Source of the DNA: a virus | Virus record (IMG/VR): IMGVR_UViG_3300010883_008292 | Location: 12,617-76,616 of that record | Length of the DNA: 64,000 nt | Strand: one strand, 5' to 3' | Shown here: one piece after another, positions 1 to 64,000 of the stretch | How the letters are laid out: each line of letters begins with the position of its first letter | How positions within the stretch are numbered: the first letter of the stretch is position 1 | The notes under the pieces: model-generated | What the model saw: only the letters and a program-made list of their open reading frames with translations | Databases searched by the model: none | Told to the model about the DNA's origin: nothing | Position numbers and translations under genes: made by a program

Positions 1-2
1 GA

Positions 3-2303
3 GATATCACAGCAGTAGTAGCAGGAACGGGGTTAGCAGGTGGTGCGACAAGTGGAAGTGCAACAGTTAGTTTATCTCACTTAGGAATTGAAAGTTTATC
101 AGATCCAAACGCAGACAGAATTGTATTCTGGGACGATTCAGCAGGCGCCTCACAGTGGCTATCAGCAGGAACGGGTTTAACAATTACAGCGACATCAATA
201 GATGTAGGTACATTAAATCAGGATACAACAGGCAACGCAGCAACAGCAACAGCATTAGCAACAGCTAGAACTATTGGCGGAACATCATTTGATGGAACAG
301 CTAATATAGCAGTTGCCCTAGCTGGTACGGCCACAGCATTAGCAACAGCACGAACAATCCATGGTGTATCATTTGATGGTACAGCAAACATAGATTTAAG
401 TGAGGTTATAGCTGATACTGTAGGAGCGATGGTAACCTCTAATACAGAGAGTGGCATCACGGTTGCGTATGTAGACGCTGATAACACAATAGATTTCACA
501 GTAGGTACACTAAACCAATCAACGACAGGAAATGCAGCAACGGCAACGTTAGCAGCAACAGCAACAGCATTAGCAACAGCTAGAACTATTGGCGGAACAT
601 CATTTGATGGAACAGCTAATATAGCAGTTGGCCTAGCAGGCACAGCAACAGCACTAGCAACAGCTAGAACTATTCAAGGGGTTTCCTTTGATGGTTCAGC
701 AAACATAACAACAACCACAGCGGGTACAGGAGTATCAGTATCTGGAACAGCAGTCTCAATCGGACAGGCAGTTGCAACTACAGATAAACCTTCATTCGCA
801 GGTATTACATTAACAGCAGATTCAACGGTGACGGGTAATATTTTACCTTCAGCAGATGATACTTATGGACTAGGTAGTGCGGCGAAACAATGGTCAGATG
901 TATATATAGGCCCAGGCTCATTATATGTTAACGGTCAGAAAGTGGTTGAAGATGATTCAGGAACAATTACAATTTCCGCAGACACTAACCAAAACGTAAA
1001 AGTATCAACTTCAGGTTCGGGTGACGTAGAGTTAGACCCAACTGGAAGCGGACAAATTGAGTTGAAAGGCCCAGTACAAGTTACAGCAGGTTCTAACGTA
1101 TCATCATCAGATGGGAATGCAATTTCATTCTCAAACGCAATTGATGTAGATGCAATTGAATCAAGAAGTACAGACACCAACTTAACATTAAGTGCAAATG
1201 GAACTGGTATTGTAACAGTTAACGATGCCTTAACAGTTACCGGTGACTTGATCGTATCAGGAACAACAACTACAGTTAACTCTGCAACAATTAATTTAGC
1301 AGATAATATAATAATGCTTAACTCAGACTTTACGTCTGGAACACCTTCAGAAGATACTGGTTTCTCAGTATTGAGAGGTGGAAGCGCAACTAAGTCTCTA
1401 TTATGGGACGAAACTAATGACAGATGGACTGTTTCTACAGAAGATTTTGTTGCAACTACTTTTATAGGTGCCTTAACAGGTAATGTATCAGGAAATGTAA
1501 CTGGATCTTCAGGATCGACTACAGGAAATGCAGCAACGGCAACAGCACTAGCAACAGCTAGGACAATTGGCGGAACATCATTTGATGGAACAGCTAATAT
1601 AGCAGTAGGATTAGCAGGCACAGCAACAGCATTAGCAACAGCTAGAACTATTGGTGTTGTATCATTTGATGGTACAGCTATTATTAACTTACCAGGAGTT
1701 AACGCTTCGGGTACACAAAATACTAGCGGACTAGCAGCAACAGCAACACTGGCAGCAGGAGCAACAGCATTAGCAACGGCAAGAAATATAGGCGGTGTAT
1801 CATTTGATGGTACGGCGAACATAGACTTACCGGGAGTTAACTCTGCTGGTAACCAGGCAACGTCTGGATTAGCAGCAACAGCAACACTGGCAGCAGGAGC
1901 AACAGCATTAGCAACGGCAAGAACAATAGGTGGTGTATCATTTGATGGTACAGCTAATATTAACTTACCAGGAGTTAATTCAGCAGGTAATCAAGCAACT
2001 TCAGGACTAGCAGCAACGGCAACGTTAGCAGCAGCCTCAACAGCTTTGGCTACAGGCAGAACAGTAGGTATGACAGGTGACGTAGTTTGGACATCAGCAT
2101 CGTTTGATGGCACAGGAAACGTTACAGGTTCAGCAACTATTCAAGCTAATAGTGTAGATTTGGGAACACATACAACAGGAAATTACATGGCGCAAGTAAG
2201 TGGAGGAAATGGAGTTACTATTTCTCATTCACAGGGCGAAGGCTCTACTGCTACCATAACAGGAACAGCAATTTACAACGCAGCCGGTAGTTTACTGAAC
2301 TAG
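3..2303 (+). CDS. Tail fibre / virion structural protein with Ala-Thr-Gly-rich repeats (5'-truncated by window edge)
   Basis: The frame of the 429..2303 ORF is open back to base 3. About 8 copies of (GNAATA)TALATARTIGGxSFDGTANI; central TGDLIVSGTTTTVNS...LADNIIMLN...WDETNDRW segment typical of phage fibres; lies directly upstream of the neck genes. Confidence 0.8.
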   Translation, partial: DITAVVAGTGLAGGATSGSATVSLSHLGIESLSDPNADRIVFWDDSAGASQWLSAGTGLTITATSIDVGTLNQDTTGNAATATALATARTIGGTSFDGTANIAVALAGTATALATARTIHGVSFDGTANIDLSEVIADTVGAMVTSNTESGITVAYVDADNTIDFTVGTLNQSTTGNAATATLAATATALATARTIGGTSFDGTANIAVGLAGTATALATARTIQGVSFDGSANITTTTAGTGVSVSGTAVSIGQAVATTDKPSFAGITLTADSTVTGNILPSADDTYGLGSAAKQWSDVYIGPGSLYVNGQKVVEDDSGTITISADTNQNVKVSTSGSGDVELDPTGSGQIELKGPVQVTAGSNVSSSDGNAISFSNAIDVDAIESRSTDTNLTLSANGTGIVTVNDALTVTGDLIVSGTTTTVNSATINLADNIIMLNSDFTSGTPSEDTGFSVLRGGSATKSLLWDETNDRWTVSTEDFVATTFIGALTGNVSGNVTGSSGSTTGNAATATALATARTIGGTSFDGTANIAVGLAGTATALATARTIGVVSFDGTAIINLPGVNASGTQNTSGLAATATLAAGATALATARNIGGVSFDGTANIDLPGVNSAGNQATSGLAATATLAAGATALATARTIGGVSFDGTANINLPGVNSAGNQATSGLAATATLAAASTALATGRTVGMTGDVVWTSASFDGTGNVTGSATIQANSVDLGTHTTGNYMAQVSGGNGVTISHSQGEGSTATITGTAIYNAAGSLLN
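232..2120 (+). repeat. Intragenic repeats encoding TALATARTIGG(T/V)SFDGTANI units; three near-tandem ~46-aa units at ~1620-2040
   Basis: Recurrent gcaacagcattagcaacagctagaactattggcggaacatcatttgatggaacagctaatata-like DNA is directly visible. Confidence 0.9.
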
Positions 2304-2312
2304 GAGTAGATA

Positions 2313-3290
2313 ATGGCTTTAGCTAGTAGATCGGATCTACAGGATTATTGTCTAAGGAGACTTGGTGCTCCTGTGATAGAAATAAATGTGGATGAACAAC
2401 AAGTATCAGACAGAGTCGATGATGCCATACAATATTGGCAAGAATATCATTTCGACGGTGTTGAGAGAACGTTTGTCAAACATCAAATCACAGGCTCCAT
2501 AGTTAAATTAACAACTAATGTAGCAGCAAACTTCCAAAGGAACGAATTGATAACAGGTGGCACCAGTGGTGCCGTCGCGAAGGTGGTGTCGGGCTCCGGC
2601 CAGGATATTACCATAGAAAAGATGAAGACAGGTAGCTCTGCTTTTGTAGCAAGCGAACAAATTACAGGAGATGTAACAGGCTCGACAGCTACATTGCACC
2701 CTACCACTTTCTATACATCGGGAGATATTGAAAAAGGATATGTCCCTATTAGTAATAATATATTAGGCATCACCAAGGTATTTAACTTTGGTGGAGCAGC
2801 AACCAACACCTCCAGAGATGGAGAATTATTTGACTTGATGTATCAATTCAGAATGAATGATTTATACAACTTAATGGGCGCAGACATGGTCTATTATAGT
2901 GTAGTACAAAGTCATTTAACTACATTAGAAATGCTTTTAGCAGGTAGTAGACAAATACGTTGGAACAGAAAAACAGATAGACTTTATATGGATACAGACT
3001 GGGATAAAACATTTAATCCCGGTGACTTTTTAGTAGCAGAAGCGTGGGCTTTACTAGACCCATCATCTTACCCAGAGGTATATGATGATATGTTTCTTAA
3101 ACAATACGCCACTGCTTTAATTAAAAGACAATGGGGTTCTAACATGAGTAAGTTCTCAGGAATTCAAATGCCTGGCGGTGTTACCTTGAACGGTGATCAA
3201 ATATTTCAGGAAGCAACACAGGAGATAACTCTAATAGAAGAGAAAATGCAGAAGAGTTACGAACTGCCCCCACAGTTTATGATAGGATAG
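2313..3290 (+). CDS. gp13: Neck protein
   Basis: LQDYCLRRLGAPVIEINVD...YHFDG N-terminus, LIKRQWG..MSKF.GIQMPGGVTLNG C-terminus; T4 synteny. Confidence 0.95.
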   Translation: MALASRSDLQDYCLRRLGAPVIEINVDEQQVSDRVDDAIQYWQEYHFDGVERTFVKHQITGSIVKLTTNVAANFQRNELITGGTSGAVAKVVSGSGQDITIEKMKTGSSAFVASEQITGDVTGSTATLHPTTFYTSGDIEKGYVPISNNILGITKVFNFGGAATNTSRDGELFDLMYQFRMNDLYNLMGADMVYYSVVQSHLTTLEMLLAGSRQIRWNRKTDRLYMDTDWDKTFNPGDFLVAEAWALLDPSSYPEVYDDMFLKQYATALIKRQWGSNMSKFSGIQMPGGVTLNGDQIFQEATQEITLIEEKMQKSYELPPQFMIG

Positions 3291-3297
3291 TGAAACC

Positions 3298-4044
3298 ATG
3301 CCAACAAACTTTTATTTCCAATCGGGCCAAGGACAAGGACAAACAAACGAACAAAGATTAGTCGAAGACTTAGTAATAGAAAGTCTTAAAATCTATGGCC
3401 ATGATACTTATTACCTACCTAGGACACTAGTCAATAAAGATACGATCTTTGATGAAGACGAGCTGTCGAAATTTACACAAGCATATCCTTTGGAAATGTA
3501 TTTGGATAATGTAAATGGCTACGAAGGACAAGGAGATATATTTACAAGGTTTGGACTTGAAGTAAGAGATCAAGCAACCTTTGTAATGGCAAAAAGACGT
3601 TGGGAAGACATGGTAATGACTTCTGGAGGAGCGTTTACACAAACAGCAAGGCCTTCTGAAGGCGATTTAATATACTTTGAAAAAACTAAATCACTATTTG
3701 AAATCAAATACGTTGATTTCCAAAATCCATTCTATCAGTTAAACCAACTTTATGTATTTAGAATAACTTGTGAACTGTTTGAGTACAGCTCAGAAGATTT
3801 GGATACAGGTATTACATTAATAGATGGAATAGAAACTAAATATTCAAACGATATGTTAGAGTATCAGATGAAATTAGAAGATGGAAGCTTATGGCTTAAA
3901 GAAGATACTGGATCTATAATTAATGAATCATATCAAACAACTGCATCAGAGCCAATAGACAATTTAGACTTTGAGAATATTAATTTCCTTGAGGGTATAT
4001 TAGACTTTAGTGAAAAGAATCCATTTGGAGAAATAGGTGTTTAA
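3298..4044 (+). CDS. gp14: Neck / head-closure protein
   Basis: EQRLVEDLVIES.KIYG.D.YYLPR, RPSEGDLIY, NPFYQL, CELFEYS, DFSEKNPFG motifs. Confidence 0.95.
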   Translation: MPTNFYFQSGQGQGQTNEQRLVEDLVIESLKIYGHDTYYLPRTLVNKDTIFDEDELSKFTQAYPLEMYLDNVNGYEGQGDIFTRFGLEVRDQATFVMAKRRWEDMVMTSGGAFTQTARPSEGDLIYFEKTKSLFEIKYVDFQNPFYQLNQLYVFRITCELFEYSSEDLDTGITLIDGIETKYSNDMLEYQMKLEDGSLWLKEDTGSIINESYQTTASEPIDNLDFENINFLEGILDFSEKNPFGEIGV

Positions 4045-4819
4045 AGATCAAACATTTTATCATCAGCATATACGAAAAGCTATTATTGCCTTTGGTACTA
4101 TATTCAACAACATAAATATTGAACGTAAAAATAGTGCAGGAGCAGTAGCACAAGCTCTTAGGGTACCATTATCTTATTCAACTAAGCAAAAATTTATGAC
4201 AAGGATTGCTAGAGTTACTGACGCTACTACAAGAGGCGAAGTAGCTATAACATTACCACGTATAGGATTTGAAATACAAGGATTAAACTATGACCCTAGT
4301 AGAAAAACAACCGTAATACAAAAGAATAAAGCTGTTGGTGTTGGAGATGCTGCAAGCACAGTAAGAGTAGCATTTAACTCAGCGCCATTTAACATGAATT
4401 TATCCTTATATATATTTGCGAAGAACCAAGATGATGGGTTACAAATTGTGGAACAAATACTTCCATACTTTAATCCAGATTTTAATGTTACAATAAACGA
4501 TTTACCCGAACTAAATATAAAACGGGATATAAAGATTACATTAGATAATGTTAGTTATGAAGACGAATATGAAGGAGACTTTGCTAATAGGTTAAGTGTT
4601 GTATGGACTTTAAATTTTACAATGAGACTTAATTTTTATAGCAACGTAGAAAATGTTGGAATTATTAAGAAAGTTATAGCAGATATCTATGACGATCCAA
4701 CATTGTCATTGAACTTAGGTAACTTAAAAAGCACACTAACTGCTTATGTTAACCCGGCAGACGCCAGTCCAATTGACGCATATTCATTTGTGGAGGAATT
4801 TGATGACAACTTCGAATAA
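4037..4819 (+). CDS. gp15: Tail sheath stabiliser / tail terminator
   Basis: FYHQHIRKAIIAFGTIFNNI, VPLSYS.KQKF, LPRIGFE, QIVEQILPYFNP motifs; synteny. Confidence 0.95.
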   Translation: MFKDQTFYHQHIRKAIIAFGTIFNNINIERKNSAGAVAQALRVPLSYSTKQKFMTRIARVTDATTRGEVAITLPRIGFEIQGLNYDPSRKTTVIQKNKAVGVGDAASTVRVAFNSAPFNMNLSLYIFAKNQDDGLQIVEQILPYFNPDFNVTINDLPELNIKRDIKITLDNVSYEDEYEGDFANRLSVVWTLNFTMRLNFYSNVENVGIIKKVIADIYDDPTLSLNLGNLKSTLTAYVNPADASPIDAYSFVEEFDDNFE

Positions 4820-5324
4820 AAAGAATCCTTTTAACGAATTAGATAAGAAATTTAATACTAAAGAAGTTACAAAGGCACTAGAAAAAAACCTAAAAGAAAG
4901 AGAAGACGAGAGGAAGAAGCAACTTCCTGCTGTAGCTATCTCTGATGAGGACAAACAAAAGCTTCTTGCTAAACAACAAGAAGAAGACTTCCAATATGCT
5001 AGGTCAATATTAAAACAGGCAGAAGCATATAACGACGAAGCCATACAAGGCATACTACATATTGCCAGAAACAGTGACCAACCACGTGCTTATGAAGTGG
5101 CTGGTGGATTGATTAAGAATTTACAAGACACCGCTAAAGACATAATAGATGTACAAGAAAGACAAAAGCGTGTAACAGCAGACGATCCTTCAGTTAAAGG
5201 AAACGTTAAGACGCAGAACAATCTATTTGTAGGCAGCACTAAAGAACTATTAAATGCCATCAAAGGCGAAATGGATCCTAAAGTAATAGACGTAGAACAA
5301 GATGACACAAGCAGAAGGGAATAG
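4803..5324 (+). CDS. gp16: Terminase small subunit
   Basis: DFQYAR, SDQPRAYEVAG.LIK, NNLFVGSTKEL motifs; start moved to the ATG at 4803 (GGAGG RBS upstream). Confidence 0.92.
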   Translation: MTTSNKKNPFNELDKKFNTKEVTKALEKNLKEREDERKKQLPAVAISDEDKQKLLAKQQEEDFQYARSILKQAEAYNDEAIQGILHIARNSDQPRAYEVAGGLIKNLQDTAKDIIDVQERQKRVTADDPSVKGNVKTQNNLFVGSTKELLNAIKGEMDPKVIDVEQDDTSRRE

Positions 5325-6996
5325 TTACCACGGTAATCCTAACCTTAAACCGTTAGCTTATCAGCATGACTTTACCAAAAAAGAAGTCGCAGAGTATATC
5401 AAATGCAAAGGCGACCCTAAGTATTTTATAGAAAACTATGTAAAAATTATTACTTTGGATAAGGGCTTACAACCATTCAAATTATACGATTGTCAAAAAG
5501 ACAAAGTAGATGTTATAATGAATAACAGACGTGTAGTATTAATGGAAGGACGCCAACAAGGTAAAACAGTTACAGCAGCAGCGTGTATATTACACTATAC
5601 TATCTTTGAAGAAGATAAAACAGTAGCTATAATGGCTAACAAGAGTGCAGCTGCAAGAGAAGTATTAAACAGATACCAAATTATGTATGAAAACTTACCT
5701 TTGTGGATGCAACAAGGTGTTAAGACATGGAACAAGGGTGACGTAGAACTAGAAAACAATAGTAAAGTATTAACAGCAGCAACAACAGCAGCAGCGATAC
5801 GTGGTAAGTCTGTTAACTGGTTGTACATTGATGAGGCAGCAATCATACCTAACAACATAGCAGATGAATTTTTTACATCTGTTTATCCAACAATTTCAGC
5901 GGGAGAGACAACTAAAATACTATTAACATCTACTCCGTTAGGCTATAATCACTTCTGGAAGTTCTGGAATGAGGCAGAGAAAGGAGAGAATGGCTTCGAG
6001 CACATGTTCATTCCTTACTATGAGATACCAGGACGTGATGAGAAGTGGCTAGCCGAACAAAAACAATTACTTGGTCCTGTTAAATTTAATCAAGAGGTCT
6101 TATGTGAGTTCTTAGGTTCAACTAACACGCTGATTAACTCACAAACTATAGGGGCCATGAGTACAAAAGATCCTATATTTCAAAACAATTATTTAGATAT
6201 TTACGAAGAGCCACAAGACGATCATTACTATGCTATAACAGTCGATACAGCCAGGGGAATTGGCGGAGACTTCTCCGCTTTTGTTGTTGCAGATGTTACA
6301 GAAATGCCTTATCAAATAGTAGCAAAGTATAGATGTAATGATATTTCACCTATGCTATTCCCAGATGTTATTGGGAAAGTAGGAAAAGATTATAATGATG
6401 CCTTTGTATTAGTAGAAGTTAATGATATAGGATCACAAGTAGTAGAAATATTACATCAAGAAATAGAATATGAGAATATTTGTAGCACAGTTACAGAGCA
6501 ACAGAGACAATATGTAAGTCCAGGGTTTGGTAAATCAAGCAAACATGGTGTTACAACATCCAAACAAGTAAAGAGGCAAGGGTGTTTTGCCTTTAAGTCT
6601 TTAGTAGAAGAACAAAAATTGTTAATATTTGATGAGCATTTGATACATGAAATATCAACATTTATAGAAAAGGGTAGTACATATCAAGCAGACGTAGGAT
6701 ATCATGACGATCTAGTTATGTGTTGTGTACTGTTTGGTTGGCTAACAACACAAAACTTCTTTAAAGACATGACAGATGTTAATACTAGAGAAGGATTATA
6801 CAAACAACAAATGGGAGAAATAGAACACAACCTAACTCCTTATATAAAAGACGATGGCCAAGCGCCAGAGTTTGAAGTTATACACAATGATGTGTGGTTA
6901 TTAGAAGACGATCACCATAAGAATATACAAGATAAAATGAGAAAGTTATCAGAAAACTATGCTAGAACATTGCCAGAAAGACGTACACACAAGTAA
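5302..6996 (+). CDS. gp17: Terminase large subunit
   Basis: Y.GNPNLK N-terminus, GRQQGKT Walker A, LYIDEAA Walker B, STPLGYNHF, HDDLVM nuclease motif. Confidence 0.98.
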   Translation: MTQAEGNSYHGNPNLKPLAYQHDFTKKEVAEYIKCKGDPKYFIENYVKIITLDKGLQPFKLYDCQKDKVDVIMNNRRVVLMEGRQQGKTVTAAACILHYTIFEEDKTVAIMANKSAAAREVLNRYQIMYENLPLWMQQGVKTWNKGDVELENNSKVLTAATTAAAIRGKSVNWLYIDEAAIIPNNIADEFFTSVYPTISAGETTKILLTSTPLGYNHFWKFWNEAEKGENGFEHMFIPYYEIPGRDEKWLAEQKQLLGPVKFNQEVLCEFLGSTNTLINSQTIGAMSTKDPIFQNNYLDIYEEPQDDHYYAITVDTARGIGGDFSAFVVADVTEMPYQIVAKYRCNDISPMLFPDVIGKVGKDYNDAFVLVEVNDIGSQVVEILHQEIEYENICSTVTEQQRQYVSPGFGKSSKHGVTTSKQVKRQGCFAFKSLVEEQKLLIFDEHLIHEISTFIEKGSTYQADVGYHDDLVMCCVLFGWLTTQNFFKDMTDVNTREGLYKQQMGEIEHNLTPYIKDDGQAPEFEVIHNDVWLLEDDHHKNIQDKMRKLSENYARTLPERRTHK

Positions 6997-7039
6997 AAAG
7001 AGCTGTACATATAGAAAATGGGTTCTAAATAAAACAATT

Positions 7040-7047
7040 TATAAATA
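7040..7047 (+). promoter_or_regulatory. T4-type late promoter (TATAAATA) for gp18
   Basis: Exact consensus in the intergenic gap. Confidence 0.85.
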
Positions 7048-7110
7048 GTTGCGATGATAATAATTAAACTTGTGTCATTACATAAGATAATATAAACCGA
7101 GGAGAAAAAC

Positions 7111-9021
7111 ATGGCATTTCAGCTATCACCAGGTGTTCTCGTAACAGAGAGGGACTTAACCAGTGTTGTTCCAGCAGTCGCTACTACAGTAGGCGCGATT
7201 GTTATAGACGCACAATGGGGTCCTGTTAACGAGATCACAACAATTAGTTCAGAGAACAAATTAGTTGATACCTTCTTAAAACCTGATTCAACAAATTATG
7301 AATCATGGTTAACAGCAGCTAGCTTTTTGGCTTATGGTAGTAATCTTAAAGTAGTTAGAAGTATAGACGATACAACAGCATTGAACGCAGGTTCAACAGC
7401 AGGCGTCTTAATTACTAACGAAGAAGACTACGACAATAACCATTCTAGTGGCGAAGGTTCTAATGGTATATGGGCAGCAAAACATCCAGGAGTCATAGGC
7501 AATTCGCTTAAGGTTTCATTTGCAGACTCAAGTAACTACGATACTAACTCAGTAGCATCCGCTACAGTTAGTGCAGGAGGATCTAGTTATACTAGCTCTC
7601 CAACAGTTGCTTTTGCAGCACCAGGTTCGGGAATTACAGCAACAGGTACAGCTACAGTTAGTGGCGGTGCAGTTACTGCAATTACTATAACGAACCCTGG
7701 TAACGGATATTCCAGCGCACCAGCTATTACATTCAGTGGAGGAGGCGGATCTGGAGCAACAGCTACAGCCGTACTCGCAACTGATTGGACTTACAAAGCA
7801 AACTTTTCCCGTGCACCTTTAACATCTACGAATGTAGCATTAGTGGCAGGCTCAAATGATGAGTTCCACATAATTGTTATAGACGAAGATGGATTATTTT
7901 CAGGTGTAGCAGGTACAGTTTTAGAAAAATTCGAAGCAGTATCCAAAGCTTCCGATGCGAAAAGTCTACAAGGCGGATCAAATTACTATAAAGACGTGAT
8001 TAATAATCAGTCTGATTTAATTCGTTTCACAGACCAACCAGCAGGGGACAGCACTTGGGGCACAGCTTCAGCAGGAACAGCATACACATCAGTCTTTACA
8101 GCAGCAGAGTCTACTGTAAGCCTGACAGGTGGCGTTTCCGACGCACCAGACAGTGGAGATATTCAAACATCTTACGCATTATTTGGAGACGCAGAAACTA
8201 CTGACGTCAACCTAGTAATGACAGCAGGCTGGTCAAACGTGGATAAAAAGTGGGTACAAGATAACGTAGGCAAAGTCAGAAAAGACTGTATTGTTTTCGT
8301 ATCACCACAATCTACATCAGTAGTAAACAATTCCGGTTCAGAAGTTACACAAATAAAAAGTGATAAGGCAGCAATGTCAGCCACATCTTATAGTGTAATG
8401 GATGGCAACTGGAAATATCAATACGACAGATACAACGACGTATATAGATGGGTTCCATTAAATGGAGATATAGCAGGTCTATGTGTAAACACAGACAACG
8501 TTAGAGATCCTTGGTACTCACCAGCAGGCTTCAACAGAGGTCAACTCAGAAACGCAGTAAAATTGGCATTCAATCCAACTAAGGCGAATAGAGATGACTT
8601 ATACCAAGACGGTGTAAACCCTGTTATAAATAGTCCAGGAAACGGTATCGTATTATTTGGGGACAAGACATTACTTGCAGCACCTAGTTCGTTTAATAGA
8701 ATTAACGTTCGAAGATTGTTTATTGTTTTAGAAAAAGCAGTAGCAACAGCAGCTAAGTATCAATTGTTTGAATTTAACGACGCATTTACAAGAGCACAAT
8801 TTACAAGTTTGCTTACACCTTTCTTAAGAGACGTCCAAGGACGTAGAGGAATATATGACTTTAAAGTTATATGTAACCAAAGTAATAATACAGGCGAAGT
8901 AGTTGATAGAAACGAATTTGTAGCAGACATATTTATTAAGCCTGCCAAAACTATTAACTTCATACAGCTTAACTTTATTGCCACAAGAACTGGTGTTGCA
9001 TTCGAAGAAATTGGCGGGTAA
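7111..9021 (+). CDS. gp18: Tail sheath protein
   Basis: [45 protein letters not shown] motifs. Confidence 0.98.
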
Positions 9022-9023
9022 CG

Positions 9024-9031
9024 TATAAATA
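9024..9031 (+). promoter_or_regulatory. T4-type late promoter for gp19
   Basis: TATAAATA between gp18 and gp19. Confidence 0.85.
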
Positions 9032-9050
9032 GTACAAAAGGAGAATATCA

Positions 9051-9566
9051 ATGGATATTACAGAATTTAAAGGTAAATTAGGAGCAGGAGGCGCTAGGCC
9101 TAATCAGTTTTTAGTGACCCTAAACTTTCCATCATCATCCCCCGCCGAGACGAACTATAGCATATTGGTAACAGGAGCAGCCTTACCGGCTTCAACTGTT
9201 AACCCTGCTATCATACAGTATCGCGGAAGGGAGGTCAAATTAGCTGGCGAAAGGATCTTTGATCCCTGGACCATCACTATTGCTAACGACACTGAACAGA
9301 GTCTTAGACGACCTTTTGAGAATTGGATGAATGCTATGAACGATAGGGAATATAATACGGCTGAGTCATTACACCCAGCTGATTATCAAACGCTTATGCA
9401 CGTTGAACACAAAGATCGTAACGATAACACCTTACCAGGTGGAAGCTACACATTACACGATGCGTTTCCAATAAATATGTCAGAGATTGCATTACAATAT
9501 GCACAGAACGACGTTATTGAGGAATATACAGTTACGTTTCAGTATCAATGGTACAGCGTTATTTAA
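9051..9566 (+). CDS. gp19: Tail tube protein
   Basis: GGARPNQF.V, ALPAST, YRGREVKLAGER.FDPWTITI.ND, IEEYTVTFQY motifs. Confidence 0.96.
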   Translation: MDITEFKGKLGAGGARPNQFLVTLNFPSSSPAETNYSILVTGAALPASTVNPAIIQYRGREVKLAGERIFDPWTITIANDTEQSLRRPFENWMNAMNDREYNTAESLHPADYQTLMHVEHKDRNDNTLPGGSYTLHDAFPINMSEIALQYAQNDVIEEYTVTFQYQWYSVI

Positions 9567-9595
9567 TCCCTTAGGGAGTAGTAACAAGGAAAATT

Positions 9596-11191
9596 ATGGA
9601 TTTATTTGGGTTTGAAATAAAACGGAAGGAGACGCCACAGAGTGAAAAGTCATTCGTGGCGCCTTCAGATGACGGTGCAGTAGAGTCAATTAGAGCGGGT
9701 GGGTACTATGGTACCTACATGGACCTGGAAGGGATCGCACAAACCGAAGCTGAATTGATTAAACGGTATCGAGACATTGCCTTAATGGCAGACGTCGATA
9801 CGGCCGTTGAAGATATAATCAACGAGTCGGTTGCACAGTTGGAGAATGAATCTCCAGTTGAAATCAACCTTGATGATGTAAAACTTTCATCAAGTGTTAG
9901 AAAAAGCATGGCCGTTGAATTTGAGAACATAAAGAACATCCTGGACTTTAAGGATAGAGCCCAGGACTACTTTAGAAGATGGTATGTAGATGGACGGATT
10001 TATTTCCATAAGGTAATAGATCTTGAGAAACCTAAACAGGGTATAGTAGATATTAGATACATTGACCCTAGAAAGATTAGGAAAGTACGTGAAGTTAAGA
10101 AGGAGAAAAATCCTTCTGGTATATTGTTTGTAACAGAGGTTAAAGAGTTTTTTATATATAATGATAAAGGCGTAACTCAGAAACCTGGAGCGTATGTAGC
10201 ACCTGAGAATCAGCAAGGGCTGAAAATAACAAAGGATGCTATAGCTTTTGCTCCAAGTGGTTTAATAGATCACGATAAACAAATACCTTTATCGTATTTG
10301 CATAAGGCCATCAGGCCAGCAAACCAACTTCGTATGATGGAGAACGCAGTAGTAATTTATAGAATTACAAGGGCTCCTGAAAGACGAATATTTTATGTAG
10401 ATGTTGGTAACTTGCCGAAGATGAAGGCAGAACAATATCTAAAAGACATTATGGATCGTTATCGTAACAAGTTAGTTTACGATGCTAATACAGGCGAGAT
10501 CCGTGATGACAAGAAGTTTATGTCAATGTTGGAAGACTTCTGGTTACCCAGAAGAGAAGGCGGGACAGGAACACAGATTGATACTTTGCCAGCAGGTCAA
10601 AACCTAGGGCAAATAGAAGACGTAGAATACTTTCAACGTAAACTATATCAATCGTTGAACATTCCTATCTCTCGTTTGGAACAACAAGCTGGTATGAACT
10701 TTGGTAGAGCAGCTGAGATTAATAGAGACGAGATGAAGTTTACAAAATTCATCATCAAGTTAAGAAGAAAATTCTCAGTTATGTTAAGCGATCTTTTAAA
10801 GACGCAATGTTTACTAAAAGGTATTCTAACCGAAGACGATTGGAATCAGATTAAAGATGATATAATGTTTGAGTTTGCTACGGATGCTTACTACACAGAG
10901 TCTAAAGAGCAAGAGATTTTAAGAAGTAGAGTAGAAGTATTAAACGGATTAGCAGCATACATAGGAACATTTTTTAGTAAAAGTTACATACAAAAGAACG
11001 TTTTAATGTTGACAGATGAACAGATTGAACAGATTGAAACTGAATTATTGGGTGAACCTCAATACCAGAGACAATATCAATGGAGTCCATTGTCAGCAGT
11101 AGATCAAGCAGCCCCTAACGGTGCTGGTAATATAGAAGATGAGGTTCCAGGGGAAGGAAATCCCGAAGGACCCCCTAATGGAGGAATGTAA
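9596..11191 (+). CDS. gp20: Portal vertex protein
   Basis: FRRWYVDGRI, SYLHKAI.PANQLRMME.A.VIYRI.RAPERRIFYVDVGNLPK, EDFWLPRREGG.GT motifs. Confidence 0.98.
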   Translation: MDLFGFEIKRKETPQSEKSFVAPSDDGAVESIRAGGYYGTYMDLEGIAQTEAELIKRYRDIALMADVDTAVEDIINESVAQLENESPVEINLDDVKLSSSVRKSMAVEFENIKNILDFKDRAQDYFRRWYVDGRIYFHKVIDLEKPKQGIVDIRYIDPRKIRKVREVKKEKNPSGILFVTEVKEFFIYNDKGVTQKPGAYVAPENQQGLKITKDAIAFAPSGLIDHDKQIPLSYLHKAIRPANQLRMMENAVVIYRITRAPERRIFYVDVGNLPKMKAEQYLKDIMDRYRNKLVYDANTGEIRDDKKFMSMLEDFWLPRREGGTGTQIDTLPAGQNLGQIEDVEYFQRKLYQSLNIPISRLEQQAGMNFGRAAEINRDEMKFTKFIIKLRRKFSVMLSDLLKTQCLLKGILTEDDWNQIKDDIMFEFATDAYYTESKEQEILRSRVEVLNGLAAYIGTFFSKSYIQKNVLMLTDEQIEQIETELLGEPQYQRQYQWSPLSAVDQAAPNGAGNIEDEVPGEGNPEGPPNGGM

Positions 11192-11193
11192 AA

Positions 11194-11466
11194 ATGGCAG
11201 AAGATTTAGATCAAAGTAAAGAAATTAATGATATGTTAGACAACATGATAGCTGGTAAAGCATCAGATGTCCAAACAGACTTTAATAGCTTAATGCAAGA
11301 TAGGACAAACCATGCAATGGATGTACAAAGAGTTGAAACAGCAAAACAGATGTTTCATCCTCAGAGTGTAGCACCAGAGGGTATTCCTATAGAAGGTGAA
11401 CCATTAGAATTAGTGGATATTGATCCAACAACAGGTATACCTGTTGGAAACGAGACAACAGATTGA
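11194..11466 (+). CDS. Small acidic prohead core protein (gp67-like by position)
   Basis: Acidic 90-aa ORF immediately after the portal gene. Confidence 0.5.
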   Translation: MAEDLDQSKEINDMLDNMIAGKASDVQTDFNSLMQDRTNHAMDVQRVETAKQMFHPQSVAPEGIPIEGEPLELVDIDPTTGIPVGNETTD

Positions 11467-11771
11467 GAACGTTTAACGATTTTAGAGCAGGAGTTATTAC
11501 CGAAGCTCCTACCGATGGTGTTGCAAAAGGCTCACTAGAAGGCGATAAGCACATGTGCGCTAGTAAAATCTTTCACAAAGAGTGGAAGGAAGGCAAAACT
11601 ATTATAGGTGAACATGCAGAACCAGATGCATATGGAAAAATTAGCTGGTATAAAGTTATGTTTGAACACGGTATAGAAAAAGTTGAAGTGGATGATGAGG
11701 ACGTAAAGGTTCTTGAAGAGAATAAACATATTAACCACAGTAATAAAAAGAAATATAACTTACCAACATAG
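11463..11771 (+). CDS. Putative internal head protein
   Basis: N-terminus MRTFNDFRAGVITE resembles a T4 capsid-targeting sequence with an I-x-E gp21 cleavage site; lies in the head operon. Confidence 0.5.
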   Translation: MRTFNDFRAGVITEAPTDGVAKGSLEGDKHMCASKIFHKEWKEGKTIIGEHAEPDAYGKISWYKVMFEHGIEKVEVDDEDVKVLEENKHINHSNKKKYNLPT

Positions 11772-11779
11772 GAAAACAA

Positions 11780-12205
11780 ATGGCAGTCACAGTAAACAAC
11801 TTAAAATTAACTCAAGTCCAGGGCGTGGTTAGTGTTAGGGGGACTGCAGCGACAGGAACAATAGCTTTAGCAACAACACTAAAGAAGTCTTCTGAAACGC
11901 AAAGCTCCCCAGCAGTAAACATTAAAGGGCTTCATTGGACATTGTCTAGCGGAGCAAGTGCTAAAGTGCAAAGAAACTCCGTTGTTCTATACGAACTATA
12001 TGAAAACGGTCAACAAGACTTTTACGGTTTTAGCGACAATTCAGAAAATACAAGCGATATACTGGTTGTAATAGCAGGAGGCGATGGCGGAACAGTCATA
12101 GTTGATTGTGCTAAAGTATCTGGATATGGTTCACAACAACATCAAGACGCACCACTAGACACTGACGATGCAGGAAGTGTGTATGATGGTGGTACATTAG
12201 GATAG
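11780..12205 (+). CDS. Hypothetical head-module protein
   Basis: Intact 141-aa ORF with RBS between the portal and protease genes. Confidence 0.6.
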   Translation: MAVTVNNLKLTQVQGVVSVRGTAATGTIALATTLKKSSETQSSPAVNIKGLHWTLSSGASAKVQRNSVVLYELYENGQQDFYGFSDNSENTSDILVVIAGGDGGTVIVDCAKVSGYGSQQHQDAPLDTDDAGSVYDGGTLG

Positions 12206-12209
12206 AACA

Positions 12210-12869
12210 ATGAGACTAATTAAAGAATTTAACGAAAGTATTAATTACATTACAGAAGAGAGTAAGGATCCTAAGAAACCTAACATATTCATCGAAGGTG
12301 TATTTTTACAAGCAGATATAAAGAACAAAAACGGCCGTGTATATCCGAGATATACTATGCAGCGAGAAGTAGCGCGTTATGTTAAAGAAAACATTTTAAC
12401 AAAACGAGCTTATGGAGAGTTAGGACATCCTGACGGACCAACGGTTAATTTAGACCGTGTATCGCACATGATTACATCTCTAAAAGAAGACGGCAACAAT
12501 TTTATCGGGAGGGCGAAGATAATGGACACGCCTATGGGTAAGATTGTAAAAGAACTCATAAGCGAAGGTGCTCAACTAGGTGTTAGTTCACGTGGTTTAG
12601 GATCTTTGAAAGAGAGAAACGGCATTAACGAAGTACAAGATGACTTTATGTTAGCAACAGCAGCAGATATTGTTGCTGATCCTAGCGCCCCAGACGCTTT
12701 TGTTAGCGGCATAATGGAAGGAAAGGAATGGGTTTTTGTTAATGGTAAATGGACAGAACAAGATATTGAAGAAGCTAGAGCCACTATTTCTGGTGCTAAT
12801 TCAGCACATTTAGAAGAAGAAAAGCTCCAAGTCTTTAACAATTTCTTAAATAAACTGTCCAAAATCTAA
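12210..12869 (+). CDS. gp21: Prohead core protease
   Basis: IEGVFLQA..KNKNGRVYP, GELGHP, LGVSSRGLGSL, DIVADPSAPDAFV motifs. Confidence 0.97.
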   Translation: MRLIKEFNESINYITEESKDPKKPNIFIEGVFLQADIKNKNGRVYPRYTMQREVARYVKENILTKRAYGELGHPDGPTVNLDRVSHMITSLKEDGNNFIGRAKIMDTPMGKIVKELISEGAQLGVSSRGLGSLKERNGINEVQDDFMLATAADIVADPSAPDAFVSGIMEGKEWVFVNGKWTEQDIEEARATISGANSAHLEEEKLQVFNNFLNKLSKI

Positions 12870-12885
12870 TAGAAGTCTTAATAAC

Positions 12886-12893
12886 TATAAATA
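12886..12893 (+). promoter_or_regulatory. T4-type late promoter for gp22
   Basis: Intergenic TATAAATA. Confidence 0.85.
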
Positions 12894-12945
12894 GTTTATT
12901 AGATTATATTAAAACTAGATAATCCGAAAAATAAGGAGAGAAGAA

Positions 12946-14250
12946 ATGGGAGTAGAATCCAAAATCAGAGAACTGCTTGAAGGAAAGCTTCAGGACGCTA
13001 CCGTAGCAGTGATAGATGAACAGGAAGCAGGAGACAGAATCTCGCCTATGCAAGGTTCCAGCTCTAAAGCTAACTTACCAACATCTACAGCGGACCCACA
13101 CCGTCCGTTGGACAAAACAGCTGGTGACAAAACTAATCCTTTACAAGGTAATTCCAATCCAAACCCTGAACAGCAAGACCTTAGCGGTACTAGCAATCCA
13201 GAAGGCGGATTAACAAGCCCAGTAGGCAAAGCAGCTTCCGATAAAGCTTCTAAGGCTCCTGGACTAGAAGGCGCAGGCGCTGGTAAAGCCCCTAACTTTA
13301 ATGACCAAGAAGATGCTCGTTCAGTCGTAAACCAACCTAGCTCAGCAGGCAACAGAGGACCTGTTGGCGAGAGCGAAGAAGGCAACGATGAAGCAACTTT
13401 AGAGGAAGAAGAAGTAGCAGAGGAAGAAACTGTAGAGGAAGAAGAAGTAACAGCAGAGGCAGAAGAAGTCATAGCAGAAGAAGAAGAAACTGAAGAAGAA
13501 GCTGAAGCTTCCGAAACACTTTTTGAAGAAGACATTGCTAACTTGTTTGCCGACGAAGAGCATCTTTCAGAAGAATTCAAAACAAAAGCAGCCTCATTGT
13601 TTGAGACTGTCGTTGTAGCTAGAGTCAATCAACAAATAGATTCCATAGAGGATTCACTTGTTGAGGAAGCCAATAAGGCTTTTGAAGAAGCTAAAGAAAA
13701 GCTAGTAGAAAACATTGACAAATATCTCAGTTATGTAACTGAGCAATGGATGTCAGAGAATGAACTAGCTGTTGAGAATGGCCTGAGGAATGAAATAACT
13801 GAGAGCTTTATTAAAGATCTTAAAGAAACGTTCCAAAACCATTACATCGATGTCCCTGAAGACAAATTCGATGTACTAACAACTCAACAAAAGGAAATAG
13901 ACGAATTAAAATCTAAGTTAGACGAAGAGATTAATAAGTCTGTGGAAATCAGCGAAGACAGAGAACAACTACAAAAGGAACGGGTATTCCATTCCGTGGT
14001 TAACGATCTAGCTGAAACAGAAGTGGAAAAGTTTGCAACTTTAGTGGCTGACGTAAGTTATGACACCGAAGATTTGTATACTCAGAAACTAAATGTTATC
14101 AAGGAAAACTATTTTCCTAAGGCGAAAGTTGATGATAGCGATAAGCTAGAAGATAGCGTTGATCAGGGAGCATTAGACGACGGAACAGTGATGAGCAAAT
14201 ATGTACAAGGTATTACTCAAGCTACTAAGTTTTCTGATGTTAAAGGTTAA
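12946..14250 (+). CDS. gp22: Prohead core scaffold protein with a long low-complexity, Glu-rich N-terminal extension
   Basis: LSEEFKTKAASLFE, YV.EQWM.ENELAVE.GLR.EI.ESF, KL..IKENYF motifs. Confidence 0.93.
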   Translation: MGVESKIRELLEGKLQDATVAVIDEQEAGDRISPMQGSSSKANLPTSTADPHRPLDKTAGDKTNPLQGNSNPNPEQQDLSGTSNPEGGLTSPVGKAASDKASKAPGLEGAGAGKAPNFNDQEDARSVVNQPSSAGNRGPVGESEEGNDEATLEEEEVAEEETVEEEEVTAEAEEVIAEEEETEEEAEASETLFEEDIANLFADEEHLSEEFKTKAASLFETVVVARVNQQIDSIEDSLVEEANKAFEEAKEKLVENIDKYLSYVTEQWMSENELAVENGLRNEITESFIKDLKETFQNHYIDVPEDKFDVLTTQQKEIDELKSKLDEEINKSVEISEDREQLQKERVFHSVVNDLAETEVEKFATLVADVSYDTEDLYTQKLNVIKENYFPKAKVDDSDKLEDSVDQGALDDGTVMSKYVQGITQATKFSDVKG

Positions 14251-14263
14251 AAATTAAATTTTT

Positions 14264-14271
14264 TATAAATA
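14264..14271 (+). promoter_or_regulatory. T4-type late promoter for gp23
   Basis: Intergenic TATAAATA. Confidence 0.85.
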
Positions 14272-14315
14272 ATTAGGTTATAAAATATAACAAACGTAAA
14301 AACAAGGAGAAACTG

Positions 14316-15581
14316 ATGTATCTTTCAGAAGAACTACAGAAAAAGTGGCAGCCCGTATTAGAGCATCCAGATCTACAAGAGATCTCGGATCCTTATAAGC
14401 GTGCGGTTACGACAGTGGTCCTTGAAAATCAGGAGAAAGCTCTCCGTGAGGAGAAGGAATCCCTTTTCGAGGCAACCCACACAAACCAAACAGGCGCAGG
14501 CGTAAACAACTACGATCCGATATTAATATCGTTAGTACGACGTGCACTGCCCAACCTTATGGCTTATGACGTTTGTGGTGTACAACCAATGTCAGGTCCG
14601 ACAGGTCTTATCTTCGCAATGAAGTCACACTATGCTACTATGAGTGGCACAGAGGCTTTATTTAACGAAGCAGACACAGACTTTTCGGGTGCAGGAACAC
14701 ACGCTGGAGCGAATCCAGTAGACGGTTCTTACACAACTGGCACACCAGTATCCACAAGCACTGCAGAAGGCTTCGGAGACTCAACTACCCTAAATGAAAT
14801 GGCGTTTTCAATCGAGAAGACAACTGTTACTGCTAAATCAAGAGCATTGAAAGCAGAATATACAGTTGAACTTGCACAAGATTTGAAAGCTGTTCATGGG
14901 TTAGATGCAGAATCTGAACTAAGTAATATTCTTTCACAAGAAATACTTGCAGAAATTAACCGTGAGGTTATTAGAACTATCTACAAAGTAGCAAAAACAG
15001 GCTCAGCCTCTACTGCTACAGCTGGTACTTTCGACTTAGATGTCGACAGTAACGGAAGATGGTCCGTAGAAAGATTTAAAGGTCTATTGTTTAACATTGA
15101 ACGCGATGCTAACGTAATTGCACAAGACACAAGACGTGGAAAAGGTAATTTTATTATCTGTTCTTCAGACGTGGCGAGTGCGCTTGCAATGGCTGGTGTT
15201 TTAGACTATGCTCCGGCATTATCAACAAACTTAAACGTTGATGACACAGGTAATACATTTGCCGGCGTTCTAAACGGTCGTTACAGAGTTTACATAGATC
15301 CTTACTCAGCAAACACAGGAGCTGCTAGCCAGTTCTATGTTGCTGGTTATAAAGGCACAAGCCCTTATGACGCAGGTCTTTTCTACTGTCCATATGTCCC
15401 ACTTCAAATGGTTAGGGCGATAGACCCTAGCACATTCCAACCTAAGATTGGTTTCAAGACTAGGTATGGCATGATTGCTAACCCATTTGTAATGCAGGCA
15501 GACGGAACGACTGACGGTGATACTTTCACTGCAGACCGTAACCAGTATTATAGATCAGTAAAAGTTACAAACTTAATGTAA
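14316..15581 (+). CDS. gp23: Major capsid protein
   Basis: KWQPVLEH, YDPILISLVRRA.PNL.AYDVCGVQPM.GPTGLIFAM, SRALKAEYT.ELAQDLKA.HGLDAE, FQPKIGFKTRYG motifs. Confidence 0.99.
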   Translation: MYLSEELQKKWQPVLEHPDLQEISDPYKRAVTTVVLENQEKALREEKESLFEATHTNQTGAGVNNYDPILISLVRRALPNLMAYDVCGVQPMSGPTGLIFAMKSHYATMSGTEALFNEADTDFSGAGTHAGANPVDGSYTTGTPVSTSTAEGFGDSTTLNEMAFSIEKTTVTAKSRALKAEYTVELAQDLKAVHGLDAESELSNILSQEILAEINREVIRTIYKVAKTGSASTATAGTFDLDVDSNGRWSVERFKGLLFNIERDANVIAQDTRRGKGNFIICSSDVASALAMAGVLDYAPALSTNLNVDDTGNTFAGVLNGRYRVYIDPYSANTGAASQFYVAGYKGTSPYDAGLFYCPYVPLQMVRAIDPSTFQPKIGFKTRYGMIANPFVMQADGTTDGDTFTADRNQYYRSVKVTNLM

Positions 15582-15611
15582 ATTAAGTAGTAACCTTTAA
15601 GGTTCAACATT

Positions 15612-15640
15612 AAAACACCCGCTTTCGCGGGTGTTTTTTT
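15612..15640. terminator. Bidirectional rho-independent terminator
   Basis: aaaacacccgc-tttc-gcgggtgttttttt, between the convergent gp23 and minus-strand ORF. Confidence 0.9.
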
Positions 15641-15651
15641 GTCTAAAATAT

Positions 15652-15867
15652 CTATTTTAGGTTAACGAACTCGTTAAATTGTTTTGCAACTTCAATAACA
15701 TCTTGTGCAGTGATAGATCTAACTGGTAGATCTTTTTTACTCTCTGGATGATTGTCGTTGAATAGGTGTGTAGCATCTGTCTCTTTATTGATATTACTCT
15801 CTAAAAGGCCTTCTGCTAAACTAAGTAGGTCGGCTCGGATCTCGAACCCTGATTTATTATCTGACAT
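15652..15867 (-). CDS. Small hypothetical protein (MSDNKSGFEIRADLL...)
   Basis: GGAG RBS before the ATG at 15867, its own minus-strand late promoter and a shared terminator. Confidence 0.75.
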   Translation of the reverse strand: MSDNKSGFEIRADLLSLAEGLLESNINKETDATHLFNDNHPESKKDLPVRSITAQDVIEVAKQFNEFVNLK

Positions 15868-15910
15868 TATATTCTCCTGTGTGTGTGTCATGTCCAACAT
15901 TGGACAAAAC

Positions 15911-15971
15911 TATTTATACAAAAGGTATTCAACCTTCTTTACATATGGTTACAAAGAAAGTATTATAAATA
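15911..15971. promoter_or_regulatory. Divergent pair of T4 late promoters
   Basis: tatttata at 15911-15918 (TATAAATA on the minus strand) and TATAAATA at 15964-15971 on the plus strand. Confidence 0.8.
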
Positions 15972-15992
15972 CTATTATATAACGGAGGCCGT

Positions 15993-16421
15993 ATGGCGTA
16001 TAGTAAGAAAGTAATAGATAGATTCGAATCGGTATTAAACAACCCACACAAACACGCAGTTGGCAGATTTGATCCTAATGATCCAGATGTAGCTACAGGA
16101 ATGACAGGAGCCCCAGCATGTGGTGATGTCATGAAGTTAGATCTTAAATTAGATCCCGAAACGGATACAATTTTAGATGTGAAATTTAAGACTTATGGTT
16201 GTGGCTCAGCAATAGCGAGCTCAACATTGTTTGTGGAGATGCTTAAGGGTAGGACTATTGAACAAGCTAAACTTATTAAAGATAAGGATATAGCTAAAGC
16301 ACTAGAATTACCAGCCATTAAGTTACATTGTTCTGTATTAGCAGAAGCTAGTATTAATCAAGCAATCACACATTGGGAACAGAAGAAAGAGGCTCGTAAC
16401 CATAACGGAGGACCTGAGTGA
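15993..16421 (+). CDS. iscU: Fe-S cluster scaffold protein
   Basis: MAYS.KVID, GAPACGDVMKL, KFKTYGCGSAIASS, LPAIKLHCSVLAE (three Cys ligands and an LPPVK-like motif). Confidence 0.95.
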   Translation: MAYSKKVIDRFESVLNNPHKHAVGRFDPNDPDVATGMTGAPACGDVMKLDLKLDPETDTILDVKFKTYGCGSAIASSTLFVEMLKGRTIEQAKLIKDKDIAKALELPAIKLHCSVLAEASINQAITHWEQKKEARNHNGGPE

Positions 16422-16738
16422 ATATAGATTTTACTGATGATGCTCTGGTGAAAGCTATAGAAAAGATAGAAACAAATAATAAAGCAGGCATACGCTTTGC
16501 TTTAGACGGTGGCGGGTGTGCAGGATATCAATATGATTTTAATTATGCTGATGGGCCTGAAGAGAGTGATGTTGAACTTGATTTTGGAAAATTTAAGATG
16601 TGGATAGATGCAATGTCAGAAAATTATTTAGATGGTACAGTTATCAGTTGGAAAAAAGAAGGATTAAACGAAGGGTTTCATTTTAATAACCCATCAGAAG
16701 TATCATCATGTGGGTGTGGAGTATCAGTACAATTTTAA
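16418..16738 (+). CDS. iscA: A-type Fe-S carrier protein (IscA/HesB family)
   Basis: GGCAG.QY, F.FNNP, SSCGCG.S motifs. Confidence 0.92.
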   Translation: MNIDFTDDALVKAIEKIETNNKAGIRFALDGGGCAGYQYDFNYADGPEESDVELDFGKFKMWIDAMSENYLDGTVISWKKEGLNEGFHFNNPSEVSSCGCGVSVQF

Positions 16739-16741
16739 ATC

Positions 16742-16897
16742 ATGGCATACATAGGAAAGTTTAAAGCAAACACACCAACAAGGAAGTGTTCGAGTCAAGG
16801 CCAAGGAGGCAGAGGAAGAAGAACAAAAATTTCTACAAGTACAATGAACAAGAATAGAAGACGAAGCTATAAAAAATATAAAGGACAAGGTAAATGA
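16742..16897 (+). CDS. Small highly basic protein (51 aa, MAYIGKFKANTPTRKCSSQGQGGRGRRTK...KKYKGQGK); below the ORF-track cutoff
   Basis: Translated by hand; fills the gap between iscA and gp3 with an ATGA overlap. Confidence 0.65.
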   Translation: MAYIGKFKANTPTRKCSSQGQGGRGRRTKISTSTMNKNRRRSYKKYKGQGK

Positions 16898-17790
16898 CAA
16901 CAACGAACATTAGCAATGTATCAGAGGCAAGTTGGAGTAGTAATAATCCTAATGAACTGGATTATTTAAGACCCAATGCCTTTAAATTTCAGATACACAA
17001 CATTCCTAACGTGTCTTACTTTTGTCAAGCAGCAAACATTCCAGAAATGAATCTACCACCTGCTGTTATGTCAACGCCACTTGTTGATATACCTTTTGCA
17101 GGAGACAAATTAGACTTTGGTACGTTAATGATACGATTCTTAATACAAGAAGACATGAAAAACTTTAAAGAGCTATATGACTGGCTTGTTGGATTAGGAT
17201 TTCCAGAATCACATGCACAATATTCAACTTTTGGAAAGAGTCAGGAGTATAGGTTCCCTGATATAAGTCCTACTAAACAAAAGGCACTAGGCCAACACTC
17301 AGACGCAAGTTTATTTCTATTAGACTCAAACAACAATCCACTTTCTCAAATTATATTTAGAGACGCCTTCCCTATTAGTTTACAGGGGTTAGACTTTGAA
17401 ATTTCAACAGGACAAACAGACTATATGGTAGGTGTTGCCATGTTTAGATACAAAGACTATGTAATTGAAACATCAACACAACCGGTTTCGTTTGTGGCTA
17501 GTAATATAGGACCAACCATTACATCATCAGCTTACTGGTGGGCAGCAGAGAACCAAACAGCTATTGGTACCATCGTGGCTACTGATCCTGAAAATAATAC
17601 ACTAGCATATACCGTAACAGGTACAGACGCAGGCGCTTTAACACTCAACTCAACGACAGGAGTATTAACGTTTACTACTGCACCAAATTTTGAAGTGAAG
17701 AGTAGCTATAAAGCAACAATCAACGTTACCGACGGCTCATTTACAGCAAAACAGAACATCATTATTACAGTTACTGACGTCGCCGAATAA
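16894..17790 (+). CDS. gp3: Tail completion protein with a C-terminal cadherin-like domain
   Basis: YLRPNAFKF.I..IPNVSYFCQ.ANIP, F..L.IRFLI.EDM.N..ELYDWL, F.DAFPISL N-domain; C-terminal EN...GT..ATDPE...Y...G.D...G.L.F..APNFE...Y...V.DG....I.VTDV.E cadherin pattern. Confidence 0.85.
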   Translation: MTTTNISNVSEASWSSNNPNELDYLRPNAFKFQIHNIPNVSYFCQAANIPEMNLPPAVMSTPLVDIPFAGDKLDFGTLMIRFLIQEDMKNFKELYDWLVGLGFPESHAQYSTFGKSQEYRFPDISPTKQKALGQHSDASLFLLDSNNNPLSQIIFRDAFPISLQGLDFEISTGQTDYMVGVAMFRYKDYVIETSTQPVSFVASNIGPTITSSAYWWAAENQTAIGTIVATDPENNTLAYTVTGTDAGALTLNSTTGVLTFTTAPNFEVKSSYKATINVTDGSFTAKQNIIITVTDVAE

Positions 17791-17806
17791 ACGGTACTCT
17801 TGCCAC

Positions 17807-17835
17807 TTGATTCTTAGTTAGTAACCAACTATACT
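17807..17835 (+). promoter_or_regulatory. Sigma70-type early/middle promoter for uvsY
   Basis: TTGATT-N17-TATACT. Confidence 0.65.
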
Positions 17836-17841
17836 ATACAT

Positions 17842-18285
17842 ATGATTACATTAAATGAACTGCAGGACATGTGGGTTGAGGATTGTAAAATTGATGATCT
17901 CAATTTAGGTCCGGAGTCTACGAAAACACCTGAACTACATGCTAAATACCTAAACATGTTATCCACGTTCAAATTAACATCACGCAAAAACAAATCCAAT
18001 TTACTATCTTTACGACGCGTCAAGTGGCAGTATTATCGAGGTGAATTGACACAACCAGAACTTAACAACTTAGGGTGGGATCAGTACCTAGGCAACGCTC
18101 CTTTGAATAATCAAATGAATGACTTCTTAGACACTGACCCTGATGTTATTAAACTAACTGATAAAGTCGAGTATATAGACACTTGTATAACCCTCTGTGA
18201 GGGTGTTATGAGGTCCTTAAATAGCCGTTCCTTTGATATTAAAAACGCTATTGAGTGGACCAAGTTTACGAACGGCCTTTTATAG
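17842..18285 (+). CDS. uvsY: Recombination mediator
   Basis: W..D.KID...L..ES..TP.LHAKYL, YY.G, R.FDIKNAIEW.KF motifs. Confidence 0.93.
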   Translation: MITLNELQDMWVEDCKIDDLNLGPESTKTPELHAKYLNMLSTFKLTSRKNKSNLLSLRRVKWQYYRGELTQPELNNLGWDQYLGNAPLNNQMNDFLDTDPDVIKLTDKVEYIDTCITLCEGVMRSLNSRSFDIKNAIEWTKFTNGLL

Positions 18286-18324
18286 TGGTAAAAAAATGAC
18301 GACCTTTTTGGAGCAAAAAAAGTT

Positions 18325-19782
18325 TTGATAAAAGTAAAACAAAAAGATTCAGTATATCTTAGAATAGATACAGACTTGAGTACTGATCAAGAGATATCAG
18401 ACTTTTTTACCTTCGATGTTCCTGGTGCTAAGTTCATGCCACTATACAGAAATAGAATGTGGGACGGAAAGGCTAGACTATATAGCATGTACACGAAAGA
18501 ATTATATGTAGGGTTACTACCTTACTTAAAGGACTTTGCTAATACATTAGAATATGAAATGGAAGTAGACGTAGATGATATTAGTGAACAAACAGATGTA
18601 AAACTATTAACAGACTCATTAAGGTTACAAGCAAATGGCAAAAGAATTCAAATTAGGGACTATCAGAGGCACGCGGTTGATCATTGTATTAGAGAAGGTA
18701 GATCTTTACTTCTATCTCCCACTGCTAGTGGTAAGTCTCTCATTATATATTCTCTTATAAGGTATCACCAAGCAAGAGGACGCAAGCAACTTATTGTAGT
18801 ACCAACAACATCATTAGTAGAACAGATGTATGGTGACTTCGAGGATTATGCTAGTGCAGATCCGTGGAAGGTATCAGAAAACTGTCATAGAATATATGGA
18901 GGCAAGGAAAAGAGTAATGAATGGCCAATAACTATTAGTACATGGCAATCAATATACAAGTATCCAAAAGCATGGTTCAAAGACTTTGATGTATTCTATG
19001 GTGACGAGGCTCATTTATTTAAGGCTAAATCACTTACAACTTTAATGAATAAATGTACTAACACACCCTATAGGATCGGGACTACGGGTACATTAGACGG
19101 TACTAAGACTCATAAGTTAGTATTAGAAGGCACGTTTGGACCTGTACATAAGGTAACAACTACTAAAAAACTAATGGACGACAAACAGCTAGCCACTTTA
19201 AAAATAATATGTTGTACATTAAATTATAAAGATGCTGAAAAGAAAGATATGAAAAAGAAAACATATCAAGAAGAGATAGATTGGCTTGTTACTAATCCTC
19301 AGCGAAATGAGATCATTAGAAACTTAACGATAGCACAAGACGGCAATACATTATTACTATTTCAGTTCGTAGAAAAGCATGGAAGGGTATTATATGATAT
19401 GCTTAAAGGTGAAGATCGTTCTGTGTTCTTTGTACATGGCGGAACAGATACACAAACAAGGGAAGAAATAAGAGCATTAACAGAAAAAGAAGAGGACGCA
19501 ATCATTGTCGCTTCGTACGGTACATTTTCTACGGGTATAAATATAAGGAACCTACATAATATTGTCTTTGCCTCTCCTAGTAAGAGTAGAATTAGAAATT
19601 TACAATCAATTGGAAGAGGACTTCGTAGAGGAGACAAAAAGGTTGTATGTAACTTGTTTGATATTGGTGATGACTTATCGTGGAAATCACACAAGAATTA
19701 TACATTGAATCATTTAATAGAACGTATTAAACTCTATAACGAAGAAGGGTTTAATTATAAATTGGTGAAAATAAATGTCTAA
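18325..19782 (+). CDS. uvsW: SF2 DNA helicase
   Basis: FTFDVPGAKFMP.YR...WDGK, SPTASGKS, DEAH, GTTGT, QSIGRGLR motifs; TTG start. Confidence 0.96.
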   Translation: MIKVKQKDSVYLRIDTDLSTDQEISDFFTFDVPGAKFMPLYRNRMWDGKARLYSMYTKELYVGLLPYLKDFANTLEYEMEVDVDDISEQTDVKLLTDSLRLQANGKRIQIRDYQRHAVDHCIREGRSLLLSPTASGKSLIIYSLIRYHQARGRKQLIVVPTTSLVEQMYGDFEDYASADPWKVSENCHRIYGGKEKSNEWPITISTWQSIYKYPKAWFKDFDVFYGDEAHLFKAKSLTTLMNKCTNTPYRIGTTGTLDGTKTHKLVLEGTFGPVHKVTTTKKLMDDKQLATLKIICCTLNYKDAEKKDMKKKTYQEEIDWLVTNPQRNEIIRNLTIAQDGNTLLLFQFVEKHGRVLYDMLKGEDRSVFFVHGGTDTQTREEIRALTEKEEDAIIVASYGTFSTGINIRNLHNIVFASPSKSRIRNLQSIGRGLRRGDKKVVCNLFDIGDDLSWKSHKNYTLNHLIERIKLYNEEGFNYKLVKINV

Positions 19783-20194
19783 ACAAGAAATAAGCATCAT
19801 TAAATTGATGGACGGCTCAACGTTAGTCGGTAAAATTAGTTATGGAGAAGACGTGGTAAATATAGAACACCCTATTGAGTTAGTACCCCAAGTGGTACCT
19901 ACACCAGGTGGTTTTATCGGCGAAGCAATTAATTTAAGGCCTTGGATAGCAGTGGCAGAAGAGCAGGCGTTTCAAATAGAACGTAGTAATGTTATTACAG
20001 TAGCAAATTTACAAGCAAACTTTATCCCTGGCTATCATAGAATGGTTAAGTCAATATATTTTGGCAGGCCTGAGTGGCGTGGAGACTTCATAGAAGATAA
20101 CAACGATTTTGAAATTGAAGAGCAACTACAAGAATTAGATTTAGAAACATTAGAAGAACTAGCAATTGCGGTTATAGAAAAGAAAATACATTAG
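19775..20194 (+). CDS. Hypothetical protein (Sm-like barrel?) at the uvsW-gp55 position
   Basis: IIKLMDGSTLVG...IEHP...LRPWI pattern; synteny. Confidence 0.6.
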   Translation: MSKQEISIIKLMDGSTLVGKISYGEDVVNIEHPIELVPQVVPTPGGFIGEAINLRPWIAVAEEQAFQIERSNVITVANLQANFIPGYHRMVKSIYFGRPEWRGDFIEDNNDFEIEEQLQELDLETLEELAIAVIEKKIH

Positions 20195-20203
20195 GAGTAT
20201 ATT

Positions 20204-20827
20204 ATGGCAAAAAGGAGAGACCCAAACTCAGCACACTACATTGACAACAAGGAAATGCTTGTCAAGATAAGTGAGTACAGAGTTAAAAGATTAGAAGCAG
20301 AAGAATGTGGCGAACCCAAACCACGAGTTACAAATTATTTAGGTGAATGTTTTGTTAAAATAGCAAACCACTTAGCGTTTAAATCAAATTTTGTAAACTA
20401 CACATTTAGAGATGAAATGATTCTAGATGGTATTGAAAATTGTCTTACATATATGGACAACTTTGATCCAGCAAAATCTAAAAATCCTTTTGCGTACTTT
20501 ACACAAATCACATACTACGCTTTCATTAGACGTATCCAAAAAGAGAAACGTCAAATGGAAACGAAATTTAAATACATTAAGAGTCTAGATATAGAACAAA
20601 TTTTAGCACATGGTTCTGATGGCGACAGTCACAACAATGAGTACCTTAGTTATATGAGAAATATCATTGAACAGGCTGAAGCAGATAATGCAAAAGCAGA
20701 CAAAGCCAATGAAGGTAAGAAAGTAGTTAAGCGTAGACCAATATATTTAGACAAGAAAATTAAAGCAAAAGAAGCAGCAGAAGCGGCAGCAGCAGCAGAA
20801 GCAGAAAAAGGACAAGTAGGTACTTGA
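20204..20827 (+). CDS. gp55: Late-transcription sigma factor
   Basis: HYIDNKE, YLGECF.KIA.HL..K.NF.NYTFRDEMI.DGIENC, NPFAYFTQI.YYAFIRRIQKEK motifs. Confidence 0.97.
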   Translation: MAKRRDPNSAHYIDNKEMLVKISEYRVKRLEAEECGEPKPRVTNYLGECFVKIANHLAFKSNFVNYTFRDEMILDGIENCLTYMDNFDPAKSKNPFAYFTQITYYAFIRRIQKEKRQMETKFKYIKSLDIEQILAHGSDGDSHNNEYLSYMRNIIEQAEADNAKADKANEGKKVVKRRPIYLDKKIKAKEAAEAAAAAEAEKGQVGT

Positions 20828-20853
20828 CTCGAGGTTAGTAGACCATATATAAT
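20824..20853 (+). promoter_or_regulatory. Sigma70-type promoter heading the deazaguanine operon
   Basis: TTGACT-N18-TATAAT with GGTT in the spacer. Confidence 0.7.
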
Positions 20854-20861
20854 GTTACATA

Positions 20862-21740
20862 ATGAAGATAAGATATAGCGAAGTATTTTATAGCGTACAA
20901 GGTGAAGGAAGATTTGTAGGAGTTCCGAGTATATTCCTACGAGTTTTTGGTTGCAACTTTGAATGTAGAGGTTTCGGACAGGAGAGAGATAATTTAATCC
21001 CTGTCGAGGAAATGCCTTACTTTACAGATCCCAAAGCAGATAAAAACCATCCCGAAGCATACAAATCAATAACAGAATTACCTGTTACACCGGTAGGGTG
21101 TGATAGCTCTGCCAGTTGGGCTATGAAATATAAACATTTACAATTAACAGAGACATTAGAAGAAGTGTTTGATCGTATTGTTAAACTATTACCCAATGGT
21201 AGGTTTGACGAGAAGAACGATATCCATTTAGTCATTACAGGTGGTGAACCTCTACTGGGTTGGCAACGGTGTTGGCCAGCCCTTTTAGAGATGTGTAAGG
21301 AAGTAGGTTTACAGAATGTTACTTACGAAACTAATGGCACACAAGATTTACAAAAACAATTGATAGACTATTTTAATGGTGACGGTAAAGACATACATGT
21401 AACTTGGAGCACCTCACCTAAATTAAGTTTATCGGGTGAAGAAGTGTTTGATGCATTAATCCCAGAAGTATTATTGGGTATGCAAGAGGTAAGTAACAGT
21501 CATTTATATAACAAATTTGTTGTTCGAGACATAAATGATTTTGAAGAAGTAGATATATTTGTAGAAGCATACAAAGATGCTGGAGTTAAATTGGACGCAG
21601 TTTACTGTATGCCTGAAGGCGCCACGTTAGAACAACAAACATTAACAGAAAAAGATGTAGCAGAGGCTTGTATGCAGACAGGATATAAATTCAGTCCTAG
21701 GCTACACATAACATTATTTGGCAACGCATGGGGGACATAA
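20862..21740 (+). CDS. queE: 7-carboxy-7-deazaguanine synthase (radical SAM)
   Basis: YSEVFYSVQGEG.FVG.PSIFLR.FGCN..C...GCDS, VITGGEPL, ETNGT, SPKL, PRLH..LFG motifs. Confidence 0.93.
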   Translation: MKIRYSEVFYSVQGEGRFVGVPSIFLRVFGCNFECRGFGQERDNLIPVEEMPYFTDPKADKNHPEAYKSITELPVTPVGCDSSASWAMKYKHLQLTETLEEVFDRIVKLLPNGRFDEKNDIHLVITGGEPLLGWQRCWPALLEMCKEVGLQNVTYETNGTQDLQKQLIDYFNGDGKDIHVTWSTSPKLSLSGEEVFDALIPEVLLGMQEVSNSHLYNKFVVRDINDFEEVDIFVEAYKDAGVKLDAVYCMPEGATLEQQTLTEKDVAEACMQTGYKFSPRLHITLFGNAWGT

Positions 21741-21908
21741 ATGAAAAATAGATTATTAGATTGGATGGATAAAAAAGCAGGTGGGGTAACGGAGAGTGAA
21801 ATTTATCAAAGTAGATGGGTATGGTACCATACTATATTAGCTTTTGAAATATTTTTTACTAACATTCTATTACTTGCAATACTATTACTTCTCGCAATTA
21901 AATTATGA
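21741..21908 (+). CDS. Small membrane protein (55 aa; not in the ORF track)
   Basis: MKNRLLDWMDKK...WVWYHTILAFEIFFTNILLLAILLLLAIKL; coupled to both neighbours. Confidence 0.55.
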   Translation: MKNRLLDWMDKKAGGVTESEIYQSRWVWYHTILAFEIFFTNILLLAILLLLAIKL

Positions 21909-22117
21909 ACCAGAAACAGAAGCAAGCACTTAAAGAATCTCTAGTTACAGTTGGATCTGGCTTTGTTGTCAACTTTCCAATTAGTGTTGTGCTTTTATAT
22001 ATCTTTATTGATGTACTAGCATTATCAACCTTTACAGTATCAGCATTATTAACAGGCTGCTTTACTTTTATAGCCCTCATTAGAGTTTATACTATTAGAA
22101 TGTGGTTTTCAAAATGA
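21905..22117 (+). CDS. Small two-TM membrane protein
   Basis: Two hydrophobic stretches; overlapping start/stop codons with neighbours. Confidence 0.6.
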   Translation: MNQKQKQALKESLVTVGSGFVVNFPISVVLLYIFIDVLALSTFTVSALLTGCFTFIALIRVYTIRMWFSK

Positions 22118-22551
22118 TTAAAATTAAGGAAGCAGACAAACTTTATGTGGGCTGGCAGGAAATGCACCAACTGTGTATTCTTATGGCTCTAGTAATTAGC
22201 GAAAAAAAGTATAAAAGAATTGTAGGTATCAGCAGGGGCGGCCTTATTCCAGGAGTATGCCTGTCCCAATCATTAGACATTCCTTTTGAACCTTTACAAT
22301 GGCAAACTAGAGATGGTGACCTTAGGGACACACTTTCAGTAGCATTAATGGCACTAGAAGATCCAAACGATATATTATTCGTAGACGATGTATGTGATAG
22401 CGGCCAAACAATAGAACAAATTAGAGATATCTTCCCTGAGAGTCACTGGGCTGTACTTTACTCCAAAAAGGGTAACATGGCTATTGACTTTGAAGGCTGT
22501 AGGCTTTATAATAACAAACAATGGATAGTATTTCCTTGGGAGAAAAAATGA
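22114..22551 (+). CDS. Purine (xanthine/guanine-type) phosphoribosyltransferase
   Basis: GISRGGLIP, ILFVDDVCDSGQT PRPP-binding loop, WIVFPWE C-terminus. Confidence 0.88.
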   Translation: MIKIKEADKLYVGWQEMHQLCILMALVISEKKYKRIVGISRGGLIPGVCLSQSLDIPFEPLQWQTRDGDLRDTLSVALMALEDPNDILFVDDVCDSGQTIEQIRDIFPESHWAVLYSKKGNMAIDFEGCRLYNNKQWIVFPWEKK

Positions 22552-23231
22552 GTACGAGTGAGAGAATAAGAACACGGTTAGAAGTAGACGGTAAACGTTA
22601 CTACGCAGCCGATAACATATCACAATATATTAAACCCTTAGAGAAGGCAGAGTTAATAGAAGAACTTACGGAAAAGTTTGAAGGTGTTTTAGATGCTTTA
22701 ATAATAGATAGGAAGAATGATCCTAACAGTATGGACACACCTAGGCGCTTAGCTAAGATGTATATATTAGAAATAATGGGTGGTAGGTATGATGACGACC
22801 CTAGAATAACAGCATTTCCTAATGATGGAAAGTATGACCAACTGATTACTGTTAGAATGGATTTAAAAAGCATGTGTTCACATCATCACCAACCAGTGAA
22901 TGGTGTTTGTTATGTATCATGTATGCCAGGAGAAGAAGTTATTGGACTGTCTAAATATACTAGAGTGGCACAGCATTTAGCATCACGTGGACACTTACAA
23001 GAAGAGCTTTGTGAAATGATTGCAGAAAGAATTGAGAAACTTACAAAGTCTAAGGCAGTAGGCGTTTATATTAAAGCAAGACATGGGTGTTGTGAGAACA
23101 GAGGCATTAGAGCTAGTAACAGTAGCACACAGACAACGGTTCTAAAAGGAGAACTAAAGACGAACCCTTCATTAAAAGAAGAGTTTATGGACAATATAAA
23201 ATTACAGGAGATGAATGGTGGACACGCTTAG
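22548..23231 (+). CDS. folE: GTP cyclohydrolase I
   Basis: DTPRRLAKMY, SMCSHH, IGLSK..R, QEEL, HGC...RG motifs; start at the ATG at 22548. Confidence 0.95.
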   Translation: MSTSERIRTRLEVDGKRYYAADNISQYIKPLEKAELIEELTEKFEGVLDALIIDRKNDPNSMDTPRRLAKMYILEIMGGRYDDDPRITAFPNDGKYDQLITVRMDLKSMCSHHHQPVNGVCYVSCMPGEEVIGLSKYTRVAQHLASRGHLQEELCEMIAERIEKLTKSKAVGVYIKARHGCCENRGIRASNSSTQTTVLKGELKTNPSLKEEFMDNIKLQEMNGGHA

Positions 23232-23745
23232 TAGACAAATAGTATTAGATTTAGAAACACTTTCAACCAGATCTAATGCAGCCATTGTATCAATTGGTGC
23301 AGTAGCAATTGAGAATTTAGAAATAGTAGATGAATTCTATGTGAATGTAGACCCTAAAACTTGTAAAGAGGCAGGACTACACATAGATCCTTTAACAATA
23401 GAGTGGTGGGCCCAACAAGACTTGGAAGCAAGGAGTGCATTAACAGTCAATCCTGTTCCATTAGATGAAGCATTAGATAAATTTGCTACATTTTTTGGCG
23501 AAGGTAAAATATGGGGCATGGGTGCTAATTTTGATGTTGTTATAATGGAAAGCGCTATGACACTATCAGGTTGGAATACTAATAGAGATGCAAGAGATAA
23601 ATTCCCTTGGAAGTTTTGGGACATTTTTTGTTTAAGAACTTTAATGAATGTTTTAGGTAAACGTTTACCCAAAGCAAATAACCACAACGCATTAGATGAT
23701 GCAAAAGCTGAGGCAGAAATGCTAATTCAAATTTTAAAAACATGA
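23215..23745 (+). CDS. DEDDh 3'-5' exonuclease (RNase AS / DexA-like)
   Basis: LDLETL, SIGAV, TIEWW..Q, WGMGANFD, HNALDDA motifs. Confidence 0.85.
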   Translation: MVDTLSRQIVLDLETLSTRSNAAIVSIGAVAIENLEIVDEFYVNVDPKTCKEAGLHIDPLTIEWWAQQDLEARSALTVNPVPLDEALDKFATFFGEGKIWGMGANFDVVIMESAMTLSGWNTNRDARDKFPWKFWDIFCLRTLMNVLGKRLPKANNHNALDDAKAEAEMLIQILKT

Positions 23746-25010
23746 AACATACTTTAGACTATGTAGTATCAGGAACCTCATACATGCGTTTGAGTAATCC
23801 TAACATTGCTTTTGATAAAACGAATACAAGCATTGTGTCTATGCTAATAAAGAAATTAGTACAAGATCAATTCAGCCATAAGTTTTCATTACTTTATAAT
23901 GCACATACAGAACATTCTTTTGGTGATAGATTTAAACCATATCATGATGCTGCACATAGCATACATGCAGACTCAGGTGGACTTCAAATTATCACTCAAG
24001 GAATGACAATTACAGATGAATTAAAAGAAAAAGTATATAGGAACCAGGCTAAAGGAGCTGATGTTGGCATGTGTTTTGATGAGATACCTGTTATACTTAC
24101 AGGGGAACGCTCAGATAGGAACGATGTTAAACAAAGGTTCTTTGACCACGAAAATTATGAGGAGTTAGCTAGAAAGACTGGACGCAATGTTAAAAAACAG
24201 TTAGAAATTTTTGAAGAAGAAGGTAGTAGCTGTGAACCATATATTATTCTACAAGGTAACGATGTAGATACTTATTTAAGATGGTATGAATGTTTAATGG
24301 AGGAGATACCTAGTGAATGGCATAGCAGGATCGGTGGTGTGGCAATGGGAGCAGCTGCTCTCGGAACAGGACCATTAGAAGATGTAAAAAGAGCCTTCAT
24401 AGCATCAGAAATAGCGAAGACATGGCCACGAGATAAGATGCACTTACATATATTAGGCGTAGGTTCTATAAGACGTATAGTTCCTTACCTAGTCTTTTGT
24501 CAGAACGGTTTGTATGACAATGTAGAGATATCATATGACTCTACTACACACAGCAGGGCGGTTGAGACAGGGTTATTCTACATGGGACAAGGCACAACTA
24601 AGTTTAATAGACAGATGTCTAATTTGTATCGCGAAATGTATCAAAACTGTATGAAAACGATCGATTTGGGAGTAGATTTAGACGAATTTCATCACTTATT
24701 AAACACCCCGAGTATGAAAGCTAAAGATGAATACGGCAATTTAAATACATGGTTGTATGTTAGAACAGCTTTTATACTAATGTCTATTAGAAACTTTATG
24801 CAACACTTAGAACAGATGTTGTTAGATAAGGACGCCCTTTTAAAGTTTACGAAGAAGATGAAACTTGATGGACAGTTTAGGAACCTATATAATGTAAAAA
24901 ATAAAGATGATTATATAGCGTGGGAATCAAATCAATATTTAGGTGGGTCAATGAAGTCAATGGCAGTAGCCAGAGAGATGCCTGCTAGCCTGGAGGAATT
25001 ATTTGGATGA
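23742..25010 (+). CDS. dpdA: TGT-fold DNA deazaguanine transglycosylase (DpdA-like)
   Basis: ADSGGLQ, CFDEIP, ILQG, GGVAMG, HLHILGVG, SYDST motifs of the TGT barrel; no C-terminal Zn site of tRNA TGT seen; lies within the queE/folE/queD cluster. Confidence 0.82.
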   Translation: MKHTLDYVVSGTSYMRLSNPNIAFDKTNTSIVSMLIKKLVQDQFSHKFSLLYNAHTEHSFGDRFKPYHDAAHSIHADSGGLQIITQGMTITDELKEKVYRNQAKGADVGMCFDEIPVILTGERSDRNDVKQRFFDHENYEELARKTGRNVKKQLEIFEEEGSSCEPYIILQGNDVDTYLRWYECLMEEIPSEWHSRIGGVAMGAAALGTGPLEDVKRAFIASEIAKTWPRDKMHLHILGVGSIRRIVPYLVFCQNGLYDNVEISYDSTTHSRAVETGLFYMGQGTTKFNRQMSNLYREMYQNCMKTIDLGVDLDEFHHLLNTPSMKAKDEYGNLNTWLYVRTAFILMSIRNFMQHLEQMLLDKDALLKFTKKMKLDGQFRNLYNVKNKDDYIAWESNQYLGGSMKSMAVAREMPASLEELFG

Positions 25011-25360
25011 AAAAGTTTATTAAAGTTAGTTTCCAGAAAGAAGGTATACACAAATACCCTGGAGCAAAAGATCTACCAGGTGTAGAGTTTTTACAGTATC
25101 CACACAGACATATCTTTCACTTCTATGTTACGTTAGAAGTTATGCACGACAATAGAGAAGTAGAATTCATCTTATTTAAAAGAGAGTTAGAGGAACAGTA
25201 TGCAACAGGAATCCTCGAACTAGACTACCAGTCATGTGAAATGATGGCTGAAAGTCTTATAAATTATATAGAAGTACATTATCCTAATCGAGCAATACAA
25301 GTAGAAGTGTATGAGGATAATGAAAACGGGGCAATAGTACAGAATGATTTATTTAATTGA
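25007..25360 (+). CDS. dpdL: QueD-paralogous T-fold protein, DpdL-like (putative CDG decarboxylase)
   Basis: LQYPHRHIF = LxxxHRHxF in place of QueD CxxxHGH; SCEMMAE and V.VYED.ENG C-terminal T-fold motifs. Confidence 0.7.
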   Translation: MKKFIKVSFQKEGIHKYPGAKDLPGVEFLQYPHRHIFHFYVTLEVMHDNREVEFILFKRELEEQYATGILELDYQSCEMMAESLINYIEVHYPNRAIQVEVYEDNENGAIVQNDLFN

Positions 25361-26411
25361 TCTAGAGTATGTCGAAACAAGATATACTGCACAGTGGAAA
25401 ACAGAATTTCCACAGTCAATAGCGGACAAGACAGGACAAGACATTACAGTTATTGAAGGCCCTATCATAGAGTCTGATGTTTCTTCAGGATCATTTTTAG
25501 ATTTTGCCGCCACTAACATATACAAGTCAGAACAAACAAAAATATTAGCACAGTTCTTTGCAGAAGGTAAAATAAAAGATGGAGATCATTTTGTATTTGC
25601 TGATGCCTGGCACCCAGGTGTTTTAAATTTAAAATATATGGTAAGCCTATTGGGGTATGATGTTACAATACATGGCCTCTGGCATGCAGGAAGTTATGAT
25701 ACAAATGATTTCTTAGGTAGAGATATAGGACCTGTACCTTGGGTAAGGTATACAGAGTTAGCAATGTTCGATGCGTTTGATAAAAATTATTTCGCTAGCC
25801 AATTCCATATAGGTATGTTTGCTAGTGTTATGGCACCCGATCCTAGTCAACAAGAATATTTACAGAGTAAAATGGTTAGGACAGGCTGGCCAATGGAATA
25901 TTTAGGACCCACTCTTGACAGAGATACTATAGGTGTAGAGAAACAAAACTTAATATTATTCCCACACAGAAACGCACCAGAAAAACAGTTAGAAATATTT
26001 AAAGACTTAGAAGCTCAACTACCTGAGTATGATTTTATTAACTGTGCAGAGTTTGATCTAAAGAAACCAGACTATCACTTGTTATTAGGGCAAGCAAAGA
26101 TGGTGTTCAGTGCAAACTTGCAAGAGACATTAGGCATATCTTGTTACGAAATTATGAGGACAGGAGGTGTACCTTTTGTACCAAACAGACTTTCATATAT
26201 GGAAATGTATGATGATGTGTTCAAATACCCTTCAATCTGGACAGAGAGTTGGGAAAACTATCAAAACAATCAAGAGAATTTAAAAAATAGAATTAGATAT
26301 TTAATGGAGAACCAGAACAATAATGATATTCGTGGTGCATTAAATACTAATAAAGAAAAACTTGAGAAGCATTATTTCTCAGCAGAAAACTTATATCAGG
26401 AGTTAAGATGA
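25344..26411 (+). CDS. GT-B (GT4-like) glycosyltransferase
   Basis: FPHR.APEKQ, FSANLQETLGISCYE, PFVPNRLSY.EM (E-x7-E GT-B motif). Confidence 0.8.
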   Translation: MIYLIDLEYVETRYTAQWKTEFPQSIADKTGQDITVIEGPIIESDVSSGSFLDFAATNIYKSEQTKILAQFFAEGKIKDGDHFVFADAWHPGVLNLKYMVSLLGYDVTIHGLWHAGSYDTNDFLGRDIGPVPWVRYTELAMFDAFDKNYFASQFHIGMFASVMAPDPSQQEYLQSKMVRTGWPMEYLGPTLDRDTIGVEKQNLILFPHRNAPEKQLEIFKDLEAQLPEYDFINCAEFDLKKPDYHLLLGQAKMVFSANLQETLGISCYEIMRTGGVPFVPNRLSYMEMYDDVFKYPSIWTESWENYQNNQENLKNRIRYLMENQNNNDIRGALNTNKEKLEKHYFSAENLYQELR

Positions 26412-26878
26412 ACGGACAAGATCCATATATGGACTACAATTATTTTTCAACAAAAACATATGGACATGAACAAGGATTGTCAGCAGTCTTTAGACAACCA
26501 GGTGCAGTAAGTCATTGCAATTTACTACATGGCTACGCATTATCTTTTATGTTTAAGTTTGGCTGTGAACATTTAGATGATAAAGATTGGGTAATAGATT
26601 TTGGAGGACTAGGAGAGCTAAAAGAATGGTTAAAAGAAAACTTTGATCACAAACTTGTTGTATCCAAATCAGATCCACAGATAGATAAGTTTTTAGGCTT
26701 AGAAGAACTAGGTTTAGCTGAGGTAGTAGTAATGAATGGTGTTGGTTGTGAGAAGTTTGCAGAACATGCATTTCATTTTGCTAATGACTTGGTAAATAAT
26801 ATGACAGGCGGGCGATGCTATTGCGTTGCTTGTGAAGTAAAGGAACATGGGGCCAATTCAGCGATATACGAGGGCTAA
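26408..26878 (+). CDS. queD: 6-carboxy-5,6,7,8-tetrahydropterin synthase
   Basis: HCNLLHGY, WVIDFGGL..LK.WL...FDH, GCEKFAE, V.EH.ANSA motifs. Confidence 0.92.
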   Translation: MNGQDPYMDYNYFSTKTYGHEQGLSAVFRQPGAVSHCNLLHGYALSFMFKFGCEHLDDKDWVIDFGGLGELKEWLKENFDHKLVVSKSDPQIDKFLGLEELGLAEVVVMNGVGCEKFAEHAFHFANDLVNNMTGGRCYCVACEVKEHGANSAIYEG

Positions 26879-26880
26879 CT

Positions 26881-27942
26881 ATGAAAGTAGCTCTTGTTAC
26901 AGACACTCATTTTGGTGCCAGGTCAGACAATTTAGCCTTTGATAAGTTCTTTGCTAGATTTTATGATGAAGTTTTCTTTCCTTACTTAGAAAAAGAAGGC
27001 ATAAAAACCATATGTCATTTAGGTGATGTATTTGATAGACGGAAATATATTAATTATAATATACTCCAGTCTTGCAAGAAGTATTTTTTCGATAAGGCTC
27101 GTGACTTAGGTATTGAGATACATTTAATACCAGGCAATCATGATACTTATTTTAAAAATACAAATGAAGTAAACTCTCCTAGCCTATTGTTAGGAGAATA
27201 TAATAACATCACAATATACGAAGAACCCACAGTCGTACAACTCGACAGGGAGAAGGTATTGATGTTACCATGGATATGCACGGATAATTATGAACAAACA
27301 ATGGAAACAATTGATACAACAGACGCAAAGACTTGCTTCTCGCACTTGGAACTCACAGGGTTTCTCCTGGTTCCTGGAATGCCTAACTTACATGGTATGG
27401 ACGCTGCTATTTTTAGCGAATTTGATCTTGTTGTTAGTGGGCACTTTCATCATCGCCATAGTAGAGGCAACGTTACTTATATGGGAAACCCTTATGAAAT
27501 TACTTGGAGTGACTACAACGACCCCAGAGGTTTCGCTATTTACGACACGAGTAAAAGAGCTTTGGCATACCATAATAACCCATTTAGACTTTTCTATAAA
27601 ATCTATTACGACGACTCCCACTTCGAAGGTGTTAATGACATCGCTAATTTTGATTTCGATAGTGTTGTTGGCGGTGCTGTAAAACTTATTGTAAGTAAGA
27701 AGACAGACTTCAAAAAGTTTGACCACTTTGTAGACAAACTATATCAATGTGAGTTAATTGACTTAAAAATTATAGAAGACTTCTCAGAGTTTGAGGACGA
27801 AGCTATAGGTGAAGATGTAAACTTAGAAGATACAATGACACTACTAAAAGAATACGTTGATGTTGTTGAAACAGACCTATCCAAACAAAGAATAAAAAAT
27901 CTATTGCAGAGCCTTTATATTGAGGCTCAAGACTCTCCATGA
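26881..27942 (+). CDS. gp47: Recombination endonuclease subunit (Mre11/SbcD-like)
   Basis: TDTHFGAR, HLGDVFDRRK, GNHD, SGHFH motifs. Confidence 0.96.
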   Translation: MKVALVTDTHFGARSDNLAFDKFFARFYDEVFFPYLEKEGIKTICHLGDVFDRRKYINYNILQSCKKYFFDKARDLGIEIHLIPGNHDTYFKNTNEVNSPSLLLGEYNNITIYEEPTVVQLDREKVLMLPWICTDNYEQTMETIDTTDAKTCFSHLELTGFLLVPGMPNLHGMDAAIFSEFDLVVSGHFHHRHSRGNVTYMGNPYEITWSDYNDPRGFAIYDTSKRALAYHNNPFRLFYKIYYDDSHFEGVNDIANFDFDSVVGGAVKLIVSKKTDFKKFDHFVDKLYQCELIDLKIIEDFSEFEDEAIGEDVNLEDTMTLLKEYVDVVETDLSKQRIKNLLQSLYIEAQDSP

Positions 27943-29609
27943 TAACATTTAAAACTATACGATGGAAAAACTTTCTGTCGACAGGTAACGCATGGACAGA
28001 AATACAACTTGATAAATCTCCCAGCACATTAATTGTTGGAGATAATGGTAGCGGTAAATCTACAATGTTAGATGCTTTAACCTTTGCCTTATTCAACAAG
28101 CCATTCAGAAATGTATCTAAACCACAGTTAGTTAATTCAATCAACGGAAAAAAATTAATGGTTGAAATTGATTTTTCTATTGGTAAACGAGAGTATTTAA
28201 TACGTCGTGGTGAATTGCCTAAGGTCTTTGAGATAGAAGTAAATGGTATTAAGTTAGATAAAGATGCCAACATAAGAGACTTTCAGAAGTATTTAGAAGA
28301 GAACATATTAAAACTTAATTACAAATCATTTACACAAATAGTCATGTTAGGGAGTGCCTCATTCACTCCCTTCATGCAATTACATTTAGGAGCTAGACGA
28401 GAGATCATAGAAGACATATTAGATATTACTATATTTACTTCTATGAATAAAGTTCTCAAAGACAAGATCACAATTTTAGAAAATCAAATCAAAACATTAG
28501 AAGGTGAGATCCAGATAGCCAAACAAAAGGCGACTCTTCAGGATTCATATATAAAGACGTTAGAGGATGATAAAAAGTCTAAAGTAGAGTCAATAGCAAC
28601 AGCAATTAAGGAGGCGGAAGATGCGATCGAGACAGCGAGGACACTTGCGAAGGAGACAGCAAGCGAGAAGACGAGTCTGGGTGATGTCCATGAAAAGAAA
28701 GGAAGACTTGAAGACTACAAACGAAAATTTACCCTCCAAATCAACACCCATAGAAAAGACTTAGACTTCTTCCACAACAACGACGAATGTCCTACATGTC
28801 AGCAAGGGATAGCACATGACCACAAGGAAGTGATGACAGCCAGGGATAAAGAAAAGATAGATGAATTACAAATAGCCTTAGATGAATTGGAAGAAAAGTA
28901 TGTTGAAGTAGAATCTCTTGTTGAAAAGGTACTTGAACTAGATCAACAAATAATGGACCATAACAATGAAAGTATTGCACAGCAAAGAATATTACAACGA
29001 TTCCAATTAGAGTTATCGGATACACAAGATAAAGTAGGCGACATAACTAAAGAGAGAACAAAATTAAAAACCTTAGCTAAGAATGCTATAGGAAAACAAC
29101 AAGAGAAAATAAAATTAACAGAAACAGGACACTATTATGAAGTAGCACAGTCCCTTTTAAAAGATTCTGGTATTAAAACTAAGATTATTAAAGCCTATTT
29201 GCCAATTATAAACAAATTAGTTAATAAATACCTAGCAGCCATGGACTTTTTTGTTCAGTTTGATTTAGATCAGACGTTCAAAGAAACAATTAAATCCAGG
29301 TTCAGAGATAAATTTAGTTACGCATCGTTTAGTGAAGGAGAGAAACAAAGAATAGACTTAGCGTTAGTATTTACTTGGAGGACAATAGCCAAGATGAAAA
29401 ACAGCGCTAGTACAAATATCTTATTATTAGATGAGGTATTTGATAGTTCGTTAGATACAGATGGAACCCAATATGTTATGCAGTTATTAGAAACTATTGG
29501 CAACGATACTAATGTGTTCGTAATATCTCACAAGGGAGACCAACTATTTGATAAATTTAGATCAGTAGTTAAGTTTGAAAAGAAACAAAATTATAGTGTA
29601 ATAGTATGA
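27939..29609 (+). CDS. gp46: Recombination ATPase subunit (Rad50/SbcC-like)
   Basis: WKNFLSTGN, GDNGSGKST, CPTC zinc hook, FSEGEKQRIDLAL, LLDEVFD motifs. Confidence 0.97.
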   Translation: MITFKTIRWKNFLSTGNAWTEIQLDKSPSTLIVGDNGSGKSTMLDALTFALFNKPFRNVSKPQLVNSINGKKLMVEIDFSIGKREYLIRRGELPKVFEIEVNGIKLDKDANIRDFQKYLEENILKLNYKSFTQIVMLGSASFTPFMQLHLGARREIIEDILDITIFTSMNKVLKDKITILENQIKTLEGEIQIAKQKATLQDSYIKTLEDDKKSKVESIATAIKEAEDAIETARTLAKETASEKTSLGDVHEKKGRLEDYKRKFTLQINTHRKDLDFFHNNDECPTCQQGIAHDHKEVMTARDKEKIDELQIALDELEEKYVEVESLVEKVLELDQQIMDHNNESIAQQRILQRFQLELSDTQDKVGDITKERTKLKTLAKNAIGKQQEKIKLTETGHYYEVAQSLLKDSGIKTKIIKAYLPIINKLVNKYLAAMDFFVQFDLDQTFKETIKSRFRDKFSYASFSEGEKQRIDLALVFTWRTIAKMKNSASTNILLLDEVFDSSLDTDGTQYVMQLLETIGNDTNVFVISHKGDQLFDKFRSVVKFEKKQNYSVIV

Positions 29610-29836
29610 TAGTAATATATGGAAAGCCAAGATGTAGTTTTTGTACAAGAGCAAAAGCTTTATGTGAAAAAGAAAATTTAGATTATGAATATAAGTTATT
29701 GGATGCAGATTATACCGCTGAAGAATTATTTAAATTAGTACCAGAGGCAAAATCTTTTCCTCAGGTATTCATAAATAACAAACCCATAGGTGGGTTTACT
29801 GAACTACAAAAATTGATACAACAGGGAGCAGGGTAA
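29606..29836 (+). CDS. nrdC: Glutaredoxin
   Basis: CSFC active site, SFPQVF, IGGFTEL. Confidence 0.9.
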   Translation: MIVIYGKPRCSFCTRAKALCEKENLDYEYKLLDADYTAEELFKLVPEAKSFPQVFINNKPIGGFTELQKLIQQGAG

Positions 29837-30213
29837 TGGAAGACATGGTTGGTACCGAGGTGGCAAAAGTAACATTTGATGAGAATAGTTACATGCCTTT
29901 ACCATCTAGCCTACGGATAGGGGAGAGTAATATACATGGACAAGGATTATTCTCAAAAGAAGACATACCACAGGGTACAGACTTAGGTTTGTCTCATGTG
30001 TTTGTAATGCACGATTGGGATGGCAAAGTTTGGGGCACTAAGTATTGGCAACGAACTCCACTAGGAGGATTTATAAATCATAGTGAAAGCCCAAACATAA
30101 TCGCGGAAGTAGAGGGGCCTAACATAAACTTCTTTACTAAAAAGAAAATTAAAACTGGAGAGGAATTACTCATAAGATATGAACACGAAAAAATTACAGG
30201 ACTCACAGCCTAA
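29836..30213 (+). CDS. SET-domain methyltransferase
   Basis: S.IHGQGLF...DIP.G, FINHS.SPN, I..GEEL.IRY SET motifs. Confidence 0.88.
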   Translation: MEDMVGTEVAKVTFDENSYMPLPSSLRIGESNIHGQGLFSKEDIPQGTDLGLSHVFVMHDWDGKVWGTKYWQRTPLGGFINHSESPNIIAEVEGPNINFFTKKKIKTGEELLIRYEHEKITGLTA

Positions 30214-30880
30214 GTCTCATTCAGAGATTATGCAGGAACAGTTGGAACCTATAATACATCCAACAGAGTTTGATGAGTCTGACGACTTAGAAATGGCCAA
30301 GGCCATCGAAGCAAACATACCTAAGTATAAGTCGCCTGAAATCAGAACAGCAGATGAATTAGAACTTCTAAGATTTGATGATAAATTCTTATCCAGAGTG
30401 CCAGCACCGTTTCGTTTTGAAGATATGAATGAACACGGTGGGTTAGATCCTAAAGAAATAAAAGAAAGGTTACTCAAAGTTATGCAGCGAGACGGTGGTG
30501 TAGGTTTGTCTGCTAATCAAGTAGGTATAAACGCAGCTTGCTTTGTAATAGGAGACGGCAAAGACTTTGAGAAAATTTTTATTAACCCTAAGATAGTGGG
30601 CGTAGGAGAAGAGCAAGACTCTATTAAAGAAGGTTGTTTATCTTTCCCTGGCCTATTCTTAATGGTTAAAAGGCCTACTAAATGTGCCATACAATATTGG
30701 GACGAAGAAGGCGAGGAGATAATGGAAGAGTATCAAGGCGTCTCTGCTCGTGTAATATTACATGAGTACGATCACATGCTAGGACAAAATTTTACTATGA
30801 GGGTGTCCAGGGTTAAGTTAGAGAGAGCCTTAAAAGCCTTGCACAAGAAGACTAAGAAACACCAAAGGCAAAATACTTAG
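30179..30880 (+). CDS. def: Peptide deformylase
   Basis: GVGLSANQVG, EGCLS, HEYDH motifs. Confidence 0.95.
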   Translation: MNTKKLQDSQPKSHSEIMQEQLEPIIHPTEFDESDDLEMAKAIEANIPKYKSPEIRTADELELLRFDDKFLSRVPAPFRFEDMNEHGGLDPKEIKERLLKVMQRDGGVGLSANQVGINAACFVIGDGKDFEKIFINPKIVGVGEEQDSIKEGCLSFPGLFLMVKRPTKCAIQYWDEEGEEIMEEYQGVSARVILHEYDHMLGQNFTMRVSRVKLERALKALHKKTKKHQRQNT

Positions 30881-30916
30881 TCTTTATCTACATAAATAAG
30901 ATTAAAGGAGAGAACA

Positions 30917-31273
30917 ATGGCAGATGAATTTGATTTTGGTTTTACAGCTGTAGATGAGGTACCTTCCGAGGCACCTGTACAGCAGCCTGTCACTCCTTCT
31001 ATTGATGAAGATAAGATACTTGATAAGTTACAAGAACTAGAATTAAAAATCTTAAATTCAGATAACAGCGGCATGGTTAACGAGCATAGATCGTTAATTG
31101 AAGCTGATGTTTCAACAAAACTTCGTGATGTAGAAGACCTTGTACTTCCTCTACTTTACAATTTGCAGAAGAACCCTGAAAAGGAATACATACATTGGCC
31201 AAATAGAACGGCTATCATTGATAAACAAATTGAAAGAATAAAGGCAGTAACCAGATATTATGAGCGAATCTAA
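30917..31273 (+). CDS. Hypothetical phage protein
   Basis: Strong AAGGAG RBS; MADEFDFGFTAVDE...LQKNPEKEYIHWPNR. Confidence 0.7.
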   Translation: MADEFDFGFTAVDEVPSEAPVQQPVTPSIDEDKILDKLQELELKILNSDNSGMVNEHRSLIEADVSTKLRDVEDLVLPLLYNLQKNPEKEYIHWPNRTAIIDKQIERIKAVTRYYERI

Positions 31274-31862
31274 ACCAATTCAAAACCAAGCGCCAAACAC
31301 AAGCAATGCGTATGAAAAACCAGTAGCCCGAATCTTTGATTTTTATATCTCAGGAGACATAAAAGAATCAAAAGAGTATCAAGACTGGAATCAGATGATG
31401 AGAAACTCAACTGAAAATGATGCAGTTATAATCCATATAAACTCTAACGGGGGAGATATATTTGCAGCAATACAGCTAATGAAAACAATGTCTGAAAGCC
31501 CATCAACTATTATAGCATCCGTAGAAGGTATGTGTATGTCAGCAGCAACACTTATATTCTTATGTGCAGATGTGTGTGAAGTCTCAGAACATAGTCACTT
31601 CATGTTCCATACTTACAGTTCAGGCAACTGGGGTAAAGGAAACGAACAATTAGCCTCAGTTATTGCAGACGATAAGTGGGCTAGACATTTATTTAATTCA
31701 GCTTACAAAGGATTTTTAGATCCAAAAGAGATAAATGAGATGATCGATGGGAAAGACTTTTGGATGGACCCAACAGAAGTTAAGAAGAGATTAGAAAAAA
31801 GAAATAAAGTAGCTAAAAGAAAGCAAAATAAGAAAGCAAAAGCGATCAGAGGTATTAAATGA
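31260..31862 (+). CDS. clpP: ClpP-family serine protease
   Basis: IHINSNGGD, G.CMSAAT.IF, FMFH, DFWM motifs. Confidence 0.85.
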   Translation: MSESKPIQNQAPNTSNAYEKPVARIFDFYISGDIKESKEYQDWNQMMRNSTENDAVIIHINSNGGDIFAAIQLMKTMSESPSTIIASVEGMCMSAATLIFLCADVCEVSEHSHFMFHTYSSGNWGKGNEQLASVIADDKWARHLFNSAYKGFLDPKEINEMIDGKDFWMDPTEVKKRLEKRNKVAKRKQNKKAKAIRGIK

Positions 31863-32161
31863 TTAAACAATATTGGAAAATTACATTCATAAGTTTATTT
31901 GTATTGGCATTGATGGTATATTCATCAACAGCAAATGCTAATAAGACAACAGATGATATTTTAAAGGCATTTGTAGTTTATAAAATCGCTACAGAAATTG
32001 ATAAGAAACAACCCTTTAAAGGAAAAGAACCTCCCTGTGCAAGAGCAGGCGCTAAGTGGGTACCAGGTGTACTCCCTGGAGAACGAGGTAGAGTTATAAG
32101 ATATCCAGTATGTCCTAACTTAATGATGCCATACGGAGGGTTAATTAAGGTTAAGAAATAA
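31859..32161 (+). CDS. Hypothetical exported protein
   Basis: N-terminal signal-peptide-like segment ending in ANA. Confidence 0.55.
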   Translation: MIKQYWKITFISLFVLALMVYSSTANANKTTDDILKAFVVYKIATEIDKKQPFKGKEPPCARAGAKWVPGVLPGERGRVIRYPVCPNLMMPYGGLIKVKK

Positions 32162-33729
32162 TGAGAGCGTTTATAATGATGTTGGTGGTATTACTTCCCA
32201 CCATAGGACTAGCAGAAGTAGAAGAAATAATAGTAGTAGGATCAAAAGTTTCAACTGGATATTCAGATCCAGCACACGACAACTCTGCAATAGAAGGAGT
32301 TGAATCAACAAAAGTTTATACTCCAGGCGGCCCTGGAGGGTTTACAGCAGTAGGCTTAAACGGCACAGACTCAAAACACACAGCAGTATATAGAAATGGA
32401 GTACCTGTTAACGATCCATCAGCAGGTTGGTATGATTTTGGAATAGACTTACCTGCGTGGCAAGACTATAAGAAAATTACAGGACCTAATAGTGTATTGT
32501 TTGGAAGCTCCTCAATGGCAGGAACGATTCTTATAGAAGATACATTTGAAAAACATGTTTTTTATAAGGGAGGAGACTCATCACAGTTCATAACAGGTGG
32601 CAATGAATGGTTTCAAATAGCAAGGTACAAAGGATCAATAGGATCTGTAAAGACAACAAACACAGAGGAAGATTGGTATGATAATACAACACTTAAAACC
32701 AAAGCAAATTATGCTGGCTTCGATGTTGTTATGGTGTCTCAAGATTATTCTTACGACTATGATGATTGTTTACCTAGTTCTATTGAATATAATGATTGTA
32801 ATCAGTCTGGATATAAAACCGATATATCTATTAGGAATGATTGGTTAACATTAGGATACAATTTAAATGCCGCTGAACATAATACAGGCTGGGGCACTAA
32901 AAGTTCTAGACTATTTGCAGATGCGAAGTACAAATATAAGAATTTCTTAACAGGTGTAACAGCACAACAAGAAGATTATGATTTCTATTTTAGATCACCC
33001 GTCCCTTTAAGATATAATGATTGGAGAGCAGGTGTTTATTTTAATTGGTCTACAGAACAAACAGCACCCGAAAGATCATCTGTAATTCCATACAAACTTG
33101 GAATAGGTTATCGTTATGAAGACGATGTTCAAACAGGTAGAGTGGGTGTAGAAGTAAATGACTTTAGAGTCTCATTAGGAAATAGCTATAGGGTTCCAAA
33201 CTTATACGAACGCTATGGAGACGAGTTAGTAAAACCCAATCCACTTTTAGATGCTGAGAAGGGAGTAGGATTAGAAGTTGGTTGGAAAGACTTAACGGTT
33301 TGGCATTATGATTTTAGCAATGGAATAGATTTCAATTTTGCTGATTACCAATACATAAACACAGGCAAGTATCAATCTTCAGGGATTACTTTCAGTACGT
33401 CAATTAAAAACATTGATGTGATGTTAAAGTACACAGACACAGACAAACTTCAAGCAGCCAAGTATAAGACTAAGCTGTCATACTCAGACATGTTTGGCAA
33501 AATAGATTGGGCCGTATCTTATGTGGGTGAGTTTGATAAAGGTTTGGACTGGGCAGGCCGTCCCATAGATGATGTATCAACCTTAGACCTAACTCTAGGC
33601 TACTACCTGGGCTCAAGATACAGGGTCGGCCTCCAGATTAGGGACGTTTTCAACAAAAAGTTTGAAATCTTACCAGAATATGCAGCAGGTGGGCGACAAT
33701 TCCTCATATCTTTTGACTTAACCTTGTAA
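32161..33729 (+). CDS. TonB-dependent outer-membrane receptor (BtuB-like, compact)
   Basis: Signal peptide then TonB box EEIIVVG; plug motifs G....HTAVYRNGVPVND and GPNSVLFGSSSMAG.I.I; barrel motifs SYRVPNLYE.YG, NP.L.AEKG; C-terminal GRQF.ISFDLTL. Confidence 0.88.
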   Translation: MRAFIMMLVVLLPTIGLAEVEEIIVVGSKVSTGYSDPAHDNSAIEGVESTKVYTPGGPGGFTAVGLNGTDSKHTAVYRNGVPVNDPSAGWYDFGIDLPAWQDYKKITGPNSVLFGSSSMAGTILIEDTFEKHVFYKGGDSSQFITGGNEWFQIARYKGSIGSVKTTNTEEDWYDNTTLKTKANYAGFDVVMVSQDYSYDYDDCLPSSIEYNDCNQSGYKTDISIRNDWLTLGYNLNAAEHNTGWGTKSSRLFADAKYKYKNFLTGVTAQQEDYDFYFRSPVPLRYNDWRAGVYFNWSTEQTAPERSSVIPYKLGIGYRYEDDVQTGRVGVEVNDFRVSLGNSYRVPNLYERYGDELVKPNPLLDAEKGVGLEVGWKDLTVWHYDFSNGIDFNFADYQYINTGKYQSSGITFSTSIKNIDVMLKYTDTDKLQAAKYKTKLSYSDMFGKIDWAVSYVGEFDKGLDWAGRPIDDVSTLDLTLGYYLGSRYRVGLQIRDVFNKKFEILPEYAAGGRQFLISFDLTL

Positions 33730-33744
33730 GTCCTTGATTTTAGC

Positions 33745-33766
33745 CAAAAGAGTGATCACTCTTTTG
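33745..33766. promoter_or_regulatory. Perfect 22-bp palindrome (operator or hairpin)
   Basis: caaaagagtgatcactcttttg is its own reverse complement. Confidence 0.6.
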
Positions 33767-33773
33767 AAATACC

Positions 33774-33838
33774 GCTTGATTTATGGTTCGAAAGAGTGCA
33801 TAATAGTAGTATAAACAATAAGAAGTGAGGACTTTAAT
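33774..33838 (+). repeat. 65-bp promoter+RBS direct repeat, copy 1 (TTGATT-N17-CATAAT)
   Basis: 63/65 identical to 36300..36364. Confidence 0.9.
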
Positions 33839-36294
33839 TGAACCAAATACAATCCAAATCAATACTAGCCAAATGTTTAGCAACAGAAGACATTTCAATA
33901 GTACATGATGCTAAAATGCCAACAGCGGCATTTGATGTCAAAGCAAGAACTTTATACCTCCCACAGTGGAAGGACATGTCTCCTGAACTCTATGACTTAT
34001 TCATAGGACATGAGGTTGGACATGCTCATGAAACACCTGCAGAAGGATGGCATGACGCAGTATGTGATGACGTAAAAAAGAAAAACTTCCTTAATGTAGT
34101 TGAAGACGTAAGGATTGAACGTAAGATTAAAGGTAGATATCCTGGCCTAGTTAGTAGGTTCTATAAAGGCTACAAAGAATTAGTTGATGGAGACTTTTTT
34201 GGAATAAAAGGTATAGACATTAACAAACTCCCATTAATTGATAGAGTGAACTTACATTATAAAGTAGGCCACATGATGGGAGTCAACTTTACTACTGAAG
34301 AACAAGATTTAGTTTCAAGGATAGGCAAAGCTGAAACTTGGAAGGACGTTGAAAGATTAGCTGATGAATTATTTGCAGCCAATAAGAAAGACGTTGAAGA
34401 TAAAAAAGATGAATTAGAAAGCATGATTGATAAGATGATGCCTCAAAGATTCAAACAAGATCCTAACGGTGAAGAGCAACAAGAAGGTGAAGGCCAAGAA
34501 TCCTCATCAGGTGATGAAGAAGAAGGCGACGAAGAAGAAACAGATTCATTTGGCGGCTCCGCTTCAGATGATGATGAAACTGAAGAAGAACAAGAAGCCA
34601 GAGAGGAAGCAGAACAACAGGCAAAACAAGATCAACGTGATAAGGATTACGAAGAATGGTTGAACAAGACTCCTGAAGAACGTAAAGCAGACGAAGAAGC
34701 CAAAGAGAAAGCTCAAGAACAATTTAAAAAAGATCAAGAGCTTAAAAAGCAATTGGATAAACTTCAAGAAGCTTTAGACAATGAAGGGTCAGTTACTGAC
34801 AATGCTTTCAGAGAAAATGAGCAGTCATTAGTAGATCAAAATGCACATGACGTAATATATGTTACGGCTCCAGATATTAATCCCGAAGAGTTTATTGTTC
34901 CAATGAACAAACTGTATAACTGGGACAAATCTATTAGCCTACAAACAGCCGCCAAGATTGGTGATCATTTTGAAAACGTGACCCTGGCAAATGATAAAGT
35001 CTATGAAGTAGCTACTAAGCTGTATGACAAGTGGAACAGAACACAGACACCTATCATTAATAGTATGGCACAACAATTTGAACTTAAAAAAGCAGCAACT
35101 GCTTATAAGAAAGCTTCAATAGCCAAGATGGGCAAGTTAAATGAGGATAAGCTTTGGGCTTATAAATTAACAGACGATCTATTTCAAAGAGCTATGATAG
35201 TACCCAACGGTAAAAACCATGGCATCCTAATGTTCGTAGACTTATCAGGAAGCATGTACAGACACATGTCAGGAACAGTAGATCAACTAATGAACGTGGC
35301 AGCATTTTGTAGAAAGGTCAACATACCATTTGATGCTTATGGTTTTAGCACTGCATCTAGATCAGATCGTGATGGAGAACAAAACTGGTACGCAAAACAT
35401 AAAGAAGAATTAAAAACTTTGGCTGAAGGCACTATGTCTATAGATGATCCTTCCTTTAGTTTAGTTCATATGTTGTCTTCAAAATGTTCAAAGAACGAAC
35501 ACATTAACGCAATGAAATATTTAAGTGTCATGAAATGTGGTTGGGACGATAGAAGATACTATGATGATTATGAATCAGGTGAGACTTGGGGCTATATTGA
35601 GAACCCATACTTTTGTTTGTCCAGTACACCACTTAACTCAACGATCATTGTAGGACAAAAGATAGCAAAAATATTTAGAAAGAAATATAACGTTGAAATA
35701 TTAAGCACAATATTTTTAACAGATGGTGGAGCAACAGACAGCTTAAATTATGTTACTCACTTAGACTATCATAAAGAACAAAGAGAAGAACCTTGTGTAA
35801 GAGGACTTTATAATGAAACACCAGCCATCAAAGACGGTAGCTCAACAACCGTCCTAGATCAAAGCCCGGACCGTTATAACAGAAGAGAAATGGCTACTCC
35901 AGCATTATTAGAGTGGTACAAGCTCAGCACAGGTTCCAGGATGATTAACTTCCACATTGTCGATGGTAAAAAGAATCAATTCTGGGAAGAGTTTAATAAA
36001 AACAACTGGATGGAGAAAGGTGATGAACCACACACTAGCTACCGTCCATCATATGAATGGAACGACAGTGAATGGAAAGATTGTAATAAGAATAAGTTTA
36101 TGGTTGTTGAAGACAGATATGGATTTGAACAACGGTTCCTGATCAAAGGAAAGGACGCTCTTAAAATTCAGGACCAAGAATTGAACGTTAGATCATCCAA
36201 CAAGGGCGATTTGATGAGAGGATTTAGAGCTTTTAATAAAGGAAAGACAAATCAAAGGTTATTCTTAAACAAAATCATTGAGTTAGTAGCATAG
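33838..36294 (+). CDS. Metallopeptidase-like / acidic linker / VWA-domain protein (CobT-like partner of a MoxR ATPase)
   Basis: LAK.LATEDI, TAAFDV..R.L.LP.W, HEVGHA, NVVED.RIER; DLSGSM MIDAS motif, STPLN, FLTDG; TTG start. Confidence 0.85.
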   Translation: MNQIQSKSILAKCLATEDISIVHDAKMPTAAFDVKARTLYLPQWKDMSPELYDLFIGHEVGHAHETPAEGWHDAVCDDVKKKNFLNVVEDVRIERKIKGRYPGLVSRFYKGYKELVDGDFFGIKGIDINKLPLIDRVNLHYKVGHMMGVNFTTEEQDLVSRIGKAETWKDVERLADELFAANKKDVEDKKDELESMIDKMMPQRFKQDPNGEEQQEGEGQESSSGDEEEGDEEETDSFGGSASDDDETEEEQEAREEAEQQAKQDQRDKDYEEWLNKTPEERKADEEAKEKAQEQFKKDQELKKQLDKLQEALDNEGSVTDNAFRENEQSLVDQNAHDVIYVTAPDINPEEFIVPMNKLYNWDKSISLQTAAKIGDHFENVTLANDKVYEVATKLYDKWNRTQTPIINSMAQQFELKKAATAYKKASIAKMGKLNEDKLWAYKLTDDLFQRAMIVPNGKNHGILMFVDLSGSMYRHMSGTVDQLMNVAAFCRKVNIPFDAYGFSTASRSDRDGEQNWYAKHKEELKTLAEGTMSIDDPSFSLVHMLSSKCSKNEHINAMKYLSVMKCGWDDRRYYDDYESGETWGYIENPYFCLSSTPLNSTIIVGQKIAKIFRKKYNVEILSTIFLTDGGATDSLNYVTHLDYHKEQREEPCVRGLYNETPAIKDGSSTTVLDQSPDRYNRREMATPALLEWYKLSTGSRMINFHIVDGKKNQFWEEFNKNNWMEKGDEPHTSYRPSYEWNDSEWKDCNKNKFMVVEDRYGFEQRFLIKGKDALKIQDQELNVRSSNKGDLMRGFRAFNKGKTNQRLFLNKIIELVA

Positions 36295-36299
36295 ATAAT

Positions 36300-36364
36300 G
36301 CTTGACTTATGGTTCTAAAGAGTGCATAATAGTAGTATAAACAATAAGAAGTGAGGACTTTAAT
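36300..36364 (+). repeat. 65-bp promoter+RBS direct repeat, copy 2 (TTGACT-N17-CATAAT)
   Basis: 63/65 identical to 33774..33838. Confidence 0.9.
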
Positions 36365-37549
36365 ATGAAACAGATAGATCGAGAACGTTTACAGGAAAAA
36401 TTACAAGCCGAGGATAATGGTACAAGTGTTTTTACTCGTAAACAAATTATAGAAATAGCCACTGGACTAGGAATTGGATTCCCAGCCTGGCTTCTTAATA
36501 AACCAACCTTTAAAGTAGACAGAGGCGTGTACAATTTGGCACCCATGTTTCAAGGTTCAGGTTTGAATGTTGCAACAGCTCCAGTGGCAGCTCCTAGAGT
36601 TCCACTTGAAGTAGTTCAAACACAGCTTCCAGCAGAGCTTGTCCAAGCTAAGCTTAGGGTTGATGTCGAAGATCTTATCCCACCAAAGGATAAAACATTC
36701 GTACCCTTTGGTTTTTACAAAGATTTGAAAAAGGTGTTACAAGGTAACATGTTTTATCCAATATTCATTAGTGGCTTATCAGGCAATGGTAAAACCACAA
36801 TGGCAGAACAAGTATGTGCAGCTCTTAAAAGAGAAGCCATACGAGTAAACGTTAGTATTGAAACCGACGAGGACGATTTGATCGGTGGTAATACTTTAAT
36901 TGATGGTAACGTTGTCTATAGGGAAGGGCCCGTCCTCACCGCGATGAAGCGGGGTGCTGTTCTCATACTTGATGAAATTGATAGGGGTTCAAACAAGTTG
37001 ATGTGCTTACAAGCCATCCTTGAGGGGAAGCCTTATTTCAACAAGAAGACAGGCGAAACCATAACTCCTGTTCCCGGCTTCAACATAGTGGCAACCGCCA
37101 ATACGAAGGGTCGAGGATCAGATGATGGCAAATTCATAAGTGCCAATATACTCGACGAGGCATTCCTGGAAAGGTTTGCGATCACCGTGGAGCAGGAGTA
37201 CCCTACAATGTCTACGGAGAAGAAAATAGTTATCAAGAAAATGGAAAAAGTGAATAACGTAGACGAAGGTTTTGCTACTCACTTAGTTACATGGTCCGAC
37301 GTAATAAGAAAAACTTACTACGAAGGAGCTATTGATGAGCTAATTTCAACACGTAGATTGGAGCACATCGTGAACGCTTATGCAGTTTTTGGAGACAAAA
37401 AGAAAGCAGTTCAACTATGTGTTAATAGATTTGATGATGATACTAAAACAGCATTCATCGACTTGTACACTAAGGTGGATCCAACAGTAGAGCTTGAAGA
37501 GAAAGAGGAAACTGAACAGGAAATACATGAGGACTACAATGACGAATAG
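36365..37549 (+). CDS. cobS: CobS/MoxR-type AAA+ ATPase
   Basis: FVPFG, GLSGNGKT, ETDEDDLIGG, LDEID, TANTKG.G, LDEAFLERF, ISTRRL motifs. Confidence 0.92.
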   Translation: MKQIDRERLQEKLQAEDNGTSVFTRKQIIEIATGLGIGFPAWLLNKPTFKVDRGVYNLAPMFQGSGLNVATAPVAAPRVPLEVVQTQLPAELVQAKLRVDVEDLIPPKDKTFVPFGFYKDLKKVLQGNMFYPIFISGLSGNGKTTMAEQVCAALKREAIRVNVSIETDEDDLIGGNTLIDGNVVYREGPVLTAMKRGAVLILDEIDRGSNKLMCLQAILEGKPYFNKKTGETITPVPGFNIVATANTKGRGSDDGKFISANILDEAFLERFAITVEQEYPTMSTEKKIVIKKMEKVNNVDEGFATHLVTWSDVIRKTYYEGAIDELISTRRLEHIVNAYAVFGDKKKAVQLCVNRFDDDTKTAFIDLYTKVDPTVELEEKEETEQEIHEDYNDE

Positions 37550-37841
37550 TGCTGAGACTTCCTTTAAAAAGGTACCAGAGTATAAGTTTGACGAAGGGGA
37601 GCTCATAGACGAGCTCCGTCGTTACATCGACGCAACATACGGCAACGGACATTACTCCTCAGATAAGTTTCAGGCAACTGAATTTATTATTGATGGAGGA
37701 CATGGAACCGGATTTTGTATAGGAAATATCCTAAAGTATGCACAAAGGTATGGTAAGAAAGGAACCCATGAAGATGCCAGAGCAGACTTACTTAAGGTCT
37801 TACACTACGCATTGATTGCTTTATATGTTCACGACAATTAG
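37539..37841 (+). CDS. DUF3310-like phage protein
   Basis: YKFDE...YIDATY..HYS, GFCIGNILKYAQRYGKK, DLLKVLHYA motifs. Confidence 0.75.
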   Translation: MTNSAETSFKKVPEYKFDEGELIDELRRYIDATYGNGHYSSDKFQATEFIIDGGHGTGFCIGNILKYAQRYGKKGTHEDARADLLKVLHYALIALYVHDN

Positions 37842-37860
37842 GCATTTAAACAACCAAACA

Positions 37861-37881
37861 GGCCTGTTTAGCAGGCCTTTT
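37861..37881 (+). terminator. Rho-independent terminator, followed by a late promoter at 37885-37892
   Basis: ggcctg-tttag-caggcc-tttt, then TATAAATA. Confidence 0.7.
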
Positions 37882-37932
37882 CCTTATAAATAAGAGTAAT
37901 AATAAGTATAAACTATAATTTTGGAGTAAGAA

Positions 37933-38265
37933 ATGGCATACACACGAACAGTTACAATGACTAGACCTAATACAGGTGTAGAACTGCCAAAGATATCTGA
38001 CACACATGCAGATCATGATGCGATATGTAGAACAAAGTTTGCAGAAGCAGGTGTAACTAAGTCTTACACTTGGGATTCTAACGAGTTAGTTCTCTCGGTA
38101 GTATCAGAGGCAGCAGACAAAGCAACAATGCTCGCTGTACTTGATGACTTGAATACATTACCAGCTGAAGCAGCCTCAATGGCAGCAGTTAAGGCATCAT
38201 GTATAGCAGTAGGTATATCAGTACGAATAGCGGACAGCGACGGCGAAGAATACACGAACTTTTAA
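37933..38265 (+). CDS. Hypothetical late protein
   Basis: Late promoter and GGAG RBS upstream. Confidence 0.65.
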   Translation: MAYTRTVTMTRPNTGVELPKISDTHADHDAICRTKFAEAGVTKSYTWDSNELVLSVVSEAADKATMLAVLDDLNTLPAEAASMAAVKASCIAVGISVRIADSDGEEYTNF

Positions 38266-38281
38266 GTAGGAAATTTATATT

Positions 38282-39040
38282 ATGAGCGAAAGTGTAACTT
38301 ACAATGTAGATGGCCACGTCGCAGTTTTAACTATACACGGCGAAGGTCCTGTAAATATTTTACAAAAACCCTTTTACCAAGGATACAATGACGCCCTAGT
38401 TCAATTCAGAGATGATGATACTAGGGTTCTTGTTATACAATCAGGCAATCCCAATCATTTCACAGCAGGCTTTGATGTCGCAGGTTTACTGCCAGGCATG
38501 AGAGATGGAAGTGTTGGTACCACAATAACAGATGGCGACATGGTAACACCAAAGCCTATTGTGGTATCTATTAAAGGTGTCTGTGTAGGAGAGGGTTTTG
38601 GAATAATGTTAGCGGGTGATTTTGTTTTTGCAGATGAGGGTAGCATATTTAAATGTCCTGAAGTTACACTAGGATTTAATGCAGTCACCATGCAAGTAAA
38701 ATTAGCTCAAAGAATAGGACATGCTAGAGCCATGGAGTTTATGACTCTAGGTGAGGCACATGATGTAGAATGGTTAGACAAAGTAGGCCTTTGTACTCAA
38801 AGATGTTCAGGCGACTCCGATGAGAGAGCTTTAGCATACGCACATCGTATAGCCACAGAGTGTGGACCAATTGCTGTAAGGGGTACTAAGGGAGCAGTAT
38901 GGCATACATTAAACTCTAATATGGATGAGGCTGTTGACTTTGCTCTTTGGGCTAAGGACCTTTGTTTAGAATCAAAGGATGCTGAAGAAGGCATAGCAGC
39001 ATTTTATGAAAAGAGGCCACCGGTTTTTAATAATGAATAG
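38282..39040 (+). CDS. Enoyl-CoA hydratase/isomerase (crotonase) family protein
   Basis: F.AGFD oxyanion loop, PKPIVVSI.G.C.GEG, F..PEV.LG, SKDAEEGIAAF.EKR.P.F C-terminus. Confidence 0.9.
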   Translation: MSESVTYNVDGHVAVLTIHGEGPVNILQKPFYQGYNDALVQFRDDDTRVLVIQSGNPNHFTAGFDVAGLLPGMRDGSVGTTITDGDMVTPKPIVVSIKGVCVGEGFGIMLAGDFVFADEGSIFKCPEVTLGFNAVTMQVKLAQRIGHARAMEFMTLGEAHDVEWLDKVGLCTQRCSGDSDERALAYAHRIATECGPIAVRGTKGAVWHTLNSNMDEAVDFALWAKDLCLESKDAEEGIAAFYEKRPPVFNNE

Positions 39041-40001
39041 CAACAAACGTTGCAGCAAAATAACACTAGGCGAACACGGCTTGATATCATATCAGGCAAC
39101 CCCTGGCGAGGAATATAAGTGGCTGCTACATGAATCATTTGAATGGTTTAGTAAAGCAAAAGAAAAACACGGACCAACGTGGAAATATTATGACAACGAT
39201 ACTGATCCCATCAGTTACAAATTTGACTCTTTAGGTTTCAGATCTGATTATGAATTAGCAGACGTGGAAGGTGATTGGGTATTGTGTATGGCAGAATGTA
39301 TTGGTGTAGGTCCTGGTTTACATGACAGAGACTTAGCCTTTAGAATCCTAGAAGAAAGAATGGGCATTCCTTTTTATAATGCATCTACTTATGGTGGAAG
39401 GCTAGAGAATATTCCTTTTAATCTTTTACAGTTAAGCAAGTATTGGAAAACACCACCCAAACAAATGATATTCCTTGGGTCACAAAACTCAACAGGTATA
39501 TCAGTAGGCACACCAGGGGTGCCGGTTAACATAAAGAATATAGATTACATGCCAGCATCAATTCATCTCGATACCAAACAGCTACTCTTTGCATATCAAT
39601 CTATGGGTGTAGCAAAGTGGCAGCACATGCTCATGATGAAGACTATAATTAGGCTTGCTGAGCATTGGAATATACCTGCCCTGTGGATAGATCTAACATC
39701 AAACACATTAGAAGACATGTCTGAAGAGTCGACGTACAATCTAATAGATGATAGTGAGCTATCTATTGTTCATGAGGACATGTCCCACAGTATTGGAATC
39801 AAGTTATCAGGAGACCCTGAAACGGATATACAAATAATGAGTGATATGTTCTTAAAACCAGTAACAAATCATGAACCACCAGCAGGGACTACTTTGGATG
39901 ATGTTGCCAGAGATCTTTTGCATCCTTCAGCAGCAGTCCACTTATCTCTTGCAGACAAAATTGAATTTGAATTAGATTGTTCTGGTACTCTTAACAGTTG
40001 A
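39033..40001 (+). CDS. Hypothetical protein, possibly SGNH-hydrolase-like
   Basis: YKFDSLGFRS..., G.G and FYNA..YGG, terminal ARD..HP motif. Confidence 0.45.
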   Translation: MNSNKRCSKITLGEHGLISYQATPGEEYKWLLHESFEWFSKAKEKHGPTWKYYDNDTDPISYKFDSLGFRSDYELADVEGDWVLCMAECIGVGPGLHDRDLAFRILEERMGIPFYNASTYGGRLENIPFNLLQLSKYWKTPPKQMIFLGSQNSTGISVGTPGVPVNIKNIDYMPASIHLDTKQLLFAYQSMGVAKWQHMLMMKTIIRLAEHWNIPALWIDLTSNTLEDMSEESTYNLIDDSELSIVHEDMSHSIGIKLSGDPETDIQIMSDMFLKPVTNHEPPAGTTLDDVARDLLHPSAAVHLSLADKIEFELDCSGTLNS

Positions 40002-40026
40002 TTCCAGGTTACAGATAGTCTATAAT
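39998..40026 (+). promoter_or_regulatory. Sigma70-type promoter for gp45
   Basis: TTGATT-ccaGGTT...-TATAAT, 17-bp spacer. Confidence 0.75.
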
Positions 40027-40061
40027 ATACATAATAAAGAATAAATCTTTGGAGTAATATA

Positions 40062-40718
40062 ATGAAAATAAGCACAGGCACTCTTGATATCCTCAAGAAC
40101 TTTGCAACAATTAATACGAACATTCTCGTTCGTGAAGGGAACACATTATCCACAATAAGCACAGGCAAAAATATATTTGCTAGGGCAGAGCTTGGTGATA
40201 GTTTTCCAAAAGAATTTGCAATCTATGATTTAAATAGTTTGCTTTCACTACTAACCCTAATGGAAGATACTGATGTTGACTTTCAAGACGAAAGTTTAAA
40301 AGTTAGTAAAGGTACATCTGTTTTTGAATACTTCTATGCAGACCCTAACATAATAGTTAGTGCACCTGATAAGAGTATTGAAGTAGATAACTTCTTCCAG
40401 TTTGACTTTACAAAAGACGATATTGATATGATATTAAAAGCAGCAGCTATTACAGCAGCTCCTATGTTAAGCATCGTTGGTAAAGATAAGGAAGTAGTAG
40501 TAACAGTTAGTGATCCTAGCACACCTAAGTCTAACAGCTTTAGGCAAGTAATAGGCACAACTGATAAAGAATTTGATGCTAGACTAGCAATAGAAAACTT
40601 TAAGGTAGTACCTGGAAGTTATAGCGTTACACTTTCAACTAAGAAATTTATGTTCTTAGAAAGCAGTAATGGCGAATTAAAATATTGGTTAGCATTAGAA
40701 CGTTCATCTCAAATATAG
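40062..40718 (+). CDS. gp45: Sliding clamp
   Basis: MKIS..TL.ILKNFATIN.NI, FAIYDLN.LL, Y.YADP, YWLALE motifs. Confidence 0.96.
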   Translation: MKISTGTLDILKNFATINTNILVREGNTLSTISTGKNIFARAELGDSFPKEFAIYDLNSLLSLLTLMEDTDVDFQDESLKVSKGTSVFEYFYADPNIIVSAPDKSIEVDNFFQFDFTKDDIDMILKAAAITAAPMLSIVGKDKEVVVTVSDPSTPKSNSFRQVIGTTDKEFDARLAIENFKVVPGSYSVTLSTKKFMFLESSNGELKYWLALERSSQI

Positions 40719-40727
40719 GAGTAGTTT

Positions 40728-40910
40728 ATGAATGAAGATAATTTAGAGGTAACTCTAAGAGAAGCCACCAACGGATGGATCGTTGAGTTTAATAGGTTTG
40801 GAGAAACCATAGAGTACATCTTTACTCGTCCCAACCCAGCAATATCGCTTGTCAGAAAAGTAATGAAGGGTGAGTTAGATATTTTTAATAGAGACGAAGC
40901 AGATGAGTAG
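40728..40910 (+). CDS. Small hypothetical protein
   Basis: AGGAG RBS; coupled to the next gene. Confidence 0.55.
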   Translation: MNEDNLEVTLREATNGWIVEFNRFGETIEYIFTRPNPAISLVRKVMKGELDIFNRDEADE

Positions 40911-41523
40911 GTTACCAGAACAAATACCACAAGCAACCTTTCATAAAAGGCTGATGCTGACATCAGGTGAAGAAAAATGGGTTACATTAACAACGGATGA
41001 TCTTTTTAAAGATAAGACCGTAATAGTTTTTGCCTTACCTGGAGCATTTACACCTACATGTTCAGGACAACAGCTTCCTGGATTTGAAAATTTGTATAGT
41101 GAGTTTAGAGAACTAGGCATAGATGACATCTATTGCATTAGTGTTAATGACACATTCGTTATGGAAGAGTGGAGAGATAAACAAGGAATTGTAAACGTTA
41201 AGCTGATACCAGATGGTAGTGGCGAGTTTACAATTAAAATGGGCATGGATGTTCGTAAAGACAACCTAGGTTTCGGAATGAGGTCCTGGAGATATGCTGC
41301 AGTAGTAACTGACGGCACAATAGTCAAGTCCTTTATTGAAGAAGGCTTCCAAGACAATGCAGAAGCAGATCCTTATGACGTTAGTACACCTGAAAATGTA
41401 TTACAGTCCGTACAAGAAGCGGTAAAAGAAGTAACTTTTATAGACGACGTGTATGATAGTGTCGGTACTAATATAGAACTGAACTTTACAGATACGACTT
41501 CTGTTAAGGAGAAATTTGGATAG
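40903..41523 (+). CDS. Peroxiredoxin (Prx5 type)
   Basis: FALPGAFTPTCS, C.SVND.FVM..W, DGSGEFT, G.RSWRYA motifs. Confidence 0.92.
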   Translation: MSRLPEQIPQATFHKRLMLTSGEEKWVTLTTDDLFKDKTVIVFALPGAFTPTCSGQQLPGFENLYSEFRELGIDDIYCISVNDTFVMEEWRDKQGIVNVKLIPDGSGEFTIKMGMDVRKDNLGFGMRSWRYAAVVTDGTIVKSFIEEGFQDNAEADPYDVSTPENVLQSVQEAVKEVTFIDDVYDSVGTNIELNFTDTTSVKEKFG

Positions 41524-41577
41524 ACCTTTTTTCGACGGAAAAAAATCAAAGATATTTTGGAGCAAAAAAACTAAATC

Positions 41578-42516
41578 ATGAAACCAGAACAATTTTTATG
41601 GGTTGAAAAATACCGTCCACATAATATACAAGACTGTATATTGCCCGATGATGTAAAAACAACTTTTCAGCAGTTTATTGCTAAAAAGGAAATCCCTAAC
41701 TTACTATTAAGTGGTTCAGCAGGAACCGGTAAAACAACCCTAGCGCGTGCATTGTGCGAAGAACTTGGTTGTGACTATATAGTTATTAATGGTAGTGATG
41801 AGGGTAGGCAGATAGATACCTTAAGAACTAAGATCCGAGGATTTGCATCAGCAGTATCTTTTGAGGGTAAGACTAAGGTAGTTATACTCGACGAGGCTGA
41901 CTATTTGAACAGAGAAAGTGTTCAACCAGCACTACGGGCGTTCATAGAGAACTTTTCGTCGAATTGTAGGTTTATCTTTACTTGTAACTATATAAATAGA
42001 CTTATTACACCGTTGCACAGTAGAACGACTGTAGTGGACTTCAAAATAACCCCTGCAGACCGCCCTCAGCTCGCTGCTAAGTTCCTTCAAAGGATGCAGT
42101 ATATCCTTACTAATGAAGGAGTTGAGTACTCTGAGAAAGTGTTAGCGGAGCTCTTAATGAAGTATTTTCCTGATTATCGTAGGGTCATAAATGAACTACA
42201 AAGGTACTCAGTAGCAGGAAAAATAGATGAGGGTGTACTAAGTAACTTCCAGGAAATCAACGCTAAGCAGCTCATAGAGAGCCTTAGGGACAAAGATTGG
42301 AAGAAGATGAGACAGTGGGTAGCCAATAATGTGGATACTGACCCTCAGGGTATATTTAGACAGATATACGATACACTAATACCCGAAGTTAAGTTTGTTT
42401 CACAGCTAGTAGTCTTAATTGCCGAATATCAGTATAAAGCGGCCTTTGTAGCAGATCAAGAAATTAACCTAACTGCGTGTTTGACAGAAATCATGGCAAA
42501 TGTGGATTTTGAATGA
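41578..42516 (+). CDS. gp44: Clamp loader large subunit
   Basis: FLWVEKYRP, GSAGTGKTT, ILDEAD, PLHSR, YFPDYRR motifs. Confidence 0.97.
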   Translation: MKPEQFLWVEKYRPHNIQDCILPDDVKTTFQQFIAKKEIPNLLLSGSAGTGKTTLARALCEELGCDYIVINGSDEGRQIDTLRTKIRGFASAVSFEGKTKVVILDEADYLNRESVQPALRAFIENFSSNCRFIFTCNYINRLITPLHSRTTVVDFKITPADRPQLAAKFLQRMQYILTNEGVEYSEKVLAELLMKYFPDYRRVINELQRYSVAGKIDEGVLSNFQEINAKQLIESLRDKDWKKMRQWVANNVDTDPQGIFRQIYDTLIPEVKFVSQLVVLIAEYQYKAAFVADQEINLTACLTEIMANVDFE

Positions 42517-42686
42517 CAAAAGATTATAATGAAGCAGGCAAGGCAACTGCAAGAATTGATATTCGCGTTCCCAAAGAATTAAAAGCGGAATTAAAGGCAG
42601 AAGCGAAAAAACGTAAAATCTCTATAACTGAGCTTTTGCTCGAGAGTTACAGAGAATCAAAAGAGAAAGATTTTGGTTTTAACTAG
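42513..42686 (+). CDS. Ribbon-helix-helix DNA-binding protein (57 aa; not in the ORF track)
   Basis: ARIDIRVPKELKAELKAEAKKRKISITELL matches the Arc/CopG RHH pattern. Confidence 0.7.
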   Translation: MTKDYNEAGKATARIDIRVPKELKAELKAEAKKRKISITELLLESYRESKEKDFGFN

Positions 42687-42697
42687 AGGATCCAAAA

Positions 42698-43978
42698 ATG
42701 AAAACCTTAATAGGCGTAATAGCAGTTACACTATTACTGGTATTTGCCAGTAAAGTTTATTCTGATGAAGTAACCTACGTTGATGAAATCTCATCAATAA
42801 TTAATAATAATTGTGTTGTATGTCACCGTCAAGGTGGTATAGGTCCAATGAGTTTTGAGTCTTATGATCAAATAAGGCCATGGGCACCACTGATTTCATA
42901 CAAAGTAATGACAAGAGAAATGCCACCATATGCGTATGATCACGGCATTGGCATTCAAGACTTACAAGGCGACTGGAGATTATCTCAAAAGGATATAGAC
43001 ACAGTAGTTGAGTGGGTAGACCAAGGAGCAACATATGGCAATAGAGACATTGTAATACAGCGCCCTGAATTAAGAGATTTAGATGCATGGAGTTTTGAGG
43101 CTGACTTTGGCCGTCCAAACTTAGTAATCCCATCAATACCTATAGACATTCCAGCCAGTGGAAATGATATGTGGCATAAACATCTTGTACCTTCTGGACT
43201 TACAGAGGATAGATGTATTAAAGCAATACAAGTTAAACCACGAGGGGAAGCTAAAGCTGTAGTCCATCACGCTAATTCTAATATTATATTAGATGGTGAA
43301 CGGCAAGGTGGAATGCTTACTGAATATGCAATGGGTAAGTGGGGCGAAGTAGTCCCTGATGGAGTTTGTAGAACATTTCCAGCGAACTCACAAGTGCGTT
43401 GGGATATTCATATGTTTCCAGGTGGAGTAGGAGCTACTGCACAAGGAGAAATGGTTAAGGATAATGTTGTTGAAATTGGCCTATGGTTTCATGAGCCAGG
43501 ATTTGAGCCAAAGTATAAGCAAGATTTAAGTTTATATAGGCTAGGAGATCAGGCTGATATAGTTATTCCGCCTAATGGATATTACATGACACAAGGGTTT
43601 CAATCTTTTGATCACCCTGTAAGAATAGACAGTTGGCAACCACATGGACATTTAAGAATGAACGCTGCTAGTTTGGAAATTTTCCATCCTGAAACAGGAC
43701 GTACTGAAGAAATAAGCCAAGTATCAAATTGGAGCGCCACCTGGCATCACAGTCATATATTTGCTCCAGGGGCTGCACCATTATTGCCTACAGGATCAGT
43801 TTTAATAATGAAACAATGGTACGACAACACAAGCGACAATCCTAATAATCCAGACCCAGATATGTGGGTAGTTGGTGGTAGTAGAACAGGCGATGAGATG
43901 ACTCATAACTGGATGGCTATTACCCATTTGGACGACGAGGGTTACAATAAACTAAAGGAAAAACGAGATAATATTTAA
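42698..43978 (+). CDS. Exported haem-c / copper type II (PHM-like) monooxygenase
   Basis: Signal peptide; CVVCH haem motif with a downstream MPP; VVHH, PHGH and GDEM copper-ligand motifs; YDNT..NP.NPDP. Confidence 0.8.
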   Translation: MKTLIGVIAVTLLLVFASKVYSDEVTYVDEISSIINNNCVVCHRQGGIGPMSFESYDQIRPWAPLISYKVMTREMPPYAYDHGIGIQDLQGDWRLSQKDIDTVVEWVDQGATYGNRDIVIQRPELRDLDAWSFEADFGRPNLVIPSIPIDIPASGNDMWHKHLVPSGLTEDRCIKAIQVKPRGEAKAVVHHANSNIILDGERQGGMLTEYAMGKWGEVVPDGVCRTFPANSQVRWDIHMFPGGVGATAQGEMVKDNVVEIGLWFHEPGFEPKYKQDLSLYRLGDQADIVIPPNGYYMTQGFQSFDHPVRIDSWQPHGHLRMNAASLEIFHPETGRTEEISQVSNWSATWHHSHIFAPGAAPLLPTGSVLIMKQWYDNTSDNPNNPDPDMWVVGGSRTGDEMTHNWMAITHLDDEGYNKLKEKRDNI

Positions 43979-44091
43979 TGAAAGAAAATTTAAAACACTA
44001 TGCACATATTGTTGTGGCAGTTGGGTGGTCAATGACAGTAGCATATATTGCCATAACATTACCGTTATGGATTATAGCCTTTGCTATATAG
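43978..44091 (+). CDS. 37-aa hydrophobic peptide (not in the ORF track)
   Basis: MKENLKHYAHIVVAVGWSMTVAYIAITLPLWIIAFAI; TAATG overlap with the upstream gene. Confidence 0.45.
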   Translation: MKENLKHYAHIVVAVGWSMTVAYIAITLPLWIIAFAI

Positions 44092-44100
44092 GAAAAGAAA

Positions 44101-44292
44101 ATGAAAGCTAAATACTTATTAATGGTTACACTAACAGTCGTAGGATGCTCAGGCACAGTAAACGACCTTCCATATCATTGGGAAGATGGCATGCCACGTT
44201 TTGAATGGGTAGAGCCTGTTGTATTCCAAATGAATTTGGAAAGATGTAGACGCGCTACGGTTTGTAAAGCTGAAACATTATTTGATAAATGA
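44101..44292 (+). CDS. Small lipoprotein
   Basis: Lipobox-like VVGC after a basic and hydrophobic N-terminus. Confidence 0.55.
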   Translation: MKAKYLLMVTLTVVGCSGTVNDLPYHWEDGMPRFEWVEPVVFQMNLERCRRATVCKAETLFDK

Positions 44293-44753
44293 CTGACAAA
44301 GCAATATTAGAAGGATTCGGTGACCCTGTAGAAGAGGTCGTCGAAGATCAATTCCAGGAGAAATTGAAGAAAATCTCTCCGTTTGATTTTGTGAATTCCA
44401 TTAACTTTACAAAAGAAGATTTAATGGTTGATGAGAGAACTGAGAATGAGTATAATGCTTTTATTGTAAATAGAGCAATGGGCATGGGTCCTGATACAGT
44501 TATAGCAGGAAACGAAATGAACAGGTTTTCTCATATTGATAAAAAATTACAATATGATTTTTTGAGAGGAGTAGTAAGAAAGGCAAAACGATATAATAAA
44601 TGGCTAAAATCTGAAGAGGAGAATATTGACGCGATACAACGATTTTTTGGCTACAGTTTTAATAAAGCAAAAGAGGCTTTAAGACTTTTATCTGAAACAG
44701 ATATAGACGTTATAAAACTGTACCTTAATACGTCAAAAGGTGGTAAAATATAA
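44289..44753 (+). CDS. gp62: Clamp loader small subunit
   Basis: SPFDFVNSIN..K, Y..FIVNRA, NEMN, LQYDFL, GYS..KA.EAL motifs. Confidence 0.93.
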   Translation: MTDKAILEGFGDPVEEVVEDQFQEKLKKISPFDFVNSINFTKEDLMVDERTENEYNAFIVNRAMGMGPDTVIAGNEMNRFSHIDKKLQYDFLRGVVRKAKRYNKWLKSEEENIDAIQRFFGYSFNKAKEALRLLSETDIDVIKLYLNTSKGGKI

Positions 44754-44802
44754 ATAAAACATAACCTAATAATTTATATGATACAAACAAGGCGTATTGA
44801 GA

Positions 44803-45225
44803 ATGAGTGATCAAGATAATTACTTCAACATTGACTATCCAGGGTATTCACCCTTAGAAATCACATTGAAGGATCCAGAAGATTTCCTGAAAGTCAGGGA
44901 AACCCTATCGCGAATAGGTGTTGCTTCAAAAAAAGAAAAAGTTCTATATCAGTCGTGCCACATCTTACATAAAAAAGGCAGATACTTTATAACACATTTT
45001 AAAGAATTATTTGCACTTGATGGCAAAGAGGCAGACTTCCAAGATAACGACATAGAGAGGCGAAATACAATAGCCAAGCTATTATCAGATTGGGGATTAG
45101 TATTATTAGTAGATCCAGAACCAGAAGAGTTTGCCCCTTTAAGTCAGATAAAAATTATATCATTTAAAGAAAAAGGTGAATGGGAATTAGTCCCTAAATA
45201 CAACATTGGTAAAAAAATCAAATAG
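44803..45225 (+). CDS. regA: Translational repressor
   Basis: DFLKVRETLSRIGVAS, LYQSCHILHK.GRYFI.HFKELFALDG, W.LVPKYNIG motifs; a late promoter at 44749-44756 lies upstream. Confidence 0.97.
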   Translation: MSDQDNYFNIDYPGYSPLEITLKDPEDFLKVRETLSRIGVASKKEKVLYQSCHILHKKGRYFITHFKELFALDGKEADFQDNDIERRNTIAKLLSDWGLVLLVDPEPEEFAPLSQIKIISFKEKGEWELVPKYNIGKKIK

Positions 45226-46519
45226 TCAGGAATACTGGTTAACAAAAATTAAAAAAGACTTGGACGACGTAGGTCCAGGATTCTGTTTATTAAAGTGGTA
45301 CTATCTAGAACTTAGTTTAGCAGAAGGACTAAAACATTCCTGCTACCACTGTCCTCAGCATAAAATTCCAACTGATAGCGATTTACACAACACACCCTAT
45401 ACCAAAGCAGTAAGACAAGAAATGTTAGATGGCGGTAAACCTGCCGAAGATGCTTATTGCTATAATATAGAAGAAACAGGAAACTTTAGCGACAGACAAA
45501 TGCTCGCGGTACAGTTCCTAAAAGACGATCCAGACTTAATAGCAAAAACTAGAGCAATACCTGCCAACGAAGATGTATGGCCAAGATATTTAACAGTCAG
45601 TTTTACTAACAAATGCCAAATGTCATGTAGTTATTGTGGAGCAGGTAAAAGCTCAACTTGGCAAAAGGAGTTAGACAAACATGGACCTTACAAATTAAGA
45701 AATAAACCTAATCACGATAAGTATATACCAAGAAATGACATTCTAATACCCTCACAGAACCCCGATGTTAAGAAATTTTGGGAGTGGCTACCCGAGGCTT
45801 ATACACATTTAAATACTATACGCTTGACTGGTGGAGAACCCTTACTAGACGCGAATACGTTTAAATTACTACAGTATGTCAAAGATCATCCTAAAGAGAA
45901 CTTATCTTTTGAAATAAGCACAAACCTAATGGTGACTGAACGTAGAGTTAAGGAGTACATCAGCCTAGTTAAAGATTTACCAGGACAAAAATGTTATGTC
46001 AGTATAGACAGCTGGGGTAAGCAAGCAGAGTATATAAGAAACGGATTAAAGATGGAAAGGTTTGAAGAGAACCTCCACAAGGTTTTAGGATCAGGAATTC
46101 CTGTAGGAATTATGTGCACATTTTGTTTCTTATCTATTCCTAACTTTGAACAGTTCATATATAAAATGGCAGAATTGAAAATTACTTATGGTGACTTAGT
46201 TACAATAGATATGCCAAACATGGTTGAACCATTACACCTTACTGCTAGAATTGCTGATGATAATATTATAAGTATATTAGAAGATAGTTTAAAAAGTATG
46301 AAGACCTTTGATAACATATTTCAACCATATGAAATAATGAAGTTACAAAGAACAGTTGATTGGATAAAAACAAATAGATTTAAAGGATTAGAATTAAAAG
46401 TACAAAGAGAAGATTTCGTAGCTTTTGTAGACGAACATGATAAGAGACGGGGAACAAATTTTATAGAAACCTTCCCAGAACTAGGTGAATTTTATGGCAG
46501 AATTAAAGCAGGTAATTAG
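45206..46519 (+). CDS. Radical SAM protein with an N-terminal Cys-rich (SPASM/twitch-like) region
   Basis: CQMSCSYC, TGGEPLL, STNL, SID......EYIR.G motifs; start codon uncertain. Confidence 0.85.
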   Translation: MVKKSNSQEYWLTKIKKDLDDVGPGFCLLKWYYLELSLAEGLKHSCYHCPQHKIPTDSDLHNTPYTKAVRQEMLDGGKPAEDAYCYNIEETGNFSDRQMLAVQFLKDDPDLIAKTRAIPANEDVWPRYLTVSFTNKCQMSCSYCGAGKSSTWQKELDKHGPYKLRNKPNHDKYIPRNDILIPSQNPDVKKFWEWLPEAYTHLNTIRLTGGEPLLDANTFKLLQYVKDHPKENLSFEISTNLMVTERRVKEYISLVKDLPGQKCYVSIDSWGKQAEYIRNGLKMERFEENLHKVLGSGIPVGIMCTFCFLSIPNFEQFIYKMAELKITYGDLVTIDMPNMVEPLHLTARIADDNIISILEDSLKSMKTFDNIFQPYEIMKLQRTVDWIKTNRFKGLELKVQREDFVAFVDEHDKRRGTNFIETFPELGEFYGRIKAGN

Positions 46520-47165
46520 TTTATTCAACCCAACGATTATGGTATGGGATAATTTTATGAGCGGCCCTGAATGTAAGCAGTTGATAAAAGATATGGATGA
46601 TCACGTTCAATGGACTCGAGGCAAAGTTACGCAGGGAGAAGAAGGTGATGATGAAAATCACTATGCAAGAACAAATCAAATGGGCTGGTTAAATTATAAA
46701 CATAGTCCAACGGCTGTTCATTTTTTAATGAGAGCATCGCAAGTAACACAATTACATTATTCACAAGCAGAAAGCTGTCAAGCATTACATTATGAACTAG
46801 GCGAGGAATATGAGGCTCACATGGACGCCTTCCCTGTAGGTACAGCCAGAGCAAACGGAATTGAAGGGAAAGGAACCCAAGGAAACAGAGTAGCAACACT
46901 TCTTCTATATTTGAATGAAGTAGCAGATGGTGGCTCCACAGTATTTACAGAATTAAATAAAGGCATAGAACCCAAAGCGGGAAGGTGTGTTTTATTTAGT
47001 AATACAATTATAGGAACACAAGTTCCAGACCCCAAAACAATGCATCAAGCCCAGCCAGTATTAGCTGGAGAGAAGTATGCTATAAACTTATGGTTTAGAA
47101 ATGTGCCTATAGAGGACCAAATAAGGGATAAAATGGTAGATAAAAATTCCGCGGAGTATAAATAA
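46494..47165 (+). CDS. 2OG-Fe(II) dioxygenase, prolyl 4-hydroxylase-like
   Basis: Y..G.EY..HMD, R.AT.LLYLN.V..GG.T.F, H.A.PV..GEK motifs. Confidence 0.9.
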   Translation: MAELKQVISLFNPTIMVWDNFMSGPECKQLIKDMDDHVQWTRGKVTQGEEGDDENHYARTNQMGWLNYKHSPTAVHFLMRASQVTQLHYSQAESCQALHYELGEEYEAHMDAFPVGTARANGIEGKGTQGNRVATLLLYLNEVADGGSTVFTELNKGIEPKAGRCVLFSNTIIGTQVPDPKTMHQAQPVLAGEKYAINLWFRNVPIEDQIRDKMVDKNSAEYK

Positions 47166-47357
47166 ATATGCAACGTGTTCTTATGAAGGAGGAATGCCTA
47201 ATAAAATAGGCGCTACTAAGGAATAAGAATACTAGCAATTTGTGATGGGGGGAAAACTGAAGATGTTTACATTGAAAACAGAACCCCCTGATCATCTTTC
47301 AGAGGACATGCCGTAAGGGTGTCCATTTTACAACTCGCTTAACTAAGGAGAAAAAAC
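47157..47357 (+). promoter_or_regulatory. Late promoter plus a ~190-nt structured leader upstream of hsp20
   Basis: TATAAATA at 47157-47164 followed by several complementary segments (see findings). Confidence 0.5.
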
Positions 47358-47816
47358 ATGGTAAAACTAACCACAGCGAATTGGGACAATTTCGTCCACA
47401 CCTTCCCACAAATAGAAAAACAATTTATCGGATTCAACAGAGTCTTTGATTTACTTCAAAAGGACTTTGAGCCGGCAAATAATAATTTTCCACCTTTTAA
47501 CATTCAAAAGATAGACGACTATAAATTTGAACTTCAACTAGCACTCGCTGGTTTCAAAGAATCAAATTTGGATATCTCAGTAGAGGATGGAACACTTACT
47601 ATAACGGGAGATCAAACCCAGGGCGCAATAGACGGCGAACCTGATAACTTTATACACAAAGGAATAGCTGAACGCAAATTCAGACGCTCCTGGTCTTTGG
47701 CTGATACCGTAGTAGTAAAAGGTGCCAACTTAAAAGACGGGGTCTTAACAGTATCTTTGGAAAATGAAATACCAGAGGCTAAAAAGCCCAAATCAATTGA
47801 AATAAAAACTAAATAA
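47358..47816 (+). CDS. hsp20: Small heat-shock protein
   Basis: FPPFNI, LALAGF, HKGIAER.F.R...LAD...V.GA.L.DG.L...L...IPE motifs. Confidence 0.95.
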   Translation: MVKLTTANWDNFVHTFPQIEKQFIGFNRVFDLLQKDFEPANNNFPPFNIQKIDDYKFELQLALAGFKESNLDISVEDGTLTITGDQTQGAIDGEPDNFIHKGIAERKFRRSWSLADTVVVKGANLKDGVLTVSLENEIPEAKKPKSIEIKTK

Positions 47817-47831
47817 TGTAGGAGCAGGAGC

Positions 47832-48182
47832 ATGGCAAACATTCAAATTATAAAATTAACCTCAGGTGAGGATATTATGGGAGAAGTCTCGGATACAGAA
47901 ATAGATGGTAAAGCATTTTTACTTATAGAGAATCCGGCAGTAATCTTAATGATGCCTAAACCTGGTAGTGATGATGAGTTCGGCGTTGGCCTTGCTCCAT
48001 ACGCTCCTTTTGCTAAAGAGCATAAAGTTCCTATATTCCCCAATCATATAATTTCAGTATATGATCCTGATAGAAATTTATTAAACGCTTATTCACAGAA
48101 GTTTGGCTCTGGCTTAATACAAGTGGGATCTCCAGGTGTTAGTCTTATAAATAAAAAGATACTAAACGAAAATAAGAAGTAA
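47832..48182 (+). CDS. Hypothetical protein (Sm-like barrel?)
   Basis: IIKLTSGEDI.GE...IENP...LAPYAPF, Y...FGSG pattern; position between hsp20 and gp43. Confidence 0.65.
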   Translation: MANIQIIKLTSGEDIMGEVSDTEIDGKAFLLIENPAVILMMPKPGSDDEFGVGLAPYAPFAKEHKVPIFPNHIISVYDPDRNLLNAYSQKFGSGLIQVGSPGVSLINKKILNENKK

Positions 48183-48187
48183 GATAA

Positions 48188-48622
48188 GTGTACGAATATA
48201 GAGCAAAAATTGTCAGGGTAGTTGACGGAGATACAGTAGATGTTGATATCGACTTGGGCTTCGGCGCCTGGTTACATAAGCAACGTGTCAGGTTATATGG
48301 GATTGACACACCAGAAAGTAGAACCCGTGACCTTGAGGAAAAGAAGTTCGGACTTATGGCAAAAGAATTCCTCAAAAAAGAACTTAAAGATGGAGCTGTA
48401 CTCAAAACAAGGCTTGATGGTAAAGGTAAATATGGAAGAATCCTCGGTGAATTTATTACTGTAAAAGAAGATACCCGGCCGGGTGTCACCTTCGGGGAAA
48501 AGTACAGACGTAATGTAAACGAATACCTAATTGAACAACATCATGCAGTTACATACCACGGCCAATCAAAAGAAGACATAGCAGCAGCCCATTTAGTGAA
48601 TCGTACCTTTTTCGATAATTAA
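48188..48622 (+). CDS. SNase/thermonuclease-family nuclease
   Basis: RVVDGDT.DV.IDLGF, RVRL.GIDTPESRT, GKYGRILG motifs; late promoter at 48146-48153. Confidence 0.9.
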   Translation: MYEYRAKIVRVVDGDTVDVDIDLGFGAWLHKQRVRLYGIDTPESRTRDLEEKKFGLMAKEFLKKELKDGAVLKTRLDGKGKYGRILGEFITVKEDTRPGVTFGEKYRRNVNEYLIEQHHAVTYHGQSKEDIAAAHLVNRTFFDN

Positions 48623-48625
48623 TAG

Positions 48626-48654
48626 TTGACTCTAGGTTCGAAAGAGCCTATAAT
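48626..48654 (+). promoter_or_regulatory. Sigma70-type promoter for gp43
   Basis: TTGACT-ctaGGTTcgaaagagcc-TATAAT. Confidence 0.8.
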
Positions 48655-48681
48655 GTACTATATGTTGGTGTTGGATATAAT

Positions 48682-51177
48682 ATGAATTTTTATACTTATG
48701 CGCGTCATTACGGCGACAAAATCCTGGTCCGTGGAGTGAAGAACGGAGAACGTTTTACCTCACGACACGACTTCAGACCTACCCTATTTGTCAAATCAGA
48801 CAAACCCTCAGAATACAAAAGCATTTTTGGAGAGAAAGTATCTCCTATACAGTTTGATTCTAACAAAGAAGCAACTGACTTTTTTAGTAGATATAAAGAC
48901 ATTCCTAACTTTCCAGTATTTGGGCAAAACTACTATGCCTACCAATACATAACAGAAAAGTATCCTGGAACAATTGAATGGGATGCTAAAAAATTAGCCA
49001 TTTACTCTATTGACATTGAAACAACGTCAGATGGTGGCTTTCCTAACGTAGACTCTCCGAGTGAGAAAGTTCTAGTTATCACACTTCAAAACAACAACAC
49101 CAAGAAGATAACAACTTTTGGCCTCGGAGAGTTTACACCTAAGGACGATACAAAACATTTAGATATAGATTATCATAATTGTACAGACGAATATGCTCTT
49201 CTTAAAACCTTTTTAGACTGGTGGGAGTCTAATACTCCAGACGTTATTACGGGCTGGAACTCTAACTTATTTGATATACCCTACTTACTTGCTAGAACAG
49301 AAAAAATATTAGGCGAGAACGAACATAAAAAATATTCTCCCTTTGGCATAGTACAGAAAAGAAACGTTAGATTCATGGGACAAGAAAAGACAGCATTTGA
49401 AATAGTAGGTGTTGCACAATTAGATTATTTAGACTTATATAAGAAGTTTACTTATGTTACTCGTGAATCCTATAAACTAGACTTTATTGCAGAAACAGAG
49501 CTAGGTAAAAATAAACTTGATAGTGGCTTTGAAACATTTAAAGAGCATTATGAGAAGGATTGGAATGGATTTGTAGAGTATAATATTATTGATACAGTTC
49601 TTGTTGATGAGTTAGAAGATAAAATGAAACTTATTGAACTGGCCATTACAATGGCATACGATGCTAAATGTAATTATAATGATGTATATTCTGCGGTTAG
49701 AACGTGGGATAGTTTATTATATAATCACTTATGGGAAAAGAAAATTGTCTTACACCAAGGTGGTGGCAGGAAAGATAGAACAATAGAAGGAGCATATGTA
49801 CAGGAACCAGTACCCGGTAATTATGATTGGGTTGCTAGTTTCGATGCCACAAGTCTATATCCTTCTATTATTATGCAGTACAATATGAGTCCGGAAACTA
49901 TTATTCCTGATTTTAAATATGATGTGAAAGTAGATGACTTGATAGATAGGTATAAGTTAGACAAGTTAAAAGAAAAGAATTATGCTATGGCAGCTAATGG
50001 AACTTGTTATTCGAGGGAAAAGCAAGGCCTGTTTCCTGAGATAGTACAAAAGTTTTTTAATGATAGATTAAAATATAAAAGACTTATGCAAGAGTCACAA
50101 AAGAAGTTCCAGGAAACTGGTGCCAAAGTTTATGAAAATGAAGTTAGCAAATATAATAACTTCCAAATGGCAAGAAAAATTCAATTGAACAGTTTATATG
50201 GCGCCTTGGCAAACCAATACTTTAGATTCTATGATGATAGACTTGCTGAAGGTATTACAATGACCGGCCAGTTAGTAATTAGAGACACGGCAAAGGCATT
50301 AGACAAATATATTAATAAGGTCTGTGGTACGGAAGATCAACAATATTCGTTTTATAGCGATACTGACTCCTGCTATGTTACTTTGGACAATATGGTTAAA
50401 AACTTTTTCCCTGATAAAAGCAAAGATCAGGTAGTAGGTTTAATAGATACGATTGCATCTGAGAAAATAGAACCAGCAATAGATCAGGCAATGCAAAAGT
50501 TGGCTAACTATACTAATGCTTTTGAAAAGAAAATAGACTTTAAAAGGGAGATTATAGCAGATAAAGGTATATTTGTAGCTAAGAAGCGATATGCTTTAAA
50601 TGTATATGATGACGAAGGATTGAGACTTAAAGAACCCAAGTTAAAGGTAATGGGATTAGAGATAGTCAGATCAAGCACTCCTGGCGTAATTAGAGAGTCT
50701 CTAAGGGAGGCCGTACGTCTTATACTTACTAGCGATGAAGAAACATTACACTCCTACGTAGCAGACGCCAAAGAGGACTTCCTCAGCAAAACAGCTGAAG
50801 TAATAGCATTTCCTAGAGGCTGTAACAATATGAAGAAGTATAGAAGTACCGCAGACATATATGGCAAAGGAACTCCTATTCACGTTAGGGGTGGATTGCT
50901 ATATAATCATTATTTGAAGGAACATAATTTAAATTTAAAGTATGAGAAAATCCAGGAAGGAGATAAGATTAAGTTCTTATATTTAAAAGAGCCTAATCCT
51001 ATAAAAGAAAATACGATAGCATTTATTACCAAACTTCCAAAAGAATTCAATTTACAGAAATATGTAGATTACGAACTAATTTTCCAAAAGGCATTTGTGG
51101 ATCCTTTAGAAAATATATTGAATCCACTGGGCTGGCATACCGAACCCCAAGCTTCCTTAGAGGACTTATTTACATGA
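48682..51177 (+). CDS. gp43: Family B DNA polymerase
   Basis: SIDIET, TGWN..LFDIPY, SFDATSLYP, KIQLNSLYG, YSDTDS motifs; C-terminal SLEDLF clamp peptide. Confidence 0.98.
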   Translation: MNFYTYARHYGDKILVRGVKNGERFTSRHDFRPTLFVKSDKPSEYKSIFGEKVSPIQFDSNKEATDFFSRYKDIPNFPVFGQNYYAYQYITEKYPGTIEWDAKKLAIYSIDIETTSDGGFPNVDSPSEKVLVITLQNNNTKKITTFGLGEFTPKDDTKHLDIDYHNCTDEYALLKTFLDWWESNTPDVITGWNSNLFDIPYLLARTEKILGENEHKKYSPFGIVQKRNVRFMGQEKTAFEIVGVAQLDYLDLYKKFTYVTRESYKLDFIAETELGKNKLDSGFETFKEHYEKDWNGFVEYNIIDTVLVDELEDKMKLIELAITMAYDAKCNYNDVYSAVRTWDSLLYNHLWEKKIVLHQGGGRKDRTIEGAYVQEPVPGNYDWVASFDATSLYPSIIMQYNMSPETIIPDFKYDVKVDDLIDRYKLDKLKEKNYAMAANGTCYSREKQGLFPEIVQKFFNDRLKYKRLMQESQKKFQETGAKVYENEVSKYNNFQMARKIQLNSLYGALANQYFRFYDDRLAEGITMTGQLVIRDTAKALDKYINKVCGTEDQQYSFYSDTDSCYVTLDNMVKNFFPDKSKDQVVGLIDTIASEKIEPAIDQAMQKLANYTNAFEKKIDFKREIIADKGIFVAKKRYALNVYDDEGLRLKEPKLKVMGLEIVRSSTPGVIRESLREAVRLILTSDEETLHSYVADAKEDFLSKTAEVIAFPRGCNNMKKYRSTADIYGKGTPIHVRGGLLYNHYLKEHNLNLKYEKIQEGDKIKFLYLKEPNPIKENTIAFITKLPKEFNLQKYVDYELIFQKAFVDPLENILNPLGWHTEPQASLEDLFT

Positions 51178-52016
51178 TAGAATATGACAAAGAACTAGTA
51201 CACAATGCGTTGGGTAGACCATATTGGATATATGCAGACGACACATTTTATCAACAAAGAATTGCAGGTGCAGGACCATACCAACAGAAGAATTTAAAAT
51301 ACATTAGAGCATTGGTTCCTAATGCCAGAACAATAATTGATGTTGGTATGAATATAGGAATGAATACTATTGAATATGCCACTTGGGCTGATGAAGTAAA
51401 ATCATTTGAACCTGTTAAACAAACATATGATATGGCAAAACTTAATATAGAATTAGCTAAAGAACAAAAAGAGTTCTTAAAAACATGGTGGCCTAATTCA
51501 TCACTACTACAAATAGCAGATATAGAAGCTCATAATTGTGGTTTAGGTGATAAACCAGGATCCTTTGAAATACAGATTAAAAGAAATAATGCAGGATCAA
51601 ATCATTTAAAAAGAACCCATACAAAAAGAGGTCCTGTTGGAGCAACTACAAAACCAAGCGTAGACGAAATACAAACAGTTCTGATAAACACATTGGATTC
51701 TTATGGATACAAAGATGTAGATGTAATTAAAGTAGATGCTGAGGGTTATGAATACCCTGTAGTTATGGGTGCAGAAGAAACTATAATGAGAGATAAACCG
51801 GTTGTTCAATTAGAAATGATTGCAGGACAGCCAGAAAGATTTGGATACACATTACAAATGATACAGGATTGGTTCCTTGAAAGAGACTTTATTATTACAT
51901 TACCAGATGGTACTGAAGTTGATGACGAGTTTACCTATTATAAGAAGAATGTAGAGAGATTTTTTATACATAAAAGTAAGTATGAGAAAAGAACATTAGA
52001 GGATTTATTTACATGA
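51174..52016 (+). CDS. FkbM-family methyltransferase
   Basis: IIDVGMNIG, SFEP, NCGLG, TLDS, VIKVDAEGYE..V..GA...I....P...LE motifs. Confidence 0.9.
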   Translation: MIEYDKELVHNALGRPYWIYADDTFYQQRIAGAGPYQQKNLKYIRALVPNARTIIDVGMNIGMNTIEYATWADEVKSFEPVKQTYDMAKLNIELAKEQKEFLKTWWPNSSLLQIADIEAHNCGLGDKPGSFEIQIKRNNAGSNHLKRTHTKRGPVGATTKPSVDEIQTVLINTLDSYGYKDVDVIKVDAEGYEYPVVMGAEETIMRDKPVVQLEMIAGQPERFGYTLQMIQDWFLERDFIITLPDGTEVDDEFTYYKKNVERFFIHKSKYEKRTLEDLFT

Positions 52017-52129
52017 TATCAGGTTGGATACTTTTTGCAGCACTAATATTTGTCAATACTGCTGTATATGTAATGATACAGATGTATTTTGAAGGGCACC
52101 CAGCATTTACAGACGGGGATCATATATGA
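52013..52129 (+). CDS. 38-aa membrane peptide (not in the ORF track)
   Basis: MISGWILFAALIFVNTAVYVMIQMYFEGHPAFTDGDHI; ATGA overlaps at both ends. Confidence 0.5.
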   Translation: MISGWILFAALIFVNTAVYVMIQMYFEGHPAFTDGDHI

Positions 52130-52896
52130 GACGCAAAAGTAACCGGTTCAACCCCGCAATTCATCGGGTAGAACTGAACAATAGCTTACAATGGATCAGG
52201 CACAATGGCCAAATCATCCTGTTTGTCAATACGCCAAAGAACGCCTCCACAACGATAAGAGAATACTTGAACATTCATGGCACTGATTTTTCTCATTATC
52301 ATGATGCGCTGTACTCTATTCCGCAGGAGATCGAACACAGCCCGTATAAGATTTGTGTTATACACAGAGAACCAATGGCAAGACATTTGAGTGCAGCATC
52401 TATGATCGCGGGAGAAATTGAACAGACATATGGCATAACGGGATTGGATTCCAGTGACTTTTATGATCTGCACAGAGTTCGCGATCTTCACTTAGTTCCT
52501 CAATGGGCATTCGTGCCAATGTGTATGCCCCCAATGGATTCAGATAGCTACCTCATGTTGGGTGGAGACAAATACGATTGGAACGATCTGTATCGGGACT
52601 TGATAGGAAAGTACGGGTTTGAAAATCTAATAAACGAACACTATGATTTCTTTTGGATGTCAGAAGACCCGAGAGAAAACGTGTGGATGGATATCTGCAA
52701 ACATTATGATATGCCCCTAATGGATAAAAAACATAATAACTCTGTAGGGGACCTTAGCTATGATAGGAAAGATAAGCCAATAAAGAATTTAAGTAAAATG
52801 ATCACTTCTGTACACTCTGCATATGCTTGTGACTATGATTTTCACCATAGAGTAGCGTACAGAAACACCAAATGGAGAGAAAATGAGACACGGTAG
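52126..52896 (+). CDS. Sulfotransferase-like protein
   Basis: FVNTPKNASTTI (5'-PSB loop), REP..R.LSA (3'-PB), HLVPQ motifs. Confidence 0.65.
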   Translation: MRRKSNRFNPAIHRVELNNSLQWIRHNGQIILFVNTPKNASTTIREYLNIHGTDFSHYHDALYSIPQEIEHSPYKICVIHREPMARHLSAASMIAGEIEQTYGITGLDSSDFYDLHRVRDLHLVPQWAFVPMCMPPMDSDSYLMLGGDKYDWNDLYRDLIGKYGFENLINEHYDFFWMSEDPRENVWMDICKHYDMPLMDKKHNNSVGDLSYDRKDKPIKNLSKMITSVHSAYACDYDFHHRVAYRNTKWRENETR

Positions 52897-53068
52897 GAAT
52901 AGCGCATACGGCCGTAAGGCTAGACAAGAAGGAGCTTTGGAAAGACTTATCGCTTCTAAATTTACAGAAAAAAAGATGAAGGATGGGCATACTAGAAATG
53001 AAGAAAGCTGGAGCAAGAAAAAAGAGCTGGACATTGAAAGACTTGAACAACATATTAAACAGACCTAA
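52883..53068 (+). CDS. Small basic hypothetical protein
   Basis: Coupled ORF with a GGAG RBS. Confidence 0.5.
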   Translation: MRHGRNSAYGRKARQEGALERLIASKFTEKKMKDGHTRNEESWSKKKELDIERLEQHIKQT

Positions 53069-53855
53069 AGCAGTAATAGTAGGATATGGTTTTGTAGGTA
53101 AAGCTACAGAATATTTCTTAAAAACTCATGTTGAAAATCCACCAGAGATATTGATACATGATCCTGCATTAAAAATGAAGGTATCTGATTGGAGTGGCAT
53201 AGACTATGCTTTTATATGTGTTCCAACTCCATTAAAAGGATCAGTACATGCTGTTGGTAGAAAACTGGATATAGATATAGTAGATGAGGCTTGTAAGAAA
53301 GCTTTTACTAGAGGTGGAGTATCTAGAATTGTTATACGAAGTACAATAGGCCCAGATCAGACATCTAAGTACACAACAAATATGGGTGCAATTATCTGGC
53401 CTGAGTTTTTAAGAGAAAAACATTGGAAAGAGGATATTGATAATGCAGATTTACCAATGGTGGTAGGTGGTTATCAAATAGATCACTTTTTAAAAACTAT
53501 TCAATGTCATAAAAAGATTTTTGTAGTTAAGCCTCAGGAAGCAGCGATGATGAAAATAGGAAGAAATGCTGCGCTTGCTATAAAAGTAGAGTTAGCCAAT
53601 GAATTTAAAAATATATGTGATGAATGGGATATGGATTATAAGGTAATAGCAGACTTTTTTAGTAAGGATCCTAATTTAGGAAAGACACATTGGGACGTTC
53701 CAGGCCCAGACGGAAAGGTAGGATTCGGGGGTACTTGTTTACCAAAAGACTTGACTCACACTTCATCGATCTGTTATAATTATGATAATATTTTAAAAGT
53801 TGCGAGTACCGCAAACAAAAGAAGGAGAAGTAATGAACTTAATAGAAAAACTTAA
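52983..53855 (+). CDS. UDP-glucose/GDP-mannose dehydrogenase family protein (short form); true start probably ~53034-53043
   Basis: IVGYGFVG, FICVPTP, IRST, PEFLRE, GFGGTCLPKD motifs. Confidence 0.88.
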   Translation: MGILEMKKAGARKKSWTLKDLNNILNRPKAVIVGYGFVGKATEYFLKTHVENPPEILIHDPALKMKVSDWSGIDYAFICVPTPLKGSVHAVGRKLDIDIVDEACKKAFTRGGVSRIVIRSTIGPDQTSKYTTNMGAIIWPEFLREKHWKEDIDNADLPMVVGGYQIDHFLKTIQCHKKIFVVKPQEAAMMKIGRNAALAIKVELANEFKNICDEWDMDYKVIADFFSKDPNLGKTHWDVPGPDGKVGFGGTCLPKDLTHTSSICYNYDNILKVASTANKRRRSNELNRKT

Positions 53856-54900
53856 ACAGAACACAACAATCAAACAATCTGAAATACTAACAGATTCTAA
53901 GTTTTTTAACGAACAGGATATAATACAGACATCTGTACCTGCAGTTAATGTTGCGTTAAGTGGAAAATTGGACGGGGGTCTAACAACAGGATTAACTGTA
54001 TTTGCTGGACCAAGTAAACATTTTAAAACAGCATTTGCTATGTTGTTAGCCAAAGCATTTTTAGACAAATATAAAGATGGTGTTATTTTGTTTTATGATA
54101 GTGAGTTTGGAGCACCACAGGCATATTTTGATACCTTTGGTATAGATACGAATAGAGTAATACATAGTCCAATATCAGATATAGAACAATTAAAATTTGA
54201 TGCTATGCAACAGCTCAAGGGATTAGAAAGAGAAGACCACGTGATGATTATCGTTGATAGTGTGGGTAACTTGGCAAGTAAAAAAGAAGTAGAAGACGCC
54301 TTAGAGGGCAAATCAGTAGCAGATATGACAAGAGCTAAACAAATGAAGTCACTGTTTAGAATGATTACTCCTCATTTAACTATAAAAGATATACCAGCGA
54401 TTGTAGTTAATCACACATATAAAGAAATAGGCTTGTTTCCTAAAGACGTTGTAAGTGGTGGAACAGGTATATATTATTCAGCAGACAACATCTATATTAT
54501 AGGCAGAAGGCAAACAAAGGTAGGAACAGAAGTTACAGGATATGAATTTGTAATAAATGTTGAGAAGTCTAGATTTGTTAGAGAGAAATCTAAGATCATT
54601 ATACAAGTAGCTTGGGAATCAGGTATTAGTCCATGGTCTGGTTTATTAGAAATGGCATTAGAATCAGGACATGTTATTAAACCTAGTGTTGGTTGGTATC
54701 AAAGACAAAATCCTAACACAGGCGAAATATCACCTGATGTAAAAAGAAGAATTAAAGATCTAGATGGAACCTTTTGGATACCGTTATTAGAAGACGAAAG
54801 CTTTAATACTTGGGTTAAGGAAAGATATGCCTTAGGTGGTGTAGCAATGCAGGCAGAATTCACGGAAAAAGAAATTGAGCAAGAATACGATAAAGTGTGA
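53833..54900 (+). CDS. uvsX: RecA-like recombinase
   Basis: NVALSG..DGG, AGPSKHFKT, FYDSEFG, DSVGNLASKKE, VADMTRAK motifs. Confidence 0.97.
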   Translation: MNLIEKLKQNTTIKQSEILTDSKFFNEQDIIQTSVPAVNVALSGKLDGGLTTGLTVFAGPSKHFKTAFAMLLAKAFLDKYKDGVILFYDSEFGAPQAYFDTFGIDTNRVIHSPISDIEQLKFDAMQQLKGLEREDHVMIIVDSVGNLASKKEVEDALEGKSVADMTRAKQMKSLFRMITPHLTIKDIPAIVVNHTYKEIGLFPKDVVSGGTGIYYSADNIYIIGRRQTKVGTEVTGYEFVINVEKSRFVREKSKIIIQVAWESGISPWSGLLEMALESGHVIKPSVGWYQRQNPNTGEISPDVKRRIKDLDGTFWIPLLEDESFNTWVKERYALGGVAMQAEFTEKEIEQEYDKV

Positions 54901-55060
54901 TAGATGCGACACAGGCATTAATCCAAAGAAAGATAAATCCTATTGTTTTCACCAAGAAGGATTTGGCGGTGATGAAGTATATATCTGCGCCAAATGTGTT
55001 GCGGAAGTATATAATGAGTTTGTAGAGGATATGGATGGTTTTGTGGAGGACGTAGAATGA
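54875..55060 (+). CDS. Small zinc-finger protein
   Basis: CDRC...CAKC. Confidence 0.55.
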   Translation: MSKNTIKCDRCDTGINPKKDKSYCFHQEGFGGDEVYICAKCVAEVYNEFVEDMDGFVEDVE

Positions 55061-55719
55061 AGTTATACTCAGAACAATATGAAGCAGGACCTGAATACCT
55101 AACAGATAAATGTTGGCCACATACATATGGTCCTGCGGTATATGATCAATTGTTTGAACCTATAAAAGATACAGTAAGAAATTATTTAGAAATTGGCACA
55201 GCATATGGTGGTTCTATATTACTAGCTAAAGATTATTTTCTTCGATCTACTATATGGGGTGTGGATATTATATCTCCAAATAGAAGGTTGCGTGCTAAAG
55301 ATGCTGATAGAATTATTTGTGTTCAAGGCAATGCTTATAAAAAACAAGTATCAGACATGTTTATAAATTTAATGGATATTATTATAGATGATGGTTCACA
55401 TACATTAGAAGATCAATGTACCACTATAGATTTATACTTAGAAAAATTATCAGTAGGCGGATTATTTATCATAGAAGATGTAAAAGTGCCTGCATACGAC
55501 TTTGAAGCTCTTGATAAAACACTAGATGCTTATGTAGATGAAAAGAGAGGTAAAAATCCTTGGTTAACTTATGAGACAAGTACATACATAGGTCCAGAGT
55601 ATTTTACTAATTCAAAGGGGGGAAGAGAGCAAGAAAAAATGGAAGAGATAGAACAGCATGGTGAATTAAAAGCGAAAGAAAAGGATGACAACCTTTATAT
55701 AATAAAGAGGGTGAAATAA
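55057..55719 (+). CDS. Class I SAM-dependent methyltransferase (sugar O-methyltransferase-like)
   Basis: H.Y...Y, YLEIG...GGS, GVDI, DIIIDDGSH, L..GG.FIIED motifs. Confidence 0.85.
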   Translation: MKLYSEQYEAGPEYLTDKCWPHTYGPAVYDQLFEPIKDTVRNYLEIGTAYGGSILLAKDYFLRSTIWGVDIISPNRRLRAKDADRIICVQGNAYKKQVSDMFINLMDIIIDDGSHTLEDQCTTIDLYLEKLSVGGLFIIEDVKVPAYDFEALDKTLDAYVDEKRGKNPWLTYETSTYIGPEYFTNSKGGREQEKMEEIEQHGELKAKEKDDNLYIIKRVK

Positions 55720-57096
55720 TTGAAAGACAGGATTGAACAGGTAATATTAGAAAACTTAATATACTCTGAAGAATATGTAAGGAAAGTTATACCTTTCCTC
55801 AAAGCTTCATATTTTATGAATTTTGAGGATCAGAAAGTGTTTACAATTATTCGTGATTTTGTAGAAAAGTATAATAATCCTCCAACTAAACAAGCAGTCA
55901 TTCTTAGCTTAAATGAAGATAAAGGTTTAAACGAAGATACTCATACAAAATGTATAGAAATATTAGACTCCTTAAATGAAGATAAAGTTGACAAAGAATG
56001 GTTGGTAGACGAAACAGAAAAGTTCTGTAAGGATAAAGCATTATACTTGGGTGTTATGGATAGTATCCAGATACTTGATGGAAAGAATAAAGACCAAGGT
56101 AGAGATGCGTTACCACAGATATTATCAGACGCTCTTGCAGTAGGATTTGATACGAATGTAGGCCATGACTTCATTGGAGACGCTGAAAAACGATATGATT
56201 TTTATCATAAGTTAGAAGAGAAAGTAGAATTTGATTTGGATATGTTTAACAAAATAACAGAGGGTGGACTATCTAATAAAACCTTAAACATAGCATTAGC
56301 AGGCACGGGTGTAGGTAAATCACTTTTTATGTGCCATATGGCGTCTAGTTGCATCTCTAGAGGCAAAAATGTACTCTATATTACCCTAGAAATGGCAGAA
56401 GAAAGAATTGCTGAACGTATAGACGCCAATTTAATGAACATGCCTATTATGGAGCTAAAAGACTTATCTAAGGCAATGTTTGATGATAAAATTAGTAAGA
56501 TTAATGATAAGATAGAGGGTAGACTTATTATAAAAGAATATCCTACAGCGTCAGCACACGCCGGACATTTCAAAGCATTACTAAATGAATTAAAATTGAA
56601 GAGAAGTTTCTTCCCGGATATTATATTCATAGACTATTTAAATATATGTACAAGTTCTAGATTCCGTCCAGGCACTCAAGCCAGCACTTATGTTATTATT
56701 AAAAGTATTGCAGAAGAATTAAGAGGATTAGCAGTGGAACAAAATGTTCCTATTGTTAGCGCTACACAAACAACAAGAGGCGGGTTTGATAACAGTGATG
56801 TATCCTTAACAGATACAGCAGAAAGTTTTGGATTACCAGCAACAGCAGACTTAATGTTTGCTATTATAAGTACAGAAGAATTAGAACAAATGGGGCAGTT
56901 CATGATTAAGCAGTTAAAGAACAGATATGCAGACCCTACAAGAAACAAAAGATTTATGATAGGGGTGGATAGAGCAAAAATGAAATTGTTTGATCTAGAT
57001 CCATCTGCACAACAATCTTTAACTGATGCAAACATAGACGTTCCGATATTTGAGAAGGCACAACAGGAGAACAAATATGATAAGCTTAAATTTTAA
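55720..57096 (+). CDS. gp41: Replicative helicase
   Basis: LAGTGVGKS, YITLEMAEERIAERIDAN, IKEYPT, DYLNIC, SATQT.R, ESFGLPATAD, KQLKNRY motifs. Confidence 0.97.
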   Translation: MKDRIEQVILENLIYSEEYVRKVIPFLKASYFMNFEDQKVFTIIRDFVEKYNNPPTKQAVILSLNEDKGLNEDTHTKCIEILDSLNEDKVDKEWLVDETEKFCKDKALYLGVMDSIQILDGKNKDQGRDALPQILSDALAVGFDTNVGHDFIGDAEKRYDFYHKLEEKVEFDLDMFNKITEGGLSNKTLNIALAGTGVGKSLFMCHMASSCISRGKNVLYITLEMAEERIAERIDANLMNMPIMELKDLSKAMFDDKISKINDKIEGRLIIKEYPTASAHAGHFKALLNELKLKRSFFPDIIFIDYLNICTSSRFRPGTQASTYVIIKSIAEELRGLAVEQNVPIVSATQTTRGGFDNSDVSLTDTAESFGLPATADLMFAIISTEELEQMGQFMIKQLKNRYADPTRNKRFMIGVDRAKMKLFDLDPSAQQSLTDANIDVPIFEKAQQENKYDKLKF

Positions 57097-57823
57097 TGGA
57101 ATACAATGGGAACCACTAGGGAGTTTAGTTGCAGTAAGGTATGCAACTTTCTTGAGGACATACCAACATGAAGCTAAAGAGTTCTTTTACATGGGCGAAA
57201 CCCAAGAAGAGATTAAGGCAGAAATAGATAAAATAGTTTATATGCTGGGAAAAGAGCCAACTGATGATTTAAATCAACTACATGAATATTTTGCAGATCA
57301 TGAAGACGAGGCAGAAATGTCAAGATTAAATCATTTGATTCATTACTACGAGTTAGTAGATGCGGGGTATCCGCCTAGGTGGGGATCTGAATCAGGAAAT
57401 AGTGAGATGGTTTTGTTTCCAAAAGATTATGAAGAATTTACTTTAGAGAGAAAACCAGGATATTTGTATATTAACTATCCACATGTAGGCAAACATTTTG
57501 CGGAGATAGTATTTTCTAATGATTTAAATGTTAAGAAAGAACAATATCAGCCACAATCACTTGCTCGAACAGGGTTTAATGTGTGGTTAGGGCCTGAAGT
57601 GGACGGGTCTAAGTTCATGGAAAAGGCACAATCTGTTCATAAAGCATTAAAAGACAAGTTAGAGTTACCAGAATTGGACGATCCGGCACTTAGATTGGGT
57701 TACATTCCTTTTGCTAGACTCAAAACGGATATAAATAGTAGTGATCTAATCCAGCACTTATTGAAGGCAAAGATTAGACATAATAATTATACGGAGTTAT
57801 TTACAAATGGTAGAGCAGAGTAG
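57077..57823 (+). CDS. Hypothetical protein
   Basis: AGGAG RBS before the ATG at 57077; coupled to neighbours. Confidence 0.6.
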   Translation: MISLNFNGIQWEPLGSLVAVRYATFLRTYQHEAKEFFYMGETQEEIKAEIDKIVYMLGKEPTDDLNQLHEYFADHEDEAEMSRLNHLIHYYELVDAGYPPRWGSESGNSEMVLFPKDYEEFTLERKPGYLYINYPHVGKHFAEIVFSNDLNVKKEQYQPQSLARTGFNVWLGPEVDGSKFMEKAQSVHKALKDKLELPELDDPALRLGYIPFARLKTDINSSDLIQHLLKAKIRHNNYTELFTNGRAE

Positions 57824-58184
57824 AACAGAAACAAATATGCGGAATCAAGTACAAATTGATTTAGAAGAGTATGAGTCTAAGAATGCACAGATAGGTGCAC
57901 TCAAAGACGAAATACAAAAGATGAAAGATGGCGCAGGACCTAATAAAATGGGTTGGATGTGGTTAGCACCTGAATATTTTTCCAGATGGAGAATATTCCC
58001 AAGAGCGTTTATCACTATGTATATCTATCTACTGTTTCAATCAGCCAATTGGTTTATGGGTTTAAGTGATCCAACCGTAGCACAGTCTGGATTAATATCA
58101 GTATTAGTTGGAGCAGGAGCTGCGTGGTTTGGTTTGTATGTTAATTCAACATCAACTCAACATGACGTAGTGGCTAAAGATTAA
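57807..58184 (+). CDS. Membrane protein (2 TM)
   Basis: WRIFPRAFI...WFM.L.DPT..QSG.ISVLVGAGAAWFGLY; late promoter at 57730-57737. Confidence 0.65.
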   Translation: MVEQSRTETNMRNQVQIDLEEYESKNAQIGALKDEIQKMKDGAGPNKMGWMWLAPEYFSRWRIFPRAFITMYIYLLFQSANWFMGLSDPTVAQSGLISVLVGAGAAWFGLYVNSTSTQHDVVAKD

Positions 58185-58591
58185 TGCCTAATATAGAACT
58201 CAGTCAATTTTACGTTGAATTTTTAGGATTCACTTTAACTCTAATCGTAGCATTAGCTATGAGAGATTGGGCCACATCTTTTATTAAAGGAATGAAGTTC
58301 AAAATGAACAAGGCCTTCTGTGAAGGAGATAAAGTTATTCTTGATGGTTGTCCTGCTCTGATAGTAAAGATAGGTATTAGCGAAACAGTCTTTGGAGTCT
58401 ATAGCAAAGAAGGATACACATGGAGATATGTACCTAATGAAAGAATAGCCTTTCTTAAATTAGAAAAGATTGTTGATAAGGACTTACATGTTGACACCAA
58501 ACAAGAGAAAGCTCAAAAGATAATAGATGCTCTTCAAACTGAAGAGATCAAAAAGAACGGTACTGCAATAAAAAATATGAAGGAGAAGTAA
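58184..58591 (+). CDS. Minimal MscS-like membrane protein
   Basis: TM helix then F..GDKV.LDG....IVKIG..ET...VPN beta-domain pattern. Confidence 0.6.
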   Translation: MPNIELSQFYVEFLGFTLTLIVALAMRDWATSFIKGMKFKMNKAFCEGDKVILDGCPALIVKIGISETVFGVYSKEGYTWRYVPNERIAFLKLEKIVDKDLHVDTKQEKAQKIIDALQTEEIKKNGTAIKNMKEK

Positions 58592-58824
58592 TGCCAGCCA
58601 AATTTAAACCCAGCGGAAGAAAATTCCTAAAGGATCCAAAAACAGGACGATCCACAAATAGGCATGTAACTGAACATTACTATTTAAAATGTCAATCAAA
58701 AGACACATTGATAGAAGCTATAAATAAAAGTAATACAAAGCCTAAAAAACGACAACAGTATGTAAACGAATTAGTAAGACGTGGAGTAAATATAGTATGG
58801 AAAAACCAAGAAGTACAGAAGTAG
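58591..58824 (+). CDS. Small basic hypothetical protein
   Basis: Coupled ORF with an AAGGAG RBS. Confidence 0.6.
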   Translation: MPAKFKPSGRKFLKDPKTGRSTNRHVTEHYYLKCQSKDTLIEAINKSNTKPKKRQQYVNELVRRGVNIVWKNQEVQK

Positions 58825-59417
58825 GATCCTTAAGGATATTTGATGGCGTCTTTTCAGAGGCTAATTGTGAAGACCTGATAAACCTATTCAAATTAAACTT
58901 AGATCTTCAAAAACCAGTAGAATCCGAATTTGGTTTAACCGCCACGGGATACGAATACACCAAACATCATGTGGAAGAAGACTTCCATACAGGGATCATA
59001 GATCAAATAGCTAAACTCTATTCTAAATATTTAGAAGAACTAGAGTTACCAAATTTAATAGCTCATCAAGGAATGGAAGAACTAACCATTCAGCGATTTC
59101 GAGCTAATTCAGAAGACAGTCATGCAGGCCATATTGATGTAATGAATCACTCTGATGCCATTAGAGCAGTAGGATTTAGAGTATACTTATCAGATAATGA
59201 TGGCAGGACGGAGTTTCCAAGGCAAGGAATGGGTATTGAACCCAGGGCAGGGAGAGCAGTCGTATTCCCACCCACATGGGAATACCCATATCAGTGCAAA
59301 AATCCAACAGATTCAGACAAATACATATTAACTACCTATTTACATTATGCTGAGAAGCAACAAGATCAAGGGGTTAGCACACCAGAAATATCGGAAGATA
59401 TACCAGAAAAAGGTTGA
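58797..59417 (+). CDS. 2OG-Fe(II) oxygenase-like protein
   Basis: HID...R.....YL.D..G.T.F, P..GR.VVFPPTW.YP, KYIL.TYLHY; the distal His appears to be replaced by Tyr. Confidence 0.75.
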   Translation: MEKPRSTEVGSLRIFDGVFSEANCEDLINLFKLNLDLQKPVESEFGLTATGYEYTKHHVEEDFHTGIIDQIAKLYSKYLEELELPNLIAHQGMEELTIQRFRANSEDSHAGHIDVMNHSDAIRAVGFRVYLSDNDGRTEFPRQGMGIEPRAGRAVVFPPTWEYPYQCKNPTDSDKYILTTYLHYAEKQQDQGVSTPEISEDIPEKG

Positions 59418-59442
59418 TCTTTGGTTCTAAAGGTACTATAAT
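59414..59442 (+). promoter_or_regulatory. Sigma70-type early promoter
   Basis: TTGATC-tttGGTTctaaaggtac-TATAAT. Confidence 0.75.
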
Positions 59443-59477
59443 AGTATACATAATTAGATAAAAGGGTAAAAAAAGAC

Positions 59478-59990
59478 ATGCTAGAACAACCAGAATTAGG
59501 AAATTTCGTAAAATTAGAGTCATTTTGTGAGGCTAATATAGCTTATCATAATGCAAATTATGATTTTCCTCATCCTAGTTTCATGGAAGTGAAATTCTAC
59601 AATGAATGTGGAGTATTTACCATTGAGGACGCTATTAAGTGGGAACTCTACGGTATGATCTCAGATGTCTCAAAAGAGGCAAATGGCTTTAGAGCCAGAT
59701 TCAATTGGCAGGATATGTCTATTGATGCTCTTGAAAAGGAGCTCGATTACTACGCCAAAGAGGCTAGTGAGACTTACGAGCGTGAGCAAAAATGGGAACA
59801 AGAGGCCACCATAGAATGGAAGGCTCATCTTAGACATTTAGTGTCGATAGGCGCTAAGGATATCCCAACAGCTCTTAAATGGGACATGTTAGCAGAAGAT
59901 GCTGAAGAACCTGGAAGTTACTGTTACTCAAAAGGTCTCAGTTATTCCACAGAACCCCTAATTGTGAAATTGATTGGATTAGCAGCTTAA
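59478..59990 (+). CDS. Hypothetical early protein
   Basis: Own promoter; intact 170-aa ORF. Confidence 0.65.
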   Translation: MLEQPELGNFVKLESFCEANIAYHNANYDFPHPSFMEVKFYNECGVFTIEDAIKWELYGMISDVSKEANGFRARFNWQDMSIDALEKELDYYAKEASETYEREQKWEQEATIEWKAHLRHLVSIGAKDIPTALKWDMLAEDAEEPGSYCYSKGLSYSTEPLIVKLIGLAA

Positions 59991-60013
59991 ATTGCTTTTG
60001 GTCCTATTGGTAC

Positions 60014-60042
60014 TTGACTCTTGGTGTAAAAGAGTCTATAAT
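60014..60042 (+). promoter_or_regulatory. Sigma70-type early promoter
   Basis: TTGACT-cttGGTGtaaaagagtc-TATAAT. Confidence 0.78.
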
Positions 60043-60076
60043 GTAATATGTAAATGAGAAACTGGAGATGGATTAA

Positions 60077-60406
60077 ATGACTGAACAATTATTCAAGTAT
60101 GCGGGCTATAGCGTTACTGAATCAGGCCAAACAAAGGCTAGATTTGGAAATGATATGGTGTCCCGCATCAAAAAGCTTACGGCGAATGACAATACCGACA
60201 CATGGTTTTGTGAATTACCGGAAGACATGACTAAACGTGACGCGTCAAAACACCTTTTGGGAATGGATGAATTTTCATCCAATTTCGAGGTGCGAGATGC
60301 TTTGCAGAAGGTTATGTATCGTAATGTTCCTAAGTCTACAAGAACTGTTAATGTTGCAGCACCCGCTGTTACAACTGACACGATTGTAAATGAAGGGACG
60401 CTTTAA
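60077..60406 (+). CDS. Hypothetical early protein
   Basis: GGAG RBS; K.RF.ND...RIK.L...ELP..MTK pattern. Confidence 0.65.
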   Translation: MTEQLFKYAGYSVTESGQTKARFGNDMVSRIKKLTANDNTDTWFCELPEDMTKRDASKHLLGMDEFSSNFEVRDALQKVMYRNVPKSTRTVNVAAPAVTTDTIVNEGTL

Positions 60407-60432
60407 TAACCAATAATATGGAGGCCTAGAAC

Positions 60433-60687
60433 ATGGGAACTCGTAAAGTGGTAAGCCAACCTGTGAAGATAATTAATTTTCTACAGTCTGGCAAGAGCTT
60501 GTCAATCGCACAAGCCAAAACACGTCTTGGTGTAACGCAACTTCCAGCTAGAGTGTCAGAACTCAGAGCTGCAGGGTATGCAATTTACACTAACGTGAAC
60601 AAGGCAGGTAATACAACTTACCGTCTTGGTACCCCTAGTCGAGCTATGGTAGCAGCAGCACACGCAGCTAACGTTAGCTTTAACTAA
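60433..60687 (+). CDS. Winged-helix DNA-binding protein
   Basis: I..L.SG..LS..QA...LG...L.ARVSELR..GYAIY.N...YRLGTPSR pattern. Confidence 0.7.
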   Translation: MGTRKVVSQPVKIINFLQSGKSLSIAQAKTRLGVTQLPARVSELRAAGYAIYTNVNKAGNTTYRLGTPSRAMVAAAHAANVSFN

Positions 60688-60698
60688 GGAACTTGACT

Positions 60699-60742
60699 AA
60701 GTGTGGAGGGGACAACATTTATCTGTAACCTCCACACTTTTC
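60699..60742 (+). terminator. Hairpin / probable terminator
   Basis: 11-bp stem aagtgtggagg/cctccacactt, 19-nt loop, short T tail. Confidence 0.6.
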
Positions 60743-60935
60743 TATTGAATCAGATTCGGATCTGCCACCTGGATTGGCAACAGAAAAGGTGTGTACCGGC
60801 GGTGCCGGAGTCGTCAGAGGCAAAACACCAAACTTAAATATGATGAGAAAAAACATGATAAATAGTAAGAGTCCTAGGTACATAACAAGCGCATGCGTGA
60901 CTCTTCACAAAAATAAAAGGCCTAACAGATTTTTT

Positions 60936-61011
60936 GCTTGGATAGCTCAGTTGGTAGAGCAGTTGATTTGTAATCAACAGGTCGTAGGTTCGAACCCTAT
61001 TCCAAGCTCCA
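60936..61011 (+). tRNA. tRNA-Thr(UGU) with encoded CCA
   Basis: Acceptor GCTTGGA/TCCAAGC, D-arm GCTC-agttggta-GAGC, anticodon arm GTTGA-tt-TGT-aa-TCAAC, T-arm GGTTCGAA, 3' T-CCA. Confidence 0.96.
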
Positions 61012-61030
61012 GACGGTAAGGGGAAAAAGA

Positions 61031-61237
61031 ATGAAACGGGAATTAATAGTAGGACTGACAGCGAAATACAAAGGGGAAATTGGCGAAGCAAAGGCCAATG
61101 TAATAGTTTATTTGAACAATCCCGTGGGGATTGGAGAACACCCAGACATTATAGCAGCGATCGACGTACAGATGGTAAAGATTGCTGAGGCAGAAGATAA
61201 GCTAATGGTACTTGATAAACATTTTACAGGAAAGTAA
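61031..61237 (+). CDS. Small hypothetical phage protein
   Basis: Y.GEI..A.AN..VYL.NPVGIGEHPDI pattern. Confidence 0.65.
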   Translation: MKRELIVGLTAKYKGEIGEAKANVIVYLNNPVGIGEHPDIIAAIDVQMVKIAEAEDKLMVLDKHFTGK

Positions 61238-61239
61238 AC

Positions 61240-61467
61240 ATGCAAGTCGCTTCTTTTGGAGACGAATTTTTAGGTGCAACTGTTGAATACGCCGAGGCGG
61301 CCAAGTTTGAACATATGCACAAAGTAACATATATTAGAGAAGGGGAAGAAGTTTTTACAAACTTCGTATTTAACCCTGATAAAAAAGCAGGAGAGCTAGA
61401 CTCTATAACTATGGCAAAAGAATTTGTTAAACAAGGGAAGAAAACGCATGGCAAACAACGTATATAG
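61240..61467 (+). CDS. Hypothetical protein
   Basis: Coupled ORF. Confidence 0.55.
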   Translation: MQVASFGDEFLGATVEYAEAAKFEHMHKVTYIREGEEVFTNFVFNPDKKAGELDSITMAKEFVKQGKKTHGKQRI

Positions 61468-61966
61468 CACGATTAAATTCGTATCAGGAAATAAAGAAGC
61501 AGAAGATGCTTTTATAGAAGTATTCCAATGCATCGAGGACTCGGGTGAAACAGGCCTAGAGTTTTCTCACATTTTACCTGATGATGAATATGCTGACCTT
61601 GAATTTATGGAATGGAATATTGGACCTCGGGTAGCTAACCTAACTAAATTCATGGGAACAGAAGTTGAAATAACTTCGGCATGGATCTCACCTAAAAACT
61701 TTTTTGAAATACTAACAGAAGAACTATCTGGTTATGACCCAGATGTAGCACTTACCATGACCTATGTGGATGAGTTTTACAATTTTGCCGGTGTGTATTG
61801 GTTTGCAAATCTATACTCAAAAGATCCAGGCGGAGGACTAGGCCATCAAGAAGAGAGTGGTGGTTGGTTTAAATTTGAACACGATATGACAGGCGAAGAC
61901 GCATCTTTATTGCCTGACTTTATAACAGATACAATAGAGTTTTGGGGGGCAACAGGATGCGATTAG
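61448..61966 (+). CDS. Hypothetical acidic protein
   Basis: MANNVYS..., SAW.SP, Y.DE..NF.G pattern; start moved to the ATG at 61448. Confidence 0.55.
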   Translation: MANNVYSTIKFVSGNKEAEDAFIEVFQCIEDSGETGLEFSHILPDDEYADLEFMEWNIGPRVANLTKFMGTEVEITSAWISPKNFFEILTEELSGYDPDVALTMTYVDEFYNFAGVYWFANLYSKDPGGGLGHQEESGGWFKFEHDMTGEDASLLPDFITDTIEFWGATGCD

Positions 61967-62463
61967 ACTATAAAGATGTAGGAAAGATAGGAATTACATG
62001 TAGTACGTTTGATTTCTTACATGCAGGCCATGTTGTTATGTTAGAAGAAGCTAAACGACATTGTGATTATCTTATTGCAGCGTTACAAGTAGACCCTACT
62101 ATAGACAGACCAATGAAGAATTATCCTGTTCAAAGTATTGTGGAAAGACAAATACAGTTAGCTGCTGTCAAGTTCGTAGATGAGATAGTCATGTACAATA
62201 CTGAAAAGGACTTAGAAGATCTATTCTTAACACTACCAATTGATGTTAGAATTATAGGTGATGAGTATAGAGATAGGACCTTTACTGGCAGGGCCATTTG
62301 TAAGAAAAGAGATATAGCAATAATTTATAATAAAAGAGATCATTCGTTCAGTACGACTGATCTTAGAACTAGAACCGTAAGGAGAGAAAATGAAAACAAC
62401 GGCACTACAAAGAGTGATAAACTGCCTAAAAGCAGAGAACAGGACAATGGAACCGAGCTTTAG
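61957..62463 (+). CDS. TagD-like cytidylyltransferase
   Basis: STFD.LHAGH (HxGH), QS..ER, VDEI..Y..E, R.HSFSTT.LR motifs. Confidence 0.9.
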   Translation: MRLDYKDVGKIGITCSTFDFLHAGHVVMLEEAKRHCDYLIAALQVDPTIDRPMKNYPVQSIVERQIQLAAVKFVDEIVMYNTEKDLEDLFLTLPIDVRIIGDEYRDRTFTGRAICKKRDIAIIYNKRDHSFSTTDLRTRTVRRENENNGTTKSDKLPKSREQDNGTEL

Positions 62464-62581
62464 ATCATATTGGAAACATACAGCCCAGAAATTGGCTGTT
62501 AAAAACAATATAGATATAGCTGATGTAAAAGATAAACTGGAGATATATGATGCCTCAGCTCAAAGTAGTCGCATGCACTAA
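62390..62581 (+). CDS. Hypothetical protein
   Basis: AAGGAG RBS upstream of the ATG at 62390. Confidence 0.5.
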   Translation: MKTTALQRVINCLKAENRTMEPSFRSYWKHTAQKLAVKNNIDIADVKDKLEIYDASAQSSRMH

Positions 62582-62879
62582 CATTTGGGAGTCCAAAGGA
62601 GAGACTAAAGACTTTCCTATGTGGCAATCAGTTGGTAGTAGAGAATATATAGTAGGTAGAACTAAGAAGGTACCTTCTTTTAAGGAAATTGGTGAGATGA
62701 TAACATCACTTCAACACATATTAGAGGGAAGAATCAGTCCTTCGGTTATTGAAGTTATCACCGGGCACGAAATTTATGAGTCAAACAACTTGACACATAA
62801 TGAAAATTTCCAGTTAAAATATGGAGATGCGATTGACTTTCCCGCAGAAGACATTACAAACATCCAAGTCGAAGAGTAG
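62547..62879 (+). CDS. Hypothetical protein
   Basis: GGAG RBS; coupled ORF. Confidence 0.55.
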   Translation: MMPQLKVVACTNIWESKGETKDFPMWQSVGSREYIVGRTKKVPSFKEIGEMITSLQHILEGRISPSVIEVITGHEIYESNNLTHNENFQLKYGDAIDFPAEDITNIQVEE

Positions 62880-63594
62880 ATTAACTGTAGGTTATACTTA
62901 CTATAATGACGAAGAGCAATTAGAACACCTACTTAATGTTTGGAAGGATTGGCCATCACTTGTAGACATATTTTTAGTAGACGATGGCTCTCAGATAGCT
63001 CCTGCTCTGGAGATACTACAAGACTGGGACTTACCTGAATACGGACCTTCATTTCAACTCTGGAAGGTAACCAGAGATTTGGGGTTCAACTCACATGGTT
63101 GTAGAAATTTAATAGCAAAATACGCCCTTACAGATATTATAGCATTCCTTGATATAGATATGGAAGTGTCTACAGAAACAGTTGGTAGACTTATGACAAA
63201 GGTTTATAGTCCAAGATCATTTTATCAGCATGATTGTTGGATCAAACACAAACAACAAATAATGACCTGCCCAGGACATATAAACTCATTTATAATAGGC
63301 AAAGAACTATTCTGGGAAGCAGGCGGGTATGATGAATCGTTTACAGGACATCATTGGGGTGACAGAGAATTTATAGAAAGGGTTAAAGAATTACCAGGTG
63401 TTGAATCTAGACATTCAGGTAATATTATATGTTTAAATAGAATTGGAAGACATGGCGTAGTAGATCGAGACATAGAGAAAACAACCTATGTGGATGATTC
63501 TTTATTCTATGTACCATTACCACCAGACGAGGTAGAAGTATTGAAAGGCACAGTAAAACAAAGATTAAACTTTCCGTTCATTAAATTATTATAA
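62821..63594 (+). CDS. GT2/GT7-like (GT-A fold) glycosyltransferase; start uncertain
   Basis: TYYN, LVDDGS, RNL, LDID (DxD), GGYDE.F....WGD.EF motifs. Confidence 0.85.
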   Translation: MEMRLTFPQKTLQTSKSKSRLTVGYTYYNDEEQLEHLLNVWKDWPSLVDIFLVDDGSQIAPALEILQDWDLPEYGPSFQLWKVTRDLGFNSHGCRNLIAKYALTDIIAFLDIDMEVSTETVGRLMTKVYSPRSFYQHDCWIKHKQQIMTCPGHINSFIIGKELFWEAGGYDESFTGHHWGDREFIERVKELPGVESRHSGNIICLNRIGRHGVVDRDIEKTTYVDDSLFYVPLPPDEVEVLKGTVKQRLNFPFIKLL

Positions 63595-63597
63595 ATA
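63590..63597 (+). promoter_or_regulatory. T4-type late promoter
   Basis: TATAAATA just upstream of the ATG at 63603. Confidence 0.75.
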
Positions 63598-63602
63598 CTG
63601 AT

Positions 63603-64000
63603 ATGAGGTTTACTGAATTTTTAAAAGAAGAGGCGGAAGAAGACAAACTCAAACACCTTGAGCATGTGGAAGATCATGTTATCCACGGTGGTAAAAAGGG
63701 GTTTGGACATGCCTTCCACACACTCAATGACGTCCATAAAAAACTAGCAGGCAAAGGCGGAAAGGATACAGCCGTTACAATGAAGTATGATGGCAGTCCT
63801 GCTGTTATATTTGGTGAACATCCTGAAACAAAAAAGTTTTTTGTAGCATCCAAATCAGCCTTTAATAAAAACCCTAAAATAAACCATACACATGAGGATA
63901 TAGAAAAGAATCACGGACATGCACCAGGGTTAGTACAGAAATTAAAAGCAGCCTTAGATCACGCACACAAAATTAAGCCACAGGGAATATACCAAGCGGA
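63603..64000 (+). CDS. Late protein with a KxDG ligase/nucleotidyltransferase-like motif (3'-truncated by window edge)
   Basis: Translated by hand: MRFTEFLKEE...KHLEHVED...TMKYDGSPAVIFG...FFVASKSAFNKNPKIN; open to the end of the window. Confidence 0.65.
   Translation, partial: MRFTEFLKEEAEEDKLKHLEHVEDHVIHGGKKGFGHAFHTLNDVHKKLAGKGGKDTAVTMKYDGSPAVIFGEHPETKKFFVASKSAFNKNPKINHTHEDIEKNHGHAPGLVQKLKAALDHAHKIKPQGIYQA

What the first reader, a model, noticed from the sequence alone, without database searches (positions are those of the whole stretch)
24981..25010. DpdA ends in a sliding-clamp-binding-type peptide matching that of the DNA polymerase
Seen: the DpdA-like protein ends ...PASLEELFG* and gp43 in this genome ends ...QASLEDLFT*. 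Established: T4/RB69 gp43, gp55 and gp33 dock on the gp45 clamp through a C-terminal (S/T)LDxLF-type peptide. Inference: the base-exchange enzyme is tethered to gp45 and modifies nascent DNA behind the fork, which would also explain how it selects phage over host DNA. I am not aware of clamp-coupled DpdA having been described.
Basis: partly seen in the sequence, partly recalled or inferred. Interest (0 to 1): 0.85.

Follow-up and report, generated by a model that had tools for sequence, protein, structure and literature searches.

The report
Clamp-docking tail on phage DpdA
In this marine T4-like phage, the enzyme that swaps guanine in DNA for a 7-deazaguanine ends in the same short peptide that its DNA polymerase uses to hold the sliding clamp, so DNA modification is probably physically hooked to replication; binding is predicted, not measured.

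Summary
ORF 23742-25010 (422 aa) has a TGT fold and is homologous to DpdA2. It ends in SLEELFG*. The phage's family-B polymerase (48682-51177) ends in SLEDLFT*, and T4 gp43 ends in SLDFLFG*.

The tail is not chance:
- 189 of 256 full-length homologues keep an [S/T]L[E/D]x[L/F]F end behind a variable, low-confidence linker. Identity goes down to about 30%.
- Among 450 background ORFs, only the polymerases, the DpdAs and one methyltransferase match.
- Codon usage shows selection on the protein, not on DNA or a ribosome-binding site.
- Tail variants (LF or FF) match between DpdA and polymerase within genomes.
- All ten complete genomes checked encode gp45.

A gp45 + tail model passed its controls (0.71 against 0.00), but similar complexes are already solved.

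The same tail also ends an FkbM methyltransferase here (51174-52016). There it was probably copied from the polymerase 3' end. It also ends a glycosyltransferase next to DpdA in two other lineages. The KVP40/nt-1 DpdA2 enzymes and the DpdA3 candidates checked lack it.

No paper in the held library links DpdA to a clamp. This scan has already noted the same pattern on many other genomes. Binding and its consequences remain untested.

The parts
23742..25010 (+). DpdA2-like DNA guanine transglycosylase gene (422 aa), with a TGT-fold core in residues 1-374
   Evidence: No Pfam or NCBIfam hit. phrog_10773 at E 1.7e-92. tblastn gives 31-34% identity to 'queuine tRNA-ribosyltransferase'/DpdA2 of KVP40-group, Stenotrophomonas and Xanthomonas phages. 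AlphaFold2 model pLDDT 92. TGT fold by Foldseek at E 1e-8 and by VIA at Z 20.2, rmsd 4.1 A over 306 residues.
24930..24986 (+). Flexible, sequence-variable linker (about residues 397-415) between the core and the tail
   Evidence: Block pLDDT falls to 69 and 57 at the C-terminus. These alignment columns vary in sequence and length, with insertions of up to about 25 aa in some homologues.
24987..25007 (+). C-terminal peptide SLEELFG, the candidate gp45-binding epitope
   Evidence: L417 and F421 are invariant. The family consensus is [S/T]-L-[E/D]-x-[L/F]-F. In the complex model, residues 412-418 and 420-422 contact gp45.
40062..40718 (+). gp45 sliding clamp, the proposed docking partner
   Evidence: Pfam DNA_PPF and phrog_223. 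The predicted interface residues are 32, 35-39, 102-107, 176, 179, 194-196 and 209-215. Most of them are invariant or nearly so in the gp45 alignment A2.
41578..42516 (+). gp44 clamp-loader large subunit, which loads gp45 on phage DNA
   Evidence: Pfam AAA and Gp44_lid.
48682..51177 (+). Family-B DNA polymerase (gp43); its tail SLEDLFT is encoded at 51154-51174
   Evidence: Pfam DNA_pol_B and DNA_pol_B_exo1. Tail read. T4 gp43 ends in SLDFLFG.
51174..52016 (+). FkbM-family methyltransferase that ends in TLEDLFT (51993-52013)
   Evidence: Pfam Methyltransf_21 and TIGR01444. A direct repeat of about 23 nt at 51157-51179 and 51996-52018 flanks the gene. The tail is kept in nine close relatives, all placed directly after the polymerase.
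25007..25360 (+). DpdL-like T-fold protein (proposed CDG decarboxylase), translationally coupled to dpdA
   Evidence: phrog_17812. 52% identical to the ACP17 homologue and 38% to phiST DpdL. It carries the LxxxHRHxF motif described in PMC10516641.
20862..23231 (+). Precursor genes of the same module: queE-like (20862-21740), PRTase (22102-22551) and folE (22521-23231)
   Evidence: NCBIfam QueE N-terminal hits and an XPRT hit. Pfam GTP_cyclohydroI.
26408..26878 (+). queD (PTPS)
   Evidence: Pfam PTPS at E 8e-12.

Best explanation
ORF 23742-25010 encodes a DpdA2-like DNA transglycosylase. It exchanges guanine in double-stranded DNA for a 7-deazaguanine base made by the neighbouring folE-queD-queE-dpdL genes. 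The base is probably 7-deazaguanine or CDG, because no queC is present in the contig.

A disordered linker of about 20 residues is followed by SLEELFG, a gp45-binding epitope of the same type as the one on the phage's own polymerase. This tail docks in the hydrophobic pocket of the clamp, at the interdomain loop and C-terminus on the C face. The enzyme is thereby concentrated on DNA that carries phage-loaded clamps, that is, on replicating phage DNA.

Shown here: the sequence, its conservation, the match with the polymerase tail, the fold, and the presence of the partner gene. Modelled only: the docking. Inferred: modification coupled to replication, and selectivity for phage over host DNA.
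For: (1) The tail is identical in type to the cognate polymerase tail and to T4 gp43 and gp55. In T4 these hydrophobic-acidic C-termini are the gp45-binding epitopes. They are interchangeable and sit behind a divergent flexible linker (PMC2988020). The LDFLF motif binds the gp45 pocket (PMC6212786).

(2) Conservation. L417 and F421 are invariant while the linker varies. Nearly all of the 120 closest homologues keep the tail, as do 101 of 141 representatives of 50%-identity clusters. The strict pattern hits 189 of 256 homologues against 5 of 450 background ORFs, and all five are the polymerases, DpdAs and the FkbM protein.

(3) Selection acts on the protein. Five Leu codons are used, Ser comes from both the AGT and the TCN codon families, and 13 of 38 distinct tail DNAs are not overlapped by a downstream gene.

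(4) DpdA and polymerase tails match within genomes:
- LF with LF in the window clade and in ACP17, X1 and Ps15.
- FF with FF in BUCT-ZZ01, G030 and G033.
- Both tails deviant in G031.
On the polymerase tree the two LF clades are separate, each starred (ultrafast bootstrap/SH-aLRT at least 95/80).

(5) All ten complete or near-complete genomes with a tailed DpdA encode gp45.

(6) Whole-genome scans find the tail only on the polymerase and on modification enzymes. In G016 these are the polymerase and DpdA. In G030 and BUCT-ZZ01 they are the polymerase, DpdA and a glycosyltransferase next to DpdA. In this contig they are the polymerase, DpdA and the FkbM methyltransferase.

(7) Complex model of gp45 with DpdA residues 381-422:
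- ipSAE 0.71 (three runs: 0.70, 0.73, 0.71); the best of three controls scored 0.00.
- That mark was reached by 58 of 80 solved complexes and by 2 of 110 mismatched pairs.
- The runs agree in at least 70% of contacts. Partner pLDDT is at least 46.
- L417, L420 and F421 contact gp45 residues 32-39, 102-107, 194-196 and 209-215.
- Similar complexes are solved (gp45 with polymerase and ligase peptides), so this pass shows likeness and may come from memory.

(8) Consistent with published assays (PMC10516641). The tail-less VH7D and nt-1 DpdA2 enzymes work when expressed alone in E. coli. ACP17 dpdA, which has a tail, gave no product there when expressed with dpdL.
Against: - No binding measurement exists, and the model may reflect memory of solved gp45-peptide complexes.
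- The tail is not universal. KVP40-group DpdA2 has a T4-type clamp and a polymerase tail (TLESFFG) but no DpdA tail. pf16 DpdA ends in TLDLMCA while its polymerase ends in SLEDFFS.
- The LF/FF match rests on only about two independent switches, so shared ancestry could explain part of it.
- gp55 of this phage lacks the epitope, so the T4 set of clamp clients does not transfer wholesale.
- The T4 precedent for a clamp-bound modification enzyme (alpha-glucosyltransferase) has been contradicted (bioRxiv 10.64898/2025.12.06.692756).
- In the window itself the LEE codons also form a GGAGGA Shine-Dalgarno sequence for the next gene.
Confidence: 0.75

Rival explanations
1. The tail does bind gp45, but not to couple base exchange to the fork. 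It might instead park the enzyme on clamps left behind at nicks or Okazaki junctions, compete with the polymerase to time or slow synthesis, or recruit the enzyme late in infection.
For: The evidence for a clamp epitope is the same as for the main reading. T4 clamps serve several clients, including ligase and the late-transcription factors. Nothing computed here separates clamps at the fork from clamps left behind it.
Against: Nothing specific argues against it. This is a variant of the main reading. It is less economical for explaining why only modification enzymes and the polymerase carry the tail.
Confidence: 0.12
2. The tail binds a different partner, such as the host beta clamp (whose motif, QL[SD]LF, looks loosely similar) or another phage replisome protein. 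Alternatively it mediates self-association.
For: The motif is short and hydrophobic-acidic. The resemblance to the beta-clamp motif rests on my own recall and was not tested here. No binding data exist.
Against: - The identical peptide ends the cognate polymerase, whose T4 homologue uses it for gp45.
- Every complete genome with a tailed DpdA encodes gp45.
- The control that replaced gp45 with an unrelated protein scored 0.00.
- Hosts range from cyanobacteria to Xanthomonas, yet the tail follows the phage polymerase, not the host.
Confidence: 0.07
3. The shared ending has no function in the protein. It would be a by-product of DNA-level constraints (a ribosome-binding site plus an overlapping ATGA for the next gene) or of cassette insertion that copied the polymerase 3' end.
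For: In the window all three tails contain GAGGA 8-10 nt before an overlapping ATG. The FkbM gene is flanked by a repeat of about 23 nt that includes the polymerase tail codons.
Against: - For DpdA, the peptide persists with many synonymous codons and where no gene overlaps.
- It persists in isolates with gaps of 35-71 nt before the next gene.
- It persists down to about 30% identity.
- The dpdA gene lies 24 kb from the polymerase gene.
This rival may still explain how the FkbM tail arose, but not the DpdA tail.
Confidence: 0.03
4. The enzyme is a tRNA-guanine transglycosylase acting on tRNA, and the tail has nothing to do with DNA.
For: The closest solved folds are tRNA TGTs. The activity was not assayed.
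Against: - The protein is homologous to DpdA2 enzymes that are shown to insert preQ0 or preQ1 into DNA (PMC10516641).
- There is no Pfam TGT hit.
- It sits in a queC-less module with a dpdL-like gene, as in phages with dDG in their DNA.
- A peptide that docks on a DNA clamp makes no sense for a tRNA enzyme.
Confidence: 0.03

Closest known systems
C-terminal gp45-binding epitopes of T4 gp43, gp55 and gp33 (PMC2988020)
   Same: Both are short hydrophobic-acidic peptides at the extreme C-terminus, behind a divergent flexible linker. The sequence is SL(D/E)xLF: T4 gp43 has SLDFLFG, gp55 has SLDFLY..., and this DpdA has SLEELFG. A cognate gp45 is encoded. The modelled contacts lie at the clamp's interdomain loop and C-terminal face.
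   Different: The client is a DNA base-exchange enzyme, not a polymerase or a transcription factor. In this phage gp55 lacks the epitope. Binding has not been measured.
T4 DNA ligase internal LDFLF loop bound to gp45 (PMC6212786)
   Same: It is a non-polymerase DNA enzyme recruited to gp45 by the same motif type. The measured Kd is about 10.7 uM, and the peptide sits in the hydrophobic pocket.
   Different: The ligase motif is internal and helical. Here the motif is terminal, like the one on the polymerase.
DpdA2 of Vibrio phages nt-1, VH7D and KVP40 (PMC6884629, PMC10516641)
   Same: It is a homologous transglycosylase (31-33% identity over 80% of the length, E about 1e-45). It occurs in T4-like myoviruses and is encoded beside folE and the que genes.
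   Different: The KVP40-group proteins end differently (...FPAFKEQE) and have no polymerase-type tail. They work alone in E. coli and modify under about 0.1-0.4% of bases. The window enzyme belongs to a tailed clade linked to DpdL and lacking QueC.
Bacterial DpdA-DpdB (PMC10164549)
   Same: It is a TGT-fold DNA transglycosylase with three invariant active-site Asp residues. It needs an accessory factor to act on DNA.
   Different: The accessory factor is the DpdB ATPase, not a sliding clamp. There is no C-terminal clamp peptide. Sequence similarity is too low for a profile hit against PDB sequences.
T4 alpha-glucosyltransferase-gp45 interaction (reported in vitro in 2004, cited)
   Same: It proposes the same idea: a phage DNA-modification enzyme riding the clamp so that DNA is modified as it is replicated.
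   Different: T4 a-gt has no polymerase-type tail. A 2025 preprint did not reproduce the interaction in vitro or in vivo.
Eukaryotic PCNA clients DNMT1 and UNG2 with PIP boxes (from my own knowledge, not checked here)
   Same: A DNA methyltransferase and a DNA glycosylase are recruited to the replication clamp by a short peptide, which couples base modification or excision to the fork.
   Different: The clamp, motif (QxxLxxFF) and enzymes are different. The relation is analogy, not homology.

Membership tests
TGT/DpdA superfamily, DpdA2-like clade | TGT-type (beta/alpha)8 barrel fold | tested here: met
   The model has pLDDT 92 and pTM 0.90. Foldseek matches Z. mobilis TGT at E 1e-8. VIA gives Z 20.2, rmsd 4.1 A over 306 aligned residues, covering model residues 1-374.
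TGT/DpdA superfamily, DpdA2-like clade | Sequence homology to experimentally tested DpdA2 (the nt-1/VH7D/KVP40 group) | tested here: met
   tblastn gives 31-33% identity over residues 5-341, E 2e-46 to 7e-45, to VH7D, KVP40 and relatives.
TGT/DpdA superfamily, DpdA2-like clade | Three invariant active-site aspartates (general acid/base, base-binding, nucleophile; PMC10164549) | tested here: inconclusive
   D77 (in HADSGG), D113 (in FDEIP) and D266 (in YDSTTH) are invariant in alignment A1, and they occur in the expected order. No residue-level superposition on DpdA (7UI4) or TGT was made.
TGT/DpdA superfamily, DpdA2-like clade | Genomic linkage to 7-deazaguanine precursor genes | tested here: met
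   queE-like, folE, dpdL-like and queD genes lie within 20862-26878. The same linkage is seen in BUCT-ZZ01, X1, ACP17 and Ps15.
TGT/DpdA superfamily, DpdA2-like clade | Guanine/7-deazaguanine exchange in DNA | not testable with these tools
   This needs an enzyme assay or LC-MS/MS of phage DNA.
gp45 (T4-type sliding clamp) C-terminal binding epitope | A hydrophobic-acidic peptide at the extreme C-terminus that matches the cognate polymerase tail | tested here: met
   DpdA ends in SLEELFG*, the polymerase in SLEDLFT*, and T4 gp43 in SLDFLFG*.
gp45 (T4-type sliding clamp) C-terminal binding epitope | A divergent, flexible linker before the epitope | tested here: met
   pLDDT is low at the C-terminus and the alignment columns are variable with insertions and deletions. 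gp55 is described the same way in PMC2988020.
gp45 (T4-type sliding clamp) C-terminal binding epitope | Evolutionary conservation of the epitope and co-occurrence with gp45 | tested here: met
   189 of 256 homologues carry the tail. gp45 is present in all 10 complete genomes checked. Tail variants match between DpdA and polymerase.
gp45 (T4-type sliding clamp) C-terminal binding epitope | Physical binding in the hydrophobic pocket of gp45 | tested here: inconclusive
   Only a model exists. ipSAE is 0.71 against a best control of 0.00; this mark was reached by 58 of 80 solved complexes and 2 of 110 mismatched pairs. Runs agree in at least 70% of contacts and partner pLDDT is at least 46. Similar complexes are solved, so the pass may come from memory. 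No measurement has been made.
gp45 (T4-type sliding clamp) C-terminal binding epitope | Enzyme activity on DNA depends on the tail or the clamp | not testable with these tools
   This needs tail-deletion genetics or a reconstituted assay.

The most novel reading that the evidence does not exclude
Polymerase-type clamp tails are a general device of T4-like phages. With them, DNA-hypermodification enzymes (DpdA, glycosyltransferases, possibly an FkbM methyltransferase) ride gp45, so that newly replicated phage DNA is modified efficiently and selectively while host DNA is not. If so, these enzymes need the phage clamp and clamp loader. That would explain why tailed DpdAs such as ACP17's gave no product in E. 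coli.
Probability: 0.45. Interest if true: 0.85.

Novelty: new variant of a known kind. Interest (0 to 1): 0.72.

Why it matters
Phage 7-deazaguanine modifications are thought to be made after replication by base exchange. It is not known how a transglycosylase reaches a large share of the guanines in time, or how it tells phage DNA from host DNA.

A clamp-docking tail gives a concrete mechanism that can be tested. It marks a large clade of DpdA2-like enzymes: 485 cluster representatives have E of 0.001 or better, and most of those examined carry the tail.

It predicts that heterologous assays need gp45 and its loader.

It extends the set of gp45 clients from replication and transcription factors to DNA-modification enzymes. 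Glycosyltransferases in two lineages are included. This reopens, on independent grounds, the disputed idea that phage DNA modification is tied to the replisome.

Tried and rejected
- A profile search of DpdA alignment A1 against PDB sequences found nothing relevant. The fold search was needed instead.
- Pfam and NCBIfam gave no hit for the DpdA.
- Extension to DpdA3 failed:
  - The phiST candidate gp042 has no such tail, and phiST uses a Pol III-type polymerase.
  - The CP220 polymerase ends in TLEEW, and no other CP220 ORF shares that ending.
  - Neither profile A1 nor phiST gp042 found a DpdA3 in CP220.
- gp55 of this phage was checked for the epitope and lacks it.
- The idea that the tail is only a ribosome-binding-site or overlap constraint was tested by codon usage and gene spacing, and was rejected for DpdA.
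- The FkbM tail was examined:
  - In this lineage it was probably copied from the polymerase 3' end.
  - Only the nearest relatives keep it, so I do not count it as independent evidence.
- The LF/FF match was placed on a polymerase tree. It amounts to only about two independent switches, so it is weak on its own.
- One related-loci run failed and was repeated.
Full report
**Observation.** Bases 24981-25010 encode PASLEELFG followed by a stop. They end a 422-aa ORF at 23742-25010. The window is part of a 76.6-kb viral contig from a T4-like marine phage. It encodes a gp45 clamp (40062-40718), a gp44 clamp loader (41578-42516), a family-B polymerase (48682-51177), gp55, gp46/47 and a helicase. 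The polymerase ends in QASLEDLFT*.

**What the protein is.** Pfam and NCBIfam find nothing, and a profile search against PDB sequences finds nothing relevant. Three other lines identify it.
- It matches phrog_10773.
- By tblastn it is 31-34% identical to proteins annotated as queuine tRNA-ribosyltransferase in T4-like phages of Vibrio (the KVP40/VH7D group), Stenotrophomonas, Xanthomonas, Acidovorax and Pseudomonas. It is 42% identical to one in Synechococcus phage BUCT-ZZ01.
- The Vibrio proteins are the DpdA2 family, shown to insert preQ0 or preQ1 into DNA (PMC6884629, PMC10516641).

An AlphaFold2 model (pLDDT 92) has a TGT barrel. Foldseek gives E 1e-8. VIA gives Z 20.2 and rmsd 4.1 A over 306 residues, spanning residues 1-374. 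D77, D113 and D266 are invariant. This parallels the three invariant Asp residues of DpdA and TGT (PMC10164549), but I made no residue-level superposition.

The gene lies in one run with queE-like, PRTase, folE, a DEDD exonuclease, a DpdL-like T-fold gene, a glycosyltransferase and queD. The DpdL-like gene is 52% identical to the ACP17 homologue and 38% to phiST DpdL. No queC occurs in the contig.

**Is the tail more than chance?**
- In the contig only three real genes end with L-[D/E]-x-L-F one residue before the stop: DpdA, the polymerase and an FkbM methyltransferase.
- In a 99%-complete relative (G016, 170 kb, about 80% amino-acid identity and syntenic) only DpdA and the polymerase do so, out of 364 ORFs.
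- Nearly all of the 120 closest database homologues end in [S/T]L[E/D]x[L/F/M]F with zero to two further residues.
- In a 24-sequence alignment that goes down to 43% identity, L417 and F421 are invariant, while the preceding roughly 20 residues vary in sequence and length.
- Of 141 full-length representatives of 50%-identity clusters, 101 match a loose pattern, and most of the rest are near variants.
- A strict pattern hits 189 of 256 homologues against 5 of 450 background ORFs. Those five are the polymerases, the DpdAs and the FkbM protein.
- The model puts the tail after a low-confidence linker, as a short helix at residues 417-421.

**Protein-level or DNA-level constraint?** In the window the LEE codons (CTGGAGGAA) also form a GGAGGA Shine-Dalgarno sequence 8 nt before the overlapping start of the next gene. 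That raised a rival explanation, so I checked 38 distinct tail DNAs.
- Leucine uses five codons.
- Serine comes from both the AGT and the TCN codon families.
- Thirteen of the 38 have no overlapping downstream gene.
- The isolates BUCT-ZZ01, X1 and Ps15 keep the tail with gaps of 35-71 nt before the next gene.

So selection acts on the peptide.

**Link to the clamp.** T4 gp43 ends in SLDFLFG* and gp55 in SLDFLYEAND*, read from the T4 record. The literature establishes four points:
- The hydrophobic-acidic C-termini of gp43, gp55 and gp33 are the gp45-binding epitopes.
- They are interchangeable.
- In gp55 the epitope follows a divergent flexible linker (PMC2988020).
- An LDFLF loop of T4 ligase binds the gp45 pocket with a Kd of about 10.7 uM (PMC6212786).

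The DpdA tail has the same anatomy.

DpdA and polymerase tails agree within genomes:

| Genome(s) | DpdA tail | Polymerase tail |
|---|---|---|
| Window clade (polymerases read on 12 related contigs) | LF type (MF in the nearest subclade) | LF type |
| ACP17 | TLDELFE | SLDDLFE |
| X1 | SLEELFG | SLESLFG |
| Ps15 | SLDDLFG | SLEDLFGW |
| BUCT-ZZ01 | SLDSFFD | TLDDFFS |
| G030 | DLEDFF* | SLDDFF* |
| G033 | TLENFFE | SLEDFFG |
| G031 (both deviant) | SLELEF* | VLLDFG* |

There are two exceptions. pf16 has TLDLMCA against SLEDFFS. KVP40 DpdA2 has no tail, although its polymerase ends in TLESFFG.

On a polymerase tree the LF state sits in two separate clades, each starred (ultrafast bootstrap/SH-aLRT at least 95/80). 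That implies only about two independent matched switches, which is supportive but weak. All ten complete or near-complete genomes with a tailed DpdA encode a gp45 homologue.

**Complex model.** gp45 (alignment A2) was modelled with DpdA residues 381-422 (alignment A1).
- ipSAE was 0.71 (runs 0.70, 0.73 and 0.71). The best of three controls scored 0.00.
- That mark was reached by 58 of 80 solved complexes and by 2 of 110 mismatched pairs.
- The runs agree in at least 70% of contacts, and the partner's pLDDT is at least 46.
- Only residues 412-418 and 420-422 touch gp45. L417, L420 and F421 lie against gp45 residues 32-39, 102-107 (the interdomain region), 176/179, 194-196 and 209-215 (the C-terminal face).
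- Most of these gp45 positions are invariant or nearly so in A2.

Complexes of gp45 with polymerase and ligase peptides are solved. The pass therefore shows likeness and may reflect memory. It is not a binding measurement.

**Other enzymes with the tail.**
- The FkbM methyltransferase directly after the polymerase (51174-52016) ends in TLEDLFT*. A repeat of about 23 nt (51157-51179 and 51996-52018) flanks the gene, so its tail was probably copied from the polymerase 3' end when the gene was inserted. Nine close relatives keep the gene in this position, ending in TLE[D/N]LF. G016 lacks the gene. Among more distant FkbM homologues the polymerase-type tail is absent, but many end in ...LFEE-like peptides.
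- More telling are whole-genome scans of two further lineages. They find the tail on the polymerase and on a GT4-type glycosyltransferase directly upstream of dpdA, and separate reads show that DpdA carries it too. In BUCT-ZZ01 the 447-aa glycosyltransferase ends in GSLEDFFND*. In G030 the 455-aa one ends in DNLDAFFG* (G030's DpdA, DLEDFF*, was read; the scan pattern misses it). The two are 43% identical, and the alignment stops about 20 residues before the tail.

So in four lineages the tail marks the polymerase and DNA-modification-module enzymes, and no other plausible gene (the G030 scan also flagged one 100-aa ORF that is probably spurious). gp55 of this phage lacks it.

**Limits of the pattern.** DpdA3 does not follow it in the two cases checked. 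The phiST candidate has no tail, and phiST uses a Pol III-type polymerase. In CP220 no ORF shares the polymerase's TLEEW ending.

**Mechanism.** The best-supported reading has three parts. DpdA is tethered through a flexible linker to phage-loaded gp45. This concentrates it on replicating phage DNA. There it exchanges guanine for the 7-deazaguanine made by the module, probably DG or CDG given the DpdL-like gene and the absence of queC. The tether is supported computationally. Coupling to the fork and discrimination of phage from host DNA are inference.

Published assays fit this reading. Tail-less VH7D and nt-1 DpdA2 work alone in E. coli, whereas ACP17 dpdA with dpdL gave no product there (PMC10516641). 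That failure has other possible causes.

**Novelty.** The two DpdA family papers do not mention a clamp. Full-text searches for DpdA or deazaguanine together with clamp found no paper that links them. The nearest precedent is T4 alpha-glucosyltransferase with gp45. T4 a-gt lacks such a tail, and the interaction is disputed by a 2025 preprint. This scan's own notes record the same pattern on many other genomes. They agree with my reading but are not independent evidence.

I class the finding as a new variant of a known kind: a known clamp-binding epitope on a new class of client.

Noticed in passing
window 51157-51179 and 51996-52018: A direct repeat of about 23 nt (TTAGAGGAYTTATTTACATGATA) flanks the FkbM methyltransferase gene. 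It contains the last polymerase codons, the stop and an overlapping ATG. The FkbM tail TLEDLFT was therefore probably copied from the polymerase 3' end when the gene was inserted.
   Followed up: partly
L001:1665-3008 (BUCT-ZZ01, record 68503-69846) and L305:4514-5881 minus strand (G030): A GT4-type glycosyltransferase directly upstream of dpdA ends in a polymerase-type FF tail in two lineages (GSLEDFFND* and DNLDAFFG*). The two proteins are 43% identical. The window's own glycosyltransferase (25344-26411) belongs to a different family and has no tail.
   Followed up: partly
P0243-P0359 and L228-L260 (FkbM homologues): Many distant phage FkbM-family methyltransferases that are not next to a polymerase end in ...LFEE-like hydrophobic-acidic peptides (for example NNLFEEV, PDLFEVEE, TFSELFSEE). 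Others stop right after the conserved RFF/RFW motif. This may be another clamp-type tail. It was not tested.
   Followed up: no
window 20204-20827: gp55 (late sigma factor, phrog_234) has no SLDFL-type clamp epitope. It ends in an Ala/Glu/Lys-rich stretch. Clamp-activated late transcription as in T4 may therefore not apply in this lineage.
   Followed up: partly
window 25007-25360 and the whole contig: A DpdL-like T-fold gene with the LxxxHRHxF motif overlaps the dpdA stop codon. No queC is found in the 76.6-kb contig. The module thus resembles those of phages with 7-deazaguanine (dDG) in their DNA. A GT-B glycosyltransferase lies inside the module.
   Followed up: partly
window 24990-25010: The tail codons CTGGAGGAA (LEE) also form a GGAGGA Shine-Dalgarno sequence 8 nt before the overlapping ATG of the next gene. 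The polymerase and FkbM tails show the same GAGGA...ATGA arrangement.
   Followed up: yes
L221, L227, L242 (IMG/VR relatives): In some close relatives the polymerase ends in TLEDLFVGGPIS*, six residues beyond the usual end. The polymerase-FkbM junction therefore varies between strains.
   Followed up: no
L202/L203 (G033, 213 kb): The polymerase match is split into two pieces about 1.2 kb apart, with two in-frame TGA codons in the first piece. Possible causes are an intein or intron, a split gene, or recoding.
   Followed up: no
L120/L201 (G031, 216 kb): Both DpdA (SLELEF*) and the polymerase (VLLDFG*) have deviant tails in the same genome.
   Followed up: no
L002:2992-4371 (KVP40) and L006:1495-2817 (pf16): KVP40-group DpdA2 has no polymerase-type tail, although the phage has a T4-type clamp and its polymerase ends in TLESFFG. 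pf16 DpdA ends in TLDLMCA while its polymerase ends in SLEDFFS.
   Followed up: partly

Follow-up and report, generated by a model that had tools for sequence, protein, structure and literature searches.

A methyltransferase gene with a polymerase-type C-terminal tail behind gp43 of a marine T4-like phage

In phages of the T4 family, the C-termini of gp43, gp55 and gp33 are highly similar, hydrophobic and acidic, are interchangeable and bind the sliding clamp gp45, and these epitopes are attached through divergent linkers of variable length (PMC2988020). Such gp45-binding tails have been described as an LDFL-type motif, with DNMT1 and PCNA as a parallel case (PMC9690074). The other systems close to the present one are the phage 7-deazaguanine systems (DpdA with FolE/QueD/QueE, DpdL, DpdM and DpdN), in which the TGT-fold enzymes act on DNA after replication, and where FolE, QueD, QueE, TGT-fold and T-fold genes without QueC are the gene pattern of dDG or dCDG phages (PMC10516641). 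The locus described here lies in a 64-kb window, by which we mean the whole stretch of DNA that was analysed, on a contig of 76.6 kb, and its central gene encodes a methyltransferase (MT) of the FkbM family. The FkbM-type enzymes characterised so far O-methylate small molecules or sugars, and we know of no FkbM-family enzyme that acts on DNA. FkbM-domain genes of giant viruses are expressed, and DNA methylation was not detected (PMC7253447). A sequence-only reading of the window had stated that FkbM-family enzymes often occur together with glycosyltransferases where phages encode DNA modification; a literature search found no paper saying so.

The gene for gp43, a family B DNA polymerase of 831 aa (48682-51177, + strand; PF00136, PF03104), ends in QASLEDLFT and is followed by that for the MT (280 aa, 51174-52016, + strand; PF05050, TIGR01444), which ends in KRTLEDLFT. 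Both ends lie within a direct repeat, of which copy 1, TTAGAGGACTTATTTACATGATA, is at 51157-51179 and copy 2, TTAGAGGATTTATTTACATGATA, at 51996-52018; 22 of the 23 nt are identical and the sole difference is a synonymous GAC/GAT change. The pair (family D6 in the repeat listing of the window, spacing 839 nt) are the only two copies in the window at up to three mismatches, with none in 100 dinucleotide-preserving shuffles, and an 18-nt core at up to two mismatches finds the same two copies alone across the entire contig. Each copy encodes LEDLFT and a stop, the TGA of which lies within ATGA, so that the next ORFs start at 51174 (the MT) and at 52013 (a 38-aa peptide). The 23-mer also serves translation, as it contains a Shine-Dalgarno-like GAGGA and couples the next gene through ATGA. 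The near-identical repeat, the shared ends and the stops overlapping the next ATGs, all noted in the sequence-only reading, were reproduced. Once identical peptides are given, finding no more than one mismatch across 18 nt is only slightly improbable for the codon usage of the phage (P ~0.05), so the information lies in the peptide common to both ends and in where it stands, not in the DNA identity as such. A third and more diverged copy of the element, CTGGAGGAATTATTTGGATGA (16/21 positions matching), closes a 422-aa gene at 24990-25010 and likewise overlaps the next ATG; gp43, the MT and this 422-aa TGT-fold protein are the only three real ORFs in the contig to end in a polymerase-type tail. 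Upstream of gp43 is a sigma-70-like promoter candidate, TTGACT-17-TATAAT (48626-48654, + strand, 11/12 matches), possibly the start of a transcript running through gp43, the MT, the peptide and a 256-aa ORF; it is a weak candidate, as promoter-like counts in the region are not above those in shuffles.

The MT appears to be an intact SAM-dependent methyltransferase belonging to a phage-specific FkbM clade, as judged from alignment and model. It matches PF05050 at 56 bits (cut-off 22.7; profile positions 1-172 of 173) and TIGR01444 at 62.5 bits (cut-off 37.7; positions 1-142 of 143), so the earlier assignment of an FkbM gene between the repeats holds above both curated cut-offs. Residues D56, G58, N60, E79, D188, E190, G191 and E193 are invariant across 41 homologues, and the AF2 model (pLDDT 90), for which the top PDB match is the FkbM protein 2py6, predicts a class I Rossmann methyltransferase fold in which the SAM-binding glycine-rich loop and acidic residues are intact. 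Like the FkbM O-methyltransferases (PF05050/TIGR01444; 2py6), the protein has the conserved SAM-binding and K-x-D-x-E-G-x-E motifs; unlike them, the phage clade adds a conserved extension at the N-terminus (GRxYWIY..FYQQRIAxAGPYQ) and, at the C-terminal end, a linker followed by an LF-acidic tail. The catalytic core runs to about residue 268 and is followed by a short linker and the tail RTLEDLFT. A canonical DNA methyltransferase (N6A/N4C amino or C5) was considered and rejected, PF05050 and TIGR01444 being the only matches; the closest structures are those of FkbM proteins and of generic methyltransferases acting on small molecules, proteins or RNA, and none is a DNA methyltransferase. DpdM was also set aside, since the MT is a Rossmann FkbM and DpdM a DUF3109 protein with CxxxCxxCC metal sites (PMC10516641).

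Related gp43 proteins keep the tail: [ST]LE[DEG]LFx closes 38 of 40 distinct ends (64-100% identity) and the remaining two run six residues further. For the MT, the earlier reading had proposed looking for LxxLF tails in homologues elsewhere, and such tails are found, with an LF motif terminal in 31 and an LF-acidic motif internal in 50 of 120 cluster representatives (81/120 in total); the strict form LF[DE] occurs in 19/120 representatives vs 2/192 neighbouring ORFs. The linker before the motif varies in sequence and in length (some 5 residues in the shortest, over 40 in the longest), and when the tree is computed from the core domain alone, each of its three major subclades has members with the motif. 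Homologues at 35-63% identity have no gp43 within 10 kb and end, among others, in STFSDLFELA, QKLFEEA, PFNKLFEEV, QPFNQLFEEI or PQLFEVEQ, with codons and stop contexts unrelated to the repeat and in some cases TAA stops. Most close relatives have LENLFT (N for D), and those at 83-84% identity have LEDLL, a drift at the supposedly critical Phe that counts against docking by the tail. The spread of the motif among homologues indicates that the tail of the MT is inherited and under selection, and that the motif predates insertion behind gp43, the local copy having been recast to the form of the resident polymerase. The suggestion that the duplication gave the enzyme its clamp peptide stands only in part: the tails are older and use unrelated codons and stops, which speaks against creation, and at most an existing tail was recast.

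By sequence the MT resembles the gp45 C-terminal ligands, RTLEDLFT standing against ASLEDLFT in gp43 and being retained behind a variable linker. As with the T4/RB69 epitopes of gp43, gp33 and gp55, it has a hydrophobic and acidic peptide at the extreme C-terminus on a variable linker (PMC2988020), and proteins of quite different function within one phage share a tail that equals, or almost equals, that of the polymerase; the difference is that the predicted clients here, in place of a polymerase or transcription factor, are an FkbM methyltransferase and a TGT-fold transglycosylase. The proposed partner, gp45, is encoded at 40062-40718 (+ strand; PF02916; phrog_223 at 2.8e-62). A complex prediction of the gp45 trimer with MT residues 240-280 scored 0.59 against 0.00-0.02 for three controls, in a range (up to 0.60) that holds 7 of 80 solved complexes and both passing mismatches; the pass mark is reached by 58/80 solved complexes and 2/110 mismatched pairs, and at least 45% of contacts recur between runs, with a partner pLDDT of at least 45. 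This score may only reflect likeness, because an RB69 clamp-peptide complex has already been solved (PMC2988020). It counts against docking that in two complete jumbo genomes with LF-tailed MT and gp43, no gp45 homologue was detected with the gp45 of the window as query. DNMT1 and PCNA are alike in concept, as a clamp-binding peptide (PIP-box) recruits a methyltransferase to newly replicated DNA (PMC9690074), but the clamp, the motif and its position (N-terminal region of DNMT1, extreme C-terminus of the MT) are unrelated, and the enzymes differ in class, DNMT1 being a canonical C5 DNA methyltransferase and the MT an FkbM-type enzyme with DNA as a putative substrate.

A second line of evidence comes from gene neighbourhoods. 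The window holds a QueE-PRTase-FolE-exonuclease-TGT-fold-T-fold(117 aa)-GT-B-QueD set (20862-26878, + strand, from family matches), 25 kb from the MT. Its TGT-fold (DpdA-like) protein of 422 aa (23742-25010, + strand) ends in PASLEELFG with its stop over the next ATG; the AF2 model has a pLDDT of 92.5, every top PDB match is a tRNA-guanine transglycosylase, and a C-terminal tail of LF/FF type, usually in the form [ST]LExLFx, is found in 106 of 120 homologues. The set resembles the phage 7-deazaguanine systems in having FolE, QueD, QueE, a TGT-fold protein and a second T-fold protein and no QueC, and a tailoring methyltransferase (DpdM) exists in those systems also; it differs in that clamp-type tails are not described for them (PMC10516641) and that the clusters here add PRTase, GT-B, HIT and nucleotidyltransferase genes. 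The link to a 'dpd' operon drawn in the sequence-only reading is borne out elsewhere, as MT homologues lie amid homologues of the operon genes (FolE/QueE/PRTase/T-fold/glycosyltransferase sets) in at least four other phage lineages and in five arrangements. The order is glycosyltransferase (GT) - FolE - nucleotidyltransferase - MT - PRTase - HIT - peroxiredoxin - QueE in loci L102 and L103, with fragments in the same order in L184, L190 and L232; MT - T-fold - GT - FolE - PRTase - nucleotidyltransferase - QueD - HIT in L151; MT - T-fold - GT in L156; and T-fold - MT - GT in L157. Locus L148 holds QueE, HIT, GT, MT and T-fold, and the MT is flanked by GT and T-fold in its relatives L143, L147 and L149. 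This recurrent co-localisation places the MT as a probable accessory gene of a phage 7-deazapurine/glycosyltransferase module. It is nevertheless dispensable, since a closely related phage, G021, has no MT on its 89.5-kb contig while retaining the TGT-fold gene (87%) and QueE (91%). The FkbM class of tailed enzyme and the link to deazapurine genes are what is new here.

The explanation we put forward, and to which we give about an even chance, is that in this marine T4-like phage the MT rides gp45 by its clamp-type tail and methylates modified phage DNA; clamp binding, DNA as substrate and the methylated atom are the parts that we infer. The last seven residues form a short linear motif at the C-terminus, hydrophobic and acidic like those by which T4-family proteins dock on gp45, and this would hook the enzyme onto loaded gp45 behind the fork. 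There it would methylate the product of the FolE/QueD/QueE/PRTase/T-fold/glycosyltransferase pathway, in DNA or on entering DNA, the methyl group going to an O or N atom, either on a 7-deazapurine derivative or on its attached sugar. The 23-nt repeat would be the DNA face of the tail motif: an MT with a pre-existing tail would have come to sit directly behind gp43, its tail would have been made to match, most likely by recombination with the 3' end of gp43, and the match would then have been kept by selection for a common clamp pocket and for GAGGA-N9-ATGA coupling of the next gene. A more specific version is that the MT is a clamp-tethered tailoring enzyme of an undescribed DNA hypermodification, in which the TGT-fold enzyme (also tethered) inserts a QueC-independent 7-deazaguanine derivative, GT-B glycosylates it, and the MT O-methylates the sugar or esterifies a carboxyl at the fork; in this detail the scheme is speculative and we regard it as unlikely.

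The best surviving alternative, which we hold to be somewhat unlikely, is that the tail is functional but docks elsewhere, on another replisome or pathway protein, or serves self-association or turnover, with the MT acting on a soluble precursor such as a deazapurine base or nucleotide or a nucleotide-sugar. The purine-type PRTase, HIT and nucleotidyltransferase genes do point to nucleotide-level chemistry, the substrates of characterised FkbM-type enzymes fit equally, and gp55 of this phage has no hydrophobic tail, unlike the T4 paradigm. About one third of the MT homologues also have no motif, among them deazapurine-cluster members of L148, L157 and L102, which implies that a role in the pathway, if real, can do without the tail. 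Against this, the MT has its tail in common with gp43, the T4/RB69 counterpart of which is the classical gp45 ligand; the TGT-fold enzyme, of a type that in phages works on replicated DNA (PMC10516641), bears it as well; and the complex prediction separates gp45 with the MT tail from its controls, albeit in a score range of weak support.

The tail could also be without function on the MT, the repeat being a pure insertion or recombination scar through which the enzyme inherited the last codons of the polymerase when its cassette entered behind gp43, whether by short-homology recombination or by an event that duplicated the target. The history of the slot agrees with this in part. In loci L015-L019 gp43 is joined straight to a small ORF (MNLDII..) that comes after the MT in L005, L006 and L011, and comparison of L015 with L005/L006 shows the filled/empty indel to be exactly the MT plus one repeat copy. 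The empty site that the sequence-only reading had proposed to look for exists, though in another form, as no relative was found in which gp43 is joined directly to the window's own ORF at 52013. The repeat copies bound a precisely gained-or-lost unit, which may have arisen by short-homology insertion or by later deletion between repeats. In the gp43 tree, the MT-bearing clade (support 100/99) has two MT-less lineages nested inside, a topology implying that the MT was gained once and lost twice. The gp43-uvsX slot is hypervariable and holds many unrelated ORFs: relatives of the 38-aa hydrophobic (membrane) peptide (52013-52129, + strand, ATGA-coupled to the MT) lie at varying positions within it in related phages, and the 256-aa ORF (52126-52896, + strand; no Pfam, PHROG or NCBIfam match) has a homologue only in L005/L020 among related loci. 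At its right border, before uvsX, is a short nucleotide-sugar dehydrogenase-like gene (52983-53855, + strand), which follows gp43 in nearly all related loci and abuts it directly in the most distant. The 22/23 nt match and the same rare GAG codon in both copies also suit a scar. Nevertheless, MT homologues far from gp43, with other codons and TAA stops, still end LF-acidic at the homologous position; the three distant homologues inspected (L180-L182) have promoter-like TTGACA sites of their own upstream; the other ORFs of the slot in related loci have no polymerase-type tail; and substitutions in the tail within the clade are mostly synonymous or conservative, whereas the last residue of gp43 varies freely among relatives. 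We regard a functionless scar as very unlikely.

Equally small is the chance that the conserved unit is a translational-coupling module, GAGGA-9 nt-ATGA, with the peptide a by-product of constraint on the RNA. GAGGA stands 9 nt ahead of the overlapping ATG in both copies and in the third at 24990-25010, Glu is encoded by the rarer codon GAG (28% usage) in both copies, and in each of the 40 distinct gp43 ends the stop either overlaps the start codon that follows or adjoins it (xTGA in 34, TAATG in 6). However, most close relatives have GAGAAT in their MT copy, which weakens the Shine-Dalgarno match and keeps a similar peptide (LENLFT), other genes of the slot are ATGA-coupled without LEDLFT, and distant MT homologues retain the peptide motif without an overlapping start. 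A cassette driven by a homing endonuclease was rejected, as no endonuclease gene lies between gp43 and uvsX in the window. In other phages only, weak GIY-YIG-like ORFs were seen upstream of MT homologues.

If the tail does dock on gp45, marine T4-like phages would use the clamp as a toolbelt for DNA-hypermodification enzymes too, besides replication and late transcription, and this would account for the ability of base exchange and tailoring after replication to keep up with a fast fork. The deazapurine/glycosyltransferase module gives a large, unannotated phage FkbM clade its first functional context, with a predicted mass shift of +14 Da from MT activity. The natural MT-plus and MT-minus relatives, with an exact empty site, are a ready-made comparison, and if the tailoring reading is true, such phages of one population would carry chemically different DNA. 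The dual use of the 23-mer as peptide, Shine-Dalgarno-like site and coupled start may let an accessory gene slot in behind an essential one with downstream expression intact.

The window belongs to a viral contig of 76.6 kb in IMG/VR, derived from a marine T4-like myovirus. Cyanophages are the closest cultured relatives of this phage, with similarity limited to gp43 (~65-73% nucleotide identity). A sequence-only reading had proposed that an FkbM methyltransferase cassette is flanked here by a 23-bp duplication of the polymerase 3' end, giving it a clamp peptide. The repeat, the shared C-terminus and the overlapping ATGs on which this was based were confirmed. The 23-mers at 51157-51179 and 51996-52018 are the same except for one synonymous change, no further copy at up to 3 mismatches is present in the window (chance expectation 0), and an 18-nt core of the repeat matches only these two copies across the entire contig. 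The first copy ends the DNA polymerase gene gp43 (48682-51177) and the second ends the gene for a 280-aa FkbM-family methyltransferase (MT; 51174-52016), both products terminating in LEDLFT, with KYEKRTLEDLFT as the C-terminal peptide of the MT. Both TGA stops lie within an ATGA that starts the following ORF, and in each copy a GAGGA is located 9 nt ahead of the overlapping ATG. At the DNA level the repeat combines three signals, namely a C-terminal peptide of clamp-ligand type, a Shine-Dalgarno-like site and a coupled stop/start, and it also marks the edges of a gain/loss unit. The last 21 nt (24990-25010) of the gene encoding a 422-aa protein form a third, diverged copy, with GGAGGA and an ATGA overlap.

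The region behind gp43 was compared in 80 loci with a related gp43 (64-97% identity across the C-terminal 249 residues), which share the backbone gp43, a variable segment, a short nucleotide-sugar-dehydrogenase-like gene and uvsX. The dehydrogenase-like gene directly abuts gp43 in the most distant relatives, and 0.3-2.6 kb of unrelated small ORFs separate the two in the remaining loci. The motif [ST]LE[DEG]LFx is the terminus in 38 of 40 distinct gp43 3' ends and is followed by six more residues in the other two, and every one of the 40 overlaps or abuts the next start codon. As these ends are kept and coupled throughout, the polymerase's copy is an old and strongly conserved element that serves in every case also as the region where translation of the following gene is initiated. 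The tail was found on none of the other ORFs occupying the gp43-uvsX slot.

Several features of this slot were observed in passing. In loci L005 (1690-1741) and L011 gp43 is extended six residues beyond the motif (..LEDLFVGGPIS, then stop), so that the presumed clamp motif is internal, and a new GGAGGA precedes the ATG that follows. A hydrophobic peptide of ~38 aa (MISGW.., often with ..FWREDETR at its end), encoded at 52013-52129 of the window and by P3-like ORFs in L006, L015, L026 and others, occupies varying positions in the slot of many relatives, in every case with tight coupling to the adjacent genes. ORF 52126-52896 (256 aa) had no family match in Pfam, PHROGs or NCBIfam; near the N-terminus of its product is a stretch, ..NTPKNASTT.., that may resemble the PAPS-binding loop of sulfotransferases. 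The dehydrogenase-like gene of the window (52983-53855), whose place between gp43 and uvsX is conserved in almost all of the 80 loci, encodes just 290 aa and scores 100 bits against an NCBIfam cut-off of 190; its product may have been truncated or repurposed.

Carriage of the MT is confined to the clade whose gp43 is at least 85% identical and to a sister group with an 84% identical MT, which there too lies directly behind a gp43 with LEDLFA at its end; L003-L011 are among the MT-bearing contigs. The empty site that the sequence-only reading had suggested looking for exists in exact form in L015-L019, where gp43 is directly followed by the small ORF (MNLDII..) that succeeds the MT in L005, L006 and L011; filled and empty loci differ by the MT and one repeat unit. 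In the gp43 phylogeny a clade with 100/99 support unites the genomes that bear the MT and has two MT-less lineages nested within it, which fits one gain and two losses. Five kinds of gene are found 3' of the MT among relatives. Locus L010 has an insert of ~85 nt (3918-4001), coding for a small hydrophobic peptide, between gp43 and the MT, and the genome closest to it on the gp43 tree, L026, has lost the whole MT.

Two accounts of the repeat had been offered, insertion of the cassette by short-homology recombination and a second clamp-tethered DNA-modifying enzyme; whether the tail is just a scar was judged above all from MT homologues in other phages. The motif was carried by 81 of 120 MT cluster representatives, being terminal in 31 and internal, ahead of a DRPYWNYEPP extension, in 50 (absent in 39). 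A strict LF[DE] close to the C-terminus was found in 19/120 representatives versus 2/192 neighbouring ORFs, and a quick tree of the core domain only places the motif in all three major subclades. The layout is a catalytic domain (ending ..ERFFIHKS), a variable-length linker and then, mostly, an LF-acidic motif, such as STFSDLFELA, TFSTLFK, QKLFEEA, PFNKLFEEV, QPFNQLFEEI or PQLFEVEQ. Homologues of 35-63% identity do not have gp43 as a neighbour within 10 kb, and the nearest of these (L180-L182) have their own promoter-like TTGACA sites, TAA stops and unrelated tail codons. Short-linker relatives can be aligned position by position to the MT of the window (KSKYQGSTFSDLF.. vs KSKYEKRTLEDLFT); the contexts of the nearest ones, P0034 and P0035, come from one metagenome scan, in which most of the contigs are too short to include the cognate gp43. 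LF-acidic tails on homologues away from gp43 show that the MT family had such a tail already and that the tail is more than a scar. In the lineage of the window it has the exact local polymerase form. Each of the two accounts was partly right, with the correction that the tail of the family predates its position behind gp43. In a large MT subclade, the P0042-P0124 group (e.g. L195:6271-7206; 50/120 representatives), the LF-acidic motif is followed by a conserved DRPYWNYEPP..(R/K)xxK extension, which might serve as another docking element.

Concerted evolution of the copies was rejected: in eight related genomes the two copies of one genome differ (by 1-4 nt) at least as much as copies from different genomes do, so that ongoing gene conversion is not supported. 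The pair in the window is the most similar among the compared genomes; DNA identity was discarded as decisive proof of recombination, as it adds little (P ~0.05) once the peptides are identical. Co-variation of MT and gp43 tails between lineages was set aside because cognate pairs are too few: those recovered are TLEDLFT with SLEDLFT, QQLFEEA with TFDSLFDFE and PQLFEVEQ with TFSSLFDFGE, and three MTs without a tail accompany a gp43 that has an LF or FF tail. The simplest origin would be that the existing tail was recast by recombination with the gp43 end as the MT gene moved there, and selection would thereafter have acted jointly on the peptide and on the GAGGA/ATGA signal.

In T4/RB69-type phages the C-termini of gp43, gp55 and gp33 bind gp45; they are hydrophobic and acidic, closely alike and interchangeable, and are attached through linkers that diverge and vary in length (PMC2988020), and the clamp-binding C-terminus of the T4 type has been described as an LDFL-type motif (PMC9690074). 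Only three real ORFs in the contig end in [ST]LE[DE]LF[TG], namely gp43, the MT and the 422-aa protein (23742-25010; phrog_10773). The latter has no Pfam or NCBIfam match, but its fold is that of a tRNA-guanine transglycosylase (TGT; AF2 pLDDT 92.5, top PDB structure matches all TGTs), and 106/120 of its homologues (42-93% identity) have an LF/FF-type C-terminal tail, mostly [ST]LExLFx. PDB sequence searches with the MT profile and with the 422-aa protein gave no usable match. The late sigma factor gp55 of the window (20204-20827; phrog_234) departs from the T4 paradigm, as its end is Ala/Glu-rich and does not have the hydrophobic clamp-type tail of T4 gp55. A predicted complex of the gp45 sliding clamp (40062-40718) as a trimer with MT residues 240-280 scored 0.59, against 0.02 for the best of three controls, and was classed as 'weak support'; the score may mirror likeness only, because an RB69 clamp-peptide complex is already solved. 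Runs shared at least 45% of contacts with a partner pLDDT of at least 45. The pass mark was reached by 58/80 solved complexes and 2/110 mismatched pairs, and passes at a score of 0.60 or below comprised just 7 of the 80 solved complexes plus both mismatches. A search of the complete jumbo genomes G002 and G004 with the window's gp45 found no homologue, which is uninformative for divergent clamps.

The MT is an intact enzyme of the FkbM family. Its homologues in other phages lie beside the same families as those of the window operon 20862-26878 (QueE, PRTase, FolE, exonuclease, TGT-fold, T-fold, GT-B and QueD), which supports a role for the MT in that pathway. L102, a complete 328-kb phage, shares with its relative L103 the gene order GT - FolE - nucleotidyltransferase - MT - PRTase - HIT - peroxiredoxin - QueE, pieces of which recur on the shorter contigs L184, L190 and L232. 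L148 has QueE, HIT, GT, MT and T-fold genes, and in its relatives L143, L147 and L149 the MT is flanked by GT and T-fold. The orders T-fold - MT - GT (L157), MT - T-fold - GT (L156) and MT - T-fold - GT - FolE - PRTase - nucleotidyltransferase - QueD - HIT (L151) were also found. The GTs of L148 and L157 are 49% identical to window gene 25344-26411, and the T-fold proteins of L148, L151, L156 and L157 are 50-56% identical to that of 25007-25360. Caution is warranted, as the in-cluster MTs of L148, L157 and L102 have no tail, and G021, a close MT-less relative, retains the TGT-fold gene and QueE.

The window operon, with FolE, QueD, QueE, a second T-fold and no QueC, matches the gene pattern of phages with dDG or dCDG (PMC10516641). 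DpdM, the known deazaguanine methyltransferase, is a DUF3109 protein and thus belongs to a different family from the MT (PMC10516641). The jumbo-phage deazapurine-type clusters (L102:6792-13374, L151:10001-20825) have FolE, QueE/QueD, a purine-type PRTase, GT and FkbM MT and also combine a HIT protein, a cytidylyltransferase-like nucleotidyltransferase and a peroxiredoxin, a composition that points to reactions on nucleotides or nucleotide-sugars; with the PRTase, HIT and nucleotidyltransferase genes, the chemistry might take place at the nucleotide level. A further reason for caution is that FkbM enzymes are not known to act on DNA. For FkbM-domain genes of giant viruses, DNA methylation was not detectable (PMC7253447).

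The ORF directly 5' of distant MT homologues always belongs to one of four clusters of ~180-250 aa (e.g. L116:9371-9913, L114:9223-9915, L104:2462-3022, L112:3252-3845 and relatives). Two clusters are related to each other (hhalign 72%), and a pattern resembling GIY..YIG is seen, with PF01541 matched below threshold (E 0.0098). The ORF may be a nuclease partner or mobility gene. None of the four is present in the window's genome, and a conserved upstream partner was kept outside the explanation.

In the mechanism proposed here the MT, like the TGT-fold enzyme, would ride gp45 and tailor a deazapurine-derived DNA modification. We consider the chances of the MT docking on the clamp to be evenly balanced, and its specific chemistry on the modification is the less secure part. 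Among the papers searched, none describes clamp tethering of a phage methyltransferase or action of an FkbM enzyme on the DNA of a phage; what is new is an FkbM enzyme class that carries the tail, together with its link to the pathway.
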